Below are positions 1 to 64,000 of a stretch of DNA of 64,000 bases, piece after piece (positions within the stretch are counted from its first letter, which is position 1; every line of letters begins with the position of its first letter). The translations under genes and the position numbers were made by a program. The DNA lies in sequence record NC_031010.1. One strand, 5' to 3'. The notes under the pieces were generated by a model, which worked only from the letters and a program-made list of their open reading frames with translations, did no database searches and was not told the origin of the DNA.

Positions 1-249
1 ATGAACTTGTATTTGCTGAAACGACTTGATTCCGTTGACTACGATGAGTTTGATTCCATAGTCGTGGCTGCCTCTAACCGGGGTGCCGCGCGGGTAACTC
101 GTCCGGCGTTCGGACATTGGACTAGCTCTGGCTGTTATGAAGACGACTGTGACGGTAGCTGCGAAGAGGGCATTCGCCTGAGCGTTACTTGTATCGGTCG
201 GACTGACTTGCCAGCGGGCGTTATCCATGAGTCATTTTGTGCAGGCTAG
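1..249 (+). CDS. small phage hypothetical protein
   Basis: 82-aa ORF from ATG at position 1, followed by a cUUCGg hairpin; the true start may lie upstream of the window. Confidence 0.7.
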   Translation: MNLYLLKRLDSVDYDEFDSIVVAASNRGAARVTRPAFGHWTSSGCYEDDCDGSCEEGIRLSVTCIGRTDLPAGVIHESFCAG

Positions 250-254
250 ATAAC

Positions 255-272
255 GGTGGGCTTCGGCCCACC
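255..272 (+). terminator. hairpin GGTGGGC-TTCG-GCCCACC
   Basis: 7-bp stem with cUUCGg loop just after the ORF1 stop; weak U-tract. Confidence 0.55.
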
Positions 273-301
273 AATCTCTTGACTCTCTTTTCGAGACTCG
301 A

Positions 302-472
302 ATGAAATTGAAGACCAAGTTGTATATCGCGGCGGCATTGTTTTTCATGCTGCTCGGTCACTTTGTTGGCCGAATCATGACACTGTTCGGTATCGTCATC
401 GCTATCGGCTTTGTTGTCGTTCTGGCTTGGCCTGTCATCAAACGCTTCTTGCCTAACCGTAAGCGCGTCTGA
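302..472 (+). CDS. 56-aa small membrane protein (below ORF-track cutoff)
   Basis: Hand translation MKLKTKLYIAAALFFMLLGHFVGRIMTLFGIVIAIGFVVVLAWPVIKRFLPNRKRV*: two hydrophobic segments, basic termini. Confidence 0.7.
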   Translation: MKLKTKLYIAAALFFMLLGHFVGRIMTLFGIVIAIGFVVVLAWPVIKRFLPNRKRV

Positions 473-533
473 TACGTACTGGGGTCGTTCCCTCCGTACG
501 CACTCTCTCAATCATCTAAGGTATAAATCAATC

Positions 534-1364
534 ATGAGAAAGTTACTCATTGGGGTATTGGCATTTTTAAGCTTTTCGGTCATGGCGGGCGAGAACGTCA
601 TCATCACCACAGGCCAGCAGGGTCTGACGTATAACTCCGTGTACGGGGTGAACTTAGCCGGTGCGTTGGCCGAGTTCGGTAACAAGTCGCAGGTCGTCCC
701 GTCCAAAGGGTCGCTGGATAACCTCGACAAAGTCGCGGCGAATGAAGCACAGGTTGGCTTCACGCAGGCAGATGCATTCCAGTTCTGGCGCGCTAAGCAC
801 CCGAACGAAGCGCAGAACGTAGACATCGTTGGCCAGTTAGCCCGCGAATGTGTCTGGGTAGCTGTGAAGCAGGATGGCAAAATTGGTAAAGCCGAAGAGC
901 TGACTAACGGTGCGAAGATTGCGGTCGGTGAGCCCGATAGCGGTTCGTACGCCAGCTGGCAGTATCTGCAGCAACTGGTAAAAGAATACGGTAAAGCTGA
1001 GACCTACGCCAAAGGCGGTATCCGTTCACTGGCCAAAGTGGCAACCGGTGAATACGATGCATTCCTGTGGGTGTCGGCTCCGGGCAAACCCAATAAGTTT
1101 CTGGATGCGGTCAACCAAGACGGCTCTGGCTTAAAACTGATTGATATGTCCACGTGGAACGTGAACGACAAACTGCCGAACGGCCAGTCTGTGTACACCA
1201 AAGAGTCTGCTAAGGTGAATAACAACATCTGGAATAGCTCGGTGGATGTTCCGTGCACCACGACGCTCGTTGTTGCCAACAACAACAGTAGCGAAGACCT
1301 GCTTGAAGCGGTGTCGACGATTCTGCTGAAGAATCAGTCCCGTGTCCTCGGCACTGCGAAATAG
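534..1364 (+). CDS. TAXI-family (TRAP-associated) periplasmic solute-binding protein
   Basis: Signal peptide MRKLLIGVLAFLSFSVMA; motifs TG..G.TY, SKGSLDNL, GFTQAD, IAVGEPDSGS typical of TAXI/type II periplasmic binding proteins; start moved to ATG 534. Confidence 0.8.
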   Translation: MRKLLIGVLAFLSFSVMAGENVIITTGQQGLTYNSVYGVNLAGALAEFGNKSQVVPSKGSLDNLDKVAANEAQVGFTQADAFQFWRAKHPNEAQNVDIVGQLARECVWVAVKQDGKIGKAEELTNGAKIAVGEPDSGSYASWQYLQQLVKEYGKAETYAKGGIRSLAKVATGEYDAFLWVSAPGKPNKFLDAVNQDGSGLKLIDMSTWNVNDKLPNGQSVYTKESAKVNNNIWNSSVDVPCTTTLVVANNNSSEDLLEAVSTILLKNQSRVLGTAK

Positions 1365-1960
1365 TTATCTGACAGTACGGCCGATGTGGGCTGATATCCC
1401 CATCGCGACGGAACGCGAGATTGCTGTTATCGCGAAGCGTAGACCGCAAGCAGACCCGTAAGCCTTGCGCAGCCGGGACACACAAAGCACTATTGCTTCG
1501 GCGGTAGGTGTCCCGTCCGTTCACAACTTATTCGATGAGCGAAACATGATTAGAGCCTTTGTGCAACATGCTCTTGGCCTTCTTCGGAATGTCATCAGCA
1601 ACATGCGCTTCTGGAGGCTCGATACTTATTGGTTATCAGGCTGTGGGACTGTACGCCATAAACCTGTTTCAGGACGCAAGTCCTCAACTCCGGCGCACGT
1701 CGTGAAGGACGAAGGTCAAGCACCAGCCCATTAAGCTGACTCGCTGACAAAAGCAACCTTCACCCACAATTTGAAAATAACTGATGGGATTGAGTTCCCA
1801 GATGCGAAAGAGTAGCTGTGTGCTACTGAGCACCTCCCCGGGACTGCTGAGCAGCGGGGGAATAGGGCCAACAAGAAAGTAATCGGAGGGGATGGCTCGA
1901 GAGACATTAGCCCGCGGGCACTGTTACTCACGACCTGCATCCCCTCCTGTTTAAAGATGA
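1365..1960 (+). ncRNA. candidate large structured ncRNA (~600 nt)
   Basis: No credible ORF; many helices, two cUUCGg loops (1497, 1583), GCAA tetraloop hairpin 1671-1684, 10-bp stem 1885-1894/1938-1947. Confidence 0.55.
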
Positions 1961-1975
1961 GTTAGTATATATGTT

Positions 1976-2051
1976 GCAGGCATAGCTCAGTTGGTAGAGC
2001 ATCTGATTTCCAATCAGAGGGTCGTCAGTTCGAACCTGACTGTCTGCTCCA
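1976..2051 (+). tRNA. tRNA-Gly(UCC)
   Basis: Cloverleaf: acceptor GCAGGCA/TGTCTGC, anticodon loop TTTCCAA, GTTCGAA T-loop, U73, encoded CCA. Confidence 0.95.
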
Positions 2052-2150
2052 GAAATGTAATTACAGGTTTACACTGTATTATGTACAAGACATGTGCGCT
2101 TAGCTAAACTGTTGCAAAAATAACAGGTTATCTCAGTACATATGTGCAAT

Positions 2151-2232
2151 GGTTGTGTCACGTTGGCGTGAGTTGGGTTTACGGCAGGCAAACGGACGTA
2201 AGCTCTTCGTGGTTCAATTCCACAGCACAGCC
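2151..2232 (+). ncRNA. tRNA-like RNA lacking a canonical anticodon arm
   Basis: 8-bp terminal stem GGTTGTGT/GCACAGCC, hairpin CACG-TTGG-CGTG, T-arm GTGG-TTCAATT-CCAC; no CCA. Confidence 0.55.
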
Positions 2233-2255
2233 CTCTTGTTATGTAAAAGAATTCT

Positions 2256-2340
2256 GGCGGGTTACTCAAGCGGCAACGAGAGCAGACTGTAAATCTGTTG
2301 ACTTCGGTCTTCGGTGGTTCGAGTCCACCACACGCCACCA
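2256..2340 (+). tRNA. tRNA-Tyr(GUA)
   Basis: Anticodon arm GCAGA-CTGTAAA-TCTGT, long variable arm, T-arm GGTGG-TTCGAGT-CCACC, CCA; one G-A mismatch in the acceptor stem. Confidence 0.93.
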
Positions 2341-2345
2341 GTTAT

Positions 2346-2420
2346 ACACCCATCGTCTAGCGGTTAGGACCGCTGCCTTTCGAGCAGTTAACCGGGGTTC
2401 AAATCCCCGTGGGTGTACCA
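2346..2420 (+). tRNA. tRNA-Glu(UUC) copy 1
   Basis: Acceptor ACACCCA/TGGGTGT, anticodon loop CTTTCGA, CCA. Confidence 0.92.
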
Positions 2421-2423
2421 AAC

Positions 2424-2499
2424 ATTCCCGTCATCTAGTTGGTAAGGATACGACACTTTCACTGTCGGTACACGAGTTCGAGTCTCGTCGGGAATACCA
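2424..2499 (+). tRNA. tRNA-Glu(UUC) copy 2
   Basis: Acceptor ATTCCCG/CGGGAAT, anticodon arm CGACA-CTTTCAC-TGTCG, CCA. Confidence 0.92.
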
Positions 2500-2622
2500 A
2501 ACACAAGACCGTAACCCTGCGGTGTGGTTAGTCGCCACTACTAGCGGTTACGCGATGCCCACTGCTGCGGGGTGTGTGATAGTGAGGTGGTTGACCCCAC
2601 CAAGCGAGCAGCGAGCAATTTT

Positions 2623-2698
2623 AGGGAAGTAGTTCAATTGGTAGAGCGTCGGTCTCCAAAACCGGTTGTTGGAGGTTCGAGTCCTCTCTTCCCTGCCA
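2623..2698 (+). tRNA. tRNA-Trp(CCA)
   Basis: Acceptor AGGGAAG/CTTCCCT, loop CTCCAAA, CCA. Confidence 0.95.
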
Positions 2699-2704
2699 AA
2701 CAGT

Positions 2705-2781
2705 AGGACTGTAGCTCAGACGGTTAGAGTGCCGCCCTGTCACGGCGGAGGTCGCGGGTTCGAAACCCGTCAGTCCTGCCA
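2705..2781 (+). tRNA. tRNA-Asp(GUC)
   Basis: Acceptor AGGACTG/CAGTCCT, arm CCGCC-CTGTCAC-GGCGG, CCA. Confidence 0.95.
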
Positions 2782-2786
2782 TATCT

Positions 2787-2876
2787 GGAGAATTGGATGA
2801 GTGGCTTAAGTCGCTCCCCTGCTAAGGGAGTGTATCCGAAAGGGTACCGTTGGTTCGAATCCAACATTCTCCGCCA
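2787..2876 (+). tRNA. tRNA-Ser(GCU)
   Basis: Arm CTCCC-CTGCTAA-GGGAG, long variable arm, G73, CCA. Confidence 0.95.
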
Positions 2877-2882
2877 TTACAA

Positions 2883-3036
2883 TGACACCCGCACCTCAAA
2901 ACCCTGGGTATTGCACCCAGAAAAAGAGTGCTGGCAGCCAATAAAGGCATCCGTTAGTAACCGTAGCCTTCGGGCGTAGATGGTGAAGACCGCCAAGTGC
3001 AGCCTTTAGAACTCCGTGGGATTCGGAGGGGTGTCA
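2883..3036 (+). ncRNA. 154-nt structured RNA with tRNA-like acceptor and T-arm top
   Basis: Terminal stem TGACACCC/GGGTGTCA, T-arm-like CTCCG-TGGGATT-CGGAG just before the 3' strand, nested internal helices. Confidence 0.55.
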
Positions 3037-3170
3037 CCTACACACGTTTAGAGAATCATCCTCTCTGGACGACCCCAATGGGCGCGCGGGGTGTTGATGT
3101 CTTAGGCCAGCAGCTTAAGACTAAGTCGTCTGACGTTAATTCGTCAGGGGGCGAGCGGCCACGCAATTTC

Positions 3171-3243
3171 TCAACGGTAAGCAAAACTGTGATGCACTGT
3201 GCTCGCGAACAGAATAGGTGGGTTAGAATCCCATAACCGTTGA
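3171..3243 (+). ncRNA. 73-nt tRNA-like RNA
   Basis: Stem TCAACGGT/ACCGTTGA, T-arm GTGGG-TTAGAAT-CCCAT; no D-arm or standard anticodon loop. Confidence 0.5.
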
Positions 3244-3252
3244 CCCTTTTAT

Positions 3253-3328
3253 TGGTGATTAGTTCAGTCGGTAGAACAGTGGACTGTTAATCCATATGTC
3301 GCAGGTTCGATTCCTGCATCACCAGCCA
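3253..3328 (+). tRNA. tRNA-Asn(GUU)
   Basis: Acceptor TGGTGAT/ATCACCA, loop CTGTTAA, G73, CCA. Confidence 0.95.
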
Positions 3329-3330
3329 CC

Positions 3331-3781
3331 TTTGCTCTGAGATAACTGTGAATGGCATTCCGGAAAAATTTCATTCAACCTAACACGTGCGGTCGTCTCA
3401 GCGCAAAACCCTTTCGGGATAGTGAACCCTGCAAACCGATGTGCTTGCATATCGGGTGTCCGCTATCCCGGACCTAATACAGACGGAAGCCGAATAGGTT
3501 TTTCTAACGCACTTACGCCCAGAGCCATTACGGGCTTCTGTCTGTACCAAATAGGGCATGGAGAGAGGTTGGCGATAATAGGCCGCCCTGTCTGTGTCCG
3601 TCCTTGTTTGTCGGGTAGGTAGTTCGCTTCCCCCCATGGATGCTGGCTGTGTCAGCCTGCCCGACAATCCACATTAGCGCGCTTGCTAATAGGTGTCTGA
3701 ACCTGACCCGTCGGATACTGCCCAGGTAGTTAGAAAGACTTCGACCACACCAGGGTACCCCCTCTCCGTTTTGGAGAGGGG
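3331..3781 (+). ncRNA. candidate structured ncRNA region (~450 nt)
   Basis: Consecutive long helices 3331-3407, 3415-3470, 3478-3546 (followed by CCA), 3608-3667, ending in a 9-bp hairpin 3759-3781. Confidence 0.5.
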
Positions 3782-3800
3782 AATACTCTATTTTATTTCG

Positions 3801-3820
3801 GATAGATATTATCTCTGTGA
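3801..3820 (+). promoter_or_regulatory. putative phage early promoter, RATAGATATTATY-N3-RTGA
   Basis: GATAGATATTATC-TCT-GTGA; the motif recurs 8 times upstream of genes. Confidence 0.7.
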
Positions 3821-3867
3821 ACGAAGATGTATTCACTTTAATCGACTGATCACAGAGGCCAGTAAAT

Positions 3868-4923
3868 ATGAAAAATCGTCACTTCAGTAATACCCGCAAC
3901 GGTGCACCTAAGATTGATGCACTGAGCAGCTTGCAAGGCTTAGGCTACACAGCACTCCAGGCAAAGAATATTCGCATGTGGCTTCCTCGCCAGTTCGGCA
4001 TGGGCGGTCTGGCATTACCTCGGGCTAACTACGAGTTCTGGAAAGCCTACGAGATTGTCAAGGACATGCAGCAGTACCGCAAGACCAATGCCCTCTCTTT
4101 ACAATTCGCGGGCTACGCAAAGGGCCGTACCGTATTCCAGTTCACGGATAACGAGTTCTTGGAGTACCGCAGTCCGACACTGCACTCAACGGTGTGGTCA
4201 CTCGAGTTTGTGCGTCACTTTGGCAACGGCCTGTGGCGCAGCAGCACGGATGCCTTTGAAGGTGGCCCACGCCAGCTTGAGTACATCGGGGATAACCTGC
4301 GTTTGAAGCGCGGTGAGTTGGCAACCCGTATTGTGGAGATGGAAGCCACACAGACGGTATACGACCTTAACGCAGACGGCGGCTATTTACCCCGTAACCT
4401 CGAACGCTATACCGAGAACGCGCGTGAGTCCATCGCTACGCTGTTCACCATGGCCGCGGTGTGTCACAGTAACCTGACGCTGAAAAGCGGCTGGAACCTC
4501 AACCCAGAGCGTCTGTGCTTCACCAAGTACCAGCACTGCGATTCACATCGCTTAGCGTTTGCCATCGGTAAACTCTGTGAGCTTTACCCACAGAAGGAAC
4601 AGTCGATTCGCAGTCACGTGATTCGGATTATGCAGACCCCGAACCACATTCAACTGATGAACGATGACTTTATCCCCGGGGTGTATCATGAAGGTGGAAA
4701 GGTACTCGCGGTTGAGCAACCGAGCTTCATTCTCAGTCCCGCCGGGGGTTTTATTCCGAGTGCCTTACAAGGAAGTCTGCCTGCCTTCTTTGTGAACCTG
4801 CCTTTCGCGTATGGGCCAAGTACCACCATCAACAAGCCGATGTTGTTTGTACCAAGAGAGTTGCGAGACGCCCACACCGAAGAAGAGTGGCTCCTCGGTG
4901 CTCGCCTGTTCTTTAAACTGTAA
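3868..4923 (+). CDS. hypothetical protein (351 aa)
   Basis: Long ORF between the promoter motif and a strong terminator; no family recognised. Confidence 0.85.
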   Translation: MKNRHFSNTRNGAPKIDALSSLQGLGYTALQAKNIRMWLPRQFGMGGLALPRANYEFWKAYEIVKDMQQYRKTNALSLQFAGYAKGRTVFQFTDNEFLEYRSPTLHSTVWSLEFVRHFGNGLWRSSTDAFEGGPRQLEYIGDNLRLKRGELATRIVEMEATQTVYDLNADGGYLPRNLERYTENARESIATLFTMAAVCHSNLTLKSGWNLNPERLCFTKYQHCDSHRLAFAIGKLCELYPQKEQSIRSHVIRIMQTPNHIQLMNDDFIPGVYHEGGKVLAVEQPSFILSPAGGFIPSALQGSLPAFFVNLPFAYGPSTTINKPMLFVPRELRDAHTEEEWLLGARLFFKL

Positions 4924-4929
4924 TACGAG

Positions 4930-4956
4930 AAAGAGCCTGCGGGCTCTTTTTTTTTT
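4930..4956 (+). terminator. intrinsic terminator
   Basis: AAGAGCC-TGCG-GGCTCTT plus long T-run. Confidence 0.85.
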
Positions 4957-5007
4957 CTTTTTTTTACTTCATGCATGATTTCTTATAGAAGGCGATAGGA
5001 GACCTCA

Positions 5008-5406
5008 ATGCAAACCACATCTAGTTTTTTCGAATTACTTGAAAAGGGCATCAAGCCAAACGACTTTATCGAACGTTCACGTATCGACGAGATTCACTCT
5101 GACGTCATGGAAGTCATGGGCAGTCTGCCTATGTTCCAGAGTTGGATTGCAAGCCTAAAGCTCAGCGATGAGATGGCAATGCGTGACGGGGCCGATGTGC
5201 CTGTTTATACCACACAGTACAATATTTCCACCGCCGAAGCCGGTGCAATGCGCAATAACCCGAAAGTGGGTTTACGTTTCTTTGCGTCCATGGCACAGGC
5301 GTTGGTCGATCGCGCGATTCCTTGTGATGAAGTTTTTGCTATCGTAACAGACTGCATCCATTCCTTGGCCTACGCTACGGGTAACCGTATCGAGAACGTC
5401 CACTAA
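5008..5406 (+). CDS. hypothetical protein (132 aa)
   Basis: AGGAG RBS before ATG. Confidence 0.8.
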   Translation: MQTTSSFFELLEKGIKPNDFIERSRIDEIHSDVMEVMGSLPMFQSWIASLKLSDEMAMRDGADVPVYTTQYNISTAEAGAMRNNPKVGLRFFASMAQALVDRAIPCDEVFAIVTDCIHSLAYATGNRIENVH

Positions 5407-5474
5407 GTTTTTTACGGCACCCGGTCTCATTATAGGGAAGTGTGTGCTGTAGCTTCTCTCAAGGAGACCTTATC

Positions 5475-5861
5475 ATGAGCATCAAAGTTCGACCGATGGA
5501 CGTTATACGCGCCCATCCGGATTCTTTGGCTAATATTGAGCCAACGTCAGAACTGGACAAAGAACTCCTGAATTCTATTCAGTGGGGTTTTGCTTTGCAT
5601 CCAGATGAAGCTGACAATACCCATCCAATGGAAATCCCGAAAGGGTCAACCATTGACTGGTCTGAAACAGACAATTGTGAAGACGTTACCCAATTCGTAC
5701 GTCAAGCAACTGTGCCCCCGCGGTATCCTATCGCCGGTGCGGCAGAGCACGTTATCTCCCTGCGTCGCGTTATCAACGCGCAGGAGGCAATCGTGCGTGA
5801 GGGTGTGGCGTGGCAGCATGGCACTACTGCACACCTTAAAGATATCTTTCAGCCCGGTTAA
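5475..5861 (+). CDS. hypothetical protein (128 aa)
   Basis: AAGGAG RBS before ATG 5475. Confidence 0.8.
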   Translation: MSIKVRPMDVIRAHPDSLANIEPTSELDKELLNSIQWGFALHPDEADNTHPMEIPKGSTIDWSETDNCEDVTQFVRQATVPPRYPIAGAAEHVISLRRVINAQEAIVREGVAWQHGTTAHLKDIFQPG

Positions 5862-5911
5862 GTGATACCCTGCTCACTGGGCAGGGTTTTCTTATTTCTA
5901 CTGACCGAGGA

Positions 5912-6130
5912 GTGTTTGTGCGTATCTTCAAAGTGATGTTCGTTTGGGGTCTGTTTAGTTTCTTTCTGACCGCGATAATCACTGTTCCGATTGGCTTTCG
6001 GTTATTGAATCCAGAGCGACCATTTGCCGCCACCTGTATTGGTGCACTGGTGAGTTTGTTGCTGGCCGATATCTTTCACCGCGTTTATAACTACTACACA
6101 TTTGCAATGTTAAAATACACCCGCATGTAA
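5912..6130 (+). CDS. small two-TM membrane protein
   Basis: GAGGAG RBS, GTG start, two hydrophobic stretches. Confidence 0.7.
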   Translation: MFVRIFKVMFVWGLFSFFLTAIITVPIGFRLLNPERPFAATCIGALVSLLLADIFHRVYNYYTFAMLKYTRM

Positions 6131-6185
6131 GACCTGTCTTCGGACAGGTCAACGTGTTTTTATTTTTTGCATTAAAAAAGAAAAG

Positions 6186-6209
6186 ACTGCCCACCTTTCG
6201 GCGGGCAGT
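6186..6209. terminator. hairpin between convergent genes
   Basis: ACTGCCC...GGGCAGT preceded by an A-run (U-tract on the minus strand). Confidence 0.7.
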
Positions 6210-6211
6210 GC

Positions 6212-7024
6212 TTAGGCGGTGAAACGACCACCGGACATGTAGTTGAAACGGTCACCGATGTCATCGTTGTGAACCATACAGCGACGCACTTTCGGTATCA
6301 GGTCATCGAACATTTGACCGGCATCGGAATACGTCTGAATCACATCCGCAAAGGCACCGAACTGCATACCGTTCTGTAACTGACCGGCATCCATATCGAA
6401 GATGAGCTTGCTGTGGATATAACCCTTACAAGCATACTCCGCCAGTTCCTCAACAATCGGGAAGAAGGCCGGTTTGATTTCGTTCAGCTCTTCGGTCATG
6501 GCGAACTGCGCCATAATCTTCGTGGCGTAAACAAACATCCCCGGGTCTTTTATCACGATAGCGTTCGGGCCTGCGATGCGCACCTCAGCAGAAGAGATGC
6601 GGGGCATTGCAGAGTTACTGTCAACGACTTTGTTAACCGAGGCTAGTACACCCGAAGACACCCCATCCAAATACGACCCTGCCGGGGGGAGCGTGTACGC
6701 TTGTCCAGCGACGGGGGTTACTGCAACGTGGGCGGCAACCAGTTCACGACCGCCGGTGATTTGCTCATCGATAAAGTACACACGACTGTACTGGTCAATC
6801 GGGTCGGGTTCGTACGTTGCCGAGGTCAGGTCGATTTCCATGTACTGACCAATTCGGGCCACTTCGGGAATAACATACTCGCGCAGTACGCGGTTCATTA
6901 TCTCATTGTCAACACTACTCGCAATCCCCAGAAGTTTTAAATTGTCGGGGACAAAAGCCGCCCGCAAGATAGGTTCGGGTATCTTGCGACGGATACGACG
7001 TAGGCAAGCATCTAACACATTCAT
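6212..7024 (-). CDS. conserved jumbo-phage protein, probably virion structural
   Basis: ~270-aa ORF starting MNVLDACLRR with GAGGAG RBS on the minus strand; structural role inferred from orientation and synteny. Confidence 0.65.
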   Translation of the reverse strand: MNVLDACLRRIRRKIPEPILRAAFVPDNLKLLGIASSVDNEIMNRVLREYVIPEVARIGQYMEIDLTSATYEPDPIDQYSRVYFIDEQITGGRELVAAHVAVTPVAGQAYTLPPAGSYLDGVSSGVLASVNKVVDSNSAMPRISSAEVRIAGPNAIVIKDPGMFVYATKIMAQFAMTEELNEIKPAFFPIVEELAEYACKGYIHSKLIFDMDAGQLQNGMQFGAFADVIQTYSDAGQMFDDLIPKVRRCMVHNDDIGDRFNYMSGGRFTA

Positions 7025-7147
7025 TGTACGCTCCTCAGAAACGTTTTGCGGGCACCATAGCAAAAGGCGAAGGGTCAGTACCTACCCATACTAAAATTAC
7101 ATTACAGTGCTATTCTGTGCGGCATGACGCAAGGTAAAAAAGATTTA

Positions 7148-7167
7148 GATAGATATTATTACCATGA
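7148..7167 (+). promoter_or_regulatory. putative early promoter motif
   Basis: GATAGATATTATT-ACC-ATGA. Confidence 0.7.
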
Positions 7168-7189
7168 TTAATCGTAAGGAGTATCTAAT

Positions 7190-7501
7190 GTGACCCATGT
7201 CGTGTTTGAGCTGTGCCAACAACAGAATCTCTGCACGCCGCTGATGTTAATCAATGCGATGCAGGAGCTGCTTTATCCGGGAATGCATCCCGATATTCCA
7301 AGTTGTGTCCTTGACCATGCCGAGCGCTATTTCGGCAGTTCTGCATGGTTTATGTTGTACTCACTTGGCCGAAATCATTATCAGCCGTTTTACTTTAGCA
7401 ATGGGGTTGTACTAACGTGGTCAAACTACACATCGAACCAATTGATGTCCATAATCAGATCTGGGAACCCATCAGCCTGTCACCGTACGGCCGATGTTTA
7501 A
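7190..7501 (+). CDS. hypothetical protein (103 aa)
   Basis: AAGGAG RBS, GTG start; first gene of a tightly overlapping operon. Confidence 0.6.
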   Translation: MTHVVFELCQQQNLCTPLMLINAMQELLYPGMHPDIPSCVLDHAERYFGSSAWFMLYSLGRNHYQPFYFSNGVVLTWSNYTSNQLMSIIRSGNPSACHRTADV

Positions 7502-8094
7502 ACCTGACTGAGAGTGAGCGCCAAAAGTTAACACTCCAATTCTTACACACAGCATTGGAGGATATCTTCCTCTCCATCCCACTGATGCAGCACACGAACT
7601 TTGAAGACCTCCTCGCCCCGTTTGTGAATCAGGAACAGCTTAATGCGTATCTGATGACCTACGGTATGGTCGGGGAACCTGACATTGTTACCACCAAGTC
7701 GACACTGACCCAAGAGAGTATTCTGGGTGTCACACCGACGGGTCAGGTGGAAAAGCAACGGCATGTGTTGATGTCAACCGAGTGTTTAGTACAGCTTGCC
7801 TTTGATGATATGTTCTTGGCATTTCGCGACGGCGTTGAGCAGCTTATCCGCACAGCGTGCCGACGTCTGGAACTTCGATTCAATCCGTACTCAACGGTTA
7901 CGCTCAATCCACTGATCAGTCGGAATGGGCGCTTATTAACTCTGGAGTTAATACTCGGTGAAGACATTCGACACATTTACTTCCGTGAGACCTTCCCCGG
8001 CGGACGATACCGTGAGGGTCACCAGTCTGAAGTTCGTGACCTTTCGGGCTTACGAGAATCTGCTGAAGACGGACATCTTAACAACGGGTTATGA
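7417..8094 (+). CDS. hypothetical protein (up to 225 aa)
   Basis: Long ORF in an overlapping operon; start uncertain. Confidence 0.7.
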   Translation: MVKLHIEPIDVHNQIWEPISLSPYGRCLNLTESERQKLTLQFLHTALEDIFLSIPLMQHTNFEDLLAPFVNQEQLNAYLMTYGMVGEPDIVTTKSTLTQESILGVTPTGQVEKQRHVLMSTECLVQLAFDDMFLAFRDGVEQLIRTACRRLELRFNPYSTVTLNPLISRNGRLLTLELILGEDIRHIYFRETFPGGRYREGHQSEVRDLSGLRESAEDGHLNNGL

Positions 8095-8401
8095 TTGCCA
8101 GTTCGCTATCAAACAAACCATCCTCGATGTCCTCGACTACTTGATTGATACCTTTAGCCCCCACGGGATGTGGGACGCGAAACACGTGCTGCTGTTGTGC
8201 CGGGTCTCGCGTCCTCAGACAACCATTGCCCAAGCCTTTCTCATTACCCGCACGGTGCGTGAGGTGTTATGTGAAGAGCTGGCGGTGCCACCCAAAGGCT
8301 TTCGGTTATTACTCAAGCGTCAAGGGGAATTCATTTACTACATTCCTGTAGAGGAAAACGGTTATGATTACTATTCTCCTGCACACGCCGGAGCTGTATA
8401 A
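7958..8401 (+). CDS. hypothetical protein (up to 147 aa)
   Basis: Fills the operon gap; start uncertain. Confidence 0.55.
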   Translation: MKTFDTFTSVRPSPADDTVRVTSLKFVTFRAYENLLKTDILTTGYDCQFAIKQTILDVLDYLIDTFSPHGMWDAKHVLLLCRVSRPQTTIAQAFLITRTVREVLCEELAVPPKGFRLLLKRQGEFIYYIPVEENGYDYYSPAHAGAV

Positions 8402-8795
8402 GGAAATCATGGCCGTCATTCGTCGGTTCACTCGCGTCGAGTATCAAGACGAGGCTGAGTTAATCGACTATTATGCCCAGCAGTTTATCTTAACGGAGAT
8501 TCGTCGTCGCCAGTTTCCAATCAGCGACAACCAAGCCCGGACAATGGTTTACTGTCAGATATGGGAGCATCCGCTGGTCACGGATTATCTCATTAACCAC
8601 TCGGTCATTCATCACATGGTGGACGAGCCGAAGGTGTGGCAAGCGGTCGAAGAAGAAGTCACTTTCTCTGTCGCCGGCGAACCCTGGATGTGGAGTCTCG
8701 GTGCCGGTGTCTGGAAAATATTAACCCTGGGGTACGTGCCATGTCAGAACAATACTTCCTTATCCACAACTACCAATTCAACGCTGGCCCACTGA
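8364..8795 (+). CDS. hypothetical protein (143 aa)
   Basis: ATG start, operon context. Confidence 0.7.
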   Translation: MITILLHTPELYKEIMAVIRRFTRVEYQDEAELIDYYAQQFILTEIRRRQFPISDNQARTMVYCQIWEHPLVTDYLINHSVIHHMVDEPKVWQAVEEEVTFSVAGEPWMWSLGAGVWKILTLGYVPCQNNTSLSTTTNSTLAH

Positions 8796-9247
8796 CAGAA
8801 TTCGATCCTAACTCGATTCTGCGGGAGATTAATACCGATGTGAACAACATCATTAATCAGGCCATCTCGTTTGTTCAAAACGGGACCGTCGGTCAGGTTG
8901 ACTACACCCTGCCGAACGCGATGCAGTTTGTTTCAACTGAACTCAACGCACAGGGCATCACCATTGAAGGTGAAACGCTGATAACGTATGGGCGCGCAAT
9001 ACAAGATATTGCCAAACTCTACGTCGTGTCCCTGTCGGAGTCACCGTTCTGGATTACGCGCTTCCCGCAGTTCTGTGGGGCGCGTTACAGTAACCAAGTG
9101 CCGGATGCCGTTGAGATGATGTTGGACTTTAACCAAATCAAGTTCCCGGAACTCGAGAACCAACAAACGCTGGATCAGATTGCCCCAATCATGATGAACG
9201 TTGTGATGGAGCTTATCGGGTCACTGGCCGGAGGGCTGAGACTATAA
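8741..9247 (+). CDS. hypothetical protein (168 aa)
   Basis: Start moved to MSEQYF; stop overlaps the next ATG (TAATG). Confidence 0.75.
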   Translation: MSEQYFLIHNYQFNAGPLTEFDPNSILREINTDVNNIINQAISFVQNGTVGQVDYTLPNAMQFVSTELNAQGITIEGETLITYGRAIQDIAKLYVVSLSESPFWITRFPQFCGARYSNQVPDAVEMMLDFNQIKFPELENQQTLDQIAPIMMNVVMELIGSLAGGLRL

Positions 9248-9816
9248 TGCGCGGTCTTTACGATATGCTCGACATCGTCAAAGGCTACGGGGTAGATAAA
9301 CTCTACGAGCATGTTCGTGAGCACATCTATAAAATCGTGGAGCGGTCACAGCTTAACTTCGTGGAAACGGATGAAGCGGTTGTTAACCTGTATCAGAAGT
9401 ACGCGTTTGCTTATGCAATTGCCACGAAAGCCCGTTGCGTTGACACGCTGGTCGATTTGTTGTTTGAGGACACCCACGACCCGATTGGGAACTGGCAAGT
9501 CCAAGAAGACAAAGGCCTGAATGAAATTATCGACAACCTCTCCAAGCCCATGCTCTTCGTTACCCAAGATGAGTTTGCGCTGGAGACGGATTCTTTACAG
9601 ACATTCCCTAACAGTTATGGTTCCGATGAGCAGCATCTTCAAGCGATGCAAGAGGTTCTGGAATTGTTCACGACGGAGATGGAAAGTCAGACTGGGCTGT
9701 TCGCCTTGTTTGACAGTTTACTCCCCGGTGAAATGGAACGCTACTTCGGTGACGATTACTTTAATTTAGTGGTGGTGTGTAATGCGAATGTATCTCAGCT
9801 TGGCGGACATTTATAA
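9247..9816 (+). CDS. hypothetical acidic protein (189 aa)
   Basis: Translationally coupled ORF. Confidence 0.8.
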   Translation: MRGLYDMLDIVKGYGVDKLYEHVREHIYKIVERSQLNFVETDEAVVNLYQKYAFAYAIATKARCVDTLVDLLFEDTHDPIGNWQVQEDKGLNEIIDNLSKPMLFVTQDEFALETDSLQTFPNSYGSDEQHLQAMQEVLELFTTEMESQTGLFALFDSLLPGEMERYFGDDYFNLVVVCNANVSQLGGHL

Positions 9817-10237
9817 TCCAGAGCCGATGCGGAACGCACTCGAACGAATGAGTCGCCTGTCGGTGGGCACCGCAGAACTCTTCTACATCTTTGTGAGTGA
9901 ATACGCTCGCGAGTGTTTAGAGTCTGTGGTGAGAAATAAATGCCACGGGATAGGTTTCCTAACCTACACCCGACCGGACATCTCTAAGGTGCTCCAGTTA
10001 CTGCGACAGTCGGGTATCCCGACTGATACGTGGATTGAGTTGAAAGACAATATTGATGAGTGGTGGAAGTCAGAAGGGCTAAGCGAGGATAGTTTGGTTC
10101 GTGCACAGCACCTGCTGCAACTCGCCGAAGCCGCTCGTGCCAATGCAGGCTTAACCTATGAAGCGTTTGCCGAGTCGGTAAAGGTCAAATTAGAAATGAA
10201 CGAGATAAGGACGGCGTATATCCTTGTTGAAGTTTAA
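9782..10237 (+). CDS. hypothetical protein (151 aa)
   Basis: Operon context. Confidence 0.75.
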   Translation: MRMYLSLADIYNPEPMRNALERMSRLSVGTAELFYIFVSEYARECLESVVRNKCHGIGFLTYTRPDISKVLQLLRQSGIPTDTWIELKDNIDEWWKSEGLSEDSLVRAQHLLQLAEAARANAGLTYEAFAESVKVKLEMNEIRTAYILVEV

Positions 10238-10246
10238 GGAGTAAGC

Positions 10247-10861
10247 ATGGTGTACAGAGTGCTCGCCCCGCAGGCCTACTCGATAGATTTAGGCGTTGTG
10301 GGATATATCGATCACGGTCAGGAATTCTTACAGGCTGTGAACGACGTGATTAAAGGTCTTGCACCTTTCTCGCTTGAAGTGAATCCAATTAACTTCACGC
10401 CAGAGGCTTTGTTCGACTCCGCTTACGACGGCTTGGTGCTGTCTGCCCAGTCCAAAACTCCTGTGCATTGGCCGACCAGTCGTCGGTCACAGCTCAAGGA
10501 TTTTCTGGCGAAGGTGTTTCGTGAGCATCGCCAGTGGAAGTTCCGCTCCAAATACGATGAGGGTTCGGTCAACGACCAAGTCTTCTACGAATTGGAACCG
10601 GTAGCGGAAATCTGTCAGGAGATGAACAAAGGCAGCTTCGACGTGGTGGACGGTATCGTGTCATTCACTATCAGCCGCTTTGCGCATGACCTGTCCATGA
10701 TTATCTTCAACGAGTTCGGTGACACCTTGGAGATGTTTACCAAGGCCCACCGTGCACGCATTAAAGCGGTTCGTGTGAAGGTGGATGCGGGCAGGTTGGA
10801 CAGCGCAATGCTGGACATGAAAATGCTCATTGAAGTTGAAGAGGGCGAAAATGACCGTTGA
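10247..10861 (+). CDS. hypothetical protein (204 aa)
   Basis: AAGGAG RBS. Confidence 0.8.
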   Translation: MVYRVLAPQAYSIDLGVVGYIDHGQEFLQAVNDVIKGLAPFSLEVNPINFTPEALFDSAYDGLVLSAQSKTPVHWPTSRRSQLKDFLAKVFREHRQWKFRSKYDEGSVNDQVFYELEPVAEICQEMNKGSFDVVDGIVSFTISRFAHDLSMIIFNEFGDTLEMFTKAHRARIKAVRVKVDAGRLDSAMLDMKMLIEVEEGENDR

Positions 10862-11261
10862 TGTTAAGCAGTTCGAACCAGGACAAATCGTTAACCTCAT
10901 CTACGACACGGAGGCTCTTGCACAGGAGTCCCGTGTGGTGGTGCAGGGGTACATCGGTTTTGCTCAGGCACAGAAAACAGAAGATGTTCGTGTTAAGCAC
11001 AGCAACATCTACTCGACGCTGGTCAGTAAGCCTGAGAATAAAATCGAAAAGAGTTTGTTCCTGCTCTACACCGACAGCAATAACAAGTTGCACGTGGCCG
11101 CCGATGTGTGGTTGCGTGAGGTGAAGATTATCAAGAACCTCCAAGTGAACTTTACCGTCACTTTGGACAATCGCGATGAGCTTGACCTGATGACGAAAGC
11201 GCTGGCAGCCCGTGGATTCAGTGATGTCAAATACGACATTGTTGATAACACGGCCGGGTGA
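10851..11261 (+). CDS. conserved jumbo-phage protein (136 aa) upstream of DNA polymerase
   Basis: ATG 10851 after GAGG, ends before a terminator. Confidence 0.75.
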   Translation: MTVDVKQFEPGQIVNLIYDTEALAQESRVVVQGYIGFAQAQKTEDVRVKHSNIYSTLVSKPENKIEKSLFLLYTDSNNKLHVAADVWLREVKIIKNLQVNFTVTLDNRDELDLMTKALAARGFSDVKYDIVDNTAG

Positions 11262-11264
11262 GAA

Positions 11265-11303
11265 AGGCCTACCGCTCCGGCGGTAGGTTCTTCTTTTTTT
11301 TTT
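11265..11303 (+). terminator. intrinsic terminator
   Basis: CCTACCGC-TCCG-GCGGTAGG plus T-run. Confidence 0.85.
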
Positions 11304-11351
11304 CACAGCAGCGTTATCTATTATAGATGAAGACTTGGACAGGAGTTAGCC

Positions 11352-13640
11352 GTGAGCTACCAAGAACCCTTCCGGCTAACGGAAGATGAGTACGACCGCG
11401 ATATTGATGTTCAAGACGCGTACCTGCAACAAGTTACCCATTATATCTTTACCATGCTTTGCGGTGAGTACACCGAAGAGTATATCCGTGCACAGCTCGA
11501 AAGCATGTTCGGGCCCGAGGGTGAACTGCAACACAGCTACCCGACCTGTAAGATGTGGGTGCGTAACCCACAGACTGGCGATCGTGAAGAGAAACACACC
11601 ACGGTCGATAAGCTGTTTCGTAAGGTTATCGAAAAGGACATTATCTTTGCTCCGTCGTTAACCTTCTACATGCCGGAGTCTGCTAAGCGTTCCAAGCTTT
11701 CGGAGTTTACTGCCGATAACGTGCGGAAACGTGGCGTGATCAAAGGCGAGATGCAAGACGCATACGCTGCCGGTAATCCGGTTCTGGGGACCAATAAAAA
11801 GAACGAGCAGAACGCCGTTAAGACCCTGAACAACGGTATGTCCGGTGCGTTCTCATCGCCATACACCATTCTCTTTAACCAGTCAGCACACTCCACGTTG
11901 ACCTCGACGTGTCGTACGGCCACCTCGTTTGGTAATGCCGGTAACGAACGTCTGTTGGGTGGTCGTCGTCATTACGACAATGCATCGCGTGTTATCGATC
12001 ACTTCCTCAGCATCTCGACACTCACCGACTTCGTTGAGTTCAAAGCGTGCATGGACAAATACGGTCTGCATGTACCGACCGTTGATGAAACCATGGAAGT
12101 CATCGAATACTCAGCGAATGACTACTGGCGTTCAACAGACAACATGGCGAAGGTACGCCACTACGTTGAACGGACGCATGACATGGCGCGTGCGGCCTTC
12201 GTCTACATGGGTGACTTCTTCCATCTGGCGAAGTACAACGACGAATTCATGCGTGGCTTTATCGGTGCCTTGATTGCCAAGGACATGGCCTGTGAAGAAG
12301 AAATCACAGACTGGAAAGCCGCTGAGAAATCGGTTGACGGGGACATGAAAATCATCATCTCCCAGTTCCGTACCGATATCGTGCCAAAAGGCAAGTCGTT
12401 CAAAGACGTGAAGTTGATTAACGATGAAACCAAGGTGCCGTTGCCGTGGGACGAGCAGGGCAAATACAAAGAGCTGATTCGCTCTGCGTTGTTCCTGCAA
12501 AAAACCATCGGGGAATACAGCTGCCTTATCAAAAACATCCTGACCACCAAAAACCTGCCAATCAACATCGCGCGTCTGCCAGATGTGATTCGTAATGTGG
12601 GTGTGGTGTCAGATACTGACTCAACCATGATGACCGCACAGTGGTGGGCACAGTGGTACACAGGCAAGCATTACGGTGAAGAGGCTACCCGTGTATCGGA
12701 TGCCATGATCTACATCGCTACGCAGCACCTGCGTCACCTGATGGCGAGTATGTCAGTGAACTTGGGCGTGGCAAAGAAACGTCTGTTCCTGTACGCCATG
12801 AAGAACGAGTATAAGTTTGACTCGTTTGCTTTGACCACGAAAGCCAAACACTACTTCTCCATTATCACGGGGCAGGAAGGTCAGCTGAAGAAAGAGCCGG
12901 AACTCGAAGTTAAGGGTGTATCCCTGCGTACCTCGAACATCCCGCCTGTCATCATGCGTGAGTTTAAGAAAACCATTAAGCAGTTGTGCATTCAGGTCGC
13001 TGCCGGTGAGAAGATTGAAATTGTGAAGCTGCTGGAGAAGGTCGCCAGTATCGAACACAACGTCATGGACTCCATCAAAGCCGGTAACGGTAACTTCTTG
13101 AAGACCACGAACATCAAAGACCGTTCTGCGTATACGGGCGACGAGAAGCAATACCATTACCACCGCATGTACAACACTATCTTCGGGCCGAAATACGGCA
13201 TGCTGCCAGAACCACCGTACGACTGCGTAAAACTTCCGGTTAACCTCCAGAACAAAACCGCAATCAACGACTGGCTGGAAAGCATCAAAGACCCGATTAT
13301 CAAAAACGGCGCGAAGGCTTGGTTTGAAGAAACCAACTATCGCAAATATACCACCTTGGTTATCCCGGGCCACCTGATTGAGAACTTCGGCCTGCCAGAA
13401 GATCTCAGCATCGTTGCCGACGTTCGTCGTTCTGCGTTTGCAACCGTAGAACCTTATTACCACGCACTGGAGTGTTTGGGTGTGTTCATGATTGATAAGA
13501 ACCGTACGCGTCTGTTGTCAGACTACTACGGTGCCTCTATCGAAGATGTCATGGCGCAACTGGAAGCTGCAGACGACGGTGAAGAGCTGTGGGAAGACGA
13601 GGAAGAAGAGGACGACGACGATGCTGTCGAAGAAGATTGA
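11352..13640 (+). CDS. family B DNA polymerase, polymerase part (phiKZ gp50-like)
   Basis: Motif B (EQNAVKTLNNGMSG), motif C (SDTDS), K.KHY and VKG motifs; no exonuclease domain; acidic tail. Confidence 0.9.
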   Translation: MSYQEPFRLTEDEYDRDIDVQDAYLQQVTHYIFTMLCGEYTEEYIRAQLESMFGPEGELQHSYPTCKMWVRNPQTGDREEKHTTVDKLFRKVIEKDIIFAPSLTFYMPESAKRSKLSEFTADNVRKRGVIKGEMQDAYAAGNPVLGTNKKNEQNAVKTLNNGMSGAFSSPYTILFNQSAHSTLTSTCRTATSFGNAGNERLLGGRRHYDNASRVIDHFLSISTLTDFVEFKACMDKYGLHVPTVDETMEVIEYSANDYWRSTDNMAKVRHYVERTHDMARAAFVYMGDFFHLAKYNDEFMRGFIGALIAKDMACEEEITDWKAAEKSVDGDMKIIISQFRTDIVPKGKSFKDVKLINDETKVPLPWDEQGKYKELIRSALFLQKTIGEYSCLIKNILTTKNLPINIARLPDVIRNVGVVSDTDSTMMTAQWWAQWYTGKHYGEEATRVSDAMIYIATQHLRHLMASMSVNLGVAKKRLFLYAMKNEYKFDSFALTTKAKHYFSIITGQEGQLKKEPELEVKGVSLRTSNIPPVIMREFKKTIKQLCIQVAAGEKIEIVKLLEKVASIEHNVMDSIKAGNGNFLKTTNIKDRSAYTGDEKQYHYHRMYNTIFGPKYGMLPEPPYDCVKLPVNLQNKTAINDWLESIKDPIIKNGAKAWFEETNYRKYTTLVIPGHLIENFGLPEDLSIVADVRRSAFATVEPYYHALECLGVFMIDKNRTRLLSDYYGASIEDVMAQLEAADDGEELWEDEEEEDDDDAVEED

Positions 13641-13986
13641 AACGCACATTCGTAACTCGGTTGAGCAGTATCTGAATAAGCTGCGCAGTTGCCCGGGGAT
13701 TACCCGGGTGGATTGTGAGTTCGACGGTAAAGACGGTCTGGTGATGCGGGCGGTGCACGAAGTCAATACGCAGGTGGTTAAACTTACTCCTGCGGAGATG
13801 GAGCATCTGACCCGCACTGCGTACGAATACGTCGCAGCGAAAGGTTTCCCTCAGTTAGGCGCTGTCTACGAGGAGAAGGTGCGTGTCGCGGCGTTGGAGT
13901 ACGCAAGCCAAGGTGTGCAAATCAAGGAAGTCGTCCTGCGGGGCGATGCCCATCCGTTTCGTGTCACGTATTTGGCGAAGCAATGA
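13621..13986 (+). CDS. hypothetical protein (121 aa)
   Basis: ATG 13621 overlapping the polymerase end; coupled to the next ORF. Confidence 0.65.
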   Translation: MLSKKIETHIRNSVEQYLNKLRSCPGITRVDCEFDGKDGLVMRAVHEVNTQVVKLTPAEMEHLTRTAYEYVAAKGFPQLGAVYEEKVRVAALEYASQGVQIKEVVLRGDAHPFRVTYLAKQ

Positions 13987-14180
13987 ACTACAACGATCAG
14001 AAGGCCATTGCCAAAGCCCAAGCGGCGGCGTCAGAGATGCGGCGTGAATTAGAGGAGCGTGGACTCGAACAGGTTATCTGTCACCACGTTTCCCCAACTA
14101 ACATTCGATTTACAGCGTACAACCCCAAGAAGAAAAGAACGATTGAATCTCATGGGGTTGTGCGGGAGGACACAGAATGA
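13983..14180 (+). CDS. hypothetical protein (65 aa)
   Basis: ATGA overlaps on both sides. Confidence 0.7.
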   Translation: MNYNDQKAIAKAQAAASEMRRELEERGLEQVICHHVSPTNIRFTAYNPKKKRTIESHGVVREDTE

Positions 14181-14476
14181 AGATGTATGCCTTCAGATTT
14201 AAAGACGGTGGTCAGCACCAACACTTTGCCTACGAGACCGAAGAGGAAGCATTCCTCGAGTTTCTCAAGGGGCATTTGAAACAAGGCGACATCCCGACGT
14301 TTGAATACGACGAGGGGGTGCCGCACTTCCGCCACTCATCTGATATCCAGTTGCCGGATTTCTTCTACTGGGAAATCGAAGATGGGCACGCCAAAGATCA
14401 AGTCGGGTACACAGGCTACACCCTGCGCAAGTGGCTTGAAAAACGATTCATGAAGTTCACCGAAAACAAAACGTAA
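14177..14476 (+). CDS. hypothetical protein (99 aa)
   Basis: GGAGG RBS, ATGA overlap. Confidence 0.75.
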   Translation: MKMYAFRFKDGGQHQHFAYETEEEAFLEFLKGHLKQGDIPTFEYDEGVPHFRHSSDIQLPDFFYWEIEDGHAKDQVGYTGYTLRKWLEKRFMKFTENKT

Positions 14477-14485
14477 GGAGTTGCC

Positions 14486-14863
14486 ATGGGTTCTGTTCGT
14501 AAATTGCATTACTGTGCCATCCCGGGAGATTCTACTGTGCCTGTTGGTACGCCGCTCTATCGTACCTCGTATGCCGCTGCCCGCGAGTTCCTAAGAGAGC
14601 ATCCGGACTTCAGCGAAGACCAAGGTAGCTACTTTGGCAAGCAGGTCTTTATCGGTAACGACACTGACAAAAAGTACAGTGTGGTGATTGGAACGGTTAC
14701 CGTTTCATCCGATGAAGCCGATCCGAAGGTATTGCTGGAGGAGCACTGCGTGAACCAGATGGTGTATTGCGATATGGCGTACGACGATTTCGTTTCCGGC
14801 TTACCGGTGCTGACTGTCCGCAAGGATAATCACGAAAAGCTGATCACGAAAGCTGCAGGCTAA
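14486..14863 (+). CDS. hypothetical protein (125 aa)
   Basis: AAGGAG RBS. Confidence 0.8.
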   Translation: MGSVRKLHYCAIPGDSTVPVGTPLYRTSYAAAREFLREHPDFSEDQGSYFGKQVFIGNDTDKKYSVVIGTVTVSSDEADPKVLLEEHCVNQMVYCDMAYDDFVSGLPVLTVRKDNHEKLITKAAG

Positions 14864-14875
14864 TAAAAAGAAAGC

Positions 14876-14899
14876 CCTGCACCGTGAGGTGCAGGTTTT
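14876..14899. terminator. bidirectional terminator
   Basis: CCTGCAC-CGTGAG-GTGCAGG flanked by A- and T-runs between convergent genes. Confidence 0.75.
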
Positions 14900-14954
14900 A
14901 TTACCCTATTATATGAAGCATCCTAACGGGTGTTTCGTGCAGGGGAAAGAATTG

Positions 14955-16052
14955 CTAATTTTGTTCGAGGATACGATACAGCGGATACAGGAGACTGTGC
15001 TTGTAGTGGTTCTGTACGGGACGCTTGAGTTTATCAAGCACGCGCAGGTCCTCAAAGCGCTCAAGGTCAACCTTTAGGTTAGACTTGTCTTTTTGCATCG
15101 CTGGGTTGTCGTACTGATAACAGAACAGTGCCCATTCCCAATTCACAATCTCCCGTGGCCAGTTTGATTGCAGCGTAGACCCGCTTTCTCTAAAGAGGAT
15201 ACGGTCCAATGCGGTTGACGGTTCAAAGGTAGAGAAGAACTGGGGGACGTGTCGCAGTACCACACCGGGAAGTGGCGTGCCTTTCTTAAGGGCTTCGTCT
15301 ATCTTGGTGGCGTGACGCACTGCAAGGTCGCGTAACGGAGGTACAGGCACAACACGGCTAGGAGCATCTTTCTCAACCTCCAGTCCTGTGGCAACCCGAC
15401 GGTGGATATTCAGAAAGGCAATATCCATGTACGAGGGAAGCATACGGTACACGACGTGTTGCTGTGCGTAGACCGGAGACGTTATAGGTGTTTTGGTTCG
15501 CTGGTAGTATTCCACCCCTTTGGCGTATTGCCAGAGCAGGGCCACCAGGTTAATCTCAATGATACTTACACCCTGCGGTTTGTCCGTACCCAGTTGCCAG
15601 TTCAGATTGGTATACTCGTGGTAAAGGTAGACAGCCGGGGTGTAATCCTGAAAAGGCAGATTGGGATCAACCGGGCGTGCAACCAGCGAAATGATCTCAT
15701 CTTGGCCGGTGATGAATTTGCCATTGTGTACTTGGCCGAATTCTCCCACCGAGGAAAGTTTTAGCGCGTTACCGATTCCGGCGAGTTTTCTCATGCAGGC
15801 CCATTCGACATTGTCGTACGTTATCTCTCCTGCGTAGCCTACATTGGTGATTAACTCGAGAATCAAATGGTTCGATACCACTCGGGTACCTGAGCGTTCC
15901 AGAAAGTTGCGGATACGTTGTTGGTTATTTTTTACAGCAGCGGCAATCTGTATAGCGGACGGGTCCGCGTAGATGCCTTTGATTGCGGCCTGATTTAAAT
16001 CGGCGTGACTGAACATGACTGTCTCCTTTGGTTGCACATAGGAAATCCCCAA
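14955..16052 (-). CDS. conserved virion structural protein divergent from chimallin (phiKZ gp52 position)
   Basis: Long ORF, likely start MFSHADL (16016) after AAGGAG; identity by synteny. Confidence 0.7.
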   Translation of the reverse strand: MGISYVQPKETVMFSHADLNQAAIKGIYADPSAIQIAAAVKNNQQRIRNFLERSGTRVVSNHLILELITNVGYAGEITYDNVEWACMRKLAGIGNALKLSSVGEFGQVHNGKFITGQDEIISLVARPVDPNLPFQDYTPAVYLYHEYTNLNWQLGTDKPQGVSIIEINLVALLWQYAKGVEYYQRTKTPITSPVYAQQHVVYRMLPSYMDIAFLNIHRRVATGLEVEKDAPSRVVPVPPLRDLAVRHATKIDEALKKGTPLPGVVLRHVPQFFSTFEPSTALDRILFRESGSTLQSNWPREIVNWEWALFCYQYDNPAMQKDKSNLKVDLERFEDLRVLDKLKRPVQNHYKHSLLYPLYRILEQN

Positions 16053-16066
16053 TCTAAATAATTACA

Positions 16067-16086
16067 GATTGATATTATCTATGTGA
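16067..16086 (+). promoter_or_regulatory. putative early promoter motif (chimallin, copy 1)
   Basis: GATTGATATTATC-TAT-GTGA. Confidence 0.65.
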
Positions 16087-16153
16087 CAGAACGGTGAAAC
16101 TGTCTGTATATGTGTTCATAAGCGACGGCTTACCCACATTGTAAAATATCACA

Positions 16154-16173
16154 GGCAGATATTATTCCCGTGA
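16154..16173 (+). promoter_or_regulatory. putative early promoter motif (chimallin, copy 2)
   Basis: GGCAGATATTATT-CCC-GTGA. Confidence 0.6.
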
Positions 16174-16213
16174 TGCACTACATTACTCTATTAATCCTTA
16201 AGGAATATATACC

Positions 16214-18025
16214 ATGGTCAAAGAAGTTACTCCTACTCAAACTGCACAGTCTACTACTACTCAGCAGACTACTCAGACTACCCAGTCAGCTCCACTGAAC
16301 ACCGGCGCAAGCTCGCTGGACTTCGGTTCTCTGGGTGCAGCAGTTACGATGGACCAGGCCTTCGGCTGGCAGTCCGTCTCTTCCATGGCGAATGATTTCG
16401 TCACCCGTATTGCGAACCACGCCAAAGAAAATCCAAACGCTCGTCTGGACCGTTTCAAAGTTGGCATGGTCGAAGCTATCTCTCAGTCTGACTTTGCCTC
16501 CGGTGCCTACGTTGCGCTGCAGTACAAAGACCAGTGGCTGTACGGCATCATCCTGTTCGAGAAAGGCGACAGCATGCGTGTTGTGGTTAACAACAACGTT
16601 GAGTCGTACTACACCGTTGCCGGTCTGGTAAACAAAGACGTGCTGCGCAGCGTTGAAGCGGCAGCCGGTGAAAAGCATGGCATCGGTAACATGGCCTTCA
16701 TCTCCCTGAACGCTGTGCCGGATCTCGGCAAGCAGATGGACGATGCATGGGCACTGCAGCTGATGGGTCAGATGCTGACCGGTATCGCTGGTCGTATCGC
16801 CGGTGCACTGGGCGACGCTAAGCTGTCTAAATCTGACCGCTTTGCCATCAACGTGGCTGGCGTTCCATCTGGTGTTGTAGTTGATACCAATGCTCACCCA
16901 CAGCGTGCTGGTTTCGCACTGTCTGTGAACCATCAGCAGCAGACCCAGAACGAAGCAGGCCCAACCCTGCTGAGTAATGGTGGTGACCGTACACTGCCTA
17001 AGACCGTTGCAACTGGTTTCGTTAACCTGCGCTACACCGGTCTGAAGCCACAGGTTCAGGGCGTTACTGACCTGAAACAGCTGCAGGGCGAAGTGGTGGT
17101 CTCTCTGGTCGATTCTCAGATGGCCGGTTCTAAAGCACCGTACGAACGTCACCTGCTGGCACTGGCTGCCTTCGCTGACATTGCACAGATCGGTGGATGG
17201 CGCAGTGAGCTGAAGAACTCTCTGAACAACAGCGACCGTAAGTTCTCTGCGGTAGCATCGTACCTGAGCTGGGGCGGTGAGAAAGTTGATGTTAAGAAGT
17301 TGGACGGCAACCGCGATGCAATCGACATGGCACTGGATACCTTCTGCCCGGCTCAGGCTGCGCTGGTTGTATCACATCGTGCAGGTAACGGTCTGGGTGG
17401 TCTGTCAACTCTGCTGGCAGAAATCGCAGTGGGCAACGTGAACTCTCTGGCACAGCTGCTGAACATCGCAGACGCCATGTTCCCGGGCGACACCAAGTTC
17501 CGTAACATCCTGGCTACCAATCTCGGCGGCGTGACTGAAATCAAAACCAGCCACATCGTTGCAGCTGCAGTACCGACTATCGCTGGCCTGTACGTAGGTA
17601 CCGGTGAGAAGCGTTCTGCTGCTGATATGGATCTGGTATCTGTGCTGACCCACCTCGGCGACAAACAGTCTGATGCGTACCGCTACATGCATGCGCAGTC
17701 ATTCTCTAACCGTCAGATGGATCAGAAAGAACAGCGTATCTACCTGCTGAAACTGGCAGCGTCCATGTACGGCGGTCGTGAGTTCCGTCCTACTGGCGAA
17801 TCACTGGATATGGCTATCCATCCGGTGTTCGCTAAGACTGTACTGGATTGCGTACGCGGTTCTGTATCTGCATGGCAGCTGAACGGTGTCGAAGCGCACG
17901 ACGCGATGACCAACAGCCTGTTCACCAACAACGGCAACGAAACCTTCGTTCTGTCTGGCGGCGGCAGCAATGGTTCATTCAACAACTTCGACCTGAGCCT
18001 GACTACCAACTCCTTCACCCTGTAA
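16214..18025 (+). CDS. chmA: chimallin, major phage nuclear shell protein
   Basis: 603 aa, low-complexity T/Q N-terminus, highly biased codons, immediately upstream of the nvRNAP beta' N-part, the conserved chmA position; assigned by size and synteny. Confidence 0.8.
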   Translation: MVKEVTPTQTAQSTTTQQTTQTTQSAPLNTGASSLDFGSLGAAVTMDQAFGWQSVSSMANDFVTRIANHAKENPNARLDRFKVGMVEAISQSDFASGAYVALQYKDQWLYGIILFEKGDSMRVVVNNNVESYYTVAGLVNKDVLRSVEAAAGEKHGIGNMAFISLNAVPDLGKQMDDAWALQLMGQMLTGIAGRIAGALGDAKLSKSDRFAINVAGVPSGVVVDTNAHPQRAGFALSVNHQQQTQNEAGPTLLSNGGDRTLPKTVATGFVNLRYTGLKPQVQGVTDLKQLQGEVVVSLVDSQMAGSKAPYERHLLALAAFADIAQIGGWRSELKNSLNNSDRKFSAVASYLSWGGEKVDVKKLDGNRDAIDMALDTFCPAQAALVVSHRAGNGLGGLSTLLAEIAVGNVNSLAQLLNIADAMFPGDTKFRNILATNLGGVTEIKTSHIVAAAVPTIAGLYVGTGEKRSAADMDLVSVLTHLGDKQSDAYRYMHAQSFSNRQMDQKEQRIYLLKLAASMYGGREFRPTGESLDMAIHPVFAKTVLDCVRGSVSAWQLNGVEAHDAMTNSLFTNNGNETFVLSGGGSNGSFNNFDLSLTTNSFTL

Positions 18026-18052
18026 GGTGCTGTGTAGTTAAACTGTAAGAAA

Positions 18053-18091
18053 AAAAGCAGGGGTTAACGCCCCTGCTTTTCCCTCTTTTTT
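18053..18091 (+). terminator. intrinsic terminator
   Basis: AAAAGCAGGGG-TTAACG-CCCCTGCTTTT. Confidence 0.85.
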
Positions 18092-18107
18092 TGTTAGTGA
18101 GGAATCT

Positions 18108-19697
18108 GTGCATAAAACCCCTAAGTTCTACGGCATCTCGGGCCGACTGGACTGCCAAGATAATTATCTGAAGGATTTGTTCATCGAGGCTGCTGCGAAG
18201 AACATTAAACCTCCGACAGTTATCAATGATGTGGCGCGTTCTGGTGACCCGATTAAAGTCGCTGAAGAAATTGACTTGTTGGTGCAAAACCGCATACGCG
18301 ATGAGCAGCTCAACAGTGCACCGATTTGCAGCATCACCTGTGAGCGTCCGATTGCCCATCGTTATAACTTGGGTGTCGTCTGCCCAACCTGCGGGTACGC
18401 TGTAACCGAACACCGCATTGAGTCCGAAGTCTGGATTCGTGCCCCAGAAGAGATGGAGTTCTTTGTCAGTCCCCGCTTCTGGGCAATGTTCAACGCCTTC
18501 TTCGGCGGTAAGATGAAGAAGTTTGACCGTAACAAAGTCACCGTGCAACGTGGCTCGGATTTGATGATGTGGATGCTCGACCCGTATTACCGTCCAGAAG
18601 ATTCAGATTCGAAACGTATGCAGGTGGTGAAGCGGATCTTATTGGAACGCGGCTTTGAGCGTGGGATCAGAAACTTCGTTGACCGTCACCAGTCCGTATT
18701 TGCTGTTCTGACGGACCCAGAAGTCTGGAAGGAGATTTATCCGAGCAACCGTAATACGTCGGGTGCCAGTGAGATACTCCGCCAGCAATGGAAGACGTTC
18801 TTTGAAACCCAAGCACACGGCATGTTCACCCGCCATCTCCCGATTATCTCACCAAAGCTGATTGTGTCGGAAGAAGGGCGTCGTGGAATAATGATTGACC
18901 CGGTCTTTACCGGTGCAATTGATGCAGTGAAGAACATCAGCTTACTGTATACCCGCGGTAAGATGATTGAGCCTCGCTTCTTAATCAGCCGTGCGATCAA
19001 AGCCAACCAACAGCTGGCGTATTTCCACATGGACTTCCGTCGTGAAGTGCTGGAACAGAAACCCGGTTATTATCGTGGTAAGGTCAGTGCAACGCATATC
19101 CCGTTCTCGGGTCGTGCGACTATCTCACCTATCTCTGAACCGCACGATGCGTGGAAGCTCAAAGCGCCGTGGCGTTGGATGGTTGGGTTGATGTCGGTTG
19201 ACATCGAAAACAAACTGATGCGTCGTGGGTATTCACCACGGGAATGTGAACGCGTCATTGCAATGGCCTGCATGCAGTTTATGCCGGAAGTCAAAGAGAT
19301 TCTCGATGAGTTGATTCGTGAGTCACCGGGCGGCATTGGTATTCCTGTTGTGCCTCTGCGTAACCCAACGCTTGTGCAGTTGTCAGTGCAGTTGCTGTAC
19401 ATTGATGAAGTTGTAACCGATGTGAACCAGTGTTCTATCCGAATCTCCGACCGCGTTATCAAATGTGCGAACGGCGACTTCGATGGCGACCAGTTCATGG
19501 TGTACCGTCCAGTTGACAAACTCGAGATGGATCTTGCCGAAGCGTATCGTCCTGATAACGGCTTCATGTCTTCGACCAATGTGGATAAGGTAGAAGGTGG
19601 CATGATTTTACATAACGAGCTCATCAGTATGCAGAACCAGTTCCTCATTGAAGCGGATGAGGATGACGAAGTCGGTGTGGCTTTAGAAGATCTTTAG
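18108..19697 (+). CDS. non-virion RNA polymerase beta' N-terminal subunit (phiKZ gp55/56.1-like)
   Basis: Zn-ribbon CxC..CPTC, FSGRATI, LRNPTL, catalytic NGDFDGD. Confidence 0.92.
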   Translation: MHKTPKFYGISGRLDCQDNYLKDLFIEAAAKNIKPPTVINDVARSGDPIKVAEEIDLLVQNRIRDEQLNSAPICSITCERPIAHRYNLGVVCPTCGYAVTEHRIESEVWIRAPEEMEFFVSPRFWAMFNAFFGGKMKKFDRNKVTVQRGSDLMMWMLDPYYRPEDSDSKRMQVVKRILLERGFERGIRNFVDRHQSVFAVLTDPEVWKEIYPSNRNTSGASEILRQQWKTFFETQAHGMFTRHLPIISPKLIVSEEGRRGIMIDPVFTGAIDAVKNISLLYTRGKMIEPRFLISRAIKANQQLAYFHMDFRREVLEQKPGYYRGKVSATHIPFSGRATISPISEPHDAWKLKAPWRWMVGLMSVDIENKLMRRGYSPRECERVIAMACMQFMPEVKEILDELIRESPGGIGIPVVPLRNPTLVQLSVQLLYIDEVVTDVNQCSIRISDRVIKCANGDFDGDQFMVYRPVDKLEMDLAEAYRPDNGFMSSTNVDKVEGGMILHNELISMQNQFLIEADEDDEVGVALEDL

Positions 19698-19724
19698 TAA
19701 CAACTGTAAGGAGTAACCAACGAA

Positions 19725-20315
19725 ATGGGCATGTGGAATCAGGCACTGAGCCCGTGGCATCAGCAAACCGAGGGCGGAGGGTTCTTTGATATCATCAAGG
19801 ACACTTTCGACTTAAGTAAGTTATCCCCGGGGCTGTTGGAACGAGTGACAGAGCACGATAACGAATTAGTCTCACTGGACACATTCCGTAAGACGAACGC
19901 TGCAGCGCGTAAAGTGCTGTACGATGGTCTGGACGATGTCATCCGGATTCTGGACAACTTGGGCGAGTTCCAGTTTGCACCAGAATCTGTACAGGGGTAT
20001 CTGGTTGCAATGCCAGAGTACCGCAACCTGTATAACCAGAACATGGCGGCTGGCTTTGAGAATGGATTTGCGAAAGTAGACCCGTACCGTGGTAATGCGT
20101 ATATGCACACGGATACCAACTACCGAGAAATCACCAGTGACCTCCAGACCGAATACGATGAAGACCGTATTTGGCACTGGGCAGGTGACGAAGCGCGCAC
20201 CAAACGACCCACGATGGTTGAGAAGCATATCGTGGTCAACATGAACTGGGCGAAGATGCGTGACATGGATTGGGAAGATGATGACCCACTGTCACAACTT
20301 GGCGCGTCCTGCTAA
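19725..20315 (+). CDS. conserved jumbo-phage core protein (196 aa)
   Basis: AAGGAG RBS; core-block position. Confidence 0.8.
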   Translation: MGMWNQALSPWHQQTEGGGFFDIIKDTFDLSKLSPGLLERVTEHDNELVSLDTFRKTNAAARKVLYDGLDDVIRILDNLGEFQFAPESVQGYLVAMPEYRNLYNQNMAAGFENGFAKVDPYRGNAYMHTDTNYREITSDLQTEYDEDRIWHWAGDEARTKRPTMVEKHIVVNMNWAKMRDMDWEDDDPLSQLGASC

Positions 20316-20361
20316 ATAAAGAGAGGGGTTGGTCGCCCCTCTTTTTTTGCTGGAGTTTGAA

Positions 20362-20736
20362 ATGGGAAAAGCAGTTGGCACCCTATCAGTCCGCGGCTGG
20401 GCGAAAACACCTGAAGACATGATTCGTGAGCTGATGAATCATTATACTGAAGCAGGTGCAAGTCAATCGGTTATCTACCGCGGCAAAATTAAGTCGCTGG
20501 CCTACACCAAAGCAATGCTGGCACAAAGCCCGGATGCGATGGCAGAACAGGTCAAGCAAGATTTGACGGATTTGTACGGCGTGTACTTCGACAGTGTCGA
20601 GTGTAACGTGGATGTCACGTACGAACCCGATTCCGATGTTCGGTTCAATCTCAACATTCAGTTAAGCGTGGTCTATAACGGTGTGCGTATGGATGCGGTG
20701 AACTACGTTGAGACTGTTGATGGAGAAAGTGCATGA
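20362..20736 (+). CDS. conserved jumbo-phage protein (124 aa), possibly gp25-like
   Basis: GGAG RBS before ATG 20362; fold is a guess from size and pattern. Confidence 0.6.
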   Translation: MGKAVGTLSVRGWAKTPEDMIRELMNHYTEAGASQSVIYRGKIKSLAYTKAMLAQSPDAMAEQVKQDLTDLYGVYFDSVECNVDVTYEPDSDVRFNLNIQLSVVYNGVRMDAVNYVETVDGESA

Positions 20737-21392
20737 GTCACGAATACGATGCAATAAAAGATAAGCTGACCGCCGAAGGTCGCTTTCACGTTGAACGCCT
20801 GTTAGAGATGGAGGAAGAAATGGCACCTGCAATCAGTGGGGCAAGCCGTTTCCCTGAATCCCACTTCCGTCGTCAGGGCTTACCCCTGCTGGCGATGATG
20901 TTGGACGACACCTTCGATCCGCAGTTGTGGGCGCAATACGTGGGCTCGATGTTTGTGCCGTTGGAAGTGGTATCTGACAACGACTACGACGACGTGCTGT
21001 TTACGTTCCCCCCTGTGCTCTATACCGGGCCGTCACTGCGTCAGGTTGAAGGGCAGGCGTCACTCTCTGAAGAGTCGAATGAAATCTACAACCAAACCCT
21101 GATCATGTCGAGCACCGGTCACAGCATGATGGCGAGTCTTATCAAAGACACGCTGGGTGGGATTGAAGATTTGTCGTTCCGTGAAAACACGGTGCGGGCC
21201 TACAACACCATCAAGACACTGAACTTCGTGTTCGAGCGCTACGGCTTAACTGGCCGTGTTCCGATGCCGGAAGGATTGGAAGAAACAGCACTGCGCATTG
21301 CCGGTAAAGCAACACCGACAAAAGCCGCAGCCGCAGGCACAAGCGCAGGATCAGAAGGTGGGTATCATGGTGGTGGCGGAGAAGATCTTTAG
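20733..21392 (+). CDS. conserved jumbo-phage protein (219 aa)
   Basis: ATGA overlap, core block. Confidence 0.75.
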   Translation: MSHEYDAIKDKLTAEGRFHVERLLEMEEEMAPAISGASRFPESHFRRQGLPLLAMMLDDTFDPQLWAQYVGSMFVPLEVVSDNDYDDVLFTFPPVLYTGPSLRQVEGQASLSEESNEIYNQTLIMSSTGHSMMASLIKDTLGGIEDLSFRENTVRAYNTIKTLNFVFERYGLTGRVPMPEGLEETALRIAGKATPTKAAAAGTSAGSEGGYHGGGGEDL

Positions 21393-22533
21393 TTTTCGGC
21401 CAATTGCAAAGGCAGCCAGCCTGACGCGTATGTTGGTTTTCAGTGATGTGCATCTATTGCATCGCCGGGTACCGACGTGGCACATGGTGACTTACCTGCG
21501 CGATATGATTGAAGCCTGTGGTAACACAGTTGACGCCATTTATATAGCAGGGGATCTATTTGACGATTCCCGCTATCTGCGCCAATCCGATTCGCAAGAG
21601 TCCGTTGGCTTTGTGACTTGGCTGTTGTGGTGGTGCAAGTCGACCAACACCGCCCTGCGTATCCTTGAAGGCACACCTTCTCATGACCACGGTCAATCAA
21701 AAATTGTCGAAACTCTAAACCTCGCGATAGGGGCAGAGTGTCTTTATTTAGACAAAATCGGCATCTTTTACGATGAGGTGATTAACGCCACAGTTGGCTG
21801 GGTGCAAGACGAGTACAAGGCCAATGGTGCAGATAGTATAAATGCGGTTGCTACGGAACAAGAGATGGCCGAACTCATGGCCACCCGGTGTTTGGATAAG
21901 GTTGATTTCTTCTTCATGCACGGTTGTTTCAAGTTTCAACTTCCCATGATTGACTCACCAAGAAGTTTTGATGAGGCTTTCTGGCTGTCCCGTACCCGAC
22001 ATGGCATCTATATCGGCCATGACCATCGGCGTAAGACGTTGGATAAAATCACCGTTACCGGTTCTACGGACCGATTAACTGTGGGGGAAGAAGAACCCAA
22101 AGGCATGACCATCGTGGACTTTAATGACACGTTGAGTCGCAACTGGTTCTACGAGAATCCGTACGCATGTCCGCAACGCAAGGTGCGGCATAACGATGAC
22201 CAAGACGCGCACTACGAGGCGTGTATTGAAGCATTGCGGTTTATCGATGAACACCCAGCGTCACAAATCGGTTGGCTTGAGATTGAATATCAGGCCGGCT
22301 CTCCGATAGCGGGACATATCGCCCGCTGGAAGAAGCAATACTCCTTTCACATCGAGGGGAGCAAGGTTGCAACTGCCGAAGAGAAAGAGTTGCTCACGCA
22401 GGCCTTTTCAAACGAGGCAAGTGTGGTCGAAGCGATTACGCCCGAGAATACCGAGCGTATCTTGTTGGAAGAGATGGCTGGGATGAAATACAACCCCACT
22501 ATCGTTTCTGAGATAATCAGGAAGGTCTTATGA
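21367..22533 (+). CDS. SbcD/Mre11-like metallophosphoesterase nuclease
   Basis: Motifs FSDVH, AGDLFD, GTPSHD, FMHG, GHDH. Confidence 0.88.
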   Translation: MVVAEKIFSFRPIAKAASLTRMLVFSDVHLLHRRVPTWHMVTYLRDMIEACGNTVDAIYIAGDLFDDSRYLRQSDSQESVGFVTWLLWWCKSTNTALRILEGTPSHDHGQSKIVETLNLAIGAECLYLDKIGIFYDEVINATVGWVQDEYKANGADSINAVATEQEMAELMATRCLDKVDFFFMHGCFKFQLPMIDSPRSFDEAFWLSRTRHGIYIGHDHRRKTLDKITVTGSTDRLTVGEEEPKGMTIVDFNDTLSRNWFYENPYACPQRKVRHNDDQDAHYEACIEALRFIDEHPASQIGWLEIEYQAGSPIAGHIARWKKQYSFHIEGSKVATAEEKELLTQAFSNEASVVEAITPENTERILLEEMAGMKYNPTIVSEIIRKVL

Positions 22534-23348
22534 CACCCATTAGCACTGACCGTGTTTTTGGGCATTATCCTGTCTCTATCGCCAGTTCGCTGGCGATCGA
22601 AGGTTTAACACACACTGGTGAATTTGCCAGTTGGGGGCCAAAGCCTCCGATTCATGACTATCAGGTATTGTACCTGAACCTCCGGACTCTGTTCCGTAAC
22701 GCTTTCTACGCGTTTGAAGATAATCGTGAAAGATTGACACCCGACGTTATACTGACATCGATTGAAGAAGATATTAAAAATATTCTGGCTGCGGCATCGT
22801 CCGCGGCCCCTTCGATGTTATGTGTCCCGTACCTGTGTCAGTACAATTCAGTGAACAAAACGTTCCCTGAAGCGGCGTTTCGCAATGCGAATACCCCGTC
22901 ACAGATTTTCTACAATTCGCTGGAGCAAGACGTTTACAAACAGGTCGTGGGGCAACAGTTGTGGGGTGTTGAATTGTTCGACTGTGCGCCGAAGGGCGAA
23001 CATGACACGGTACTGCTCACCCATATGCCGTCGGACTTATTAGCCCGATCGGAGTTCCCGAAACTCGCCCTGATTGAATCCCATACAGGCAAACTGAAAA
23101 CCCATCTGGAATGGTACACCAAGGTAAACGGCAAGTCCGCTCAGATTCCGTTTAACAAGGCATTCCTGACGTTGTTCGGTGACGGGGTAATGTTCCATCC
23201 GCTTGACAGGAAGGTTCGTAGTGTGGTGACAAAGACAGCGGAGAAATACCACTGGACTCAAACCACGACCATGGACCGCATTAACAATTGCCTGAGACTG
23301 GTGAACGAGCCGCACGTGGTGGATTACCTGCGCAAACTCGCTCGCTAG
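22530..23348 (+). CDS. conserved core protein, possibly PIN/5'-nuclease-like
   Basis: YLNLRTLFRN, LLTHMPSDL and LFGD segments; function uncertain. Confidence 0.55.
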   Translation: MTPISTDRVFGHYPVSIASSLAIEGLTHTGEFASWGPKPPIHDYQVLYLNLRTLFRNAFYAFEDNRERLTPDVILTSIEEDIKNILAAASSAAPSMLCVPYLCQYNSVNKTFPEAAFRNANTPSQIFYNSLEQDVYKQVVGQQLWGVELFDCAPKGEHDTVLLTHMPSDLLARSEFPKLALIESHTGKLKTHLEWYTKVNGKSAQIPFNKAFLTLFGDGVMFHPLDRKVRSVVTKTAEKYHWTQTTTMDRINNCLRLVNEPHVVDYLRKLAR

Positions 23349-23411
23349 TTTTTTACATTACCGGGTCTTAATTTGAAGGTAAGACCTAGAGTATTTACGA
23401 AGGATAAAATA

Positions 23412-24116
23412 ATGAACGCACAAATCTTTAACGAACGCACGCTCTTTCCCCTGTCAGAGCCGGATAATCAGGGCAAGCAACGCAAGTTTAACATTGAGCC
23501 GAACGTCTTCAATGGTGACTGCGAAGGCTTGAAGTTTTCTTACAGCTGGGGCAAAGGCGAAGGCGTGTACTTCGATGCGCCGTATGGCACCTGCCGTCAG
23601 ATTATCGAAGCGTTCCATGACGCACTGAAAAAGCCTGAGAAGTCTACCCTCTCGTTTGAGAACGGTCGTGGTAACAAAGCTCCGAGCGTTGTGCACGTGG
23701 GTCGCGGTGAAGATCTGGTTCCGTTTATGGCACTGTCCGGCGAAGTCAACGGCCAGAAGCGCACCAAGAAGTTCTTCTTCTACCCGGCGAAAGGTTTCCG
23801 TATCCTGCGTGACGGTCAGCCACTGAGCGATCTGGAAATCCGTGAGCGTTGTGCCCGTTCGTTCATCACTGATTTCGAACTGTTCCTGCAACACCTGATT
23901 GAAGTCTATAAACCGCGTGATTTCAATAACGCCGGTGGCTTCGGTAAAGGTGGTGGCGGTGGTTATCAGCGTGGCGGTCAGTCACAGGGTAACGGCAATC
24001 AGGGCGGTGGCTACCAGAACAACCAAGGTGGTGGCCAGCAAGGCGGTTATCAGAACAACAATAACAACAATCGTCAGGCACCGCCTGACCAGTCGTTTGA
24101 CGACATTATGCTTTAA
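23412..24116 (+). CDS. chmC: ChmC-like nucleus-associated nucleic-acid-binding protein (phiKZ gp67 position)
   Basis: Folded N-domain plus G/Q/N-rich disordered tail; directly upstream of the nvRNAP specificity subunit; assigned by synteny and composition. Confidence 0.65.
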   Translation: MNAQIFNERTLFPLSEPDNQGKQRKFNIEPNVFNGDCEGLKFSYSWGKGEGVYFDAPYGTCRQIIEAFHDALKKPEKSTLSFENGRGNKAPSVVHVGRGEDLVPFMALSGEVNGQKRTKKFFFYPAKGFRILRDGQPLSDLEIRERCARSFITDFELFLQHLIEVYKPRDFNNAGGFGKGGGGGYQRGGQSQGNGNQGGGYQNNQGGGQQGGYQNNNNNNRQAPPDQSFDDIML

Positions 24117-24125
24117 TAAAGCGAT

Positions 24126-24153
24126 GGGTGTGACCTACGGGTCACACCCCTTT
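24126..24153 (+). terminator. hairpin terminator
   Basis: GGGTGTGACC-TACG-GGTCACACCC-CTTT. Confidence 0.75.
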
Positions 24154-24201
24154 AGCAGTTATGTGTACTGCTAGCATTTAGACCCACTCGATAAGATCTG
24201 A

Positions 24202-24221
24202 AATAGATATTATCATCGTGA
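24202..24221 (+). promoter_or_regulatory. putative early promoter motif
   Basis: AATAGATATTATC-ATC-GTGA. Confidence 0.7.
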
Positions 24222-24248
24222 ACAATCAACTGGTATCGGAGTTTTCGC

Positions 24249-25862
24249 ATGAAAATCAAAAAGGTCAAAGACGAGATTACGATTTCGCGTAATGGTCAGA
24301 CCCTCACGTTCGACGGCCTGCCCGCCATTAACCGCAAGCGTAATACGATCCAGACCGATTTGAGTCGCGATGATTTATTGTTCCTCGAACTCGAACGTTA
24401 CTGGAGTACGCTGCCGGCAAAAAGTCTCGATGAGCTGTGGGAAGCTTACGAGATGGTTCAGGACTTAACTGCGGTCGATTCTTCTGTATTAGAAGAGCAT
24501 CTGCCAAAGGTCATCCGTGTGATTGACCGCTTGCACCCGCCTGAGGTGTTCAAGCAGTTGTACCCCATGAATAAGGTGTGGATTCCTGAGAAGCTCCAAG
24601 AGAACTTTGACGGCCTCCCGCCAAACTACCCGGAGGCGATGACCTATATCCGTCCGGAGTATTACGAACTGCTGATTGAGACCTTGGCCATCAAACCGTT
24701 CCTGCCGGTGTTTAACCTGCTGGGTGCGTATATCGGCGGTAAAGGCCTCTCTCAGGACACCAAGCGTAAAGTGGTGCTGAGTATGGTTCGTTGCTTCAGC
24801 GTCATCTCTGACACCGCTGTGGCGCGCTCTCCGGCCATTGATAAGCTGCGGGTGTTCCTGAACTGTCTGGTTGAGAAGTTCCAGCGGGAATCGAACAAAG
24901 GGATGGGTGGTACCAGCCTGTCGGTACTGGCGTCGGTTCGGGGTTACGGTTCGGATATGTTAGAAGAGTATCTTCTGGCGTACACCGTGGTCTACGTACT
25001 GGGGCTGCATCCAGTGGGGGCAGACTTCGCCACCGCGGATCTCAACGACAACAACACCATCTCGCAAATCTTCTACGCGATTCGCAGTGAAGTAGACGGT
25101 GGCTTTGCCTCTAAGATTTCTGGACAGTCGGTTATCTTAAAGCAGCACCCAAGCAACACGGTGTTTAATGGTGAGAAGGGTAAGACGAACGCCATTGACT
25201 TGGTGCAGGCACGTAGCCCCGCACCGGTGAAGGAGTTTGTCCGAACGGCGGTTGGGTTCAAAGATTACCGGCGCTTTATCAAGACATTGAACATCGACAT
25301 CGCACCGGCTACGGTGAAGACGTTGATTGATTCGATTCTGGTGAACCACACCGGACCTATCTACGAACTGCACGAGTGGTTAGTGGCAGCAGCCCTGCAT
25401 TCGAAAGCACATCGTCAGACGTACAAAGATATCGAAGTCGAATTCAAATACGGCATGGGTATCGCACAAGCCGTGTATCTGCATTACGGCATGTACGAAG
25501 TGGCGGCCTTGCTTAGCTGTCAGATGTTACCGGGCAATGTCTCGGGTCATCCCATCTACGCAATCGAGCCTGACATCAAAATTAAGATGGATAGATATTA
25601 TCCTCATGACTATCGCACAGTTAAAGGCGGTGGCAGCAATGAAAGTCCGGCACGTGAATCGTTGCGTCTTCTGTTAGACCAGCATATCGCGCCGTACTAT
25701 TTCAACTTCAACTGTACCGAAGAGGCCAGGGTACATTTGAAAAGCGACTCCACGACGGTGGAACGCATGCGGCTGGGTGGACGCATCCAAACGCAACTGG
25801 CCGAATTCTTGACCATCCAAGCCCGACGTAAGCTGGATGAAGTCGCATTCTTTGTATCGTAA
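24249..25862 (+). CDS. nvRNAP promoter-specificity subunit (phiKZ gp68-like)
   Basis: 537 aa at the conserved position between chmC-like and picA-like genes; no motif independently verified. Confidence 0.65.
   Translation: MKIKKVKDEITISRNGQTLTFDGLPAINRKRNTIQTDLSRDDLLFLELERYWSTLPAKSLDELWEAYEMVQDLTAVDSSVLEEHLPKVIRVIDRLHPPEVFKQLYPMNKVWIPEKLQENFDGLPPNYPEAMTYIRPEYYELLIETLAIKPFLPVFNLLGAYIGGKGLSQDTKRKVVLSMVRCFSVISDTAVARSPAIDKLRVFLNCLVEKFQRESNKGMGGTSLSVLASVRGYGSDMLEEYLLAYTVVYVLGLHPVGADFATADLNDNNTISQIFYAIRSEVDGGFASKISGQSVILKQHPSNTVFNGEKGKTNAIDLVQARSPAPVKEFVRTAVGFKDYRRFIKTLNIDIAPATVKTLIDSILVNHTGPIYELHEWLVAAALHSKAHRQTYKDIEVEFKYGMGIAQAVYLHYGMYEVAALLSCQMLPGNVSGHPIYAIEPDIKIKMDRYYPHDYRTVKGGGSNESPARESLRLLLDQHIAPYYFNFNCTEEARVHLKSDSTTVERMRLGGRIQTQLAEFLTIQARRKLDEVAFFVS
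25590..25609 (+). promoter_or_regulatory. intragenic copy of the promoter motif upstream of picA
   Basis: GATAGATATTATCCTCATGA, identical to 29292-29311. Confidence 0.6.
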
Positions 25863-25876
25863 GGAGTAATTAATAA

Positions 25877-27550
25877 ATGAAATTAGTCAACATGTTGATG
25901 TACCCGGTCTATGGTATCCCAGAGCAAATCCGTCGTCGTATGGCGTACAGCTCTTCTCTCTCAGCGATGGATGAACTGAAAGAGATTGTTTCGCGTGAAG
26001 GCCGTAACGCGATTGCAACCCCAATGTATCAGCAGGCGCTGTCTGATGTGGTTTCCTTTGACTCAACGCCAAACGGTATTGAGCGTCCACTGGTTAACGT
26101 GGGCGAAGGGAACATGGTCGACCGCTTTAACTACAACAGTGACAGCACCGATGTGTATAACTTCATCGCTGTCCTGGTGGCTGACCCGGTTAACGATACC
26201 CGCAGCCAAGAAACCCAATTCATCATCACCGGTTATACCAGTCGTGCGGAGCAATCATTAACGGGCTTACTGCCTGATGACATGGTGCTTTATATCAACG
26301 ACGTGTTCGGTCTGCAGCAGACCTACGGTGCGCCGGATCTGTTCGGTCAGCGTCAGGTTATCCCGGGCAGTGAGCGCATGGTGGACAACTACGTGTTGTC
26401 GCAGGCACTGAGTGTTGACAACTATCAGGAATCGACCATCGATCTTATCTCGATTGCAAAATCGGCAGATATGGTGCGTAAGATTCAACTGGGTGCCAAT
26501 GAGCAGTTCGTGCCAGATGCCAACACCATCTTCTCACCGGTGGCGTCAACGCAGGCGCAGCTGATGTCTTCTCGCCTGACCAACCCGGGTGAGTTCGTCA
26601 GTGCCATGTCAACGAGCTATCTGAAGTCGCGTGGTCAGGATGACACACTGACCGCAGTGGATTCCTTCTTTGACTCTGACGGCGCAAACGGCGTGCAGCG
26701 TGAACTGAATGGCATGGGTGTGATGCGCAGCTTTGCGTCATTCCCGTTCATCCGTTCGCTGCGTGAATCGCTGCAGCGCAACACCGGGCTGGGCAGTGAA
26801 GCGTGGCGTAATGCCCAGAAGGCAAACTTCCGCCTGATGGATATCCGTGCGGCTATCTCAAACCCTGAGAAGCTGAACGTGGATATCAGCACCTCGCTGC
26901 ACGATGCGTTCATGAACCGTACCGGCATTATCGAGAAGACCGATAACTGGCTGTCCATGAATGATTACTCGACGCCGGGCTCGCTGGTTGCGTTCGACAT
27001 CGCCATGCAGCTGTCTCAGGTAATGGCCCGCAGTAAAGTGGGTGCCTGTGCTATCACATTTGACAACATGATGGCTGACTTCGTGACGGAACCGACACTC
27101 ATGGTGAACCCACGTTCTGTCGAAGGGATCATGAAGACGCAGTTACCTGCCGCGTTAGCACAACAGTTGCTGTCGGATCTGAAGCGTTTGTTCATCACCG
27201 TGAGCAAGCACAACAGTCTGCGCTTTGAAGTGTTTATCGTTGCACGTCTGGGCACGGTTAACCGTATTGAGATCAGAATGGATGGCGACCTCGTAAAAGA
27301 GTTCTTCACCTTCGCCTCCTTTATGTCTAACCGCCTGCACATGGGTAACACCACTGACTTGAAATACGTAGGCCAGCTGGCAAAAGACACCGAACGCCTG
27401 TTCTCCAGCATCGACGAAGCGTACGTGGATAACGAACGTGCTGTTGGTAAGAGCAATCTCCAATTCAACATTCCTGATGCACCGGGTACGGGCAACGCGG
27501 GACTGGGCGGTCTGGGGTTATCTTCCGACTTCGATAACTTCAAACTCTAA
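25877..27550 (+). CDS. picA: PicA/Imp1-like nuclear import protein (phiKZ gp69 position)
   Basis: 557 aa, AAGGAG RBS, immediately after the gp68-like gene; assigned by synteny. Confidence 0.65.
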   Translation: MKLVNMLMYPVYGIPEQIRRRMAYSSSLSAMDELKEIVSREGRNAIATPMYQQALSDVVSFDSTPNGIERPLVNVGEGNMVDRFNYNSDSTDVYNFIAVLVADPVNDTRSQETQFIITGYTSRAEQSLTGLLPDDMVLYINDVFGLQQTYGAPDLFGQRQVIPGSERMVDNYVLSQALSVDNYQESTIDLISIAKSADMVRKIQLGANEQFVPDANTIFSPVASTQAQLMSSRLTNPGEFVSAMSTSYLKSRGQDDTLTAVDSFFDSDGANGVQRELNGMGVMRSFASFPFIRSLRESLQRNTGLGSEAWRNAQKANFRLMDIRAAISNPEKLNVDISTSLHDAFMNRTGIIEKTDNWLSMNDYSTPGSLVAFDIAMQLSQVMARSKVGACAITFDNMMADFVTEPTLMVNPRSVEGIMKTQLPAALAQQLLSDLKRLFITVSKHNSLRFEVFIVARLGTVNRIEIRMDGDLVKEFFTFASFMSNRLHMGNTTDLKYVGQLAKDTERLFSSIDEAYVDNERAVGKSNLQFNIPDAPGTGNAGLGGLGLSSDFDNFKL

Positions 27551-27568
27551 GCAAGGATCAATTAACCG

Positions 27569-28906
27569 ATGAACATTTTAGACTTCTATACTGGCCAGAT
27601 GGGTTCGTGGGGTTTTGACCGTGATGGCGATAAGTTCGTCTATCGGGATGACAAGACCCCAGCGTATTTCACGTACAATAAAGTGCGTCGTCGTCTGGTG
27701 CTGCCAACCACGGCCATGCTGAAAGCGGGCATGGAAGATGAAGACGGTACCGAGTGCCATGCGTATCACCCGCTGTGCGAATCTGTGATGTACGGCGAAT
27801 CGGGTACCAACCGTTTCATGAAGAAAGCCATCATGAACCAACTGTGGCTGCGTTCGATTGAGCTTATCGAGTACGTACTCGATACAGCCGCCGAAGGTAA
27901 GAAGGTGCGTCTGGCGGGTTACACCAACTGGTTAGCCGGTATCTGCGAAGGGATTAAAGACCCGAAGCTTGATAAGGTGCTCCAGCAAAGCTTCACCACG
28001 CTCATGAACTACGTGCGCGATAACATGGATGAAAAGAAACGTCTGCAGCTGTTTATCGCAACGGATCTGGTTATCGATGGGGTGAAGTACGTGCGTGCAG
28101 CGAACTTCCGTCACTGCTTTGAAGAAGAAGGCGAAGACGGAACCGCAACGTACTTTGGTGCAACCCTGCGCCGTAAGCAGGATAAGGTGATTCTGCATCG
28201 CCTGCTGACTGCGGTGTTTGGCTGGTATCCACCGGTCACGGGTTCTAATGATGACCGTCCGTACTTCGGTTGTCTGGCACGTGGTTGGGCGAACTATGTC
28301 ATCAACTACAACCAGATTGTCCGGGGCTTAAAGGATCACACGCCACTGCGTCCACTGGACGATGAGTGGATCTCAGAGCTGGACTCGCTGGAGAAGTATA
28401 ACGATAAAATCCAAACGCTGCCGTATAACGTTGGTCCGCGTGGGGAGAACGAGCAGGATACGTCTGCTCGTGAATATCGTCTGAAGCCATCACAGGGCCA
28501 CATCGAGAAAGCGGCACCCACTGCATCCAGCAGTGAGGAACCAGCGAAAGATGACCCGATGGCATTCTTCTCACGGCATGGCGTTGCCCGTCGCGGAAAC
28601 AACTCTATCCTCGCGGCACCGGACCCGTCTCGCATGACACCGGTACAGCAGGCAGAGTACGAACGTACGGGCCGTGTCAATGCACAGGGTGAAACCATCA
28701 GCAGCATGTCACTGGCATCGGCTGTGGGTAACAACACCACGCTGAACACCAACAACGGTGGCAGCTTGCTGAGCAATAACAACGGCGGTGGTCTGTTGGG
28801 TGGTGGTTCATTACTGGGCGGTGGGTCGCTCTTGGGTGGCGATAGCAACAGCGGGTCATTGTTAGGCGGGTCATCTAACAACGGCATCTGGGGCTTGGGC
28901 ATCTAA
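27569..28906 (+). CDS. conserved core protein (phiKZ gp70 position) with Gly/Leu/Asn repeat tail
   Basis: 445 aa; C-terminal GGSLLG repeats. Confidence 0.75.
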   Translation: MNILDFYTGQMGSWGFDRDGDKFVYRDDKTPAYFTYNKVRRRLVLPTTAMLKAGMEDEDGTECHAYHPLCESVMYGESGTNRFMKKAIMNQLWLRSIELIEYVLDTAAEGKKVRLAGYTNWLAGICEGIKDPKLDKVLQQSFTTLMNYVRDNMDEKKRLQLFIATDLVIDGVKYVRAANFRHCFEEEGEDGTATYFGATLRRKQDKVILHRLLTAVFGWYPPVTGSNDDRPYFGCLARGWANYVINYNQIVRGLKDHTPLRPLDDEWISELDSLEKYNDKIQTLPYNVGPRGENEQDTSAREYRLKPSQGHIEKAAPTASSSEEPAKDDPMAFFSRHGVARRGNNSILAAPDPSRMTPVQQAEYERTGRVNAQGETISSMSLASAVGNNTTLNTNNGGSLLSNNNGGGLLGGGSLLGGGSLLGGDSNSGSLLGGSSNNGIWGLGI

Positions 28907-28908
28907 GC

Positions 28909-28947
28909 AAAAAAAATAAAGGGGTCGCAGTGGCCCCTTCTTTTTTT
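28909..28947. terminator. bidirectional terminator
   Basis: A-run, AAGGGG/CCCCTT stem, T-run between convergent genes. Confidence 0.75.
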
Positions 28948-29266
28948 ATAGAATGGTGGAGATAATGGAGTTCACCAGTGGGGCACTGGGGACTTTCAGC
29001 ATCGTGTACTTTTCAGGCGTGAAAGCAAGCGGGTTGGTGATACCGTTCAATAACATCGTGGGATAGATTTGAATATCTTCTAAACCAATGGCCTTACAAA
29101 AGGTGTAGAAGGAGTGGACCTCCGGGTAGCTGTGAGCAGGGTCAACCAGCATATCCGCGGTATCTGCGTGATTACGCATAAAGGCGATGTGATCGCGCAG
29201 CACACGATTCCTATCCGTCTCCGGTGGAGGGATAATATTTCCTAGGGTGATAAACGATTCTAACAC
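28946..29266 (-). CDS. small protein, possibly LysM-like baseplate component (gpX/gp53 type)
   Basis: AAGGAG RBS plus GTG; IYPTMLLNGITNP..F..LKVP pattern resembles LysM-type baseplate proteins. Confidence 0.5.
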   Translation of the reverse strand: MLESFITLGNIIPPPETDRNRVLRDHIAFMRNHADTADMLVDPAHSYPEVHSFYTFCKAIGLEDIQIYPTMLLNGITNPLAFTPEKYTMLKVPSAPLVNSIISTIL

Positions 29267-29291
29267 GGGTGTCTCCTTAAAAGAAACTAGA

Positions 29292-29311
29292 GATAGATAT
29301 TATCCTCATGA
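29292..29311 (+). promoter_or_regulatory. putative early promoter motif
   Basis: GATAGATATTATC-CTC-ATGA. Confidence 0.7.
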
Positions 29312-29337
29312 TGCTACACGAAAGGAGTAATTCATAA

Positions 29338-31557
29338 ATGCAGTCGAATGTCGAATTTAAGGGCGTATCCGCCGACCGTGAACCGTTAATCGATCACGTT
29401 TCTGGTTCGCGCGCAGCAATGGTTGGTGGTCATATGAAATCGGCGGTACCGATTGACCATCCAACACCCTCCCCCCATTTTACCGGAGCTGATTCCGAGT
29501 ACGCGAAGTACATGTTCAATGACATTATCGAAGACGATGGCGAAGTTGCCACCTTTGACGATAAAGGTCGCCAACGTCGTGCTGTGTTTGCCCGTCATGC
29601 CAAACGCGGTGATCCGAATGTGTTGCAGTATGCCATCTTCTTTCGCCGTAGCGAAAAGGGTGCCGGTACGCAGCACAAGACGATGATTGATTTGGCGATG
29701 ACCAGTAACTACACCCATCACGATCATATCTTCACCTCAGAGTTGCGTCCGACCGATAAACTGCGTGGCATTGCCCGTGGTGAAATCAAAGAGGTGTTGC
29801 GTGATGATGTGCTGACCGAATTCAATGCGGTTCAGGACGGTGAGCTGGTTGACGGTGTGGCACTGCCCACGGTTGCAATGTCACATCCGGACATTATCGA
29901 GGACTCCTACACGATTTCTGAAACTGCGGCACATCTGATGCACGGTTGGGGTTATCGTGAGATAATGTTATCGCTACGTGAAGACGAGTATCTGCTCGAC
30001 ACGTACGGCACCTTTATTAATGGTGTGCGTCGTCCACAGTATTTCCCGGAATACGGACAGGCGATTCGTGATGACGGTTTGGTGATTGCTGCTCGTCGTC
30101 ATGACCCGCTCTACGCGGCAATTGATTCTCACTTAGGTGAGACCATGCACGCCAGTCCGTTCTTTGACCATTGTGAGTACGTGGATGCAGACCCGGAGCA
30201 TTACATGCGTCCGAGTGAATTCAACGGCAGTCGCGTAATTGACATTCAGGTCTGGCGTGATGAGTCGTCGATTAACAACGGACAGAACAACATCCGTTGT
30301 ACCACAGAAAACAAAACGGTGCTGGATCTCTACGCCGGTGCACTGAAAGATTTCTATCGGGAACTGGTGCGCTTCTACTTTACCATGAGCAAAGACGACA
30401 ACATCGTCTGGTCGCCTAAGGCAGCCGAGCTTCTGGATAAAGCGTTCGCCTCGGAAACCTACGAAGTCTATTCGGAGTTCCAGCGTGAGATGCGTCGTGA
30501 GATTGATGAAGCCGTTAAACGTGGCGAGTACAAACGTGACCAAGCGGACACGCGTATTCTGCAGCGCTTAAAGGAGCCGGTTCAGCGTTCACTGAAAGAC
30601 CCTATCAACACGTACACCGTGAAGATTGTGGTACGCTACCCGATTCCGGTTACGGTCTCGTCCAAAATCACCGACCGTTCAGGCACCAAGGGTATCGTGG
30701 GTCGGGTGTTGCCTGACGATCAGATGCCAATTAACAAACTGGGCCAGCGTGTACACGTCATTCGCTCTCAGAACGCCGTGGTACGTCGCTCGACCTATTC
30801 CGGATTATTCCACATCTATTGGTCTGCGGCCAGTGAGCAGTTGAAGCTGCGGCTCAAACCGATGCTGGAACAGGATCAGGTGAATGAAGCGTTTGATATT
30901 CTTATCGACTATCTCTCGCGCTACAACATCGACTGGGCGAACTACATGCAGGAGGAGCACACAACGGAAGTGCAGCGCGTGGAACTCTTCAAAGAGATCT
31001 TCGACTTCACCATCCGTATTTGGCTTCCGCATGAACTCGATACCACACCGATGGACATCGTACACAATCTGGGTGAGTATGCGCCACAGAAATCGGAGCT
31101 GCTCATTACCAACTACGACGGTGTGCAGGAGTGGACGAAGAACAAATTCTACGTGGGTCACGTGGAAACCCTTCGTCTGGATAAGACCGGTCGTGAGTTC
31201 TCGTGTATCTCCTCGATGCACTTGAACTACCTCGGTACCATCGATGCGTCCCACGCAGGCCGTGGCGGTTATCCGATTAACTTCTCTGCGAAGAAGTGGA
31301 TGGGGGAATCCGAACGTCGTCTGTTATCCGGCTACGGTAATCTGGCGGATGAGGTGCACAACCGTGCGAACTCAAACGTGGTGCACCGTACGGTCGTGGA
31401 GGCGATGTACGAATCAGACACGCCAACTAACCCGGGGTATATCATCGACAGGAAGAAATTCCCACTCGGTGAATCTCAGGTGGATAAGATGATTCGTAAC
31501 ATTCACCGTTGCGAAGGTTTTGAATTGATTAGACCAGTCCGGGAGGATGCAGAATGA
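29338..31557 (+). CDS. non-virion RNA polymerase beta C-terminal subunit (phiKZ gp71-73-like)
   Basis: RAAM..HM, SKITDRSGTKGIV (cf. GDK..RHG.KG) and K.MGESE motifs. Confidence 0.9.
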   Translation: MQSNVEFKGVSADREPLIDHVSGSRAAMVGGHMKSAVPIDHPTPSPHFTGADSEYAKYMFNDIIEDDGEVATFDDKGRQRRAVFARHAKRGDPNVLQYAIFFRRSEKGAGTQHKTMIDLAMTSNYTHHDHIFTSELRPTDKLRGIARGEIKEVLRDDVLTEFNAVQDGELVDGVALPTVAMSHPDIIEDSYTISETAAHLMHGWGYREIMLSLREDEYLLDTYGTFINGVRRPQYFPEYGQAIRDDGLVIAARRHDPLYAAIDSHLGETMHASPFFDHCEYVDADPEHYMRPSEFNGSRVIDIQVWRDESSINNGQNNIRCTTENKTVLDLYAGALKDFYRELVRFYFTMSKDDNIVWSPKAAELLDKAFASETYEVYSEFQREMRREIDEAVKRGEYKRDQADTRILQRLKEPVQRSLKDPINTYTVKIVVRYPIPVTVSSKITDRSGTKGIVGRVLPDDQMPINKLGQRVHVIRSQNAVVRRSTYSGLFHIYWSAASEQLKLRLKPMLEQDQVNEAFDILIDYLSRYNIDWANYMQEEHTTEVQRVELFKEIFDFTIRIWLPHELDTTPMDIVHNLGEYAPQKSELLITNYDGVQEWTKNKFYVGHVETLRLDKTGREFSCISSMHLNYLGTIDASHAGRGGYPINFSAKKWMGESERRLLSGYGNLADEVHNRANSNVVHRTVVEAMYESDTPTNPGYIIDRKKFPLGESQVDKMIRNIHRCEGFELIRPVREDAE

Positions 31558-33653
31558 AAGGGTGTCCTGTTCACATTCGCGATTTAAGGATGTTACCTGC
31601 GGAGAAAGTCTGGAAGATGCGCGGTCGTTACGACGTGACCTTCGATGATGGCGTGACCTTACCGGTGTCTTCACGACACGTTAAGTTGAGTTGGCCATAC
31701 TGGGCTCTGTCGCGTTACTATCCGCAAGTCTCGACACCCTCGTCTCTGTGCTTTAAACCGGGTGATGTGTCAACGGATGACCGTCACATTGACTTCATGT
31801 CGATTGCGGCCGTGCTGGCACGTGAGGCCGGTGTTGATCTGGGGGATACGCGTTATATCCTCTCGCAGCATGTGTACGCAGATGCTTTTAACTTAACCGT
31901 TAAGCACCTGCTGCCGTATTGCACCACGATTGACATCGATACCATGCGTGACATCTACGACCACCCGGACTTCCAGATTATTCTGCAGTGGGCCGTTGAG
32001 CACCCAACGGGTTACGACTCGGAAGGTAACGACAAAGTTGAAGATGCCTATCAGATCATCGAAAAGATACTGCTGCTTGACCCGAACCTCTCCATGAACC
32101 CGTTGGCGATGTCGGTGAAAGACGGTACCATGAAGATGAACCAGATACTGCAAGCGTACGTGCGCGGGAAGACGTCAGAGATTGACTCGCGTGTCTACAC
32201 TAATCAGGTTTGGGAAGGTTTCTTCAACGGTCTGCACAAACTGGCTTCACGTCTCAAGGAAGCGGGTGCCACCTCGCGTTCGCATCTGTATAACACGGAT
32301 AACATCGCCGAAGCGGAGTACGGTTCACGTAAGCTGCAGCTGGTAGCCAACGTGCTCATGAACTTCAGTTACGACGACTGTGGTACTACAGATGCACACG
32401 AGTTCACCTTCACCGAGCTCGAACATCACAAGCAAGCGTTCAAAGCCATGAAAGGCATGCGCTATCGCTTTGAGAACGAGGGCGGGCCTTGGCGTCGGTT
32501 TGAACCTGAAGACTTTGAAAAGGTGAAAGACCGTCCGCTGTTGTTCCGCAGTGCGATGACGTGTAAGCATCTGGCCAAGCAAGGGCTCTGTGCGGGATGT
32601 ATGGGTGATCTCATCTTCAACCTGTCCGAAGACACCTCGCCGGGTCACCTCGCCTCGACCTCTATCTCAGAGAAGGGATCGCAGGGCATTCTCTCGACCA
32701 AGCACTTAGACTTCCTGCGTGCGTTGCTGAAGTTAATTCTGACGCCACCGATGCAGCAGTATCTGGACAAGTTCGAGAAGGATTCCCAGAAAGGCTTGAA
32801 GCTCAAGGGCAAACCGCTGAACGGTGCGTGGAGCGAATACGAGCTGGTGATTTCTGATAAGCTGTATTCTGAGCTGAGTCAGATTGCGTACCACGAGAAC
32901 ATGGACGATGTCGATGAGACGGCGCTGCCGGAAATCAACGACCTCACGTTCCAGCGGTACGACAAAGAGGGCGAGTTGCAGTTCGAAGAGTCGGTGGATG
33001 CGCGTATGGGTGTGTGCGGTAACTTCTCGAAGGCGTTCTTACGTTTCTTCTTGAAGCATCGCGACAGCCTGCGTTTTGTGAAGAAGCTCGTTCACATTCC
33101 ACTGGCCCAATGGCACACCGCTCAACCCTTGCTTATCTACACCAACCGTTCTGAATCGATGGCAGAGTTCGTAGCCGGTCTTGAGACCAAGCTGCGTTCT
33201 GTTGCTGCCGATAAGAACGACGAAGCCGATGATGTTATCAGCGTCGACAACTCGGTGAAGATGAACAAGAAAGGCAAGGTGAAAACCTTAACGCTGGTTG
33301 AGATGGGTGGCGCAACTGAGCGGCAATGTACGTATGCGTTGTTTGATACCTTCCGTTACATCAGTCGTAAGCTTAACGGCGTCCCGATGTGTCACGTGGG
33401 TATCATGTTAGCGGTCTCGCGTGTTGAATCCCCAACCGATTCTTTCCCGGCGGTGGGCTTTGACCGTGAAGAAGCTAACGAGGTGAGCGGCAAACGTTTC
33501 GTGGATCACAACACCCTCATCGGGATTCGTAGTGGTGCACCGATGTTGCTGTTCCAAGGTCAACAAGACTACCTCAATAACGTCGGCTTCTGGGTAAATG
33601 AGAAACGTCCTGCCAGTCTTTATGATGGGGCGTTTCCTACGCTACCTAAGTAA
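31554..33653 (+). CDS. non-virion RNA polymerase beta' C-terminal subunit (phiKZ gp74-like)
   Basis: AEAEYGSRKL, DDCGT, RSAMTC...LCAGCMG Zn site, SQGILSTKH. Confidence 0.9.
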   Translation: MKGCPVHIRDLRMLPAEKVWKMRGRYDVTFDDGVTLPVSSRHVKLSWPYWALSRYYPQVSTPSSLCFKPGDVSTDDRHIDFMSIAAVLAREAGVDLGDTRYILSQHVYADAFNLTVKHLLPYCTTIDIDTMRDIYDHPDFQIILQWAVEHPTGYDSEGNDKVEDAYQIIEKILLLDPNLSMNPLAMSVKDGTMKMNQILQAYVRGKTSEIDSRVYTNQVWEGFFNGLHKLASRLKEAGATSRSHLYNTDNIAEAEYGSRKLQLVANVLMNFSYDDCGTTDAHEFTFTELEHHKQAFKAMKGMRYRFENEGGPWRRFEPEDFEKVKDRPLLFRSAMTCKHLAKQGLCAGCMGDLIFNLSEDTSPGHLASTSISEKGSQGILSTKHLDFLRALLKLILTPPMQQYLDKFEKDSQKGLKLKGKPLNGAWSEYELVISDKLYSELSQIAYHENMDDVDETALPEINDLTFQRYDKEGELQFEESVDARMGVCGNFSKAFLRFFLKHRDSLRFVKKLVHIPLAQWHTAQPLLIYTNRSESMAEFVAGLETKLRSVAADKNDEADDVISVDNSVKMNKKGKVKTLTLVEMGGATERQCTYALFDTFRYISRKLNGVPMCHVGIMLAVSRVESPTDSFPAVGFDREEANEVSGKRFVDHNTLIGIRSGAPMLLFQGQQDYLNNVGFWVNEKRPASLYDGAFPTLPK

Positions 33654-33699
33654 ATAGAGAGAGGGGCACCCGCCCCTCTTTTTTTCTCAGAGGGGCCTT

Positions 33700-36423
33700 A
33701 TGCGCTATACGATTCACATTACCCACACGAGCATGGGTATACGTGTGGAGGTGCCTGTCCGCCAGATGGAAGTGGCGATACTGGACTGGGCACAGGCGAA
33801 TCTGCACGCCCCGAAGATGGGCAAAGACCATGGAAGGATAGTGACGGAGAAAGGGGATGGCTTTTATGTCCACATGCCAACCATCCACACCTTTATCTTT
33901 CACAAAACATTCTTGAATCGCATTCAGTCCATCCTCAATCACGTGGGTGTAGAGTATAAGGTTGACTACGAAATCCGGGAACATCATTACCCCCGCGCAG
34001 AACCGTATCGGTGTGAATTCGCCAACTACGGTTTTGAGATGGTGGTAACGGATGAGACCTCACGTTTCTTTTACCAGAACGAAGTGGTGGACACGGCCTG
34101 TTCCGACGGGCAGGAACAAACCATCTTCGCGATACAGACCGGAAGGGGGAAAGTCGCGAGGCACGATGTGCCTGTGCGTATCCCCGGCGGTTGGAAACCA
34201 CATGGCGAACTTGCCGTGGGGGATCAGGTAATTGGACGTAACGGAAAACCTACCAATGTTACTGCGGTGTTTCCGCATGAGAATTGGGAATTCTACCGCA
34301 TCACGTTTGGAGATGGCCGGAGTACGGTTGTCGGTAAGGAACACCTGTGGCAGTCATTCTACGTAAATACGACTGAACACAAACGGTGGCAGGTTCGCAG
34401 TACCGAGGAACTTAAACGACTTATTTCGAAACCTAACCCGCGTGTCTATATCCCGCTGCCAGAGCCGGAGGAGACAAGCGAAAAATCTTTCCCTGTCCCC
34501 CCTTATCTGCTGGGTGCCCTCATTGGCAACGGCTCACTAAGCGGTAGGTCTATCTTCTTCTCAACAAACGATGTTGAAACACTGGAAGCAGTGCGTGCCC
34601 AACTGCCCGTTGGTTACGAGATGAAGCATGCCGGGGCGTATGATCACTATTTGACCTGTAACAAGGAGAGAAGTCTTCATTTGGAACTTCAGGACTTGGG
34701 TCTCCTTAATACCAAAGCCAATCAGAAGTTCATCCCGGACATATATCTCGAAGGGTCTATTGCGCAGCGCTGGGAAATCCTACGCGGTCTAATGGACACC
34801 GACGGCACAGTCAACAAGGATGGTGGCCAACCTTCGTATTGCACGGTCAGCCGTGATTTGGCGTTGGGGGTGCAGGAGCTGGTTCGTTCACTGGGCGGCA
34901 TTGCAAAAATCAGTGAGAAGCAACCGACCTACACGTACAAAGGGGAACGCAGATTGGGCCAGACGGCGTATATTGTTTTCATCCGCCACAAGACCCCGTC
35001 GATGCTGTTTAACTTGCCACGCAAGAAAGTCCTGTGTCGCGACGATGGCCAGTACACTGACACTTTGAAATTGAGAGTGACTTCCATTGAATTTGAAGGC
35101 GTGAGTCACGGTTCATGCATCACAGTGGATAACGAAGACAGTCTGTATGTCCTCGGTCAGTGGATTGTCACCCACAACACCAAAACCTTCCAGAAAGTCA
35201 TGGTGAGAAAAGGTGTCAGGACAGCGTTGATACACCGAGCCTCTTACGTTGATAAGTGGAAGTTTGACTGTAGCGAAGACCCCACCGGTCTGCAAGAGCC
35301 CGCAGAAGGCGTGCACGTTTGTAAAGGAGTTGAAGGGATATACGAAGCCTACCAGATGGGCCTCAACGGGGAACTGGATGCGAAGGGGATAAAGATAATC
35401 ATCTTCTCAACCACCTCACTCATGATGTTCTTGAAAGAGTACATCAATACCGCCCACTCCAACGCCGTGTGCTTAGAGAAGTTCTACGACGTGATGGGTG
35501 TCGGGCTGGTTGGGTGTGATGAGGTGCACGAACATTTCTATCTGGTGTATCTGGCCGGGATCATGCTGAACCCGCCGGCAACCGTCGAGATGTCCGCAAC
35601 CTTAACCCCGGGTGCCAGCAAGCAGTTTATTGGTGAACGCTACTTAGAGCGCTTCCCGATGAATTGTCGTGTGTCGGTGCCGTTTATCCCGGTTGTTGAT
35701 GTGCGTGCTTTGTACTACAGCATCGAGAACAAGAAGCTTGTGACATACGGATCGAAGATGACCCCGTATAACCACAAGATGCTTGAGAAGGCGTTTGTTA
35801 AGTACAATGCACACGAGTCGTTCGCCGAGATGGTGTGGGACTTGATGGTTAAAACCTACCTCAAGAACTATGAGGTGGGTCAGAAGGCACTGGTGTTCTT
35901 TGCCACTGTTGACATGTGTGCGTTCTTTACTGAATTCTTGCAACGTAAGCTCGCGGCAACCGAGTGGGACTACTTGCAGGTGTTCAAGTATAATGCGGGG
36001 GATTCGTATGATGACTTCATCGCAGCCGATATCGGAGTGTCGACGCCGGGTAAAGCCGGTACCGCTATCGATATCCCGGGATTAATGCACGCGTACGTGA
36101 CTATCCCAATTGATGACCAGCAGCTCAACGAGCAGATTGCCGGTCGTCCACGCGCAACAACACGCTGGCCGATTGACCCGCGTGTCTGGTTCCTGCACTG
36201 CAATGATATCCCTAAACACGGGACGTACCTGAGCTCACGCAAGAAGTCGTTGGGTGAGAAAGTCAAGTCGTTCCAAATCGCATTTTCGCCCTACGTTATC
36301 AGGAGCAGCAATGCTAGTACCTCCTACTCCTTCGCTTCCCAAACCCCCGTACGCCGGATTGAACTTAGCAAGTTTTCTCCAAAACGTTCTAAGGGCGTAT
36401 CCCGGCGCAGAAGACGTCGCTAA
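33700..36423 (+). CDS. SF2 helicase (phiKZ gp75-like) containing an intein
   Basis: Walker A QTGRGK|T split by an insert, DEVH, MSAT, EQIAGRPR motif VI. Confidence 0.9.
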   Translation: MRYTIHITHTSMGIRVEVPVRQMEVAILDWAQANLHAPKMGKDHGRIVTEKGDGFYVHMPTIHTFIFHKTFLNRIQSILNHVGVEYKVDYEIREHHYPRAEPYRCEFANYGFEMVVTDETSRFFYQNEVVDTACSDGQEQTIFAIQTGRGKVARHDVPVRIPGGWKPHGELAVGDQVIGRNGKPTNVTAVFPHENWEFYRITFGDGRSTVVGKEHLWQSFYVNTTEHKRWQVRSTEELKRLISKPNPRVYIPLPEPEETSEKSFPVPPYLLGALIGNGSLSGRSIFFSTNDVETLEAVRAQLPVGYEMKHAGAYDHYLTCNKERSLHLELQDLGLLNTKANQKFIPDIYLEGSIAQRWEILRGLMDTDGTVNKDGGQPSYCTVSRDLALGVQELVRSLGGIAKISEKQPTYTYKGERRLGQTAYIVFIRHKTPSMLFNLPRKKVLCRDDGQYTDTLKLRVTSIEFEGVSHGSCITVDNEDSLYVLGQWIVTHNTKTFQKVMVRKGVRTALIHRASYVDKWKFDCSEDPTGLQEPAEGVHVCKGVEGIYEAYQMGLNGELDAKGIKIIIFSTTSLMMFLKEYINTAHSNAVCLEKFYDVMGVGLVGCDEVHEHFYLVYLAGIMLNPPATVEMSATLTPGASKQFIGERYLERFPMNCRVSVPFIPVVDVRALYYSIENKKLVTYGSKMTPYNHKMLEKAFVKYNAHESFAEMVWDLMVKTYLKNYEVGQKALVFFATVDMCAFFTEFLQRKLAATEWDYLQVFKYNAGDSYDDFIAADIGVSTPGKAGTAIDIPGLMHAYVTIPIDDQQLNEQIAGRPRATTRWPIDPRVWFLHCNDIPKHGTYLSSRKKSLGEKVKSFQIAFSPYVIRSSNASTSYSFASQTPVRRIELSKFSPKRSKGVSRRRRRR
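34153..35178 (+). mobile_element. class 3 intein with LAGLIDADG homing endonuclease (342 aa)
   Basis: Starts VARHDVPVRIPGGW after the P-loop K; block B EHLW, block F SCITVD, ends VTHN/T; motifs LLGALIGNG and LRGLMDTDG. Confidence 0.9.
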
Positions 36424-36691
36424 AGCATTATGCACCGATCCGGTGATTGGCCCGGCGTTTCATTACTACATGGTGATGGAACACAAAGCCGGGCTGATGA
36501 TTCAGCAACGGGGCAAGACGTACTACGTAACGCGTCAGTCCTCCATTCGGGGGACGGCGTCTTACGAGCTGTATAGCTTTGTGCTGTACCGTGATGACCC
36601 ATCAGGCAATGTGGATCAGAACCCCAAGGTCGCCTATCGTTTGTACGACAACGAATGGAACCCGTGGGTAACGGTGCCGCACGATATTTAA
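36311..36691 (+). CDS. hypothetical protein (126 aa) overlapping the helicase end
   Basis: AGGAG at 36301, ATG 36311. Confidence 0.5.
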   Translation: MLVPPTPSLPKPPYAGLNLASFLQNVLRAYPGAEDVAKALCTDPVIGPAFHYYMVMEHKAGLMIQQRGKTYYVTRQSSIRGTASYELYSFVLYRDDPSGNVDQNPKVAYRLYDNEWNPWVTVPHDI

Positions 36692-36750
36692 TAAAAACGT
36701 TACGGGTATATGGTGTGTAAACCACACAACCCCTCGGTAAGGAATTAACA

Positions 36751-37353
36751 ATGTCACAGCGCAAAAAGAAACCCGCTTATAATCCACGTAAACTTGCACG
36801 TGAGCGTTTAGAGAAGCTGATGGCGAGCATCTTCTACGTTCAGGATATGTTCACCGCCGAGTCGGGTAAAATCGCAAAACGTTTGGATATGGACTTAGCC
36901 GAAATCACCGGCACCACCGAACTGGATGCGTACAAGCGTGAACAGACTGAGCGTTCGAAAGCCGCCTACATCGGCCTTATCAGTCAGGTCAGTAAAGACC
37001 TGTCAGCCGTCATCGTCGCTGCCGACAATGCTGCGGGTCAGGTTGTTGCTGACTTGAAAGTGCGTCCGTGGAAAGAGATGAAGGATGCGGCGTTTATCGC
37101 TGAATTGGCATTGGAGCACCACTCCACGGAAGCTGCAATCGCCGGTCAGAAATACACCGGTCTGATTCTGGAAATCATGCAGGACTACTTCCGCAACATC
37201 GAATTCGTCTCCCGTGAAGTCAAAGCGGGCCGTTCGGTTGAAGATGCGAAGAAGACCCTGACTGAAAACATCGCGAAAGAAGCAGAAGTTGCTACGGCAG
37301 CCGCTGCTGAAGTTGCGTCTGCTGAAAAGGAAACTGTCGATGTCGCAGAATGA
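36751..37353 (+). CDS. hypothetical helical protein (200 aa)
   Basis: AAGGA RBS, biased codon use. Confidence 0.8.
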   Translation: MSQRKKKPAYNPRKLARERLEKLMASIFYVQDMFTAESGKIAKRLDMDLAEITGTTELDAYKREQTERSKAAYIGLISQVSKDLSAVIVAADNAAGQVVADLKVRPWKEMKDAAFIAELALEHHSTEAAIAGQKYTGLILEIMQDYFRNIEFVSREVKAGRSVEDAKKTLTENIAKEAEVATAAAAEVASAEKETVDVAE

Positions 37354-39358
37354 AGGGCGTCCGGGCTCCGGTCGCGTTGCGCCGTCAGAGAGCAATGATA
37401 CTGCTCAACTGATGGCCATCATGGAAGCTAACCCGTCTCTGGGCATTACTCAGGCGCGGGTGTTGCTCGACGAACAACGTGGGATCGCTAAGCTGGAAGA
37501 GCAAGAGAACGCTCAGCCAGTAGTCGCCCCTCCTCAACCTACTGTGCGTGAAGATATCGCTCCGGCAAACATCACACACCAACACGTTCACGTGGAGCCG
37601 CCTGAACCACTGCAAGCTGCTCCGCTGGACGTGAAGCCGCAGGAACAAGCGGTGCAGCCGCTTCATCCCCCTATTCGCTCTACAGCGTTTATGGATGCGG
37701 CGGTGGCCGCCGCTGCGCCTGCTGCCCCTTCTTTTTTGCCTCCGGAAGAGCCACAGCCTGCCCCTGAGCCGTTGACTGCCCAACCGGTAGCCCAACCTGC
37801 TCAGACCGCAGAGCCACTCTTGCCAGAGCAGGAAGAAGAACGTGTGCCGGATTATCAAAAAGCGGGTAAGCCGACCATCCGTCTGGGCAAGTCACTGGCC
37901 ACCAGTGAAATCAACGCTATCGATTCTGAAGACCAAGAACTCCTGCTACTCGGCATGGGTGATCTGGTGGGGCCGATGCAATCCCTGCCGGAAATGCAAA
38001 AGCACGTGAATCAGTTCTTCTCAAGTTTGGAACGTGACCCGCGCACCAATGCGCCACTGTTCCGTTCTGAGGAAGAAGAAAGCACGTTCTCACGCCTGCA
38101 AGCGGCACTGGCAAATACCCCGCCGACTGCCCCGGGTACGCGTAGCGCCAGCTTCGACATGGCAATGGGTCGTGAAGACACGGTGTGGAACCAAGGCATT
38201 CAGCCTGACGGTCAACCGTACCGTGGTGTGGTCAGTGTGAACACCGGCGGTAAAGGTGCTATCGCTGCACTGCGCCGTAAACGTAAGTCAGGTTCGCCGT
38301 CTACGGTCTTCCTGCCTGCGTCCGGTTTCTGCATTAGCTTCCGTGCCCCACACGAACGTGACTTCTGTGACTTCGATATTCGCATGGCGCTGGAAACCGC
38401 GAAAGTGGGCATGAGTTCCTACGGGTTGCTGATGTCTGCCTCGTCCGGTATCTACGTGCGTAACATCGTTGAGTTCTGTCTGCTGTTTGTTGAAGGCTGT
38501 TCACTGGAACTCGGCGGGGATGACCTGAAGACCACCCTTATCGATCGTATCGATAAAGATGACTACTGGTTCATTATCGTCGGCATGTTGGCGGCGAAAT
38601 TCCCATCGGGTATTCCGTGGGGCTTAAGCTGCCTGAACCCGGCGTGTGACCACGTGCAGGAAGGGCGTCTGAATCTGGCCCGTGCGATTCGCATGGGAAC
38701 CAGCTTACTGGCTGATGAGCAGCGCCAGCTGTATTACCGTCAGCGCAGTGAAGATGCCTCTGAAAACACCATCACGTACGAAGAGCAAACGCAGTACCGC
38801 CAGCAGCACAAGTCGGTGGCCGCGTCTATCTTTGAGAAAGACGGTGTGACGATTGAGTTCGGTCGTTCTTCGCTGGGTGACTTCTTTGATGTTACCGAAG
38901 AGTGGGCGGATGAAATCAACGAAACCACTACGCGGGCGTTGACTGACTATGCCACCGAAAAAGACCGTGAGACCCATCTGCGTGTGAACGCGGAGTCTCG
39001 TCGTCTGACGCGTTACCTGCACATGGTGAAATCCATTTCGATTGATGAAGGCGAAGGTCGGGTGTCGAAAGCCACCAACCGGGCTGAAATCAAAACCATG
39101 CTGGCAGAGATGTCGTCTGACCGTCTGTACGTGACCGAGTTCGAAGCGGCGGTAACGAAGTTCACCGAGATGTCTCGCTTGGCGGTGTTTGGCTACATGG
39201 GCAAGAAGTGTCCACAGTGCCAGCATTCGCAGGGTGAGGCCGACGGTGACTTCCGCGGTATCGTGACCATCTCACCGGACAGGGTTTTTTTCGCGCTATC
39301 TCGTGCGGTGTCCGCAATGCAGAGGCTTTGGCTCAGTCAATACGCCGATATTGGCTAG
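37340..39358 (+). CDS. tail/baseplate assembly chaperone-like protein (T4 gp26-like domain) with Pro/Gln-rich N-terminus
   Basis: D..D..F.I..M.A...G.....C..PAC...L.L pattern and terminal CPQC...FF. Confidence 0.6.
   Translation: MSQNEGRPGSGRVAPSESNDTAQLMAIMEANPSLGITQARVLLDEQRGIAKLEEQENAQPVVAPPQPTVREDIAPANITHQHVHVEPPEPLQAAPLDVKPQEQAVQPLHPPIRSTAFMDAAVAAAAPAAPSFLPPEEPQPAPEPLTAQPVAQPAQTAEPLLPEQEEERVPDYQKAGKPTIRLGKSLATSEINAIDSEDQELLLLGMGDLVGPMQSLPEMQKHVNQFFSSLERDPRTNAPLFRSEEEESTFSRLQAALANTPPTAPGTRSASFDMAMGREDTVWNQGIQPDGQPYRGVVSVNTGGKGAIAALRRKRKSGSPSTVFLPASGFCISFRAPHERDFCDFDIRMALETAKVGMSSYGLLMSASSGIYVRNIVEFCLLFVEGCSLELGGDDLKTTLIDRIDKDDYWFIIVGMLAAKFPSGIPWGLSCLNPACDHVQEGRLNLARAIRMGTSLLADEQRQLYYRQRSEDASENTITYEEQTQYRQQHKSVAASIFEKDGVTIEFGRSSLGDFFDVTEEWADEINETTTRALTDYATEKDRETHLRVNAESRRLTRYLHMVKSISIDEGEGRVSKATNRAEIKTMLAEMSSDRLYVTEFEAAVTKFTEMSRLAVFGYMGKKCPQCQHSQGEADGDFRGIVTISPDRVFFALSRAVSAMQRLWLSQYADIG
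39286..39292 (+). promoter_or_regulatory. -1 frameshift slippery heptamer T TTT TTC
   Basis: In frame with the upstream ORF; the -1 frame is open into the 39328-39771 ORF. Confidence 0.65.
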
Positions 39359-39771
39359 ACAGCGAGCACGTTTCAACCGAGACCATCATCACGACCTTAA
39401 AGCTTGATGCCACGTCACTCTTTAAAAGTCGTAAAGGCAAACCCATCACGTATCAGGAAGCACACGACACGTTGTTGGGGGCGTTCGACGATGCCATTGA
39501 ACACGACACCGGGCCAAACTCGGTGTTCTTCTCTGACTTCGACGACCCGCTGACCGGTTCTCTGTTGGACATCTGGTTGGACACGTACATCCGTGAGCGA
39601 ATCGGTGAGCGGTTCAACCTGTCGTTTGATGAATTCCTTGACCGACCCCGTTATGAAATCATGCGCATGATAAGTGTCGTTGGGCGTTATAACGCGGTGG
39701 TCAATCGGGAAATCAACAAAGCAGGGAAAGATGTTGACTCGTTGGAACAACAGTTGCACGGGAAAACGTAG
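39328..39771 (+). CDS. gp51/gpT-like extension, probably expressed by -1 frameshift
   Basis: TTG start only, no clear RBS; FNLSFDEFLDRPRYEI pattern like tail-chaperone extensions. Confidence 0.6.
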   Translation: MAQSIRRYWLDSEHVSTETIITTLKLDATSLFKSRKGKPITYQEAHDTLLGAFDDAIEHDTGPNSVFFSDFDDPLTGSLLDIWLDTYIRERIGERFNLSFDEFLDRPRYEIMRMISVVGRYNAVVNREINKAGKDVDSLEQQLHGKT

Positions 39772-39777
39772 CATCGT

Positions 39778-39804
39778 GGGGGCTTCGGCCCCCTTTCTTT
39801 TTTT
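39778..39804 (+). terminator. intrinsic terminator
   Basis: GGGGC-TTCG-GCCCC plus T-run. Confidence 0.8.
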
Positions 39805-39843
39805 GTCAGGGCGATGTTATGAACCCTTTGAAGGACACACACC

Positions 39844-40689
39844 ATGAATATCTACGACGATGTCGCTGACCAGCTCATTGCCCATCGGCATGAGACCCGT
39901 GCTGCGGCAATGTTAGACCTGACCACTATCTTGATTGACAACGGCTATGAGCCGGCGTTGACTGAGATTTACCATCAGCCGATTCCTGACCCGAACGAAG
40001 AGACGGTACGTTACGAAGAGATTATCATTCGCTGTGCTAAAAACTTTGGGTCGAAATGCGGCATCGCGTTTAACCCACAGGTAGCATGGCACAAACCCAA
40101 AGAGACGGGGTTGATTCTCCATGGTCTCTTAGAAGGCTTTGAGGCCAACGAAGATGTGGACACCCTCTACGGTATCGTGCTCTCGGGTGAGCCGCCTATC
40201 TTTGTACTGGAAAACCTGATTCGCTACGTCTTCGGTGATGACAACCTGCATGTTGAGGATTTAATCATCAACGTCGAGAACCGGGTGATGACGGTACTTC
40301 AAAACTTCCTCTCTGCGGCGACCATTGAGAAGAACAATCTCAACACCAACGATCGCATGGCACACATTGCGGCCTACCTGCGATACTACCCGCAGAACCC
40401 CAGTGCATGGGTCTTTATGAACCTGCCACCGGAAGTCGAGGAGAAAGTCCTTATTCAGCAGCTTGACTTCGGGGAAGACAACGGGGTAAGTGCCCTAGAA
40501 TTACTGGCCATCTACAGCGTGGGCTTGTGTGTTGCCCAGTGTGATGATTTTGACAGCGCTTACACGCAGCTGGAGAAGTCTTTTGAAGCATTGAATACAG
40601 ATGGGTACCCTGCGACCCCAACGCTTCAGGAAGGCTTACAGGCGCTTAAAACCATATACGGGGTAACAGTGGAACATGAACAAGCTTGA
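39844..40689 (+). CDS. conserved protein, probably virion-associated (281 aa)
   Basis: AAGGA RBS; overlaps the vRNAP gene. Confidence 0.7.
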   Translation: MNIYDDVADQLIAHRHETRAAAMLDLTTILIDNGYEPALTEIYHQPIPDPNEETVRYEEIIIRCAKNFGSKCGIAFNPQVAWHKPKETGLILHGLLEGFEANEDVDTLYGIVLSGEPPIFVLENLIRYVFGDDNLHVEDLIINVENRVMTVLQNFLSAATIEKNNLNTNDRMAHIAAYLRYYPQNPSAWVFMNLPPEVEEKVLIQQLDFGEDNGVSALELLAIYSVGLCVAQCDDFDSAYTQLEKSFEALNTDGYPATPTLQEGLQALKTIYGVTVEHEQA

Positions 40690-41980
40690 TTACCTGATTG
40701 CCGCCTGTAAAAGTGGGGCGTGGCGCAGACTGGTCTGGCGGTTGAGTATCTTCAACGTTTGCCAGTTTCCGGCCAATGAAGTACCCGAGCAGTACGACCT
40801 GAATTACCTCGACGGCTACCCGCACTATTGGGAAGCGGCAGATGAAGACAGCCCGGGTGAGTGGATTAAAATCGAGGGAGCGGATAAGGACAAGGAGTTG
40901 TTCTACGCAGAAGACCGCTTCACCCTGATACCTGACCACTATCCGGGATTCGAAGGGAAGGTTGAGACGGGTGTGGGACGCTACGTCTTTAACTGGATTG
41001 TCATCTATTACGCCTTTGGGACACGCATGCCGTATTTGGCTGATGCGCCGACGGCAATGGTTTACCAGTCGGAGATTTACAAACGCTGTCTGGACACCGA
41101 AGATGAAGACCCGGAGAACGAAGAGGCGATTCGTCCGAGCATGGTTGGGAAGTTTATTCAGGGCTTGAGCGAGATTGCCCCGATGACCATTGCCATTGCC
41201 CCGACCGGTACGCTGCGTTCGCTCTCGGTTCACCCTGACACGTACAAGATGCGTGATGCGCTCTTGCTCAAGCACAAAGACGAGCTGGATAACCCGGCGG
41301 TTATCGTTGAGATTGAGAAGGCGTTGGATGCACTGGATACCGAGTGGTTGTCCGGTGACCAATCCATTCAGTTCTACGCCTCCAAGAAATCGCGTATGCG
41401 TCGCCGTAAACTGTTCCTGATGTACGGCATCGAAACCGCCTTTAAAGAAGGTGCGGACTTTACCCTGATTCCGACTTCCCTGATGGAAGTGGACAAAACG
41501 GGAATGGAGTATCTGGTTGACAAGTACAACTCGACGCGTGAAGGCTCGTTCATGCGCGGTGCAGAAACCGCCAAAGGTGGTGAACAGGTACGTATCATCC
41601 AGATGATTTTCCAGAACCACCGTATCGTCGAAGGTGACTGCGGGACGAAGTTAACCCACGCGGTTCAAATCACACCGGCCAACCAATTCATGTACGTCGG
41701 CATGAACTCCGTGGAGAACGGCAAGTATGTGCTCCTGAGTAAAGACGCACTGAAAGGCATGATCGGTAAAACTGTTCGTATTCGTCGACCTATTTTATGC
41801 CAACGGGGGCACGTGGACTGCTGCGCGGCTTGTGCGTCTCCTGACAAAGCAAAAGAAGAACGCGCGATTGCCGCCGATATTGCAACCGGGATGTCCAACA
41901 TCATGTTGAACGCCATGGGTGCGATGCACGGCCGTGAAACCGTCGTTGAAGAATACGATCCCCTAATCCACATTACGTAA
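40676..41980 (+). CDS. virion RNA polymerase beta' middle subunit (phiKZ gp80-like)
   Basis: REGSF.RG.ETAKGG, EGDCGT, RRPILC...CAAC Zn site. Confidence 0.88.
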   Translation: MNKLDYLIAACKSGAWRRLVWRLSIFNVCQFPANEVPEQYDLNYLDGYPHYWEAADEDSPGEWIKIEGADKDKELFYAEDRFTLIPDHYPGFEGKVETGVGRYVFNWIVIYYAFGTRMPYLADAPTAMVYQSEIYKRCLDTEDEDPENEEAIRPSMVGKFIQGLSEIAPMTIAIAPTGTLRSLSVHPDTYKMRDALLLKHKDELDNPAVIVEIEKALDALDTEWLSGDQSIQFYASKKSRMRRRKLFLMYGIETAFKEGADFTLIPTSLMEVDKTGMEYLVDKYNSTREGSFMRGAETAKGGEQVRIIQMIFQNHRIVEGDCGTKLTHAVQITPANQFMYVGMNSVENGKYVLLSKDALKGMIGKTVRIRRPILCQRGHVDCCAACASPDKAKEERAIAADIATGMSNIMLNAMGAMHGRETVVEEYDPLIHIT

Positions 41981-41990
41981 GGACTGAATC

Positions 41991-42512
41991 ATGGGTTCTG
42001 CTACCAACGATACCAATACCAACGCTGTGCGCGTTGATGCACCAAAGCGTGACAACGATGTTGTCTCCACTGCGGGTTATACGCAGGATGAAAAGTACGC
42101 AGTGAAGTTAATCACTGAGCTGTTGGATGAAGCCGGCAAAGCCACTGCGCCGGGCAAACCAACCGGTACGCAGGAAGAGAAGCAAGCCATCGCCAAAGTG
42201 CAACAGGCGTGGCGTAAGCTGTGGGAACTGCGTGGTGATGCGTTTATGGATGCCTTCGGTGTGTTTGTGACCTCGGCCACGAAATACAGCAAAGGGCTGT
42301 TCAGCCTGACCACCATTAACCGCTTTATGGAAAGCTTCCCGGACCAGTCGGAGCGTGAAGTGTACCTTATCTTCATTAACAACGTGGCCCGGTTTGCGAA
42401 GTCCCAGAACAAAGCGGATTACGGTCAGCGTAACAACATCGACCGCCTGATTCGCCGTCTGGTGGATAATGACCTGAAGCAGTTGGTTGCCCACGCCTTC
42501 AACGTCATTTAA
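41991..42512 (+). CDS. hypothetical protein (173 aa)
   Basis: AAGGA RBS. Confidence 0.8.
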   Translation: MGSATNDTNTNAVRVDAPKRDNDVVSTAGYTQDEKYAVKLITELLDEAGKATAPGKPTGTQEEKQAIAKVQQAWRKLWELRGDAFMDAFGVFVTSATKYSKGLFSLTTINRFMESFPDQSEREVYLIFINNVARFAKSQNKADYGQRNNIDRLIRRLVDNDLKQLVAHAFNVI

Positions 42513-42522
42513 AAAGTAAAGG

Positions 42523-42556
42523 CCCTACTACTCGAAGGAGTAGTAGGGTTTCTTTT
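42523..42556. terminator. bidirectional terminator
   Basis: CCCTACTACTC-GAAG-GAGTAGTAGGG flanked by A/T runs. Confidence 0.85.
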
Positions 42557-42767
42557 ATTTGCGGCTTAGTCGTCCGATGAGGAACGCGGCGGTAAGTTGG
42601 ACTTCTTGGCTCGGGCCCGTCTCCTCCTCTTCCTCGCAGACCTCTCTTCGCGTCTCTTCTCGCACATGCGTGCTAGGTCGTGCTTCGGTACGCCGCGCCA
42701 ATTGCGGATTAATTGTCTGAGCCAAGCCCAGCGTGGTTTCAAGGATAGCAAACATAACTCCTCCCGA

Positions 42768-44540
42768 TTAATGGGTTGTGTGTTCAGCGTTGTCGGCCAT
42801 ACGCTTCATAAAGGTTTCGAGTACGGTGTCTTTGTCTGGCAGCAAGAAGAAGTCCGTGGCAATCTCCATGGCATTGATACGTCCCGCAGTCAGGTTCACC
42901 CCGACACGACGACGCACTTCTTCGGTTACCCCGTCAACGTAGATAAGCTCAATCAACGTTGTCTCACGCGATTGGTTTAACATATTCGTTGCCGATGGGT
43001 AGGCCTGCGTTAAGTCGGCATCCGCGGTTTGACCACGGAAGGCAGAATGGAAATCGCTAATCTCTGCCAGTATGTTACGCAAACCGTTCTCTTGGTTCAT
43101 GTGTGCGGGCAGGGTAACAATCCAGCCGTCGGTGCCGATAACCTCCTCATCCTTCTCGTTACGCATCTCCTTACCGGTTGCTCCGATGACCAGCCCTTGG
43201 TCGTACAGGTAAAAGGTGTAGGCATTACAGATACGTTTGGGTAGGGAGGGGAAGATATCGAACATCGACACACCGGCCAGCACCGAGAACGCCGAGGCCA
43301 AGTCTTTGGTCTTGTGGTCCAACAGGATAATCAACAGGTTATCCATGATGTTGTAGACCGCATACTCCGCCGGGAAGTCTCGCTGGGCCTTATCGTGCCA
43401 GCTCAGCTTGTCTTCGTAGTCCAGACCCGGAATGCTTAACTTACCAACACCGATTTCGGTTTCCAGAATCGAACTGAGTTTGTAGTTCGGACGGTTACCT
43501 TCGTGCGTACGGATTTTCTTAAACAAGCACATGGCATCAACACAATAGAACGACGCCATGCAGTACATCACATGCCACTGGTCAGCTGGGGATTTGGTCA
43601 GTGACTTGGACTCGGTCTTTTTGTTGGCCTGGTCTTCTTTGAACCAGCAACGACGATATTTAACCGGGACATCAGGATGACAGTAAACATCCTCAGCAGG
43701 AATACCTTCAGCCGCTAACTGGTTGACGATGCAGTTGTGGTCGAACTGGTGGTTCCACGCCACAACCAAGTCCGGCAGACGTTCGTGAATCTTCTGGAAC
43801 ATCGAGACGATACACGCCCCCGGTGTTGCACAGGTATAAACAAAGAGTTGGTAATCGCCAAGCACATCTTTTTCGACCCACTTCTCTTCCCCGGTGGCTT
43901 TGTCCTTTTCCAAGAACGGAACCCGGGTTAAGAGCTCTTTGGCTTTCTTGGCAATAATCTGGTCAGCATCTTTACCGATGCGATCCATGTACGGCTTGTC
44001 GCCAAAGAAGTGAATCTCATCATCCAGCACAAAGCTCATGATGTTCGGTTCACGGTCACGCCCTTCCCGCACGTTGGTTTCCACGTCGATAACGCAGATG
44101 CGGTTTTCAGAAACGAACTGTGACCACTTCTTGAGGTACTGGTTTTTGATGTACGTGGGCAGGGTTAAGTCTGCCCAATAAACAAACGGACTGCTGCACA
44201 CCTGACGCAGGCTTTTCTTTTTGTCAACGAAACGATAACCCAGCCCGAGTTGAATGGTGGCTGCCATGTTCACATCGGTGGTCATGAATTCCTGACACTT
44301 GCCGCGCTCTTCGTACTCTTTCTTTTCTTGGTGATTCCGGTGCTGTGGCAGAGTAATGTAGATGGGGCGTTTAACGTTCTCTGCAATGCGGATTGCCGGT
44401 ATCTGCCGACCATCATTAGTATGGATGACCTCTTTGACGAGGACACAGTCATTCTCTTTTTCTTCGTCTGTGGCGTACGTAATGTTTTTACATTCACGTC
44501 CCGCGATATCAGAGGGACTGTAATACTGATTCTGTTCCAT
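42768..44540 (-). CDS. family B DNA polymerase, 3'-5' exonuclease plus motif A part (phiKZ gp82-like)
   Basis: ExoI DVET, ExoII AWNHQFD, ExoIII YNIMD, motif A DADLTQAYPS. Confidence 0.88.
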   Translation of the reverse strand: MEQNQYYSPSDIAGRECKNITYATDEEKENDCVLVKEVIHTNDGRQIPAIRIAENVKRPIYITLPQHRNHQEKKEYEERGKCQEFMTTDVNMAATIQLGLGYRFVDKKKSLRQVCSSPFVYWADLTLPTYIKNQYLKKWSQFVSENRICVIDVETNVREGRDREPNIMSFVLDDEIHFFGDKPYMDRIGKDADQIIAKKAKELLTRVPFLEKDKATGEEKWVEKDVLGDYQLFVYTCATPGACIVSMFQKIHERLPDLVVAWNHQFDHNCIVNQLAAEGIPAEDVYCHPDVPVKYRRCWFKEDQANKKTESKSLTKSPADQWHVMYCMASFYCVDAMCLFKKIRTHEGNRPNYKLSSILETEIGVGKLSIPGLDYEDKLSWHDKAQRDFPAEYAVYNIMDNLLIILLDHKTKDLASAFSVLAGVSMFDIFPSLPKRICNAYTFYLYDQGLVIGATGKEMRNEKDEEVIGTDGWIVTLPAHMNQENGLRNILAEISDFHSAFRGQTADADLTQAYPSATNMLNQSRETTLIELIYVDGVTEEVRRRVGVNLTAGRINAMEIATDFFLLPDKDTVLETFMKRMADNAEHTTH

Positions 44541-44612
44541 GGGTGTCTCTCAAGCTATATAGGGCTTCTATAGTTATCCAGCGGAGACGTAATTTTATTA
44601 GAAGGAAAGATA

Positions 44613-45968
44613 ATGAAAGGTTACTGGGCTAAACGCGCCAAGACGGTGGCTGAGCATAAGCTCGTTGCCGCGGAGTCAATTCGATTCCAAGATAAAAAGA
44701 AGCTTGCGGCATTAGCGGAATTGGTTGAAGCCTTTCGGCGTGCCGGTGACTTCTCTCCTGCCGGGTATGAAAACTCCGGCATTGAAAAGTGGGTATTAGA
44801 AAACTGTGGTATCACCATCTTCTTTCGCAACGGCTCTGAAATCGGCTTAGCCGCTTATGCCTTTGCCGGTGTTGAGCCACCTAAGCTCGATGCCAACAAC
44901 CCAATTGTCTCCAACCTCCATCGCCAGTATTACCGTGGCAACAATGACTTGGATGCTTACACCAAGTTCATTAAAGAGAACGAACTGGCAGGCTCGTTTG
45001 ATGACAGCAACGCCAAAATCTCCGGTGACCTGTCGAAGGTCTCAAGCCCGCTGTATGTGACGCCTGTCCTGATGGACGGTCTGAAGATGACGGACTACGA
45101 GATTGCCGCCATCATCCTGCATGAAGTGGGCCACGTTTATTACTACTTCCGCAGCCTGATGCGTGGGGTGGTAGTGAACCTGATTGCTGACGCTGCGGCG
45201 AACCGCATGATGGGGATGGAGTCGGATGTGGAGAAGCTGCGCGTTATCAAAGACGTCGAGCGCATGCTGAACACCAAAATCGACCAGCCGGAAACCATCT
45301 GCAAAGAGTTCAAGAAAGAGAACATCTATATCCACTTGGTGACCGCGACCCTCTTAGAGCGTCCGAACATCACCGGGGGTGAAGGGTTTGGTAACCGTTC
45401 GTGGGAACGTGCGGCCGATGACTACGCTGCCCGCTTTGGCGCAGCTCCGCATCTGGCAACCGGTCTGTACAAACTGGAAACCGCGCCGATGTATCTGCTG
45501 CGCAGCAGCTCGTACATGAACATGGGTGTGCACCTGACGCTGGAGCTCGGCCGGGTATCCCTGTTGGTGTTGTGGTCAACCACGCCAATGGGTCTGCTGC
45601 TGGCTACCGCCTCCATCGCCTTTGGCCTGCTGGCCAATGACCCGTCAGCCACTATCTACGATCCACCGCAAGAGCGCTTTGAAACCATGCGTCGTGCATT
45701 GGTTGAAGAACTCAAAACACTGGAAGGGGCGAACACCAAAGCAGCGAACGCCCACCGCCAGCGTATCTTGGAAGGTATCTCGCAGATTGATGATTTGCTC
45801 AAAGTCGTGAAAGACAAAGACAATCTCTACGCGTTTATCTACAAGAATCTCATCCCATCCGGTCGCCGTGAACGTGATGCGGTGGACTACCAGCGCGATG
45901 TGGAATCGTATCTGTCTAACGACCTGACTGTTGCCATGAACAAACTGAAGGCGTCTTCCGCAAAGTAG
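44613..45968 (+). CDS. virion protein with zinc-metallopeptidase motif
   Basis: ILHEVGH plus downstream ERAADDYA; hydrophobic segment near the C-terminal third; N-terminal VAAES site. Confidence 0.7.
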   Translation: MKGYWAKRAKTVAEHKLVAAESIRFQDKKKLAALAELVEAFRRAGDFSPAGYENSGIEKWVLENCGITIFFRNGSEIGLAAYAFAGVEPPKLDANNPIVSNLHRQYYRGNNDLDAYTKFIKENELAGSFDDSNAKISGDLSKVSSPLYVTPVLMDGLKMTDYEIAAIILHEVGHVYYYFRSLMRGVVVNLIADAAANRMMGMESDVEKLRVIKDVERMLNTKIDQPETICKEFKKENIYIHLVTATLLERPNITGGEGFGNRSWERAADDYAARFGAAPHLATGLYKLETAPMYLLRSSSYMNMGVHLTLELGRVSLLVLWSTTPMGLLLATASIAFGLLANDPSATIYDPPQERFETMRRALVEELKTLEGANTKAANAHRQRILEGISQIDDLLKVVKDKDNLYAFIYKNLIPSGRRERDAVDYQRDVESYLSNDLTVAMNKLKASSAK

Positions 45969-45979
45969 CAACCGAGTCT

Positions 45980-46447
45980 GTGGGCCGCGGGCAATCCCTC
46001 TGGATGGTATTACCCTTCCATTGGAGCCCGCTCTCACCCGTGCAGATAGACCATGACCTCAACGGTATGCGTTACGGCGTGGAGACTCCGCCGTTAATTG
46101 CGTACAGCAGTAAAGTTGAGGCCATCAAGGCCGGAATTGAATGGGCGTCATTTAAAAATCGGTCAGCCGATTCAGAAAATTCCGTGGGGTCTTCTTCTGC
46201 ACCAATGAAGGTAGAGCAGCGTGGAAATACGTTATACTTGAAGGCACTGGGTTCGAGTAACACCCTCGTCAGTCAAGACACCATCTATCTTTATCGGCTT
46301 GACCCGAATGCCGCCTCTGAAGCGTGGCAACAGTCTTACGAAGGGTCCTTGCAATACTTCACGCACGGCGTAACCCCGTACGCGGAAGTCACGCACGACT
46401 CACTTCTCAATCTTATCAAAGACGCCGGTCTCACCGTCGCTTACTGA
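45980..46447 (+). CDS. hypothetical protein (~150 aa)
   Basis: Fills the operon; start uncertain. Confidence 0.6.
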   Translation: MGRGQSLWMVLPFHWSPLSPVQIDHDLNGMRYGVETPPLIAYSSKVEAIKAGIEWASFKNRSADSENSVGSSSAPMKVEQRGNTLYLKALGSSNTLVSQDTIYLYRLDPNAASEAWQQSYEGSLQYFTHGVTPYAEVTHDSLLNLIKDAGLTVAY

Positions 46448-46458
46448 AAGGTATTATC

Positions 46459-46902
46459 ATGACACACAAAGTTTCTTTAGGCGGACTCGTCTACGATTTC
46501 AAACGTGCGAACGAAGGCCAAGGTGTGCAGGCCACGCGTGCCTTGACTGCACTGGTGGCGTTCTCCATTGCGTTCTCTACACCGGTTCCGGACAACGGCA
46601 TCAATGGCTCACTGGAAGCGGCTAACCAGTTGCTGCGCCCACTGATGAGTTCGGTTATCTCTGATGTCAACGAAATCATGCAGGTTGACTTAGGGTCGAT
46701 TCAAGACCTGACGTCGGGCCTGTACCTGAACCGTTACGACTCCGCGTGGGGCCGCTACAAAGCACTGGAAGCGTTCACCATCAAACAAATCTTTGATGAC
46801 GCTGTCGGTAGCGATGTCTGGGCAACCGTGACCCTGTGGGCAGAGCGCTTCTTGGAAGCGGTTGGTTTCTACATGCAGGAACTGAAAGGACAGGCAGCAT
46901 GA
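46459..46902 (+). CDS. probable virion protein (147 aa)
   Basis: ATG 46459 after AAGGT; ATGA overlap with the next gene. Confidence 0.7.
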   Translation: MTHKVSLGGLVYDFKRANEGQGVQATRALTALVAFSIAFSTPVPDNGINGSLEAANQLLRPLMSSVISDVNEIMQVDLGSIQDLTSGLYLNRYDSAWGRYKALEAFTIKQIFDDAVGSDVWATVTLWAERFLEAVGFYMQELKGQAA

Positions 46903-48596
46903 CTTCAATGACTGGGCCTTCGGGCACCGTCAGTGTTCACCCGAAATGGCGTCTGGGTGAGATTGGCGCTTTGTTAAAAGACCGCATGGACGAGAAGGTT
47001 GATTCCGTTGACCAGCTTTCTTTGTACATGCAACGCAACGATGCTGACTTGGTGTACGGTGCGCGTCTGATGACGCAGATTGAAGCCGTTATCGAGCAAG
47101 TCAAACGTCAGGGGTTAAGCCGCGACCAAGCCGTGGCGGTGGAGTCGGTTCGCCCGGGGACTATCCCAAGCAACGTGCAAAAGTTGCTGACCTCCAACTA
47201 CAGCCGTACGCACCAGAAAGAAACACTGGTGGCGCTGGAGTCGTGGGCCAAAGCCGGTCGCATGGGACTTATCGTATTGGCCATCACTGCCCTGTTGAAA
47301 GTGGTGTCGTGGATTATCGAGAACGGAAAACCGTTTGGGGGGAAAGGCGATGCGGATGCGAGCGGGTATGCTTCGAAAGTCAAAGAGAAAGTTGATGCGG
47401 TTGAAGTGGGCGGACGGAGTGTTCTCGGTTCTCTGACTATCACCACGGTGAAAGATGCGTATCTGGCGTATGCCAAAGATGCGTCGTCAGTTGACCACTA
47501 CAACCTCTCTGTGGCCCAGCTGGACAAAGTGCTGGCTGACCTCAAAGCTGAAGACTTCCTGAACAAAGTTGCTGCTGCCAATGGCGGTAAGTCCCCTTTC
47601 ATGGCAATGTTCTCTGAATATGCCAAAGGCGGCAAGAAAGCTGAAAACGAAGTGCTGTTTGATGCCATCGATGCCCTGCTGGGTCTGTGCGTCACCTCGG
47701 CGGTGTTTGATGCGCGCACCTCTAAAGCCGCGTACGACCGTTTACCAAAAACGGTTCAGGCCACAGGCATGAAGTTTGCGTGTGACTTGGTGTACAAACG
47801 CTACGGCGGAACAGTGAAAGACCTTATCGACTACTTCAACGTGATGATGCGTGGCTTTGCGGCCATGGATCGTAAAACCCTGTTGGACAACTACCGCGAC
47901 CCACGCGGCGTGTTCACCAAAGGCCAGCGTTCGGTATTCCCGGCAGGTGATATCGCGGTAGGGTTGTTTGCAGAAGGTCTGGAGCAGTTGAACAACGCCT
48001 CAATGGGGATTGTTGACGACGCCACCCGTGGCTTCTCGTTCGACATGGGCCCTGCGGTGTTAATCGGTCCTGCGCAGTCCCGTGACTTGGTCGGTTACGA
48101 CGAAGGGATTGACATGGTGAACGGCATTCGCCTGCACACCACGCAAGAAGGGGCGTACTTTACCCGCAGCTCGTTCCAAACCCTGCGTGAGAAAATCAAA
48201 CTCACTGCAACCGATGCGCGTGGTATCTTAGCGGCCCTCGTGTGTTTGAATCCAGAAGGCTACACCAAGGATGCGAACCGTGGGGCACTGAGTAACTACA
48301 CGGCATTGCGTCAGCAGATTGACCAGTTCATGAAAGTGTTTGAAGCGTGGGCCGAGGGTGTGAATAAACTCGAGCCTGACTTCTTCAAATACCTCGCGGA
48401 TGCAATCCAGCGTGACGTCGGTCAGGGTAAACGTGGGAGCGGTGACGGTCGTGAGTTGTCACTGGTGTACATGAAGTCCGATGACTTCGTGACAGGTCTG
48501 CGTGCGAACATGGATGTGGTGCGCCGCATCTGTATTGCCGGTGCGTCGTTACAAGCGGTGGCGAACACCTCCACGCGTAACAAGATGGCAAAATAA
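46899..48596 (+). CDS. internal head protein, protease-processed (565 aa)
   Basis: AVE|S and ALE|S sites followed by a hydrophobic helix. Confidence 0.7.
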   Translation: MTSMTGPSGTVSVHPKWRLGEIGALLKDRMDEKVDSVDQLSLYMQRNDADLVYGARLMTQIEAVIEQVKRQGLSRDQAVAVESVRPGTIPSNVQKLLTSNYSRTHQKETLVALESWAKAGRMGLIVLAITALLKVVSWIIENGKPFGGKGDADASGYASKVKEKVDAVEVGGRSVLGSLTITTVKDAYLAYAKDASSVDHYNLSVAQLDKVLADLKAEDFLNKVAAANGGKSPFMAMFSEYAKGGKKAENEVLFDAIDALLGLCVTSAVFDARTSKAAYDRLPKTVQATGMKFACDLVYKRYGGTVKDLIDYFNVMMRGFAAMDRKTLLDNYRDPRGVFTKGQRSVFPAGDIAVGLFAEGLEQLNNASMGIVDDATRGFSFDMGPAVLIGPAQSRDLVGYDEGIDMVNGIRLHTTQEGAYFTRSSFQTLREKIKLTATDARGILAALVCLNPEGYTKDANRGALSNYTALRQQIDQFMKVFEAWAEGVNKLEPDFFKYLADAIQRDVGQGKRGSGDGRELSLVYMKSDDFVTGLRANMDVVRRICIAGASLQAVANTSTRNKMAK

Positions 48597-48600
48597 AGAA

Positions 48601-48640
48601 AAGTCCCACCTCCCGTAAAGGAGGTGGGTACTTCATTTTA
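48601..48640. terminator. bidirectional terminator
   Basis: CCCACCTCC-CGTAAA-GGAGGTGGG between convergent genes. Confidence 0.8.
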
Positions 48641-51592
48641 TTTGGCGTCGGTGTCGTGGCGGTTAAAGGCCAAGACGATGTCGTCCTTGAGTTTCATGGT
48701 GCCGTCCACGTCGAGCGTCAGTACCTTACCAATGGTGGCTTGTGAGGCATCGCCGACCACGGTGAAGATACGCCAGTCGCTGTCTGGTCCCATGCCACCC
48801 ATCTCAACCGCAATCACGGATTCCAGCAACTCTGACTTCAGTGCCTCGCCCAGCTTGGTGGCTGAGACGGTTTTGTTGGCAATGAGGTAATCGTTGATGA
48901 CCTTCGAGGTTTTGGTGCGGATGATTTTCAGCAGGTCGGTGTTCTGACGGTTTGCTGCGGTCAAGTAGTAACTCACCGTGAAACGGTTCTCTGCCTGAAT
49001 CGGAGTAACGGTACCGTCCTCGGTACGGGCTTGGATGTAACCCATGGTGGTGACCGGCACAAAGTACGCTTCGGTCTGGTCTAACAGGCTACCCGCAATC
49101 GCAGGAATCTTAACCGTTACCACACCCACAATGTAGTCAATCACCGAACGCAGGTACGCCTGCACTGTGGGGTCAGTGGCAAACATGTACCGGGCATCGT
49201 AGACTGACATCTCACTGCGGAAGATAAGGCTACGCGGTTTATCAATAATCGGTTGGTTATTGTTGTCGCGCATCAGGTCACCTTTGGTGTAGCGGATTTC
49301 CTGATTGCCGTTCTCATCCAACACCGGGTCACCTTTGCGGTGCAGGTAGACGAACTCGATGGTGTTGGTGTCTTTGTCGTACGTGTACTCGGGAATGGAG
49401 TCCGAGCCTTCCTTGTACTTGATGACATCCGATTCGTAGAACGCCAGCACATCCTCTTGGTAGTATTTGTAGTTAATCCCATCCGTCTGAGGACGGGCCT
49501 TACGCCAATACGCCGAGAGGGCCTTACCGAGTTGCAGGGTATAAATCTCCTGCGTAACACCGATAGCATCACGGGTCGGTGGGACAATAATCGCATCCAT
49601 GGAGGCACGCTCGTAGTTGCCCGGGTAGTAACCAGTGACACCAAAGAACACGTTGAACTCCGATTCAAGGGCAACCGGTACTGGTGTGGCATTGGCCGAG
49701 GCTAAACGGGTGTTGGTCAGAATCAGCTCATCGTTACGGTCAACGTCGAGGTTCGTTTCCAGTGGGAACTCCCACACACGTTCATCATCACGGTAGCCAA
49801 TTAAGGTGCCGTTGATATACGCGTACTGGTCGGTGTAGCCGCGAGGCACGTACGAGATTTGGGCAAAGCATTGCTCATCCGCGATAGCCTTGTAGGATGC
49901 TTCTGACTTCGTTACAACGCGTAATGCAAACCCTTTCTCGGTGGCCACCAGTTCGTAGTTACCCGACACCACACTCAGCGCGGTTGACACATTGGTTGAG
50001 ACAAAGCGTTTGCCGGTAACCTGCGGGCTGTCCAGCTGATAGATACGCACGTCGATTGCGGTGTTGTTGATGTCCACAACGTAATGGAACGGGGTGAACA
50101 TGTACGGCACCGCATTGGCGAGGTTAATCAGTTGGTCAGGTGCAAGGTTCTTGGCGAGCTCCGTCATCTGCGCATCCACCGTAATCGACCCGTTGGTGTA
50201 GCGGTAGATAGTCGAGGGCAGAATGGTCAGGCGGTTATCGTTAACGCGCACGGTCGACAGGTTCGCCAACTCATCCCAGCTAAACAGCAGCGGGGCCGTC
50301 AGGGCACCGATCGGGGAACTCACCCCTTTCACCGTCGAGGCAGGTAACGGCGAGGACAGGTGGAACGTGCGGCCGGTCACGTAGTCAATCGGTACCGACA
50401 GGTCCAAGCCGTAATCGTTCGCGGTTGATTTCACCTGTGCCAAGGTCACCGGTAGCTGGCGTTGACCAACGGCGTTGTTCACCACCCGGTCACGCAGCTC
50501 TGCAAAGGTCAGTGGCAGTCGACCCCCGGTGGTTACTGAACCGGACTCCGCGGTGAGCTGACGAATGGAGAAGTCTTTAATCGGGTTCGAGTAAGTCTCA
50601 TCCACTTCGCCATTGAAATCCCGCAGACCAAAGGTAAACTGGTCACCGGTGTACGAGGAGATGTCCACACTCAGCGGGCCTAAGGTGGTGTAGATGTCAA
50701 GGCGAATCTCACCCGACACCAATCCCGTTTGCAGATAGATAGACGGAATCGTCATCCGTACGTTCTGCCCGTTCACCTGAATCAACGCCGTGGCCACCTG
50801 TGGGTCGTACACGTCACGGGAGTGGGTATGTTTAATCTCAACCCACGTCCGGCTACCTGATGCTTTCATCCACACACGGGCGTAGAAGAAGTTGTTGGTA
50901 AACGGACGCTCCATGACGTACTGACTGTTACCGGCCACGGTGTCGTGGTTGTTATCCGAGGAGACCGAATACTGCAGCATTGGGATACGGATACCCAGCA
51001 GCATCGAGGTGGTGTTCGGCGCACTGGTCAGAATCCAATCCAGTGCATTGGTGGAGACCGGGGTAATCGGTGATTGGTTCTCGGTTAACCACACCACCTG
51101 AAACGCCGGTTGGTCCACGGTGCCGTAGGGCAGCACACGAATCTCAAGTGGGTACTGAATAGCAAACTCGTAACCGGCCACCTTAAACACCGTGTCACGC
51201 GGGAAGGTCACGCGGCGCACACCGTCTGAAATCAGCGGCATGGCTTTTGACATCACCGAGTCCACATCCAAGACCAACAGCATCTGCACACTGGATGGCT
51301 GGGCAAACACATCCACGTAATCCACATCCGACATGTGACGGAACAGGTCATCGTAGTCGTTGGCCATCGATGGGTACACTTTGGGCAGCATCTCACGCTG
51401 GCCTTGGATACTGGCGTGGGCTAACATCACCCCCATCTCTGCCACAAACACCACGGGGTCAGTGGGGTCCATCAAAACGACTTGGTTGTTCTCTTCTACC
51501 GCCGCCAGCTGGTTTAACATCAACGTCTGCATGGCAGCCGGATTGTGTGCCATTAGCAGCATGTTCTTTTTAAGCGTGTTGTAAGTATCCAT
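48638..51592 (-). CDS. large virion structural protein, probably baseplate wedge (984 aa)
   Basis: Start at TGATG overlap; beta-rich; GGRLPLTFAELR...AVG motif like gp6/baseplate-J proteins. Confidence 0.65.
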   Translation of the reverse strand: MDTYNTLKKNMLLMAHNPAAMQTLMLNQLAAVEENNQVVLMDPTDPVVFVAEMGVMLAHASIQGQREMLPKVYPSMANDYDDLFRHMSDVDYVDVFAQPSSVQMLLVLDVDSVMSKAMPLISDGVRRVTFPRDTVFKVAGYEFAIQYPLEIRVLPYGTVDQPAFQVVWLTENQSPITPVSTNALDWILTSAPNTTSMLLGIRIPMLQYSVSSDNNHDTVAGNSQYVMERPFTNNFFYARVWMKASGSRTWVEIKHTHSRDVYDPQVATALIQVNGQNVRMTIPSIYLQTGLVSGEIRLDIYTTLGPLSVDISSYTGDQFTFGLRDFNGEVDETYSNPIKDFSIRQLTAESGSVTTGGRLPLTFAELRDRVVNNAVGQRQLPVTLAQVKSTANDYGLDLSVPIDYVTGRTFHLSSPLPASTVKGVSSPIGALTAPLLFSWDELANLSTVRVNDNRLTILPSTIYRYTNGSITVDAQMTELAKNLAPDQLINLANAVPYMFTPFHYVVDINNTAIDVRIYQLDSPQVTGKRFVSTNVSTALSVVSGNYELVATEKGFALRVVTKSEASYKAIADEQCFAQISYVPRGYTDQYAYINGTLIGYRDDERVWEFPLETNLDVDRNDELILTNTRLASANATPVPVALESEFNVFFGVTGYYPGNYERASMDAIIVPPTRDAIGVTQEIYTLQLGKALSAYWRKARPQTDGINYKYYQEDVLAFYESDVIKYKEGSDSIPEYTYDKDTNTIEFVYLHRKGDPVLDENGNQEIRYTKGDLMRDNNNQPIIDKPRSLIFRSEMSVYDARYMFATDPTVQAYLRSVIDYIVGVVTVKIPAIAGSLLDQTEAYFVPVTTMGYIQARTEDGTVTPIQAENRFTVSYYLTAANRQNTDLLKIIRTKTSKVINDYLIANKTVSATKLGEALKSELLESVIAVEMGGMGPDSDWRIFTVVGDASQATIGKVLTLDVDGTMKLKDDIVLAFNRHDTDAK

Positions 51593-52845
51593 CAGCGTAG
51601 TATTCCTGCTTTGGTCAGCACAGTACGGTAGTCGGCTTGGTAAACGTACCAAGTGATGCGACGACGCACTGAGTCAAGATAAGGATAGCCGTAGTAGTTA
51701 AACAGCGGCAGTAGTTCAGCCGGGATAGGCACCAGTGAGTTGCCCCCCATCGGCGTGAACGTTTCCTGTCGAGGGTCAGGCGTCATGTCCGGGTTAAAGA
51801 TGGCCACCGTGCGGTTAAACATTTCCATGTAGAGCGGGTCATTGTAACGCGCCCCAAACATCTGCCAGTTAATGGTCACGGTGGTGTCATCATCCAGTGA
51901 CGGTTTGGAGTTGTCGACCTGCGCCATGGAACCGGCGTTGTTGTTCGTTGGGAAGCCCACACACATCGTCCAGAAACGGGAGATGTTGCCAAGGGCGTCG
52001 TAGCGAATCCCGTAGATGCGACTGAAGTAGTCCATGCGCCGTTGAATGGAGTTGCGAATCTTGGGCTTGAACTTGCCCATCTTCACGCCGGCCATGTATT
52101 CCAACCACACGGACATCATTCTCATGATGGGGTCGCCGTACGGGTTATTCAACGACGCAGACACCGTGTAGCCGTTGTTGACCTCGTTGGTGGAGTCCAC
52201 CATACCCCACTGTTCACGCATCAAGCCTTCCTGCGAAGTCCACACGTCCACCGACTCATCTGGCGGGGCGGAGAGGCTCATCAGCTGCGTGCTGAGTAAT
52301 GGTATGAAAGCCTGTAGGTTATCGAACGGAATGTCTGGGTGGAAAGGTGTCCCCAGACGGTTTTTTCGCTGACCATTAGCATTGCGTGGTGAATCCGAAA
52401 ACCCGAGCTCAAAGTCCGGGTCCAGTGCCGCCAGAATCGAGTAATCGAGCGACCCCTTCGGTTGTGCCGCCATGTTCGAGAAACGCCGCGAGTTGGCTAA
52501 ATTGTCGAACTCGAGGTTAAAGTCTGGACGGCTAAAGAATGTCAGTCCCCCGTATTCCTTATTAATAGGAACCGGGCTGGAGGCCATTCTATGGTTGAAA
52601 CCCATGAGGGGGTTTGTCATGCGTTGTGCAGCCAAACCTTGGCCGCTAAGCAAACGTAAGCGGGACGTCCATGCTGTTAACTCGTCACCGAGATTAAACG
52701 CAGTGATCGGGTTAGCGGTAGACCGGCGTGCATCAATGTATCCCGCGACTGAGGGCACGGCGTCCGCGTTGTTCGGATTGCTATAGCCGGAGTCCTCCGG
52801 GGTATTGGGATCATATCCCGGATCGTTTTCAGTCTCGTTACTCAT
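51592..52845 (-). CDS. virion structural protein, possibly tube-fold baseplate protein
   Basis: GGAG RBS before MSNETEND; coupled to the downstream baseplate gene. Confidence 0.6.
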   Translation of the reverse strand: MSNETENDPGYDPNTPEDSGYSNPNNADAVPSVAGYIDARRSTANPITAFNLGDELTAWTSRLRLLSGQGLAAQRMTNPLMGFNHRMASSPVPINKEYGGLTFFSRPDFNLEFDNLANSRRFSNMAAQPKGSLDYSILAALDPDFELGFSDSPRNANGQRKNRLGTPFHPDIPFDNLQAFIPLLSTQLMSLSAPPDESVDVWTSQEGLMREQWGMVDSTNEVNNGYTVSASLNNPYGDPIMRMMSVWLEYMAGVKMGKFKPKIRNSIQRRMDYFSRIYGIRYDALGNISRFWTMCVGFPTNNNAGSMAQVDNSKPSLDDDTTVTINWQMFGARYNDPLYMEMFNRTVAIFNPDMTPDPRQETFTPMGGNSLVPIPAELLPLFNYYGYPYLDSVRRRITWYVYQADYRTVLTKAGILR

Positions 52846-52871
52846 TATTAACTCCGGAGTTAGAAAAAAAG

Positions 52872-54035
52872 ATGATACAGAGAACCGTAGAGTCAAGCGT
52901 AATTACGTTCTTAGCTGCCTTCCCCTCGCTGTTTCGTCAGCGGGCGGACTCGCTGGAGGAGTTCAACTCCGTTCTACAGAATGACTACACTACGCTGGTC
53001 GAAGATAGCTTGCTGGGTCTGGACTACCTGCCCGGCATTATGGAAAAGATGCAGTTACTGTTGGCAGGGCAAACCCTGACCGCCATTTCACTGCTGACCG
53101 GTGTTCCAGAAGTTGACGTTATCGGCACGCTGGACAAAATCTCCACCAAACGTAGCGCATTGGATGCTGCGGTTCGTACCGGGAGTGCACTGGGTGCATT
53201 GGCAATCGGCGAGTCGTCACGTCCGGGTCGCTTTGCGCTGCCGTCATACGATAACCTCGCTTTGGCGGTCGGTGAATCTTCTCGTCGTAAAGTGGCGCGT
53301 GAATCGCGTGATGACAAGAGCAAAGAGCGCACCGGCGTGGCCCTGCAAAGTGATTTCGCTAAGCGTCTGAGCGAGCAGGAAAGCCTGTCCAGCGGTAAGC
53401 AATTCAGCGTGACCTTTGAGCGTAATGGTAACAAGCTCGAAGTGCCCATGCGTGTGCGTCTGGAAGTCAGCTCCACCGATACCGGGTCTATCGAAAACAT
53501 CATCCTGCTGGGCGAAGAGAACCGTAGCCTGTGGGAACGTTGGATTCGTCGCTCTACCGGCAAGAACGGTGGTTCGTCTGCCGTGGATAAAATCCGCGCA
53601 ACGAAAGACATCGCCTTCTCCAACGACCTTATCGACGAGTACCGTAAGAATCGCTTCCGCGACAAATCGGGCTACTACTCGAAGATGATGGAGAAGAGAA
53701 ACGGCAACTGGCTGTCAGGCATGCTGACGCTGTCACCGTCCATCAACAATGCCTCCGCGCTGATGATTGTCTCGCAGGAAACCATCGACGGCTTAGAAGC
53801 GCGTCTGGGTGGTGACTTCGATGACTTCAACGTGCGCAAACGTGTGTTCGAAAACACACTGACCATGTACTACGTCGTGGTTGACCAGACGTGGGGCCGT
53901 GTCACTATTTACACTCGCGGTCAGAACGGTTCACAGCAGCTGGATAAGAACGATTTCAGCAAGGCTAAAGCTGGCTCTGCCGACGTGAACAAAATCATCG
54001 AAGCGTATCGCTCCGGTGCTCAACCGGTGCTTTAA
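52872..54035 (+). CDS. internal head (inner-body-type) protein, phiKZ gp89 position
   Basis: Three tandem sites AIGE|S, AVGE|S, VARE|S. Confidence 0.7.
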   Translation: MIQRTVESSVITFLAAFPSLFRQRADSLEEFNSVLQNDYTTLVEDSLLGLDYLPGIMEKMQLLLAGQTLTAISLLTGVPEVDVIGTLDKISTKRSALDAAVRTGSALGALAIGESSRPGRFALPSYDNLALAVGESSRRKVARESRDDKSKERTGVALQSDFAKRLSEQESLSSGKQFSVTFERNGNKLEVPMRVRLEVSSTDTGSIENIILLGEENRSLWERWIRRSTGKNGGSSAVDKIRATKDIAFSNDLIDEYRKNRFRDKSGYYSKMMEKRNGNWLSGMLTLSPSINNASALMIVSQETIDGLEARLGGDFDDFNVRKRVFENTLTMYYVVVDQTWGRVTIYTRGQNGSQQLDKNDFSKAKAGSADVNKIIEAYRSGAQPVL

Positions 54036-54045
54036 GGGGTCTTTC

Positions 54046-54981
54046 ATGCCTATTCCGAACATGCTGGCAATGTTACTGCCAAGCTTTGAGTCCATTAACC
54101 TGAAGAACCAGCTCTCGTCCAACTGCGACGCGATTGGGGAAGCCCTGCTGCCGCGTTTCCAAACGTTGCAGGAAGTGGTGGGTACCCAAGAGGGCAAACA
54201 CTTCAAGAACAGCACCGTGCAAGAGATGAGCGAAGACATCGTCTCTAGCCTGCGTAGCAGTTCCCTGAACGTGAAAGGCCTGCGTGTTGCCTCGATGCTG
54301 GAGTATATCATTCCATCATTGGAGAACGTGCTGACCCTGCGCAGCTTCTTAGAGCAGCACATCACCAAAGACATCGGTAAGTCACTGGTGACCTCGGCGC
54401 TGACCTTTAACAAGCAGACCCTGCTGCAGATGCTGGACATCATTGACTTTGCCACCAAGTACAGCAGTGTTCTGCTGAACTACGTCACAGCCGTTGAGCT
54501 GAACGCGGTGGAAGGGTCAAACATTGATGGCGGCGCTATCGCACCAAACGACCTGCAATACCTGAAGACGCAGAGCACGGTCTTCTGTATCGCCCTGCGG
54601 GTGCTGGGGACGCCTATCAATAAACTGAAAGCGGACTACGCTGAGATTCCAGAGGCTATCTTCGATGAAGACACCTACAACGATCTCGTCGCCTCTTTCG
54701 GTTCTGGCACCACCGACCCACTCGGCATGCGTTCGGTTCCATTCCCACTGACGATTGTCTATCGCGTTCGTCTGAACTTCGCTGAATGGCAGATGGATCG
54801 CTACGACGAATGTGTGGCTGCCGGTAAAGCGGCAGAGCTACGTATTCTGCTGTGGAAAAAGCAGCAGGCAGAAGGCAGTGGTGATGCGGCTATTGAGCGT
54901 CTGATTAAAGACCAGGAAAAACGCTTGATGGACCTCAAGTACAAGCGTGAAAAACTGGAGAAGAAGTATGGACTTCAATAA
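54046..54981 (+). CDS. head/virion protein, phiKZ gp90 position
   Basis: Operon context, coiled-coil C-terminus. Confidence 0.7.
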   Translation: MPIPNMLAMLLPSFESINLKNQLSSNCDAIGEALLPRFQTLQEVVGTQEGKHFKNSTVQEMSEDIVSSLRSSSLNVKGLRVASMLEYIIPSLENVLTLRSFLEQHITKDIGKSLVTSALTFNKQTLLQMLDIIDFATKYSSVLLNYVTAVELNAVEGSNIDGGAIAPNDLQYLKTQSTVFCIALRVLGTPINKLKADYAEIPEAIFDEDTYNDLVASFGSGTTDPLGMRSVPFPLTIVYRVRLNFAEWQMDRYDECVAAGKAAELRILLWKKQQAEGSGDAAIERLIKDQEKRLMDLKYKREKLEKKYGLQ

Positions 54982-55510
54982 CGCCGAACAGACCATCAAA
55001 GAGTACATGGACTTGCTCAGCCAAAACGCTGTGCTGGTTCACGATGACAAAGTCATTCACGGTGTCCTGCCGGCCTGTGCGGTGGTTCTGGCGCGTTTTC
55101 GTCTGTGTGCCCTGTCAAGTGTGCAGGAAGTATTATATGACGAATACCCGCAAATCGGGTTTACTTTCAATACGTTTTATAATGAAACGGTTAAGTTCAT
55201 TCTCGATGGAAAGCGTCGCGATATCTCAGTTGGGCAATACTCAGTTCTGATGCAACAGTATATGAACGATGTTCATGGTACTAAGTACGTGCGTCAGACC
55301 GGTAGCCTCGGTAGTCGAATGATGGCTGCTTCGTTCGGAGACTCCGGACAAGTGCGTAATCTGGGCGCTTCGCATCAAACGCAGCAACCGGACACCCGTC
55401 TGCTATCTTATGCAGACCACGAACTGCTGGCGCAGTGGCTTACGCGTGTCAATGGATTGTCAGACATGGTATCCTCGCTTGCAGTATTTTTAAAGATCGC
55501 ACGTCCCTGA
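54968..55510 (+). CDS. probable virion protein (180 aa)
   Basis: ATG 54968 after GGAG/AAG. Confidence 0.7.
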   Translation: MDFNNAEQTIKEYMDLLSQNAVLVHDDKVIHGVLPACAVVLARFRLCALSSVQEVLYDEYPQIGFTFNTFYNETVKFILDGKRRDISVGQYSVLMQQYMNDVHGTKYVRQTGSLGSRMMAASFGDSGQVRNLGASHQTQQPDTRLLSYADHELLAQWLTRVNGLSDMVSSLAVFLKIARP

Positions 55511-55568
55511 GGGGGCCCCTTAATCAGGGGCGTGTGGGTATTTGGTTATAACCAATAGGAACTGAAGC

Positions 55569-56837
55569 ATGAACTTTATCCAACAGCGCATCGCGCGTGA
55601 GTCAGTTGAATCTGATCCAAGCGCAATTGACGGCCTGAGCAACGTTGAGACTTCTGAAGATAACCTCGACGTGCAACTGACCGAAGTGGCTTCCATCGAT
55701 GGTCAGCTGGACCGTCTGGACAATGACCAGGAAACGCTGGCCATTGACGCCGTTCGTACTGATGATGCAATCGACCAGGCCAGCGAAGCTGTCGAAAACG
55801 GCGAAGAGCTGCCTGAAGAAACCATCGCCAAAACTGAAGTGGCGCAGGAATCTATCCGTCGCCGCTGGGCTCTGGATACACCTAAGCTGGCGCGTGAAAG
55901 CTTCCGTCGTGGCCGTGGCATGACCATCGCTGCGCAGGAAGGCTGGAAAGAAACCTTCAAAGACCTGATGAAGCGTTTCATCGACTTCTGCAACATGGTC
56001 ATTGATAAGATCAAAGATGCCAAGCTGAAATACCTGAACGTGGGTAAAACCGCACAGGCGCGTGCCAAGAAATATCAGGCTGCGATTAAAACGCTGGGCA
56101 AAAAGAACAAAGAGCAGATCTCTGGCGGCTTCATCAGCAAGCTGGCTATTGAAGGTCAGTTCAATCTGGAACAGTCTATCGCTGCGGCGAAAGAAGTGGC
56201 CGGCGGCAAAGCGAAATCTGCCATCAGCCATCTGCAAGGCCAGGCCTCTGCAGCTGAAACCGTTGTGACCAAAGCGTCTAAGTCCGATGCTGCTGTAGCG
56301 ACCTCTGGTTTCTACGACACCATCGAGCTGTTCGGTTCTGCTGCTAAGAAGATGAAGAACCTGCCGCAGTTTGACAACGAAGAAGCACAGCGTCTGTACG
56401 CACTGCCGGGCAATGCCTATATCCAGTGTGGTAAGAAAGCTGTTAACGGCGTTGACTTCACTGCTGTTGGCTTCCTGTCAACTGGCGATCGCAGCGACAC
56501 CAAAGAAGTCCCAACTCCGGACATCGCGAAACTGAACTCTTCTGCTCAGGCGCTGGATGCTATCGGTAAAGGCTTCGAAGGTACGCTGAAAGATTTCCGC
56601 AGCTACGATGACGAAATCGGCAAACTGCGTTCAGCAGCACAGGCAGCGGTTCAGGCGATCGATAAAGCAGCGGATAACGCTGAGCACAAAACTCTGAGCG
56701 CAGCACGTTCTGCAGCTGACCAAGCGGTCCGTAACTACCAGACTCTGCATCGCGCAGTGTCTTACGTAGCGAACACCGTTATCAGCGGCCTGAATGGCTA
56801 CATCGGTGCGGGCATCGGCGCTTACGCTAAAGGCTAA
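55569..56837 (+). CDS. abundant internal head protein, paralog 1 (SPN3US gp53-like)
   Basis: Acidic propeptide with ARE|S and AQE|S sites; C-terminus GLNGYIGAGIGAYAKG. Confidence 0.8.
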   Translation: MNFIQQRIARESVESDPSAIDGLSNVETSEDNLDVQLTEVASIDGQLDRLDNDQETLAIDAVRTDDAIDQASEAVENGEELPEETIAKTEVAQESIRRRWALDTPKLARESFRRGRGMTIAAQEGWKETFKDLMKRFIDFCNMVIDKIKDAKLKYLNVGKTAQARAKKYQAAIKTLGKKNKEQISGGFISKLAIEGQFNLEQSIAAAKEVAGGKAKSAISHLQGQASAAETVVTKASKSDAAVATSGFYDTIELFGSAAKKMKNLPQFDNEEAQRLYALPGNAYIQCGKKAVNGVDFTAVGFLSTGDRSDTKEVPTPDIAKLNSSAQALDAIGKGFEGTLKDFRSYDDEIGKLRSAAQAAVQAIDKAADNAEHKTLSAARSAADQAVRNYQTLHRAVSYVANTVISGLNGYIGAGIGAYAKG

Positions 56838-56914
56838 TCCCCCTTAGCGTCGCAAGGCTTTCCAGTTTCTAAATTAAAGGGGGTGGCGTTGTCCACCCCA
56901 GAGGAAAAGAGAAC

Positions 56915-58186
56915 ATGAACTTTATTCAACAGAAACTCGCGCGTGAGTCCATCGAAGGAACCGGCACCGTCGTTCCAGACGGTCTGGAACTGCCAGCTGA
57001 GTCGGTAGAGGGTATCCTCGCTGACCTGGCCCACGACGACCGCGTAATCGACAGTAACGACGCTGATGCTGCTGTACTGGCTGCTGATGCTGACGAAACT
57101 GATGCGCAGCTGGACGACGTTGACGCTGCTGTCGACGCTGCTGACCCGGATAGCGAAACGCCGGCTGACGAAAAGATGGAAGCCGAAGAAGACATGCCTG
57201 ACTCCGCTGCGGAAGCACTGGACGTTGCGCAGGAGTCTATCCGTCGTCGTTGGGGTCTGGATGCTCGCCAGTCAGTTGCCCGCGAAAGCTACGGCTCGTC
57301 TAACCGCCGTCAGGTTGCTCGTGAATCCCTGTGGACCGATATCAAAGGTTTCCTGCAGCGTATCCTCGAGTGGCTGCAAGAGCAGGGCCGTAAGCTGAAA
57401 GACCGTTGGCTGAAATTCAGCAACGTCGGCAAGTCCATTCAGGGCCGTGCGGCTAAGTACGAAGCGCAGATCCGTGCACTGGGCAAGCAGAACAAAGACA
57501 CCATCTCTGGTCCATTCGTTAAGCAACTGTCTATCAATGGCAAGTTCATCGGTAACGACAGCGCTAAACTGAACGAGCAGCTGGCTGTTTGTACTGGTCT
57601 GGTTGACCTGCTGGCTGAAGTGACTGGCGTGGGTGAAGAGATGGTATCGGCACTGGAAGGCGCAGGCAATCCAGAAACTGCAACCACCGCGAATGCCAAG
57701 AAGCTGATTACGATGATCCGTACCCGTGTGGACGGTGAAGAAGAAATGCTGGGCGGCAACAAAATGGTTATCAAAACCGAAGGCGAAGGCGACGACACCA
57801 CGGCAACTCTGTCGTATGTTGCTTCCGAAGCTGAAGGTGAAGCCTCTGTTCCTACTCCTAATGCCGGTCAGCTGGCCTCTGCTAACACCTTCTACAAGAA
57901 AGTGGGCGTGGAGCTGGAGAAACAGGTTCAGAACTACCGCAAAGTCGACGCTGCCCGTAGCAAGTTCGAAAGCGAACTGCAGAAACTGGTTAAGCGTGTT
58001 GACGGCGTTAAGATCGATGAGAAACCGGGTCTGGCTCGCGCCGTCCGTGTTATCCGTCGTGGCGTAACTGGCATCAATGCGACCGTGTCCTCTTCTGAGC
58101 GCGCGATTGCCATGATCCAGAAAAACCTGACCGCTGGCCTGAACGGCTACATCGCGTCTGGTATTGCTGCACACGCCAAAGGTTAA
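56915..58186 (+). CDS. abundant internal head protein, paralog 2 (SPN3US gp54-like)
   Basis: Same MNFIQQ..ARES start, AQESIRRRW.LD motif and GLNGYI.SGI.A.AKG end as paralog 1. Confidence 0.8.
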   Translation: MNFIQQKLARESIEGTGTVVPDGLELPAESVEGILADLAHDDRVIDSNDADAAVLAADADETDAQLDDVDAAVDAADPDSETPADEKMEAEEDMPDSAAEALDVAQESIRRRWGLDARQSVARESYGSSNRRQVARESLWTDIKGFLQRILEWLQEQGRKLKDRWLKFSNVGKSIQGRAAKYEAQIRALGKQNKDTISGPFVKQLSINGKFIGNDSAKLNEQLAVCTGLVDLLAEVTGVGEEMVSALEGAGNPETATTANAKKLITMIRTRVDGEEEMLGGNKMVIKTEGEGDDTTATLSYVASEAEGEASVPTPNAGQLASANTFYKKVGVELEKQVQNYRKVDAARSKFESELQKLVKRVDGVKIDEKPGLARAVRVIRRGVTGINATVSSSERAIAMIQKNLTAGLNGYIASGIAAHAKG

Positions 58187-58203
58187 TTCCTTTACGTGTC
58201 GGG

Positions 58204-58239
58204 AAACCCCACTCTTCGGAGTGGGGATTCTTTCTTTTA
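58204..58239 (+). terminator. intrinsic terminator
   Basis: CCCCACTC-TTCG-GAGTGGGG plus T-run. Confidence 0.85.
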
Positions 58240-58254
58240 TTCGACCGAATCTGA

Positions 58255-58274
58255 GATAGATATCATTTAGGTGA
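58255..58274 (+). promoter_or_regulatory. putative early promoter motif (variant)
   Basis: GATAGATATCATT-TAG-GTGA. Confidence 0.6.
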
Positions 58275-58339
58275 GGTTACGCTATGACCTTTTTTACACG
58301 AGACCCATTCAATTATGTAATCGTAAGGAGAATTTACCC

Positions 58340-58960
58340 ATGAACTATAACCTGCTCTCTGTAATCGACGTAACGGGCAACACTGCAAACCTGAGTGATG
58401 CTAAAGTCTTTGAGTTGCATTTCGAACATCAAGCACCATTACGTGTACCGCGTCCGGTTATGCTTGGCATCGCTTCCTTCGTACAAGCCTGCTACGCTCG
58501 CAACACTGAGCACGCTACCCTCCACTACAACAGCCGTACCTTCACACTGGGCCAGAAGTGTGACTTCGATACATACAAGCGCCTACAGCCGCTTTACAAG
58601 TGGGCTATCGCCGCCGGTATGGAATACATGCACAAAACCGCCAGCCGTGACTACAGTAAGTTTGAACACTTCTACCGTAAACATGTTGCCCGTGTGCCGG
58701 AAGTCATGGACGGTTATCTGACCGTCGTAACCGAAGTGTGCTTTGATAAAACCGACATGCAAATGGTGTTGGATATCGAGCAGCGCATGATGAACGAACA
58801 TCTGCTGGATGAGGCCAACGGTGCCGTTGAGCCTGAGCAGATTACCCATGCACGGGTTACGCATTTGTCCAGTGCGAAGGAACGACTGATTACGGCCCAA
58901 CCACTGACGATGCCACAGTTGGTGATTCACCGTAAGAGTTCAGTTCAGTCGCAGTTCTAA
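58340..58960 (+). CDS. hypothetical protein (206 aa)
   Basis: AAGGAG RBS before ATG 58340. Confidence 0.8.
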   Translation: MNYNLLSVIDVTGNTANLSDAKVFELHFEHQAPLRVPRPVMLGIASFVQACYARNTEHATLHYNSRTFTLGQKCDFDTYKRLQPLYKWAIAAGMEYMHKTASRDYSKFEHFYRKHVARVPEVMDGYLTVVTEVCFDKTDMQMVLDIEQRMMNEHLLDEANGAVEPEQITHARVTHLSSAKERLITAQPLTMPQLVIHRKSSVQSQF

Positions 58961-59008
58961 TTAACACGCCCCACTTCGGTGGGGTTAGTTTTTTTGTAAG
59001 GAGTAATC

Positions 59009-59353
59009 ATGCCACACGTCATGTTAGACTTTCCAGACGAAGCTTTGCATCAATCACGCGGCCTGCTGTTTAGACTCGGGGACATCACCTACGATTTAAA
59101 AATCGAGTCTGTCAAAGAAGCGATTGAGCAGCTTGCCGACAAAGATTTCCAAGGTCAGATTACCGTGAAGTTGCACCGTAGCGTTCACGGTCTGGGTCGC
59201 CTCATCCACATTGAGGTCCATGCACTGAGTCTCGAGGTTGAGCCGCGTTATGTTCAACTCATCGATTTTAGCGATACCGTGCAGGTGCACAAATTCGAAC
59301 GTCGTATTATCCTCGCCGCCCTGCGCGGTACTTTAGAGAAACTCCGCAAATGA
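59009..59353 (+). CDS. hypothetical protein (114 aa)
   Basis: AAGGAG RBS; ATGA overlap with DHFR. Confidence 0.8.
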   Translation: MPHVMLDFPDEALHQSRGLLFRLGDITYDLKIESVKEAIEQLADKDFQGQITVKLHRSVHGLGRLIHIEVHALSLEVEPRYVQLIDFSDTVQVHKFERRIILAALRGTLEKLRK

Positions 59354-59868
59354 AAATCACCGTCATCGCTGCTGTAGACAACCAATGGGGTCTGGGCAAA
59401 GACAATAAACTGGCATGGCGTTTACCGCGCGACTTCCAATGGTTTAAAGAACAGACCATGGGTAAGATGGTGGTCATGGGGCGTAAGACCTTTGAGTCTA
59501 TCGGTTCTAAGCCATTGCCGAATCGCCGTAACTGGGTGATTACCCGTGACAGCCGTAACGTCGTTCCAGCCCAAGGCACGGAATACGGTGTGGGGATTAT
59601 CACCAAGCCCGATGAGCTCCTGCTGATTGCCGACAGCTGGAAAGAGAAAGAGGTGGTCATCATCGGTGGCGCTGAGGTGTACGAGATGTTTCTCGAGCAC
59701 GCTGACCGTATTCTGATTACCCACGTGGATACGGAGATTGAAGGCGGAGCGGATGCGGTCTTCCCGCAGTTTGACCGTAACCTGTACAACCAGCGTAGCC
59801 TGCTGCACGTCCCAGCCGACGATAAACACGCGCACGACTTCACCGTTGTGGAGTACACCAAGAAGTAG
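59350..59868 (+). CDS. folA: dihydrofolate reductase
   Basis: IAAVD..WGLGKDNKLAWRLPRD, VVMGRKTFESIG..PLPNRRN, IIGGAEVY. Confidence 0.97.
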   Translation: MKITVIAAVDNQWGLGKDNKLAWRLPRDFQWFKEQTMGKMVVMGRKTFESIGSKPLPNRRNWVITRDSRNVVPAQGTEYGVGIITKPDELLLIADSWKEKEVVIIGGAEVYEMFLEHADRILITHVDTEIEGGADAVFPQFDRNLYNQRSLLHVPADDKHAHDFTVVEYTKK

Positions 59869-59920
59869 ACAGTTACGTGCAGAGGGTTGATACTATGTCA
59901 CTGGTCACGAGGACAAACAC

Positions 59921-60358
59921 ATGTATCGGCCCGAAGAAGGTTTAGGCACGTCGTTGAATCACCTGATAATCGAAGTGGGGTTGGGTACCGATTTGATTCG
60001 GCACTTTAACTCGCTGCCGCAGGTGCATTTCTCTGAAGCGCAATACCTGAGCATCGCCCTCTGGTTTCGACTGGTGTACGAGGGCAAGACTGCGAAGCCA
60101 CTTGCCATTCCCCGTAAAGGGCCAACCATCACGGTCGGTGTCCCGATGAACCTCAACAAGTTTATCTGGCTGTACGACTTTGTGAAGGCAGGTACCGTGG
60201 TCTCGACCTCGGTAGACCGTCACGCGGAATACGGACGGGGTGAGAACTGGCATCTTTTGGATGCACAGGGTGTGAAGTGGCGCAAGCAGAATCAGTTGGT
60301 GCAGCTTTGGCACTATCCGAATCTGGACCACGTGCTGCTGTTGGGTGTTGACAACTAA
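59921..60358 (+). CDS. hypothetical protein (145 aa)
   Basis: GAGGA RBS. Confidence 0.75.
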   Translation: MYRPEEGLGTSLNHLIIEVGLGTDLIRHFNSLPQVHFSEAQYLSIALWFRLVYEGKTAKPLAIPRKGPTITVGVPMNLNKFIWLYDFVKAGTVVSTSVDRHAEYGRGENWHLLDAQGVKWRKQNQLVQLWHYPNLDHVLLLGVDN

Positions 60359-60361
60359 CAC

Positions 60362-60385
60362 AGGGGACTTCGGTCCCCTTTTTTA
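60362..60385 (+). terminator. intrinsic terminator
   Basis: AGGGGAC-TTCG-GTCCCCT plus T-run. Confidence 0.85.
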
Positions 60386-60398
60386 TTTGCAAGGATTA

Positions 60399-61025
60399 AT
60401 GATGAAAAAGATGTTAAAGCGTAAAGACTTTATTGAACACCTCTGCGAGTTCGAGGGCATTGACCTTGATATCGTAGGCAGTCCAGACGACGAATTCAAA
60501 CAGTACGATGGTGGCTGCAACATGGGCAAGCTCAACCTCAGAGCACGCGCGGTGAAGCTCTTAGAACGCCTACAGTTGCATCAGGAGATTGACCCGAAGA
60601 CGGTCTACATCGAGATGCCCGGCGGTGCAACTCGGGGCGACGTCATGATTGCTTGCGAAAGCGATGTCCGGATGGGGGCATTGCGTAAACTCAGAACGGA
60701 TTTGAAAGATCAGACCCGCGACTTACGTAAAGGCCGCGAGATACTGATAACTCAGGCAGTGCGTGATGAGTTTAAAGACATCCGCAACGGCTTTATTTCG
60801 ATGTACCTTTTCCCAGACGCCTTTGTTATTGTCATGAAAGACAGACACGACGGTTCCGATGTTTTCGACCTTCAGCGTAATATGATTCCGGTAGTAATCG
60901 GTCTGTCCTCGGTTAAAGAAGAGCTCGTCCTGCTGCGTGAGGTTAGCGCCAAGCTCACTGAGGATGTGTTCATCCTTGGAGGCAAAGCCTATAACCGGGC
61001 CAAGGTCTTCTTCAGAGAGGATTAA
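60399..61025 (+). CDS. hypothetical protein (208 aa)
   Basis: AAGGA RBS before ATG 60399. Confidence 0.75.
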   Translation: MMKKMLKRKDFIEHLCEFEGIDLDIVGSPDDEFKQYDGGCNMGKLNLRARAVKLLERLQLHQEIDPKTVYIEMPGGATRGDVMIACESDVRMGALRKLRTDLKDQTRDLRKGREILITQAVRDEFKDIRNGFISMYLFPDAFVIVMKDRHDGSDVFDLQRNMIPVVIGLSSVKEELVLLREVSAKLTEDVFILGGKAYNRAKVFFRED

Positions 61026-61026
61026 T

Positions 61027-61060
61027 AAGAGAGGGCCTTCGGGCTCTCTGTTTTTTTTTT
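61027..61060 (+). terminator. intrinsic terminator
   Basis: AGAGGGCC-TTCG-GGCTCTCT plus T-run. Confidence 0.85.
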
Positions 61061-61103
61061 TGCGTTACCAGCCAGTTTTATGAGCTAATGAGGAGACACC
61101 CCA

Positions 61104-62606
61104 ATGCAACAGTATTTTGAGATTCCTTCATTAGACCAGACCATTCGAAAAGCCATCGTGGACGGTATTGTTCATCGAGCGTTAAATGAATCGGGAATCG
61201 CGAAAGCAGAAATCATCTATAACGATGAACGCTTCAAGACAACCCATCAGGTCGGGTCTACCGAAGGCGAGGAAACCACCGCCGCCTATGCAGGCACCGA
61301 CCGTGTCTACATCGGTGTGGTGGAAGAGCGTGACGAGTACGCACGTATCAATCGCCAAATCGGCATGAACGTCAATATCCCGTTCTTTGCAAACGACGAT
61401 GATCAAGTACACGCGGTGGCCGGTACCTGCGGTTATGATGTAACCATCACCCTAACGCGCCACAATCAATCAGAAGACGAGTTACACCGTTGGGTGAACC
61501 GTCTCAACGCTTTGCAGGATATGGGCCGCTACAGCCTGATGGCGGAGTCTGAGGCCTACTACATCATCCCTAAGCCTGCCCTGCAATTGCTGAACGCGTG
61601 TTATGTGGCTGCCAATACCCGGGTACCGAAGCATGAAAGCTTCCCGGAGTACCTGAGGGCGTACTTCGGTAAAGAAGTCACCCGAGTCTCGAACGTGGCC
61701 GGTGGACAGGAGTCACTGGCGGTGCGCTTTGCACCAACCCGTGTGGAGCTTGTGTATTCAACTGAACCCCCAACGTGGGATAAGGATGAAAATCACTATG
61801 AAGCCGCTTTTAACATCAAGTTCTTTTACCAGCCGCCAGAAGAGGTGGTGGTCTCGTGCCCGTACATTATTAATCAAACGCCACTACCGGACGAATGGTG
61901 GCCGGACATTGACGGACCGTGGGTAAGCAACGAGGAGTTCGTGCGTCGCTCCCAGCAGCAACAGAATCTCGATGGGACGTGGTGGGTCAATGAGAAACGC
62001 CCCCTGATTCAACTGCCGTACCTGCTGGCACCCAAAGAGCAGTTCCTGCGTCTGCACTACCCAGCAAAGCACGCCCCGTTACCTATCTTCGGTACCGATG
62101 TCGCTTTTGAAGAAGACAACATGGTTGACCCGGTTGTCTTTAACGTTGCTGACCTGCCCTACCGGTGGAACGATGCACTGCTGCCCTATATCGAGCACTG
62201 TCGCCGTATTGACCGCACCGGGATGACCGGGATGTTCCGCTTCCTTGCGTTTGAGGAAGGGGCACTTATCGAGCCACGCCTCTACCATTGGGATAACGGT
62301 AACTTCCAGTTGCTGCGTCGTCAAAACGTCACCAAGAACTATTTCGTGCTGGAGACGGTACTCTCTGATTGGCGGGATCTGGACTTGTGGCCCTTGCACC
62401 TGTACCCCAAAGCGGCAGAGGTCTTAATCAAGTGGTTGTTCCCGGATTGGGATACCCCGGATTGGTGGTGGGACTTACCGCGCTTACCGCCGTCAGTGAT
62501 TGACAAAATCCCACGGGATAAATACAGAGACCGGGACTATTACCTGACCATCTTTAACACGGGCATCCTGACTGTCGAAGGAGTAGAAGATGCTGAAGTC
62601 GAGTAA
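61104..62606 (+). CDS. virion structural protein, probably neck/tail (500 aa)
   Basis: GAGGAG RBS; position after the head-protein paralogs as in SPN3US-like phages. Confidence 0.65.
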   Translation: MQQYFEIPSLDQTIRKAIVDGIVHRALNESGIAKAEIIYNDERFKTTHQVGSTEGEETTAAYAGTDRVYIGVVEERDEYARINRQIGMNVNIPFFANDDDQVHAVAGTCGYDVTITLTRHNQSEDELHRWVNRLNALQDMGRYSLMAESEAYYIIPKPALQLLNACYVAANTRVPKHESFPEYLRAYFGKEVTRVSNVAGGQESLAVRFAPTRVELVYSTEPPTWDKDENHYEAAFNIKFFYQPPEEVVVSCPYIINQTPLPDEWWPDIDGPWVSNEEFVRRSQQQQNLDGTWWVNEKRPLIQLPYLLAPKEQFLRLHYPAKHAPLPIFGTDVAFEEDNMVDPVVFNVADLPYRWNDALLPYIEHCRRIDRTGMTGMFRFLAFEEGALIEPRLYHWDNGNFQLLRRQNVTKNYFVLETVLSDWRDLDLWPLHLYPKAAEVLIKWLFPDWDTPDWWWDLPRLPPSVIDKIPRDKYRDRDYYLTIFNTGILTVEGVEDAEVE

Positions 62607-63915
62607 GTCGGGTGCCGAATGGCAACCTATCAAACAGCCTACCCCGGAATTGGCACAAGCCCAAGACGGGATAAAGGAAGCCTCGAACATTGTGACCGAG
62701 CCATTACGCACCACGGTAATGGACTTGCAGCGTGTGTCGAAGCAGCACCTGTTACAGTACGTAACCGGTTCCTCGTGGTCGGTGACGTTCTACCACTTCC
62801 TGCGGGGCAAGAATGACCCGTTGAAGATTATCGACCCTAAGGTTGATAACTCCACCCAACAGCTGGAGAAAATCCACAACCTCGAGCTGCGTGTCACCAC
62901 CGCACTGCAGCGTAGTCAGCAGTCCGACAACCGCACCTTTGAAATCACCGGGGCTGCGACGGTAGTCAACTCGATTCCGCCGAATGTCACCGACTGCTTT
63001 GTGGCCGAGATGGATGGCGGTCGACTGGGCCTGTTTAACATCACATCCTCCATCCGTGGGTCTGACAATAAAATCGCCACCTACGAGATTGAGTACGCGA
63101 TGCTCTACGAGGTCACGCCGGATATTGCGAACATCCTGAAAGCGTGTACGGTCCGTGAGTATTACTACGTCCGGGAACGTGCGTGGTGGGGCGAGGACAC
63201 CCTCTTACAGCCGGATGAGTGGAATGAGTTTCTACGGGTGGAACGTTTACTGCTGGATATCGAGCAGACGTATGTTAAACGCTTCTACGACCACGAAACC
63301 CAAACGCTGAAGTTCCCTGAGGATGAGTACCGGGTCTACGATGTGTTCTTGGCACGATTCGTTCGGGCAATTGGCCTGACCATGCCGGGTCACGATATCC
63401 GTATCTACCCGCACCCACCCAAACAGGTGAACGATGTCGAAACCTTCTGGGACGCTATCATTAACCAAAGCGGAACCTTCCTTGAGGACTTCAACCGCCG
63501 CTGTGCGTGTTTCTCTGTGAAGACGTTCCGGGTATTGCAGATGATGAACACCATTGGCTGGTCAAAGTTCCATGCCACACTGTTCTTCACTGCGGATAAC
63601 AAGTACGCGACCTACCCGTACAACTTCCCGGGCTTTGCTGGTTTTGTACCAGAGAGCATTAACTACCGCGGCAACGTAGGGGAAACCTTACCGGCCTTCG
63701 GTGTTCCAACTCTCACGCCGTATATCCTGAGTGAAGAGTTTTACAAGGGCAGTTACACCAACGTGCTTGAGTGGGCGTTGCACCTCTTTATCAAACAGCA
63801 GCCGATTTCTCCCCAGCCGATCATTATCTTGGCTGAGATGTTACGTACGCTGCCGAAGACGGCGCAGTTCTACTACACCCCGCTGGTTTACGTGCTCCTC
63901 CGTTACGTGAGGTAG
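62590..63915 (+). CDS. virion structural protein, probably neck/tail (441 aa)
   Basis: Overlaps the previous gene, operon context. Confidence 0.65.
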   Translation: MLKSSKSGAEWQPIKQPTPELAQAQDGIKEASNIVTEPLRTTVMDLQRVSKQHLLQYVTGSSWSVTFYHFLRGKNDPLKIIDPKVDNSTQQLEKIHNLELRVTTALQRSQQSDNRTFEITGAATVVNSIPPNVTDCFVAEMDGGRLGLFNITSSIRGSDNKIATYEIEYAMLYEVTPDIANILKACTVREYYYVRERAWWGEDTLLQPDEWNEFLRVERLLLDIEQTYVKRFYDHETQTLKFPEDEYRVYDVFLARFVRAIGLTMPGHDIRIYPHPPKQVNDVETFWDAIINQSGTFLEDFNRRCACFSVKTFRVLQMMNTIGWSKFHATLFFTADNKYATYPYNFPGFAGFVPESINYRGNVGETLPAFGVPTLTPYILSEEFYKGSYTNVLEWALHLFIKQQPISPQPIIILAEMLRTLPKTAQFYYTPLVYVLLRYVR

Positions 63916-63917
63916 TA

Positions 63918-64000
63918 ATGAGCAAGAAGTTTACCCCCGCCTTCCATTTGTTTCACAGCTGGGTAAGCTGGCGTGTGCCGGCTTATGCAACGTTGACCGA
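63918..64000 (+). CDS. 5' fragment of the next gene
   Basis: GAGG RBS, ATG 63918 (MSKKFTPAFHLF...), runs off the window. Confidence 0.7.
   Translation, partial: MSKKFTPAFHLFHSWVSWRVPAYATLT

Follow-up and report, generated by a model that had tools for sequence, protein, structure and literature searches.

A tRNA region of Erwinia phage vB_EamM_Kwan appears to combine a small-gene module with a tRNA operon that includes conserved tRNA-like RNAs

The window analyzed here is a stretch of 64,000 nt (record NC_031010.1) from Erwinia phage vB_EamM_Kwan, a jumbo phage related to SPN3US with a 246-kb genome and genes for a split multisubunit RNA polymerase (RNAP). Near the conventional genome start it contains a 2.4-kb region in which eight tRNA genes are accompanied by a small protein gene that had been overlooked and by at least eight folded RNA elements that are conserved. 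Three of the folded elements are tRNA-shaped but non-decoding; all elements lie on the + strand, co-oriented with the tRNAs. On balance, the region probably joins two modules that are conserved in SPN3US-like jumbo phages, each read from the + strand. The first (1381–1947) would be a 62-aa gene set within a structured leader, L, and a 3′ RNA of ~235 nt, A, and the second (about 1966–3799) a polycistronic tRNA operon with eight decoding tRNAs and the tRNA-like RNAs S2-TL, B and C. The limits given in the original prediction are borne out, with a TAXI/NMT1-like gene on one side and a promoter-like site at 3800 on the other; its figure of about 1.4 kb of unexplained RNA is too low, as the non-tRNA part amounts to 1,795 of 2,426 nt (~1.8 kb). 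The two genes annotated there in GenBank, KWAN_4 and KWAN_5, are without support. Kwan may be nucleus-forming solely by analogy with its relative SPN3US (10.1101/2023.09.20.558163), and no chimallin match was found among the Kwan proteins tried. The features of the region are as follows.

1381–1514, +, element L: hairpins 1381–1405, 1445–1469 and 1475–1514, all conserved
1546–1734, +, predicted small protein gene, 62 aa (MIRAFVQHALGLL...GQAPAH), missing from GenBank
1714–1947, +, element A: structured RNA of ~235 nt, overlapping the ORF stop
1719–1745, +, hairpin H1 of A, stop codon in the loop
1785–1800, +, hairpin H2 of A, invariant
1812–1826, +, hairpin H3 of A, loop UGUGU, covarying stem
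about 1831–1870, +, hairpin H4 of A, exchangeable cassette
1885–1947, +, domain H5 of A, 3′ domain with a 10-bp closing stem
1966–1973, +, motif TATATATG, 3 nt upstream of tRNA-Gly
1976–2051, +, tRNA-Gly(UCC) (this and all tRNAs below: ARAGORN, Rfam)
2058–2084, +, conserved 27-mer GTAATTACAGGTTTACACTGTATTATG
2090–2145, +, long hairpin in spacer S2, kept in four Wellingtonvirus-group sequences
2151–2232, +, S2-TL, tRNA-like cloverleaf (ARAGORN relaxed, RNAalifold)
2256–2340, +, tRNA-Tyr(GUA)
2346–2420, +, tRNA-Glu(UUC)
2424–2499, +, tRNA-Glu(UUC), second copy
2500–2622, +, spacer S3: two-domain fold, long stem 2515–2572 and hairpin 2586–2602
2623–2698, +, tRNA-Trp(CCA)
2705–2781, +, tRNA-Asp(GUC)
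2787–2876, +, tRNA-Ser(GCU)
2883–3040, +, element B: giant tRNA-like RNA, 154 nt (2883–3036) plus tail
3045–3161, +, element E (middle of S4): hairpin 3045–3071 and branched fold 3081–3161
3172–3246, +, element C: 71-nt tRNA-like RNA (3172–3242), tail ACCC
3253–3328, +, tRNA-Asn(GUU)
3331–3407, +, element D: long irregular hairpin, 2 nt past the CCA of tRNA-Asn
3408–3756, +, rest of S5: chain of separate hairpins
3759–3781, +, terminator-like hairpin CCCCUCUCC-GUUUU-GGAGAGGGG, T-rich tail 3790–3799
3800–3819, +, phage promoter-like site GGATAGATATTAT-N4-GTG, ahead of gp14

Homologous islands are present in Wellington-, Erskine-, Machina- and Seoulvirus phages, syntenic in the four genera and with gain and loss at tRNA-unit boundaries, and their comparison gave many compensatory pair changes in the spacers. 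Among about 15 related phages, such changes support L, A, S2-TL, B, C and D, with weaker support for 2500–2622, 3045–3161 and 3408–3781; the alignments hold only 4–13 related sequences each, and the apparent support is inflated because each structure was derived from the alignment used to assess it. The claim that nearly every spacer folds is not borne out by energy alone, but conserved pairing with compensatory changes is found in every spacer. The spacer energy z-scores are −3.3, −2.1, −0.9, −3.25 and −5.9 (the last and strongest for S5), whereas 150-nt windows outside the island have a mean z of −0.77 (sd 1.26) with 16% below −2. Most of the spacer scores are thus ordinary for the Kwan genome, and only 3451–3600 in the last spacer (z −4.9) is a clear outlier. 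The helices contain 72 G.U cells compared with 19 A.C cells, and this great excess of G.U pairs points to the + strand RNA as the folding strand. In Rfam 15 the only matches are to tRNA; GOLLD, ROOL, YrlA and tmRNA do not account for the elements, and none of the conserved folded elements matches a described RNA family.

In the first module, element L separates the TAXI gene from the small ORF and is probably the structured 5′ leader of the latter. Compensatory changes affect 17 of its 29 pairs (alignment A12, 8 phages), and 92.6% of cells are paired compared with 33–47% when the partners are slid, values reached in 0 of 500 shuffles. The original prediction saw no credible protein gene in the region, which is incorrect: the 62-aa ORF persists in six lineages, has a match in PHROG 26199 (E = 1e-4) and shows dN/dS values of 0.17–0.77. 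ORFs of 55–64 aa are found at the corresponding position in Wellington-, Erskine- and Machinavirus, Caitlin, a Seoulvirus and SPN3US, and their proteins carry the motif W+L..YW..G and end in QAPxx*. Judged by its sequence, 1546–1734 is a real small protein gene, taking up about 190 nt of the region. Element A shows compensatory changes in 15 of 46 pairs (alignment A9, 11 phages), with 96.4% of cells paired, 30–47% when slid and 0 of 500 shuffles reaching the observed values; it has no Rfam match and occurs in SPN3US as well. The first 600 nt of the region (leader, ORF and 3′ RNA) are present in SPN3US with no tRNA array behind them, and we therefore regard 1381–1947 as a module separate from the array.

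The eight predicted tRNAs were confirmed by ARAGORN and Rfam (47–73 bits), which agree on all of them, all on the + strand. CCA is encoded in 8 of 8, and they are the sole tRNAs of the 246-kb genome, where an ARAGORN tmRNA search found no tmRNA. The array is dynamic among relatives, with tRNA or tRNA-like units inserted or deleted at unit boundaries, and Tyr, Asp and Asn are prominent in its conserved set, to which relatives add His. The motif TATATATG occurs once in the Kwan genome and, by alignment, also precedes the following gene at the matching position in Machinavirus and Caitlin; it is a possible start signal of the tRNA operon, which is only a guess. No sigma-70 site was found for the operon, and of the genome's 22 promoter-like sites with the consensus AGATAGATATTAT none is found within the island or immediately before it. 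The 27-mer GTAATTACAGGTTTACACTGTATTATG, present in one copy in the window, has 89–96% identity in Machinavirus loci, where it precedes tRNA-Tyr. In the hairpin 2090–2145 the changes are mostly one-sided or absent (alignment A8), and support is weak.

S2-TL, B and C are spaced in the array by short linkers like those of real tRNAs, and resemble canonical tRNA (RF00005) in having a 7–8-bp acceptor directly next to a T-arm hairpin whose loop has 7 nt and, in most copies of B, a CCA end. They differ from it in lacking a 7-nt anticodon loop (8 nt in C, 13 nt in S2-TL), in the absence of T-loop C56 from C and B and of G18G19 from C, and in a variable region of 37–136 nt between domain P3 and the conserved strand of B; C reaches 20.8 bits with the Rfam tRNA model, whose threshold is 29, and B and S2-TL give no score. 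The acceptor-plus-T-arm tops attributed to several spacers exist in the strict sense at 2883–3036 and 3172–3242, on a window background of about 0.2 per kb on each strand. The cloverleaf at 2151–2232, with a 4-bp T stem, falls short of the strict definition, and S1, S3 and S5 have none.

S2-TL consists of an 8-bp acceptor, a D-arm-like hairpin, a 9-bp “anticodon” stem and the T arm GUGG-UUCAAUU-CCAC, with no CCA. ARAGORN detects it solely at the relaxed threshold -ps90, and RNAalifold yields the cloverleaf, with compensatory changes in locus L035 in the acceptor and anticodon-like stems (alignment A8). Element B combines an acceptor UGACACC/GGUGUCA, a hairpin P2 at the D-arm position, a domain P3 closed by UGGC/GCCA, the conserved strand GCAGCCUUUAGAA and the T-loop hairpin CUCCG-UGGGAUU-CGGAG. 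It is found once each in about 14 phages of four genera, annotated in none, with a total length of 120–225 nt. Compensatory changes occur in 7 of 20 pairs (3 of 7 in the acceptor, 4 of 4 in P2), and 93.8% of cells are paired compared with 35–52% when slid (alignment A6). Its 5′ end lies 5–6 nt past the CCA of the preceding tRNA, and in Erskine- and Seoulvirus members its encoded CCA ends 2–3 nt before tRNA-Asp. Most relatives have the tail C+CCA, and outside Wellingtonvirus this encoded end stops 2–3 nt short of the following tRNA; Kwan and the phages nearest to it have lost the CCA (CCUA), and a deletion junction lies directly at the 3′ end of B, and for these reasons B may be in decay in Kwan specifically. 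Neither S2-TL nor B is essential, as S2-TL is absent from pEa_SNUABM_11 and B from SPN3US, Caitlin and locus L026. In element C the acceptor measures 7 bp and the “anticodon” stem 4 bp, the latter carrying an 8-nt loop, GCUCGCGA, that is invariant; the T arm is GUGGG-UUAGAAU-CCCAU, and ARAGORN detects C solely at -ps80. Two acceptor pairs and one in the anticodon-like stem are compensatory in pEa_SNUABM_29 (alignment A7). In pEa_SNUABM_6 C begins 2 nt past the CCA of tRNA-Ser, and its 3′ end lies 6–10 nt before the next tRNA.

The remaining elements of the array are not tRNA-shaped. S3 has 78–93% identity in L002, L017 and L026, the last from another genus; with 4 of 32 pairs compensatory (alignment A4) and an energy z-score of only −0.9, there is moderate support for a conserved fold at 2500–2622. 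Element E is restricted to the Wellingtonvirus group, with 6 of 33 pairs compensatory (alignment A5); here Kwan and Wellington are only 81% identical, compared with about 98–100% elsewhere, and hairpin 3098–3122 still pairs. Element D was seen in all lineages examined. Its apical part GAAUGGCAUUCCGGAAAAAUUUCAUUC is conserved, 11 of 19 pairs are compensatory, and 94.3% of cells are paired compared with 36–51% when slid and 0 of 500 shuffles (alignment A10). The S5 hairpins come and go as modules among four relatives: 3479–3545, 3609–3666, 3673–3690, 3692–3719 and 3720–3756 are common to the genus, and 11 of 95 pairs are compensatory in the few sequences available (alignment A11). In pEa_SNUABM_11 a compensatory change (CCCUUCUCC/GGAGAAGGG) preserves pairing in the terminator stem, and the T-rich tail is likewise conserved; this covarying putative terminator is the end of the island. 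The promoter-like site at 3800–3819 would open the following transcription unit (gp14). The Kwan genome has 22 sites with its consensus AGATAGATATTAT on the + strand and 3 on the − strand, most of them followed by N4 and GTG; those sites that were compared with the annotation lie upstream of genes.

From the observed conservation, compensatory changes, + strand polarity, tRNA-like anatomy, ORF and unit boundaries we infer a model of co-transcription, processing, stability and all downstream function. Host tRNA-maturation enzymes would cut out the mimics, with RNase P generating the 5′ ends, and RNase E/Z, exonucleases and the CCA enzyme making the 3′ ends; RNase P is able to cleave non-tRNA substrates bearing acceptor/T-arm-like tops (PMC11143913). 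S2-TL, B and C would then persist as stable tRNA mimics, like RNA C and RNA D of T4, whereas S3, E, the trailer hairpin D and the S5 chain would be cis elements that punctuate, protect or terminate a precursor ending at 3759–3781.

The original prediction took the whole island for one system, a single transcript diced at real and mimic tRNAs into trans-acting decoys for anticodon nucleases or into scaffolds, and this we consider unlikely. Covariation, the tRNA-like tops of two or three elements and the lack of an Rfam family agree with a set of novel RNAs. The tRNA-shaped, non-decoding S2-TL, B and C are under selection, the abnormal anticodon-like loop of C is 100% conserved, and phage tRNAs have been proposed to counter anticodon nucleases (PMC10264068). 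The bias of the tRNA set to Tyr, Asp and Asn, with His in relatives, also speaks for the decoy reading. The single-system picture is nevertheless too simple, as part of the region is protein-coding, the first 600 nt form a module that in SPN3US is not tRNA-linked, and elements come and go singly among close relatives. Several spacers resemble cis hairpins: the trailer after tRNA-Asn, the terminator and the lineage-specific hairpin insertions look like these and not like free RNAs. Mimics without the normal 7-nt anticodon loops that known nucleases recognize would be poor decoys, and no RNA ligase or tRNA repair genes are annotated in Kwan. That RNase P/Z releases such RNAs, that the products are stable and that they act as decoys is conjecture.

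It is even less likely that the spacers are functionless leftovers of a fast-turnover array, that is, tRNA genes in decay, scars of indels and hairpins formed by chance. The gain and loss of units, two degenerate tRNA-like sequences rejected by ARAGORN in L035, the deletion abutting B, the confinement of hairpins 3408–3470 and 3554–3599 to Kwan and Wellington and the mostly ordinary energy scores would fit this explanation, but compensatory changes preserve pairing across four genera, unlike in neutral sequence, and covariation largely refutes it for L, A, B, C and D. Moreover, C retains 93–99% identity in phages of three other genera while the flanking tRNAs are at 79–92%, and the conserved single-stranded motifs and loops GCAGCCUUGAGAA, UGUGU and GCUCGCGA argue for selection. 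A similarly small chance is left for 1381–1947 being one non-coding RNA of ~570 nt with its inner 62-codon ORF untranslated. Covarying structure on both sides of the ORF and over its last codons, the 88% nucleotide conservation between Kwan and Stratton that is unchanged across the stop codon, and dN/dS values only moderately below 1 (0.72–0.77) in some pairs speak for it; against it, the ORF is open in six lineages with similar length and start and, in the alignment of relatives, an AGGTGA-like Shine–Dalgarno sequence upstream, dN/dS is below 1 in 8 of 8 pairs and as low as 0.17, the N-terminal halves share amino-acid character across lineages despite little nucleotide identity, and the ORF has its PHROG family. 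That the structures work as DNA, for example as cruciforms or single-stranded hairpins where replication or recombination takes place, is hardly credible: the region does lie near the conventional genome start, and rearrangements and exchanges of cassettes are concentrated there, but G.U pairs outnumber A.C pairs almost fourfold in the helices, so that good folding is confined to the + strand, the encoded CCA, tRNA-like anatomy and tRNA-type spacing indicate RNA, and the region is co-oriented with the tRNAs and has a terminator at its boundary.

Under the preferred two-module reading, the mimics can be compared with several known RNAs. T4 RNAs C and D mature from tRNA precursors via RNase P. 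These “species 1 and 2” RNAs, whose function is still unknown, are encoded in the T4 tRNA region (PMC9697503), and Kwan is similar in having putative small non-tRNA RNAs that lie in its tRNA cluster or next to it, in the same orientation, as the small stable RNAs of T4 do (PMC9697503). The Kwan spacers have no detectable sequence similarity to the T4 RNAs; in a blastn search of 50,697 phage records, expected to cover T4-type phages, they matched only SPN3US-like phages and two Serratia phages. Kwan also differs as a jumbo phage with split multisubunit RNAP genes and in its larger set, with a 154-nt cloverleaf-like RNA. B recalls the tRNA-like domain of tmRNA in its paired termini forming an acceptor by a T arm, its large insert and its CCA end, but the ARAGORN tmRNA search was empty, the third pair of B is A-U or G-C and not G.U, B is only 120–225 nt long, and it has no conserved reading frame, a candidate stop in GCAGCCUUGAGAA being frame-shifted in Kwan. 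The bacterial Y-RNA-like YrlA (RF02553), associated with Ro/Rsr, is likewise a non-coding RNA with a tRNA-mimicking module. Its topology is the reverse of that of the Kwan mimics, as their acceptor is formed by the RNA termini. Rfam gave no YrlA match on A, B or C, and in relatives the model reached only 23–26 bits at tRNA junctions (threshold 69). Ro/TROVE proteins are encoded by some jumbo phages (PMC7824862), but none is annotated in Kwan.

The hairpin of B in the form CUCCG-UGNNAUU-CGGAG recurs with identical letters in many bacterial genomes (a search for that exact pattern only), in one shared context, ...AGGGAA[hairpin]ACGGGCCCGCCGCUGUAACC..., which we take to be the cobalamin riboswitch, with the loop (U1...A5) as a T-loop. 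Only the hairpin is common to B, the flanks differ, and the Rfam cobalamin models do not match B. GOLLD and ROOL are also large structured RNAs of unknown function, often found in phages and adjoining tRNA genes. Neither matches the region's elements in Rfam at E ≤ 10, and each is one RNA of 500–800 nt, whereas the Kwan elements are separate units of 70–235 nt.

The window is 100% identical to KX397369 (Erwinia phage vB_EamM_Kwan, genus Wellingtonvirus) and shares its coordinates. Kwan possesses split multisubunit RNA polymerase genes, as is typical of phiKZ/SPN3US-like jumbo phages, and SPN3US is a member of the nucleus-forming Chimalliviridae (10.1101/2023.09.20.558163). No chimallin was found when large hypothetical proteins encoded in the window were compared with Pfam (eight proteins) and PDB sequences (three of these); for Kwan, nucleus formation is suggested by relatedness. 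The RNA island contains eight plus-strand tRNA genes in the order Gly, Tyr, Glu, Glu, Trp, Asp, Ser, Asn, for which ARAGORN and Rfam agree. They score 47–73 bits against RF00005, all eight encode the CCA end, and a whole-genome search detected no further tRNA genes in the 246-kb Kwan genome. The tRNAs take up 631 of the 2,426 nt of the island, so that the non-tRNA part, originally put at about 1.4 kb, measures 1,795 nt. The spacers, and the elements discussed within them, are as follows.

1365–1975, plus strand: spacer S1
1381–1514, plus strand: element L, a hairpin leader
1546–1734, plus strand: 62-aa ORF
1714–1947, plus strand: element A, a structured 3' RNA
2052–2255, plus strand: spacer S2
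2151–2232, plus strand: S2-TL, a tRNA-shaped element
2500–2622, plus strand: spacer S3
2877–3252, plus strand: spacer S4, with element E in its middle
2883–3036, plus strand: element B, tRNA-shaped
3172–3242, plus strand: element C, tRNA-shaped
3329–3790, plus strand: spacer S5
3331–3407, plus strand: element D, a hairpin 3' of tRNA-Asn

Minimum free energy z-scores relative to dinucleotide shuffles were −3.3, −2.1, −0.9, −3.25 and −5.9 for S1 to S5 taken alone. To these we added a background in which all 150-nt windows across the 64 kb were scored. Windows outside the island had a mean z of −0.77 (sd 1.26), with 16% below −2, and the only island windows that stood out were 3451–3600 (−4.9) and, less so, 3001–3150 (−2.7). 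Energy z-scores were consequently insufficient as proof of structure once the genome background was measured. Since folding energy fails to set the island apart, the argument depends on the comparison with relatives; the claim that nearly every spacer folds is not established by energy alone but finds support in compensatory base pairs. Across the 64 kb, stability peaks elsewhere, in the 150-nt windows 24001–24150 (z = −6.4) and 58051–58200 (z = −5.3), each roughly 50–200 nt upstream of a promoter-like site (24201 and 58254, respectively).

The order of a TAXI-type binding-protein gene, a gap, the tRNA array and a gp14 homolog is kept in approximately 15 distinct phages or viral contigs of the Wellington-, Erskine-, Machina- and Seoulvirus lineages. 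The array is dynamic, with gain and loss of tRNA-sized units at unit boundaries. The phage pEa_SNUABM_11 has additional Leu, Ile, Gln and Met tRNA genes, and the related locus L035 reveals a deletion junction in Kwan directly at the 3' end of element B, with two degenerate tRNA-like sequences in L035 at exactly that place. In the covariation alignments, which are small, comprise related sequences and were themselves used to predict the structures, the covarying helices contain 72 G·U compared with 19 A·C pairs, and this excess of G·U indicates that the plus-strand RNA is the folding species.

The ORF in S1 is missing from the GenBank record. It is found at the same position and with similar length in every lineage, SPN3US included, and matches PHROG 26199; its homologs have the common motif W+L..YW..G and end in QAPxx*. 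The dN/dS values are 0.17–0.77, and a Shine–Dalgarno-like AGGTGA precedes the ORF in relatives. Judged by its open frame, start context and protein-level conservation across lineages, this is a real protein-coding gene, which overturns the earlier statement that the region holds no credible one. KWAN_4 and the minus-strand KWAN_5 have no Pfam or PHROG match. KWAN_4 was rejected as a gene for want of a family, and KWAN_5 because stops break its frame in Machinavirus, Caitlin, a Seoulvirus and SPN3US despite conserved DNA. This region is mostly left unannotated in relatives. The public annotation is thus corrected in that one real small gene is absent from it and two annotated genes are probably spurious.

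Structured RNA is found on both sides of the ORF. Element L, upstream, forms three hairpins with compensatory changes in 17 of 29 pairs; 92.6% of alignment cells pair compared with 33–47% when partners are slid, and none of 500 shuffles reaches the observed values. Element A, downstream, overlaps the last codons of the ORF and has compensatory changes in 15 of 46 pairs, with 96.4% of cells pairing compared with 30–47% for slid partners. Its first hairpin holds the stop codon in the loop, another hairpin presents an invariant UGUGU loop on at least five different stems, and its 3' domain has a 10-bp closing stem that is kept in Kwan with a different sequence. Hairpin H4 of this element (window about 1829–1875) exists in three unrelated sequence versions that form a mosaic across genera, one in Kwan, SNUABM11 and Stratton, another in the locus L017, Asesino, pSal-SNUABM-04 and SPN3US, and the last in Machina, SNUABM6 and SNUABM43. 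This distribution suggests cassette exchange by recombination. Because SPN3US has the ORF adjoining L together with element A and no tRNA array behind them, the S1 module is not a tRNA spacer in origin.

The elements within the array have a different anatomy. A strict scan of the spacers for tRNA tops, in which a 5-bp stem had to abut a 7-bp acceptor and carry a 7-nt loop with U at position 1 and A at position 5, gave exactly two matches, B and C, with a background of approximately 0.2 per kb per strand. Compensatory changes back the acceptor in both. The original prediction of acceptor-plus-T-arm tops on several spacers therefore holds in strict form for B and C; the T stem of S2-TL has 4 bp.

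Element B starts 5–6 nt past the CCA of the preceding tRNA. Its termini pair as UGACACC/GGUGUCA and are adjoined by the hairpin CUCCG-UGGGAUU-CGGAG; the interior consists of hairpin P2, a domain P3 that is closed by UGGC/GCCA and has 37–136 variable nucleotides, and the conserved strand GCAGCCUUGAGAA. The predicted overall topology is cloverleaf-like, with no conserved anticodon-like loop. The acceptor reads UGGUACC/GGUACCA in Machinaviruses, which amounts to two double substitutions, and its pair 7 changes from C-G to U-A in Erskineviruses. P2 covaries in four of four outer pairs, and 93.8% of cells pair compared with 35–52% when slid. The element is single-copy in approximately 14 phages and annotated in none. 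Most Erskine-, Machina- and Seoulvirus copies terminate in C-CCA; the Kwan and L017 copies have CCUA at the 3' end, and those of SNUABM11, L035 and pEa_SNUABM_29 have CCCU. In Erskinevirus and SPAsTU the next tRNA begins 2–3 nt past the 3' end of the element. In Kwan itself, the element shows signs of erosion. A 65-nt stretch in the Serratia phages Moabite and Yaphecito, which are otherwise outside the clade, is 86% identical to window 2879–2943 (B acceptor strand and P2).

Element C scores 20.8 bits against RF00005, compared with a gathering threshold of 29, and neither B nor S2-TL gives a match to that model at E ≤ 10. C is 93–99% identical in three other genera, in which ordinary tRNAs are 79–92% identical. 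In pEa_SNUABM_29, three compensatory changes keep its acceptor and anticodon-like stem. The anticodon-like arm has a 4-bp stem and an 8-nt loop, GCUCGCGA, that never varies, and the 3' tails are ACCC, ACCG or ACCU. S2-TL is called by ARAGORN at a relaxed threshold only, and its cloverleaf fold has a 13-nt loop on an anticodon-like stem of 9 bp, together with the short T stem; it covaries with L035 and is absent from pEa_SNUABM_11. B, C and S2-TL all lack the canonical anticodon arm of 5 bp with a 7-nt loop (U33, anticodon), and on predicted anatomy decoding is impossible for all three.

The remaining structures are simpler hairpins. Element D, a long hairpin 2 nt past tRNA-Asn, is present in all lineages with compensatory changes in 11 of 19 pairs; the corresponding counts are 6 of 33 for element E and 4 of 32 for S3, where conservation extends into another genus. 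Between Kwan and Wellington, window 3039–3171 is 81% identical, compared with about 97–100% for the rest of the island, and the stem of hairpin 3098–3122 is almost wholly different in sequence with pairing kept. Beyond D, S5 is made up of a series of separate hairpins, some in Kwan and Wellington alone, with modest covariation (4 sequences). S5 ends in hairpin 3759–3781, whose stem is kept by a compensatory change in pEa_SNUABM_11, followed by a T-rich tail and, directly after it, by GGATAGATATTAT-N4-GTG. A consensus of this type, AGATAGATATTAT, mostly followed by N4 and GTG, occurs at 22 plus-strand and 3 minus-strand sites in the Kwan genome.

3800, 7147, 16066, 16153, 24201, 25589, 29291 and 58254, plus strand: promoter-like sites in the window (14 more lie beyond it)

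Those sites that were compared with the annotation precede genes, and some sites follow a GC-rich hairpin. The consensus is probably that of one class of promoter used by the RNA polymerase of the phage itself. With a terminator followed by a genome-wide promoter-like motif, the right-hand boundary of the island, originally placed at the next promoter, is sound. At the left end, neither a consensus site nor a sigma-70 site was found, and the sigma-70 scan gave fewer matches than in shuffles. The sequence TATATATG just upstream of tRNA-Gly, conserved in position, and a 27-mer at 2058–2084 were rejected as general promoter motifs since each is unique in the genome. Of the island sequence, only the promoter region 3784–3860 recurs elsewhere in the genome.

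The elements were also compared with known RNAs. At gathering threshold, Rfam 15 detects tRNAs alone in the 64-kb window, and permissive scans of the Kwan, Machina and SPAsTU islands return tRNAs and noise, with GOLLD and ROOL absent; in agreement with the suggestion of novel RNAs, the covariance models assign no known family to the elements. ARAGORN finds no tmRNA in the whole genome, and B differs from tmRNA in lacking the G3·U70 alanine identity pair (its pair 3 is A-U or G-C) and a conserved tag reading frame. A tag-peptide reading of GCAGCCUUGAGAA was dropped, its stop codon lying in no conserved frame. YrlA (RF02553) has no match in Kwan and reaches 23–26 bits at tRNA junctions of relatives compared with a threshold of 69; the GenBank annotation of Kwan lists no Ro/TROVE protein. 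A genome-wide pattern search showed the B hairpin to be letter-identical to one that recurs in a common bacterial context, which we take to be the cobalamin riboswitch. No RF00174-type match occurs in the phage islands and the flanks differ from those of the bacterial matches, and we read the likeness as a common T-loop motif rather than homology. Bacterial homologs of B were also sought with the 19-nt hairpin pattern, which gave 84 matches, roughly the chance expectation, plus the recurring hairpin family; these were rejected as homologs. The nearest precedent is T4 RNA C and RNA D, whose role is still obscure (PMC9697503); blastn of the Kwan spacers against a phage collection returns no T4-like phage. 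Scans of metagenomes and IMG/VR for B, C and A gave nothing beyond the same phage clade, and a literature search found no published description of these elements. The RNA families are new, without Rfam match, and confined to a small clade, but they belong to a general type already known, that of structured and tRNA-like RNAs encoded in phage tRNA clusters.

In our reading the region consists of two modules. One is a small gene flanked by structured UTRs, and the other a tRNA operon that would carry three non-decoding tRNA mimics as extra "genes", along with cis-acting hairpins and a terminator. Beyond the observed conservation, covariation, strand, anatomy and boundaries, such an operon would be transcribed as one unit and cut by RNase P and 3' enzymes, and its products would be stable and might act in trans; RNase P does cut tRNA-like substrates that are not tRNAs (PMC11143913). 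On a more ambitious and, in our estimation, rather unlikely proposal, B, C and S2-TL are a new trans-acting class of phage tRNA mimics, and ORF, leader and 3' RNA a second, independent new riboregulatory module, which would be common to SPN3US-like (Chimalliviridae-related) phages. In shape, the mimics would be enlarged cloverleaves that lack an anticodon and have a genuine acceptor/T-arm top as well as a CCA end; host tRNA enzymes would free them from the operon. They could then act as bait or inhibitor of tRNA-binding host factors (defence nucleases, modification enzymes, CCA enzyme) or, alternatively, assist a phage protein as its cofactors. A decoy role, though possible, is not the favoured reading, because no mimic has a normal anticodon loop and relatives can do without any single one of them. 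Overall, the observation behind the original prediction is partly confirmed and its interpretation partly supported.

Ever since T4 RNA C and RNA D were discovered, it has been asked what purpose tRNA genes serve in phages and what additional stable RNAs do in the same clusters, and these results bear on both points. At least five clearly covarying RNA elements without Rfam match occur in a clade of jumbo phages (Erwinia and Salmonella hosts) that is small and tractable. One of the five is tRNA-shaped and unusually large, and encodes CCA at its end in most Erskine-, Machina- and Seoulvirus members. The clade offers ready-made comparisons because individual phages naturally miss individual elements. 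If processed and stable, the mimics would provide a direct handle on tRNA mimicry in phage–host conflict, and they would be informative on how RNA is exported and processed in phages whose transcription and translation are kept apart.

In related loci, ARAGORN leaves uncalled several more elements of tRNA size whose termini resemble an acceptor, at L008 4439–4528, L009 4659–4748 and L017 5989–6074; L035, on the reverse strand at about 3861–3946 and 4104–4255, has the two degenerate tRNA-like sequences. One uncalled element of 88 nt lies 3' of tRNA-Gln and ends in UGCUUCCACCA; another has 85 nt and reads UGAGCG...CGCUCACC. Annotation oddities occur at L013 5306–5397 and 5399–5470 and at L004 3865–3944 and 4297–4416. 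The GenBank "tRNA-Ile(aat)" genes of relatives (97–120 nt) look like long or composite tRNA-like elements, with two Rfam tRNA matches (31 and 39 bits) at this site in Machina, and the Stratton "tRNA-His" at 3865–3944 is Asp(GUC) according to ARAGORN.

The product of the gene at window 534–1364 is a TAXI/NMT1-like solute-binding protein of the periplasm (Pfam NMT1_3, E = 5.5e-12), whose N-terminus resembles a signal sequence. Such a gene is unusual for a phage, and in most relatives it is conserved directly upstream of the RNA region. In relatives, tRNA-Trp and tRNA-Cys are found upstream of this gene, in a stretch that may correspond to KX397369 243186–244677, a gene-poor 1.5 kb outside the window at the other genome end with two short annotated minus-strand ORFs; this interval may hold further RNA elements. 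At window 4927–4965, an exceptionally long run of T (TTTTTTTTTTCTTTTTTTT) comes after the terminator hairpin of gp14.

Follow-up and report, generated by a model that had tools for sequence, protein, structure and literature searches.

The window analyzed here, a 64,000-nt stretch of DNA, comprises bases 1–64000 of the genome of Erwinia phage vB_EamM_Kwan (NC_031010.1), a 246-kb jumbo phage of the genus Wellingtonvirus. In the gap between gp3 and tRNA-Gly lies a module in which three covarying hairpins make up a 5′ domain, a 62-codon gene follows, and five to six further covarying hairpins form a 3′ domain (Table 1). The GenBank record places two hypothetical genes, gp4 and gp5, across this region and lacks the conserved reading frame at 1546–1734. 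The reading frames of gp4 and gp5 are open in Kwan and Wellington only, and both overlie covarying RNA helices; they are therefore probably mis-annotations and not genes. An initial annotation of this DNA had instead proposed a large non-coding RNA of many hairpins under selection. Each helix that it listed (1382-1405, 1445-1469, 1475-1481/1508-1514, 1553-1557/1616-1620, 1711-1716/1756-1761, 1811-1827 and the 10-bp stem 1885-1894/1938-1947) is present with perfect complementarity, as are the AGGAC-GCAA-GTCCT element at 1671, the cUUCGg tetraloops at 1496 and 1582 and the GCAACATGC repeat at 1563 and 1598.

Table 1. Features of the Kwan locus, with positions in the window
Feature	Position	Strand	Basis or pair counts
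gp3, TAXI-family TRAP solute receptor gene	534-1364		GenBank
gp4, hypothetical gene	1342-1461	+	GenBank
Whole conserved module (small ORF flanked by 5′ and 3′ structured domains)	1378..1951	+	nhmmer, RNAalifold
H1 hairpin, CGAUG(U)GGG / CCCCAUCG, conserved loop YUGRURU	1382..1405	+	9 pairs, 5 double-changed
Variable insert between H1 and H2	1406..1441	+	alignment, Kwan MFE structure
H2 hairpin, conserved 11-13-nt loop (GCAnACCnnUAAGyC)	1445..1469	+	covariation
H3, outer stem 1475-1481/1508-1514, inner stem 1490-1496/1501-1507 with cUUCGg cap	1475..1514	+	
Small protein gene, 62 aa, basic, start ATG 1546	1546..1734	+	comparative genomics
Two hairpins in 3′ part of ORF: AGGAC-GCAA-GUCCU (1671-1684), CGUC-GUGAAG-GACG (1693-1706)	1671..1706	+	by eye
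Three-tier hairpin opening the 3′ domain, 1714-16/1756-58, 1719-21/1743-45, 1724-26/1736-38	1714..1758	+	covariation
gp5, hypothetical gene	1731-1940	-	GenBank
Conserved unpaired CACAAUYUGA	1765..1774	+	ACAAU invariant, remainder nearly so
Near-invariant hairpin UGGGA-UURAGU-UCCCA	1785..1800	+	5 pairs, 100% paired, G-U variation only
Hairpin GUAGC-UGUGU-GCUAC, conserved UGUGU loop	1812..1826	+	5 pairs, 4 double-changed, 100% paired
Variable cassette hairpin, CCCCG..CGGGG around CUGC-UGA-GCAG	1836..1859	+	alignment
Terminal domain, long irregular hairpin, outer stem 1885-1894/1938-1947	1881..1951	+	covariation
GUAUAUAUG, 3 nt before tRNA-Gly	1965..1973	+	motif comparison
tRNA-Gly(UCC), first of eight tRNAs in array	1976..2051	+	ARAGORN, Rfam
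ATAGATATTATCnnCRTGA sites	3805, 7152, 16071, 16158, 24206, 25594, 29296	+	

A profile of the gap, searched with nhmmer, finds the full-length module of ~570 nt in 19 SPN3US-like jumbo phage isolates from four genera, namely Wellingtonvirus, Erskinevirus, Machinavirus and Seoulvirus, the last including Salmonella phage SPN3US. A 14-base pattern scan of IMG/VR returned about 100 chance matches; specific patterns recovered the known clade, six more uncultivated viral genomes of 240-250 kb that also carry the module, and chance matches within coding sequence. Scans of metagenomes and GTDB genomes yielded chance matches only, which the covariance model rejected, and the module is absent from the Siatvirus phage KpLz-2_45, although that phage shares the TAXI gene and the tRNAs. 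In all of these searches, the module is restricted to one clade of Enterobacterales jumbo phages. A tRNA array lies downstream of it in every case, whatever gene precedes it. The upstream neighbor is the TAXI-family gene in most, not all, relatives, and SPN3US, SPAsTU, SNUABM_29 and ChrisDB have other small genes there. Primary-sequence identity between phages is 55-79% for the module versus 72-79% for the neighboring protein gene, indicating that the module is no better conserved by this measure. In some Machinaviruses, a 110-aa ParB-like gene is inserted between the module and the tRNA array (L008, 3202-3534; also L010, L011, L135 and L136), preceded by TATATATG and a good ribosome-binding site. 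We rejected the idea that the Kwan gap is a decayed copy of this gene, as no remnant of the Parshik ParB-like gene was found in Kwan. Elsewhere in the window, positions 16575-16706 (+ strand) match the 5′-domain model weakly (13.9 bits, E = 0.053), probably by chance.

Covariation provides the evidence that the module folds as an RNA. An RNAalifold consensus of 18 sequences contains 73 base pairs, 32 of them with compensatory double changes, and places no conserved pairing in the N-terminal coding half of the ORF. Both structured parts were aligned with covariance models and compared with two controls, shuffles and slid pairing partners. In the 5′ domain (Kwan 1379-1517; four helices, 26 pairs), 96.6% of cells pair and 17 pairs show double-sided changes; its covariation score of 0.626, compared with at most 0.096 for slid partners, was matched by none of 500 shuffles. 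The 3′ domain (1713-1954; eight helices, 45 pairs) pairs in 95.9% of cells, with double-sided changes in 18 pairs and a score of 0.322 versus at most 0.071 for slid partners, again matched by 0 of 500 shuffles. Compensatory support, drawn from 17 related phages, extends to H1, H2, H3 and its inner hairpin, 1714-1716/1756-1758, 1812-1826 and the terminal stem. Stems are rewritten whole between genera: H2 of Kwan reads CGCAAG/CUUGCG and that of phiEaH2 ACGUGG/CCACGU. Invariance is common in loops and linkers, as in the H2 loop, ACAYAAAG, ACAAUYUGA, the hairpin UGGGA-UURAGU-UCCCA and the loop UGUGU. Expansions of variable length occur in some stems, and a single hairpin acts as a swappable cassette. 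G·U cells outnumber A·C cells by ~7:1 (about 101 versus about 14), and this excess places the constraint on the + strand as RNA, not on the DNA. Judged from these alignments, an evolutionarily conserved folded RNA is encoded on the + strand upstream of the first tRNA, and on this central point covariation supports the initial annotation.

The case rests on covariation and not on thermodynamics, because single-sequence folding energies are mostly ordinary. A fold more stable than shuffled sequence, which the initial annotation had taken as a requirement, is found for the whole region (z = -3.3, from 20 shuffles only) and for the terminal hairpin, which lies at the extreme of the individual domains (-3.25); the 5′ domain lies at the other end (-0.31). 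The minus strand folds about as well as, or better than, the + strand in the same tests. Consequently, single-sequence z-scores neither separate the strands nor prove structure. The density of stable tetraloops, offered earlier as a sign of selection, is weak evidence: CTTCGG/CCGAAG occurs 65 times in the window, and CTTCGG, a common terminator loop of Kwan, is enriched upstream of ORFs together with T-runs. A pseudoknot search of the module returned none above the parallel-run control. One long-range candidate would join GCUCG within the ORF (1617-1621) to the UGAGU hairpin loop (1791-1795); it is kept in 17 of 18 genomes and shows a C:G to U:A switch, and we do not claim it, since the parallel-run control gave equally good runs.

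From 5′ to 3′, the module begins with H1, in which the Kwan cells counted as unpaired are a register artefact of a one-base bulge. The insert that follows folds, in Kwan, SNU11, Erskinevirus and some of Machinavirus, into an optional hairpin; the Caitlin and SPN3US types lack the insert. H2 pairs in 99.2% of cells and has double changes in six of its seven pairs. H3 (helices 3 and 4) is paired in 100% of cells, with 6 of 10 pairs double-changed; its internal loop, ACAYAAAGCA, is conserved, and the length of its apical part differs among phages. The helix 1553/1616, the second cUUCGg and the 9-nt repeat, which had been counted among the elements of the RNA, fall within the N-terminal coding half, where no pairing is conserved; they are lineage-specific, and the repeat is already broken in phage Wellington. 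The two hairpins in the 3′ part of the ORF both lie outside the RNAalifold consensus. Alignments read by eye show the first becoming GAGAC/GUCUC in SNU11 and AGAC/GUCU in SPN3US, and the second GUCCG/CGGAC in phiEaH2, CGUCUA/UAGACG in Asesino and GUCCC/GGGAC in SPN3US; read in this way, the lineage changes are compensatory while altering amino acids.

The three-tier hairpin that opens the 3′ domain carries the stop codon of the ORF, UAA (1732-1734), in its apical loop, and this codon is invariant in 18 of 18 genomes. Further downstream, the cassette position is occupied by at least three or four unrelated versions that are not distributed by genus, and the pattern suggests recombination within the RNA at this hairpin. 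Asesino, pSal-SNUABM-04 and SPN3US, which belong to three genera, carry a nearly identical cassette; their close relatives carry unrelated versions. The terminal domain (helix 6) has 16 pairs, 7 of them double-changed, and 97.6% of its cells are paired. In Kwan and Wellington, the outer terminal stem is kept via compensatory change, the interior is replaced and the AGAAGAAGAAG loop of other phages is absent; Kwan has the lowest R2 score among the phages. Since these two phages have lost the conserved interior, that part of the domain appears dispensable or replaceable.

Within this structured RNA, the RNA proposed to be non-coding contains a gene. The ORF at 1546-1734 shares the frame of the 1465-1734 ORF, whose translation had been named as a possible refutation of the non-coding proposal. 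On the + strand, an ORF of 55-64 codons is open in 18 of 18 aligned genomes and likewise in additional uncultivated viral genomes; the two other frames contain 0-4 stops each. A tblastn search with Parshik gp9 finds a related peptide encoded at the same place in every gap. Counted over eight roughly independent genome pairs, differences at codon positions 1/2/3 of the ORF number 52/41/80 (p = 0.0009), and restricting the count to the first 38 codons gives 37/30/60 (p = 0.003). Both flanking domains give flat counts (5′ 48/51/54 and 3′ 75/81/76; p = 0.84 and 0.87). The dN/dS ratio is below 1, mostly 0.1-0.5, and the clear indels are of 3 or 6 nt and in frame. By these comparative measures, the ORF is a conserved small protein gene under protein-level purifying selection. 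The Shine-Dalgarno element upstream of it is weak or badly spaced in several lineages. Taken together with the status of gp4 and gp5, which in Kwan are probably not genes, the missing 62-aa gene corrects the annotation of about 25 genomes.

The encoded protein has a pI of about 10-11, except in Erskinevirus, and matches PHROG 26199 (E = 1.1e-4 for Kwan, 1e-49 for Parshik, 1.4e-8 for Caitlin and 7.6e-5 for SPN3US). That family was built from Machinavirus annotation only, has no assigned function and no Pfam domain, and its entry does not recognize the gene's place inside a structured RNA. The small protein itself matched no Pfam family, and a word-indexed protein search with the Kwan peptide gave no match; a HMMER profile search of 1.84 billion representatives returned only four small-protein clusters, all from lineages that carry the module. 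AlphaFold2, run on a 10-sequence alignment, predicts one helix (residues 2-30, pLDDT about 80) followed by a low-confidence tail, with amphipathic character in the helix and disorder predicted for the tail. No transmembrane segment is present by hydropathy, the highest 19-residue Kyte-Doolittle mean being ≤1.05. Gene and RNA overlap at their junction, where the last codons of the ORF and its stop codon lie inside 3′-domain helices. The C-terminal third alone shows a non-significant trend in codon-position differences (15/11/20). Given this periodicity and the predicted disordered tail, the C-terminal third seems to be shaped at least as much by RNA as by protein.

Scans for sigma-70-like promoters (both strands) and U-tract terminators were uninformative, finding none. 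A strongly conserved phage motif, ATAGATATTATCnnCRTGA, occurs at seven intergenic + strand sites and is probably a phage promoter class; none of the sites precedes base 3805, and neither the module nor the tRNA block has one ahead of it. The R2 match to the 3′ domain abuts tRNA-Gly in phiEaH2 and Asesino (3850 versus 3851 in L003 and 3307 versus 3308 in L006, respectively), which leaves no room for a separate promoter. There, the tRNA would consequently be co-transcribed with the module or be driven from inside it. In SNU11, Caitlin and Parshik, too, the terminal hairpin is followed by the GUAUAUAUG motif, which is not enriched in the window and could be a phage promoter or processing motif. 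Kwan, SNU11 and the Machinaviruses all have a TATATATG motif after this hairpin, and the GTATATATG 9-mer is not enriched in the window.

We compared the module with known RNA families. Within it, no Rfam 15 family, including ROOL, GOLLD, OLE, introns, tmRNA, T-box, Y-RNA-like and hok/sok families, was found with cutoffs of E ≤ 10 for Kwan and E ≤ 3 for ten homologous loci, and all Rfam matches at these loci are tRNAs or tRNA-derived. A tmRNA was rejected: ARAGORN found none, Rfam gave no match, and the ORF, at 55-64 codons, begins with an AUG, which the tag ORF of a tmRNA lacks. A group I or group II intron was likewise rejected, as no model matched and both neighbors of the module, the upstream gene and the tRNA, are complete. 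Membership in ROOL (RF03087) was discarded because its covariance model is unmatched, the phage location by a tRNA island being shared; the GOLLD model (RF01998), which covers the conserved 3′ region, is also unmatched. Our literature search found no description of the module RNA, which is apparently an undescribed structured mRNA or dual-function RNA.

Dual-function RNAs, such as Staphylococcus aureus RNAIII (hld), SgrS/SgrT and SR1/SR1P, are structured RNAs that also encode a small protein. The module shares this combination, as its ORF is under protein-level purifying selection and its RNA structure exceeds coding needs, and RNAIII, with about 514 nt and about 14 hairpins, is of similar size. 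In contrast to these RNAs, to which it is not homologous, the module is phage-borne, heads a tRNA array, has no known base-pairing target and contains a longer ORF that overlaps a structured 3′ domain. Non-tRNA RNAs that are joined to a tRNA transcript and released by tRNA processing enzymes are exemplified by the stable RNAs in the tRNA cluster of phage T4 (species 1/2, rnaC/rnaD) and by tRNA-mRNA co-transcripts such as E. coli tyrU-tufB. The module likewise adjoins a tRNA unit; a relation to the T4 RNAs was checked by the Rfam scan. The T4 RNAs are shorter (about 120-140 nt) and non-coding, unlike the ORF-bearing module, and to our knowledge have no known function.

ROOL and GOLLD are RNAs of hundreds of nucleotides, found in phages and prophages, often beside tRNA islands, and of unknown function (bioRxiv 10.1101/2024.12.08.627333). 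The initial annotation had drawn a parallel to them, which stands for size (~570 nt), phage origin and tRNA adjacency and goes no further among the points it raised. The module also has an elaborate covarying structure with variable regions; it differs from both in having no sequence or structure match to them, in holding a conserved protein ORF and in being confined to one clade. A further feature of ROOL is its homo-oligomeric RNA nanocage.

The interpretation that we favor, with modest confidence, is that 1378-1951 forms one + strand RNA module, a heavily structured mRNA and probably a dual-function RNA. According to this model, the module would be transcribed rightward together with the following tRNA array, and RNase P cleavage at the 5′ end of the first tRNA would free it, leaving the long terminal hairpin as a protective 3′ end. 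The small basic protein would be translated from the same RNA. Because the stop codon lies inside a 3′-domain hairpin, a ribosome that reaches it would have to melt the first helices of the 3′ domain, and translation would thus be coupled to RNA folding. The many invariant unpaired nucleotides imply a specific partner or a tertiary fold, and candidate partners are the module's own basic peptide, a phage factor or a host factor. Consequently, the RNA probably does more than stabilize its message. Several observations count against this interpretation: the weak or badly spaced Shine-Dalgarno elements of several lineages, the non-significant periodicity of the C-terminal third, the mostly ordinary folding energies and the loss of the terminal interior in Kwan and Wellington.

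The same observations permit other accounts. The locus may encode an ordinary small-gene mRNA whose flanking hairpins act only in cis, for stability, termination or processing, with no function of the RNA itself. In its favor, the ORF is real, the terminal hairpin occupies the place expected of a 3′ end, ahead of a possible promoter motif, and cUUCGg hairpins are common terminators in the Kwan genome. However, about 380 of the 570 nt are non-coding and hold eight or more compensatorily maintained helices together with the invariant loops and linkers ACAYAAAG, ACAAUYUGA, UGGGAUURAGUUCCCA and UGUGU, which goes far beyond the needs of stabilizing hairpins, and a U-tract terminator is absent; we regard this account as possible, on the unlikely side. 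At the opposite extreme, the ORF could be secondary, or a modulator of folding, within a large ornate RNA that is autonomous in the manner of ROOL and GOLLD and is, for example, multimeric and linked to the tRNA array. The size and the position in a phage beside a tRNA island agree with those RNAs (bioRxiv 10.1101/2024.12.08.627333), and the ornate covarying structure, its variable-length expansions and the swappable cassette also speak for this account. Given that the ROOL and GOLLD models of Rfam match neither Kwan nor 10 homologues, that an N-terminal stretch of 38 codons evolves as protein without conserved structure, and that no pseudoknots exceed the control, we consider an autonomous RNA decidedly unlikely. 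The module might also represent a new class of large ornate phage RNA, specific to SPN3US-like jumbo phages, that is at the same time an mRNA and forms a higher-order particle, alone or with its own basic peptide. The target of this particle would be the neighboring tRNA array or the ribosome, and its task might be, for instance, to protect or deliver tRNAs or to take over translation. We offer this particle as a speculation that is unlikely to hold as stated; if true, it would provide a functional analogue of ROOL and GOLLD in a genetically tractable phage.

A small ORF within a phylogenetically conserved mRNA fold also recalls type I toxin-antitoxin loci, where a tightly folded, hok-like mRNA encodes a small toxic peptide. 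Here, however, the protein is basic, with an amphipathic helix in place of a transmembrane segment, Rfam gives no hok/sok-type match and the module keeps a fixed syntenic position in a lytic phage clade, all of which make a toxin very improbable. The conservation could, in principle, reflect an element that acts as DNA, such as an origin, a packaging site or protein-binding inverted repeats, or it could reflect decayed genes or tRNAs. The module does lie near the annotated genome start, its minus strand folds about equally in single-sequence tests, and decayed tRNA-like pieces occur elsewhere in the array. Yet the excess of G·U over A·C cells points to a strand-specific constraint at the RNA level, the module has no tRNA or other Rfam signal, and the Parshik ParB-like gene has left no remnant in Kwan; we give such explanations hardly any credence.

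The module, for which we favor the structured and probably dual-function mRNA, is a new RNA family, separate from ROOL and GOLLD, that combines the character of a large phage RNA adjacent to a tRNA array with that of a dual-function RNA. Large structured RNAs beside phage tRNA arrays, as in ROOL, GOLLD and the T4 stable RNAs, are an old functional puzzle. The module adds an independent example with unusually clean covariation, and it does so in cultured, sequenced phages that include Salmonella phage SPN3US, for which, according to a study as cited in the literature, essential genes have been identified. It also supplies a handle missing from the earlier examples, a co-evolving small protein with a frame that extends into the folded 3′ domain. 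Because of this overlap, the question of peptide versus RNA becomes directly testable.

Two further regions near the tRNA array deserve mention. Between tRNA-Asn and gp14, positions 3329-3867 comprise 540 nt without a convincing ORF, conserved within Wellingtonvirus only and, as pieces, in SNUABM_11. Within the array, the non-tRNA blocks 2500-2622, 2925-3038 and 3175-3245 are conserved across genera, and it is possible that they are further structured RNAs or decayed tRNAs. The last of these has a weak tRNA score (20.8 bits), and block 2925-3038 is 94% identical to phiEaH2, compared with 72% for the TAXI gene.

Follow-up and report, generated by a model that had tools for sequence, protein, structure and literature searches.

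Tandem tRNA-sized, CC-tailed hairpins follow the last tRNA gene of Erwinia phage vB_EamM_Kwan and of related jumbo phages

Results

Genes and features at the locus

The window analyzed in this study is the first 64 kb of the genome of Erwinia phage vB_EamM_Kwan (KX397369, genus Wellingtonvirus, 246 kb). All coordinates are those of the record. ARAGORN identified eight tRNA genes in Kwan, located on the + strand between 1976 and 3328. A tRNA-Asn(GUU) gene closes the array in every relative with an intact array, and tRNAs of the queuosine family (Tyr, Asp, Asn, His) are abundant in the arrays of Kwan and its relatives. Two nucleotides 3' of tRNA-Asn a chain of hairpins begins, here named H1 to H7 and followed by a terminator-like hairpin (Table 1). 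The Kwan record has no annotation from tRNA-Asn to gp14 (CDS 3868-4923). Immediately 3' of gp14 a classic intrinsic terminator with an 11-bp stem and a long T run is present at 4927-4952.

A further tRNA-sized hairpin of 73 nt and 21 bp (3171-3243) is located just 5' of tRNA-Asn and bears a CCC tail. This stretch is missing in the metagenome contig L017, where 3162-3248 remained unmatched, and a contig of the RNA library X3 skips 3169-3251, i.e. the same hairpin. Judged from these sequences, loss of the stretch appears to be a cassette-like indel at unit boundaries. In phage SNUABM_11 approximately 115 nt of tRNA debris (L002:2354-2475) lie between tRNA-Asn and H1. No tRNA was called here. Within the debris a T-arm-like GGTTCGAATCC and a D-arm-containing 5' half are found, and ..GCCACCA still precedes H1.

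Table 1. Features between the last tRNA gene and gp14 of Kwan
Feature	Position	Strand	Description
tRNA-Asn(GUU)	3253-3328	+	Final tRNA of the array, CCA encoded; called by ARAGORN, 73.5 bits with the Rfam tRNA model
H1 (family module M1)	3331-3411	+	77-nt hairpin at 3331-3407, 26 bp, stem TTTGC..CTGAGA/TCTCAG..GCAAA; tail ACCC
H2	3413-3475	+	60-nt hairpin at 3413-3472, closing stem of 12 bp (CGGGATAG/CTATCCCG), inner 8-bp hairpin with CUUG loop; tail CCU
H3 (family module M3)	3478-3549	+	Stem at 3478-3546 (13 bp), inner helix of 6 bp, variable tip; CCA at 3547-3549 directly after it
H4	3554-3605	+	46-nt hairpin at 3554-3599; tail GUCCUU
H5	3608-3671	+	60-nt hairpin at 3608-3667, closing stem of 12 bp, followed by UCCA
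H6, H7 and CCAGGG segment	3673-3756	+	H6 AUUAGC/GCUAAU at 3673-3690; H7 at 3692-3719; CCAGGG conserved
Terminator-like hairpin	3759-3798	+	CCCCUCUCC/GGAGAGGGG at 3759-3781, 9 bp; U-rich at 3788-3798
Early promoter motif of gp14, phiKZ-type	3784-3825	+	Bounds the element and lies outside the RNA; from repeats and consensus comparison

Structure, strand and coding potential

The initial annotation had proposed a chain of long helices at 3331-3790, and every helix that it listed was found at its place. H4, H6 and H7 are additions to that list. The + strand folded with a minimum free energy of -184.2 kcal/mol versus -144.7 ± 6.7 kcal/mol for 100 dinucleotide shuffles (z = -5.9), and none of the shuffles was as good. 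The - strand of the chain beat its shuffles as well (z = -3.9). Among the 150 predicted pairs 24 are G.U pairs, which can be formed by + strand RNA only, and in span-limited folds the tRNA strand was favoured over the other strand by 17 kcal/mol. None of the modules was found repeated elsewhere in the genome; the promoter motif alone repeats.

Between 3326 and 3870 no Rfam family matched at E ≤ 10, with GOLLD, ROOL and the ribozymes included in the search. Over 12 kb only the tRNAs were matched at E ≤ 1 and the chain was not, and the loci of seven relatives likewise yielded only tRNAs, none of them 3' of the last tRNA. Additionally, ARAGORN called no tRNA beyond 3328, i.e. no cloverleaf was recognized in the chain. 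Inspected by eye, the bases of the three stems H3, H5 and M1 lack a G3.U70 pair. Aminoacylation of H3, which had been suggested as a check, is unsupported. A local likeness to 5S rRNA (GCCUGGCGG, ACCUGACCC) was dropped, there being no match to the 5S model. A string resembling a type I-F CRISPR repeat at approximately 3714-3737, recognized by eye, was rejected as well: it is not conserved in SNUABM_11 and the repeat hairpin is impossible.

The ORFs within the stretch encode 41 to 102 aa. Five of them were compared with Pfam and PHROG and gave no match. According to the alignment these short ORFs are not kept among the relatives, being interrupted by module indels, and the ORF at 3352 stops after 13 codons in SNUABM_11. 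A pseudogene of the protein gene that occupies this slot in other relatives (see below) was also considered and rejected, as tblastn searches of 1301-3900 with Caitlin gp13, ChrisDB gp19, SPN3US_0004/0002 and Asesino gp20/21 gave no match.

The CC tail

The chains of 11 phages were folded with a span limit of 85 nt. All eleven resolve into hairpins of 54 to 79 nt with 17 to 28 bp and closing stems of 12 to 18 bp. A CC was present at a distance of at most 5 nt from the closing stem in 38 of 49 hairpins, compared to a background of 27.5%, and mostly followed as stem-CC or stem-N-CC. The remaining 11 hairpins lacked the tail. Often the tails were CCU or CCC instead of CCA.

The units of Kwan range from 46 to 77 nt and are thus of tRNA size, with 3' tails of the NCCA type: H1 (..GCAAA-A-CCC), H2 (..CCCGGA-CCU), H3 (..GUCUGU-A-CCA), H4 (GU-CCU) and H5 (..GACAA-U-CCA). 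The linkers (CCAAAUA, CCUAAU and similar) resemble those from tRNA to tRNA in the array of Kwan. Within 1365-3800 the tail is carried by the tRNAs and H1 to H5, yet among the remaining large hairpins of this RNA island by only 5 of 15.

The unit at 3478-3549 had initially been singled out as CCA-ended. Its CCA is present in Kwan, but the exact CCA is not conserved: the tail after H3 reads ACCA in Kwan, UCCA in SNUABM_11, UCCC in UViG L006, AUACC in SPN3US and GACC in SNUABM_29. The conserved feature is rather an (N)CC tail after nearly every hairpin. Since CC tails follow most of the hairpins, the rule is a general one and the CCA-ended unit exemplifies it. The tandem array of tRNA-sized, CC(A)-tailed hairpins is a new observation.

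Conservation within the genus Wellingtonvirus

The within-genus relatives were Wellington (97% identical), the Kwan-like contig L015, the UViG and metagenome contigs L006/L016, L004, L007 and L017, and phage pEa_SNUABM_11. The modules H1, H3 and H5-H6, the 3' part and the terminator hairpin shared 81-100% identity with these relatives, compared to 66-78% for the CDS of gp14, and are therefore as conserved as the tRNAs. In agreement with the initial proposal, which depended on helices being shared by close relatives, H1, H3, H5, H6, H7 and the terminator hairpin are kept, and with compensatory changes.

Between Kwan and SNUABM_11 base pairs changed on both sides were found in H1 (three), the terminator hairpin (one) and H5, where one G-C pair is replaced by A-U and another by U-A next to three one-sided changes. 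Several transitions between G-C, G.U and A-U were observed as well, and the pairing of H7 is kept via one-sided changes. The 41-nt interior of H1 is invariant across Wellingtonvirus lineages whose stems have diverged.

H2 was present only in Kwan, L015 and Wellington and is cleanly absent in the UViGs L006 and L017 and in SNUABM_11. H4 was restricted to Kwan and Wellington. Its slot is empty in SNUABM_11, and in the UViGs L006 and L017 it is occupied by a different hairpin with the GCCUGGCGG motif of module M4. From the sequences compared, whole modules appear to behave as cassettes that are lost or swapped between relatives.

A search of IMG/VR and the JGI metagenomes for exact matches to the H1 core returned Wellingtonvirus-like contigs only. 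The exact-motif search with the H3 loop gave one extra match (L014), a chance match within a coding region, and a locus search based on gp14 yielded no further homologues.

Conservation across genera

Homologues of gp14 adjoin the tRNA cluster in approximately 50 SPN3US-like phages of Erwinia, Salmonella, Escherichia and Proteus. The tRNA content varies widely among the relatives. Nine further loci were included, namely those of SPN3US, SPAsTU, SNUABM_29, Caitlin, ChrisDB, Huxley, SNUABM_10, SNUABM_4 and Asesino, and a homologous chain was found after the last tRNA at these loci. Each of the cross-genus chains tested beat its shuffles, with z between -3.2 and -6.9.

H1, H3, H6 and the terminator hairpin recur after the last tRNA in phages of the genera Seoulvirus, Machinavirus and Erskinevirus. 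In every genus examined M1, the family module that corresponds to H1, is located 0-2 nt from the CCA of the last tRNA. The exception is SNUABM_11, in which the tRNA debris lies in between and H1 starts 5 nt from the CCA of the debris. Across 11 phages 86% of the M1 cells were paired versus 40-57% with slid partners. Nine of the 15 pairs of M1 changed on both sides, and none of 500 shuffles matched the observed covariation score.

Homologues of H3 were found in SNUABM_11, UViG L006, SPN3US and SNUABM_29. Here, the base of the stem is ACAGRC/GUCUGU throughout, and covariation is seen in the inner stem. Of the 21 pairs of H3 five changed on both sides. The loop motifs of H3 are common to Wellingtonvirus and Seoulvirus. 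The slot of H2 holds another hairpin (M2) in the other genera.

By alignment, H6, H7, the CCAGGG segment and the terminator hairpin were found family-wide. The stem of H6 reads AUCAAC/GUUGAU in Caitlin and ChrisDB, two pairs having changed on both sides, and the terminator hairpin is conserved in 10 phages with both-sided changes in five of seven pairs. A family-wide consensus fold of the 3' part failed except at the terminator hairpin, as sequences this divergent could be aligned only poorly. Taken together with the two both-sided changes in H5, the covariation that had been named as a check was found in H1/M1, H3, H5 and the terminator hairpin, and a structured RNA after the last tRNA is supported by helices and compensatory changes kept in the relatives.

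The phages of Seoulvirus and Machinavirus carry an inserted protein gene (SPN3US_0004, Caitlin gp13) between the M-modules and H6. Its 5' leader and its 3' UTR are made up of these hairpins, the H6-H7 part being the 3' UTR. The gene family was absent from Wellington, SNUABM_11 and Asesino in searches whose positive controls worked. Consistently, it was observed in Seoulvirus and Machinavirus and not in Wellingtonvirus or Erskinevirus. The product of the gene (L010:2936-3757, L011:3257-3769, L012:3253-3762 and homologues) varies in length from 170 to 344 aa and has a conserved N-terminus (MFTV..R) and C-terminus (..GD.VYV.N..GKT.D.LR).

Some annotated ORFs overlap the conserved chain. These are Asesino gp20 and gp21 (L013:3619-4023), which have no homologue among the relatives, and the 5' end of Huxley gp20 (L019:2706-2955), whose annotated start is situated about 250 nt 5' of that of the SNUABM_10 homologue. 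Probably gp20 and gp21 of Asesino and the 5' end of Huxley gp20 are mis-annotations over non-coding RNA, and the conserved chain flags them as such in the published genomes.

3' boundary, promoter motif and RNA-library contigs

The U-rich tract of Kwan begins 6-7 nt past the 9-bp G+C-rich stem of the terminator-like hairpin, for which reason a simple terminator scan misses 3759-3798. In several relatives the U run follows the stem immediately. The genomes of Wellington and SNUABM_11 each have about 8-10 copies of the adjacent promoter motif TTTCGGATAGATATTATCTCTGTGAA, all of them on the + strand as recorded, and the motif recurs in the window at 7143-7158 and 58250-58265. It is also conserved upstream of genes in SPN3US-like phages, e.g. 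behind a hairpin at 109.9 kb of SPN3US. An early-promoter consensus has been reported for the phiKZ-like phages OBP and N1M2, and phiKZ has a motif of its own, TATATTAC (PMC7058600). In our own comparison with Table 2 of that study, TTTCGGATAGATATTATCTCTGTGAA fits the OBP/N1M2 consensus. Based on the terminator-like end and the promoter motif, gp14 would form a transcription unit of its own, probably an early one. Transcription of the phiKZ tRNAs requires the non-virion RNA polymerase (PMC12571901), and by analogy the trailer 3' of the Kwan tRNAs may be transcribed at the middle or late stage.

The expression data are contigs of close relatives from public metatranscriptome libraries, from which strand, ends and level are not readable, and such libraries may contain DNA. 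The initial annotation had made its proposal dependent on a transcript beyond tRNA-Asn, and contigs of the RNA libraries do cover 3244-3803. In library X2 this is a single contig that reaches from tRNA-Asn through the terminator hairpin, the next one covering 3831-4908. In X5 a contig at 3191-3745 is followed by one at 3829-4112, and in X3 a contig covers 3033-3745 while 3772-4187 is uncovered. The gap is crossed by one contig (3568-3944) in X1, which is probably DNA. In the RNA libraries the contigs of gp14 start at 3829-3831. The contigs thus break where the terminator and the promoter are predicted, which favours RNA as the origin of the reads. The contig depth in X2 was about 9 for the chain and about 13 for gp14. 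As the chain is no deeper than gp14, there is no sign of strong accumulation; small structured RNAs are under-sampled by standard libraries.

Discussion

Proposed origin and alternatives

The explanation that we prefer, with roughly an even chance of being correct, is a co-transcribed trailer that is cut by host tRNA-processing enzymes into small hairpin RNAs similar to T4 rnaC and rnaD. The stretch 3331-3798 would then be the non-coding trailer of the tRNA operon, transcribed from the + strand together with the tRNAs and ending at the conserved hairpin-plus-U terminator. It would form tandem tRNA-sized hairpins rather than one large fold, and would repeat the unit syntax of the upstream tRNA genes: a stem of at least 12 bp, (N)CC(A/U/C), a short A/U-rich linker and the next unit. 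Host RNase P would cut at the 5' base of each unit and host exonucleases would trim the 3' tails. The expected product is a set of several stable hairpin RNAs of approximately 60-80 nt, as with T4 rnaD and rnaC, and the mature RNAs would probably use the invariant interiors of H1 and H3 to bind a partner.

A succession of stems of at least 12 bp, (N)CC and linkers is to be expected if the enzymes that mature tandem tRNAs release each unit. For bacterial RNase P a hairpin that ends in a 3' RCCA tail suffices as minimal substrate, which makes release by this enzyme the most likely mechanism. Several observations count against the preferred explanation. The tails are often CCU or CCC and are missing from 11 of the 49 hairpins, the +1/-1 residues of the units differ from the G+1/U-1 that is typical of good RNase P sites, the contig depth gives no sign of strong accumulation, and a CCA-adding enzyme was not found in the Wellington record.

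In Seoulvirus and Machinavirus the hairpins are the leader and 3' UTR of a gene and could therefore act purely in cis. They would then be punctuation, i.e. processing or stability elements (RNase III/RNase E sites, exonuclease barriers) that separate the tRNAs from the downstream mRNA and protect transcript ends, with no function once excised, and those of Kwan would be the persisting leader and 3' UTR of a gene absent from its lineage. We regard this as possible, at a distinctly lower probability than the processed trailer. It agrees with the position of the protein gene between the M-modules and H6 and its absence in Wellington, SNUABM_11 and Asesino, with the full replacement of hairpin sequence that is tolerated in slots 2 and 4, and with the size of the units, whose irregular helices of 20-27 bp would suit phage RNase III sites. 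However, plain stability hairpins should not retain invariant interiors, and H1 has kept 41 invariant nucleotides despite diverged stems, just as the H3 loop motifs are common to two genera. Furthermore, the chain is under purifying selection in two genera without the gene, and cleavage by RNase III or RNase E leaves the CC-tail rule unexplained. The tRNA size, the CC(A) tails and the tRNA-like linkers would also be found in decayed tRNA genes, functionless fossils of the array that kept the CCA and the linker and lost the cloverleaf. The debris of SNUABM_11 between tRNA-Asn and H1 and the widely differing tRNA content of the relatives point in the same direction. We nevertheless consider such fossils very unlikely: no similarity to the tRNA model was detected at E ≤ 10, the closing stems have 12-18 bp and not 7 bp, and compensatory changes together with a conservation across genera at the level of tRNAs are unexpected under neutral decay. 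Even less credit can be given to an element acting at the DNA level (a replication origin, a packaging site or protein-binding cruciforms) or to unannotated small protein genes. The many inverted repeats and the z score of the - strand would fit the former and the presence of ORFs the latter, but the 24 G.U pairs, the advantage of 17 kcal/mol for the tRNA strand and one-sided changes that preserve pairs through G.U argue for RNA, while the ORFs have no family matches and are broken by indels or stops in the relatives, and no remnant of the relatives' neighbouring genes was found.

Beyond the processed trailer, a more far-reaching and rather unlikely reading is that the hairpins imitate the acceptor end of tRNAs. 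Here, CCA-tailed minihelices released by RNase P would serve as decoys or sponges for host factors that act on tRNA 3' ends. The targets may be, for example, 3' exonucleases or those defence toxins by which the CCA end is extended or pyrophosphorylated. Such a role is compatible with the CC-tail rule, the number of tandem copies, the turnover of some cassettes and the linkage to tRNAs. If it were true, the decoys would shield the tRNAs of both phage and host in the course of infection and would constitute an RNA-based counter-defence inside a tRNA array. Should the hairpins prove to be tRNA-end mimics, a role in the conflict between phage and host over tRNAs would make them of greater interest.

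Comparison with known systems

In the literature on SPN3US transcriptomes and on ncRNAs of jumbo phages no description of the chain was found. Small structured RNAs are present in the related nucleus-forming jumbo phage phiKZ, where UTR-derived ncRNAs with two stem-loops are processed from transcript ends (PMC8545117). These differ from the Kwan chain in being single UTR fragments of 100-180 nt without a link to tRNAs, and no homology is claimed.

Large ornate phage RNAs, GOLLD and ROOL, are often located near tRNA islands (bioRxiv 10.1101/2024.12.08.627333). With these the chain shares its origin in a phage, a structured length of several hundred nt and the position adjoining tRNA genes. In contrast, it has no Rfam match and consists of independent hairpins. 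Whole modules may be missing or exchanged, and the chain can accommodate an inserted gene, which does not fit one pseudoknotted fold.

HDV-like ribozymes have a nested double-pseudoknot topology, whereas H1 is closed by a long helix that joins its own 5' and 3' ends and thus appears to be built differently. The HDV-like theta ribozymes adjoin viral tRNAs and have been linked to tRNA processing (PMC10879173; bioRxiv 10.1101/2023.06.13.544163). The Kwan chain is also a structured RNA beside viral tRNAs, but it matches no Rfam ribozyme family.

RNase P is known to cleave hairpin models of the acceptor/T-stem as well as pre-4.5S RNA, and the GGU of its P15 pairs with the 3' RCC (PMC11143913). The Kwan units resemble these substrates in having helices of at least 12 bp (12, 13 and 12 bp in the stems of H2, H3 and H5) and a 3' (R)CC(A). 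They differ in that their tails are often CCU or CCC, the +1/-1 residues are atypical and a T-loop is lacking.

The closest likeness in arrangement is to phage T4. There, rnaC and rnaD are still listed as "RNAs of yet unknown functions" (PMC9697503). In T4 the last tRNA gene, tRNA-Arg, is followed after 1 nt by rnaD (species 2) and after 6 more nt by rnaC (species 1). In both phages the RNAs are thus located directly 3' of the last tRNA and on the same strand, with spacers of 1-6 nt in T4 and of 2 nt before H1 in Kwan. The T4 RNAs are structured as well (rnaC folds with z = -4.6) and have tRNA-like ends, the annotation of rnaD ending in ACC with A as the next base and hence an encoded ACCA. 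Additionally, rnaC bears a T-arm-like GGUUCGAAUCC. Small stable RNAs after the T4 tRNA cluster have been known since the 1970s. There is no sequence homology between the two systems, as blastn-short of rnaC and rnaD against Kwan gave only chance 7-8-mers. The two RNAs of T4 measure 119 and 139 nt and one of them is partly tRNA-shaped, whereas Kwan has at least five simple tandem hairpins of 46-77 nt that are gained, lost or swapped as cassettes among relatives.

The chain is an uncatalogued RNA family of the rnaC/rnaD kind with a different architecture, composed of tandem simple hairpins with cassette turnover. An arrangement similar to that of rnaC and rnaD has evolved or persisted in nucleus-forming jumbo phages unrelated to T4, comprising the genera Wellingtonvirus, Seoulvirus, Machinavirus and Erskinevirus. 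The new family comes with covariation support and with natural deletion and swap variants that are usable for genetics. Compared to T4 its design is simpler, and tandem hairpins with tRNA-like tails provide a concrete, testable rule for making such RNAs.
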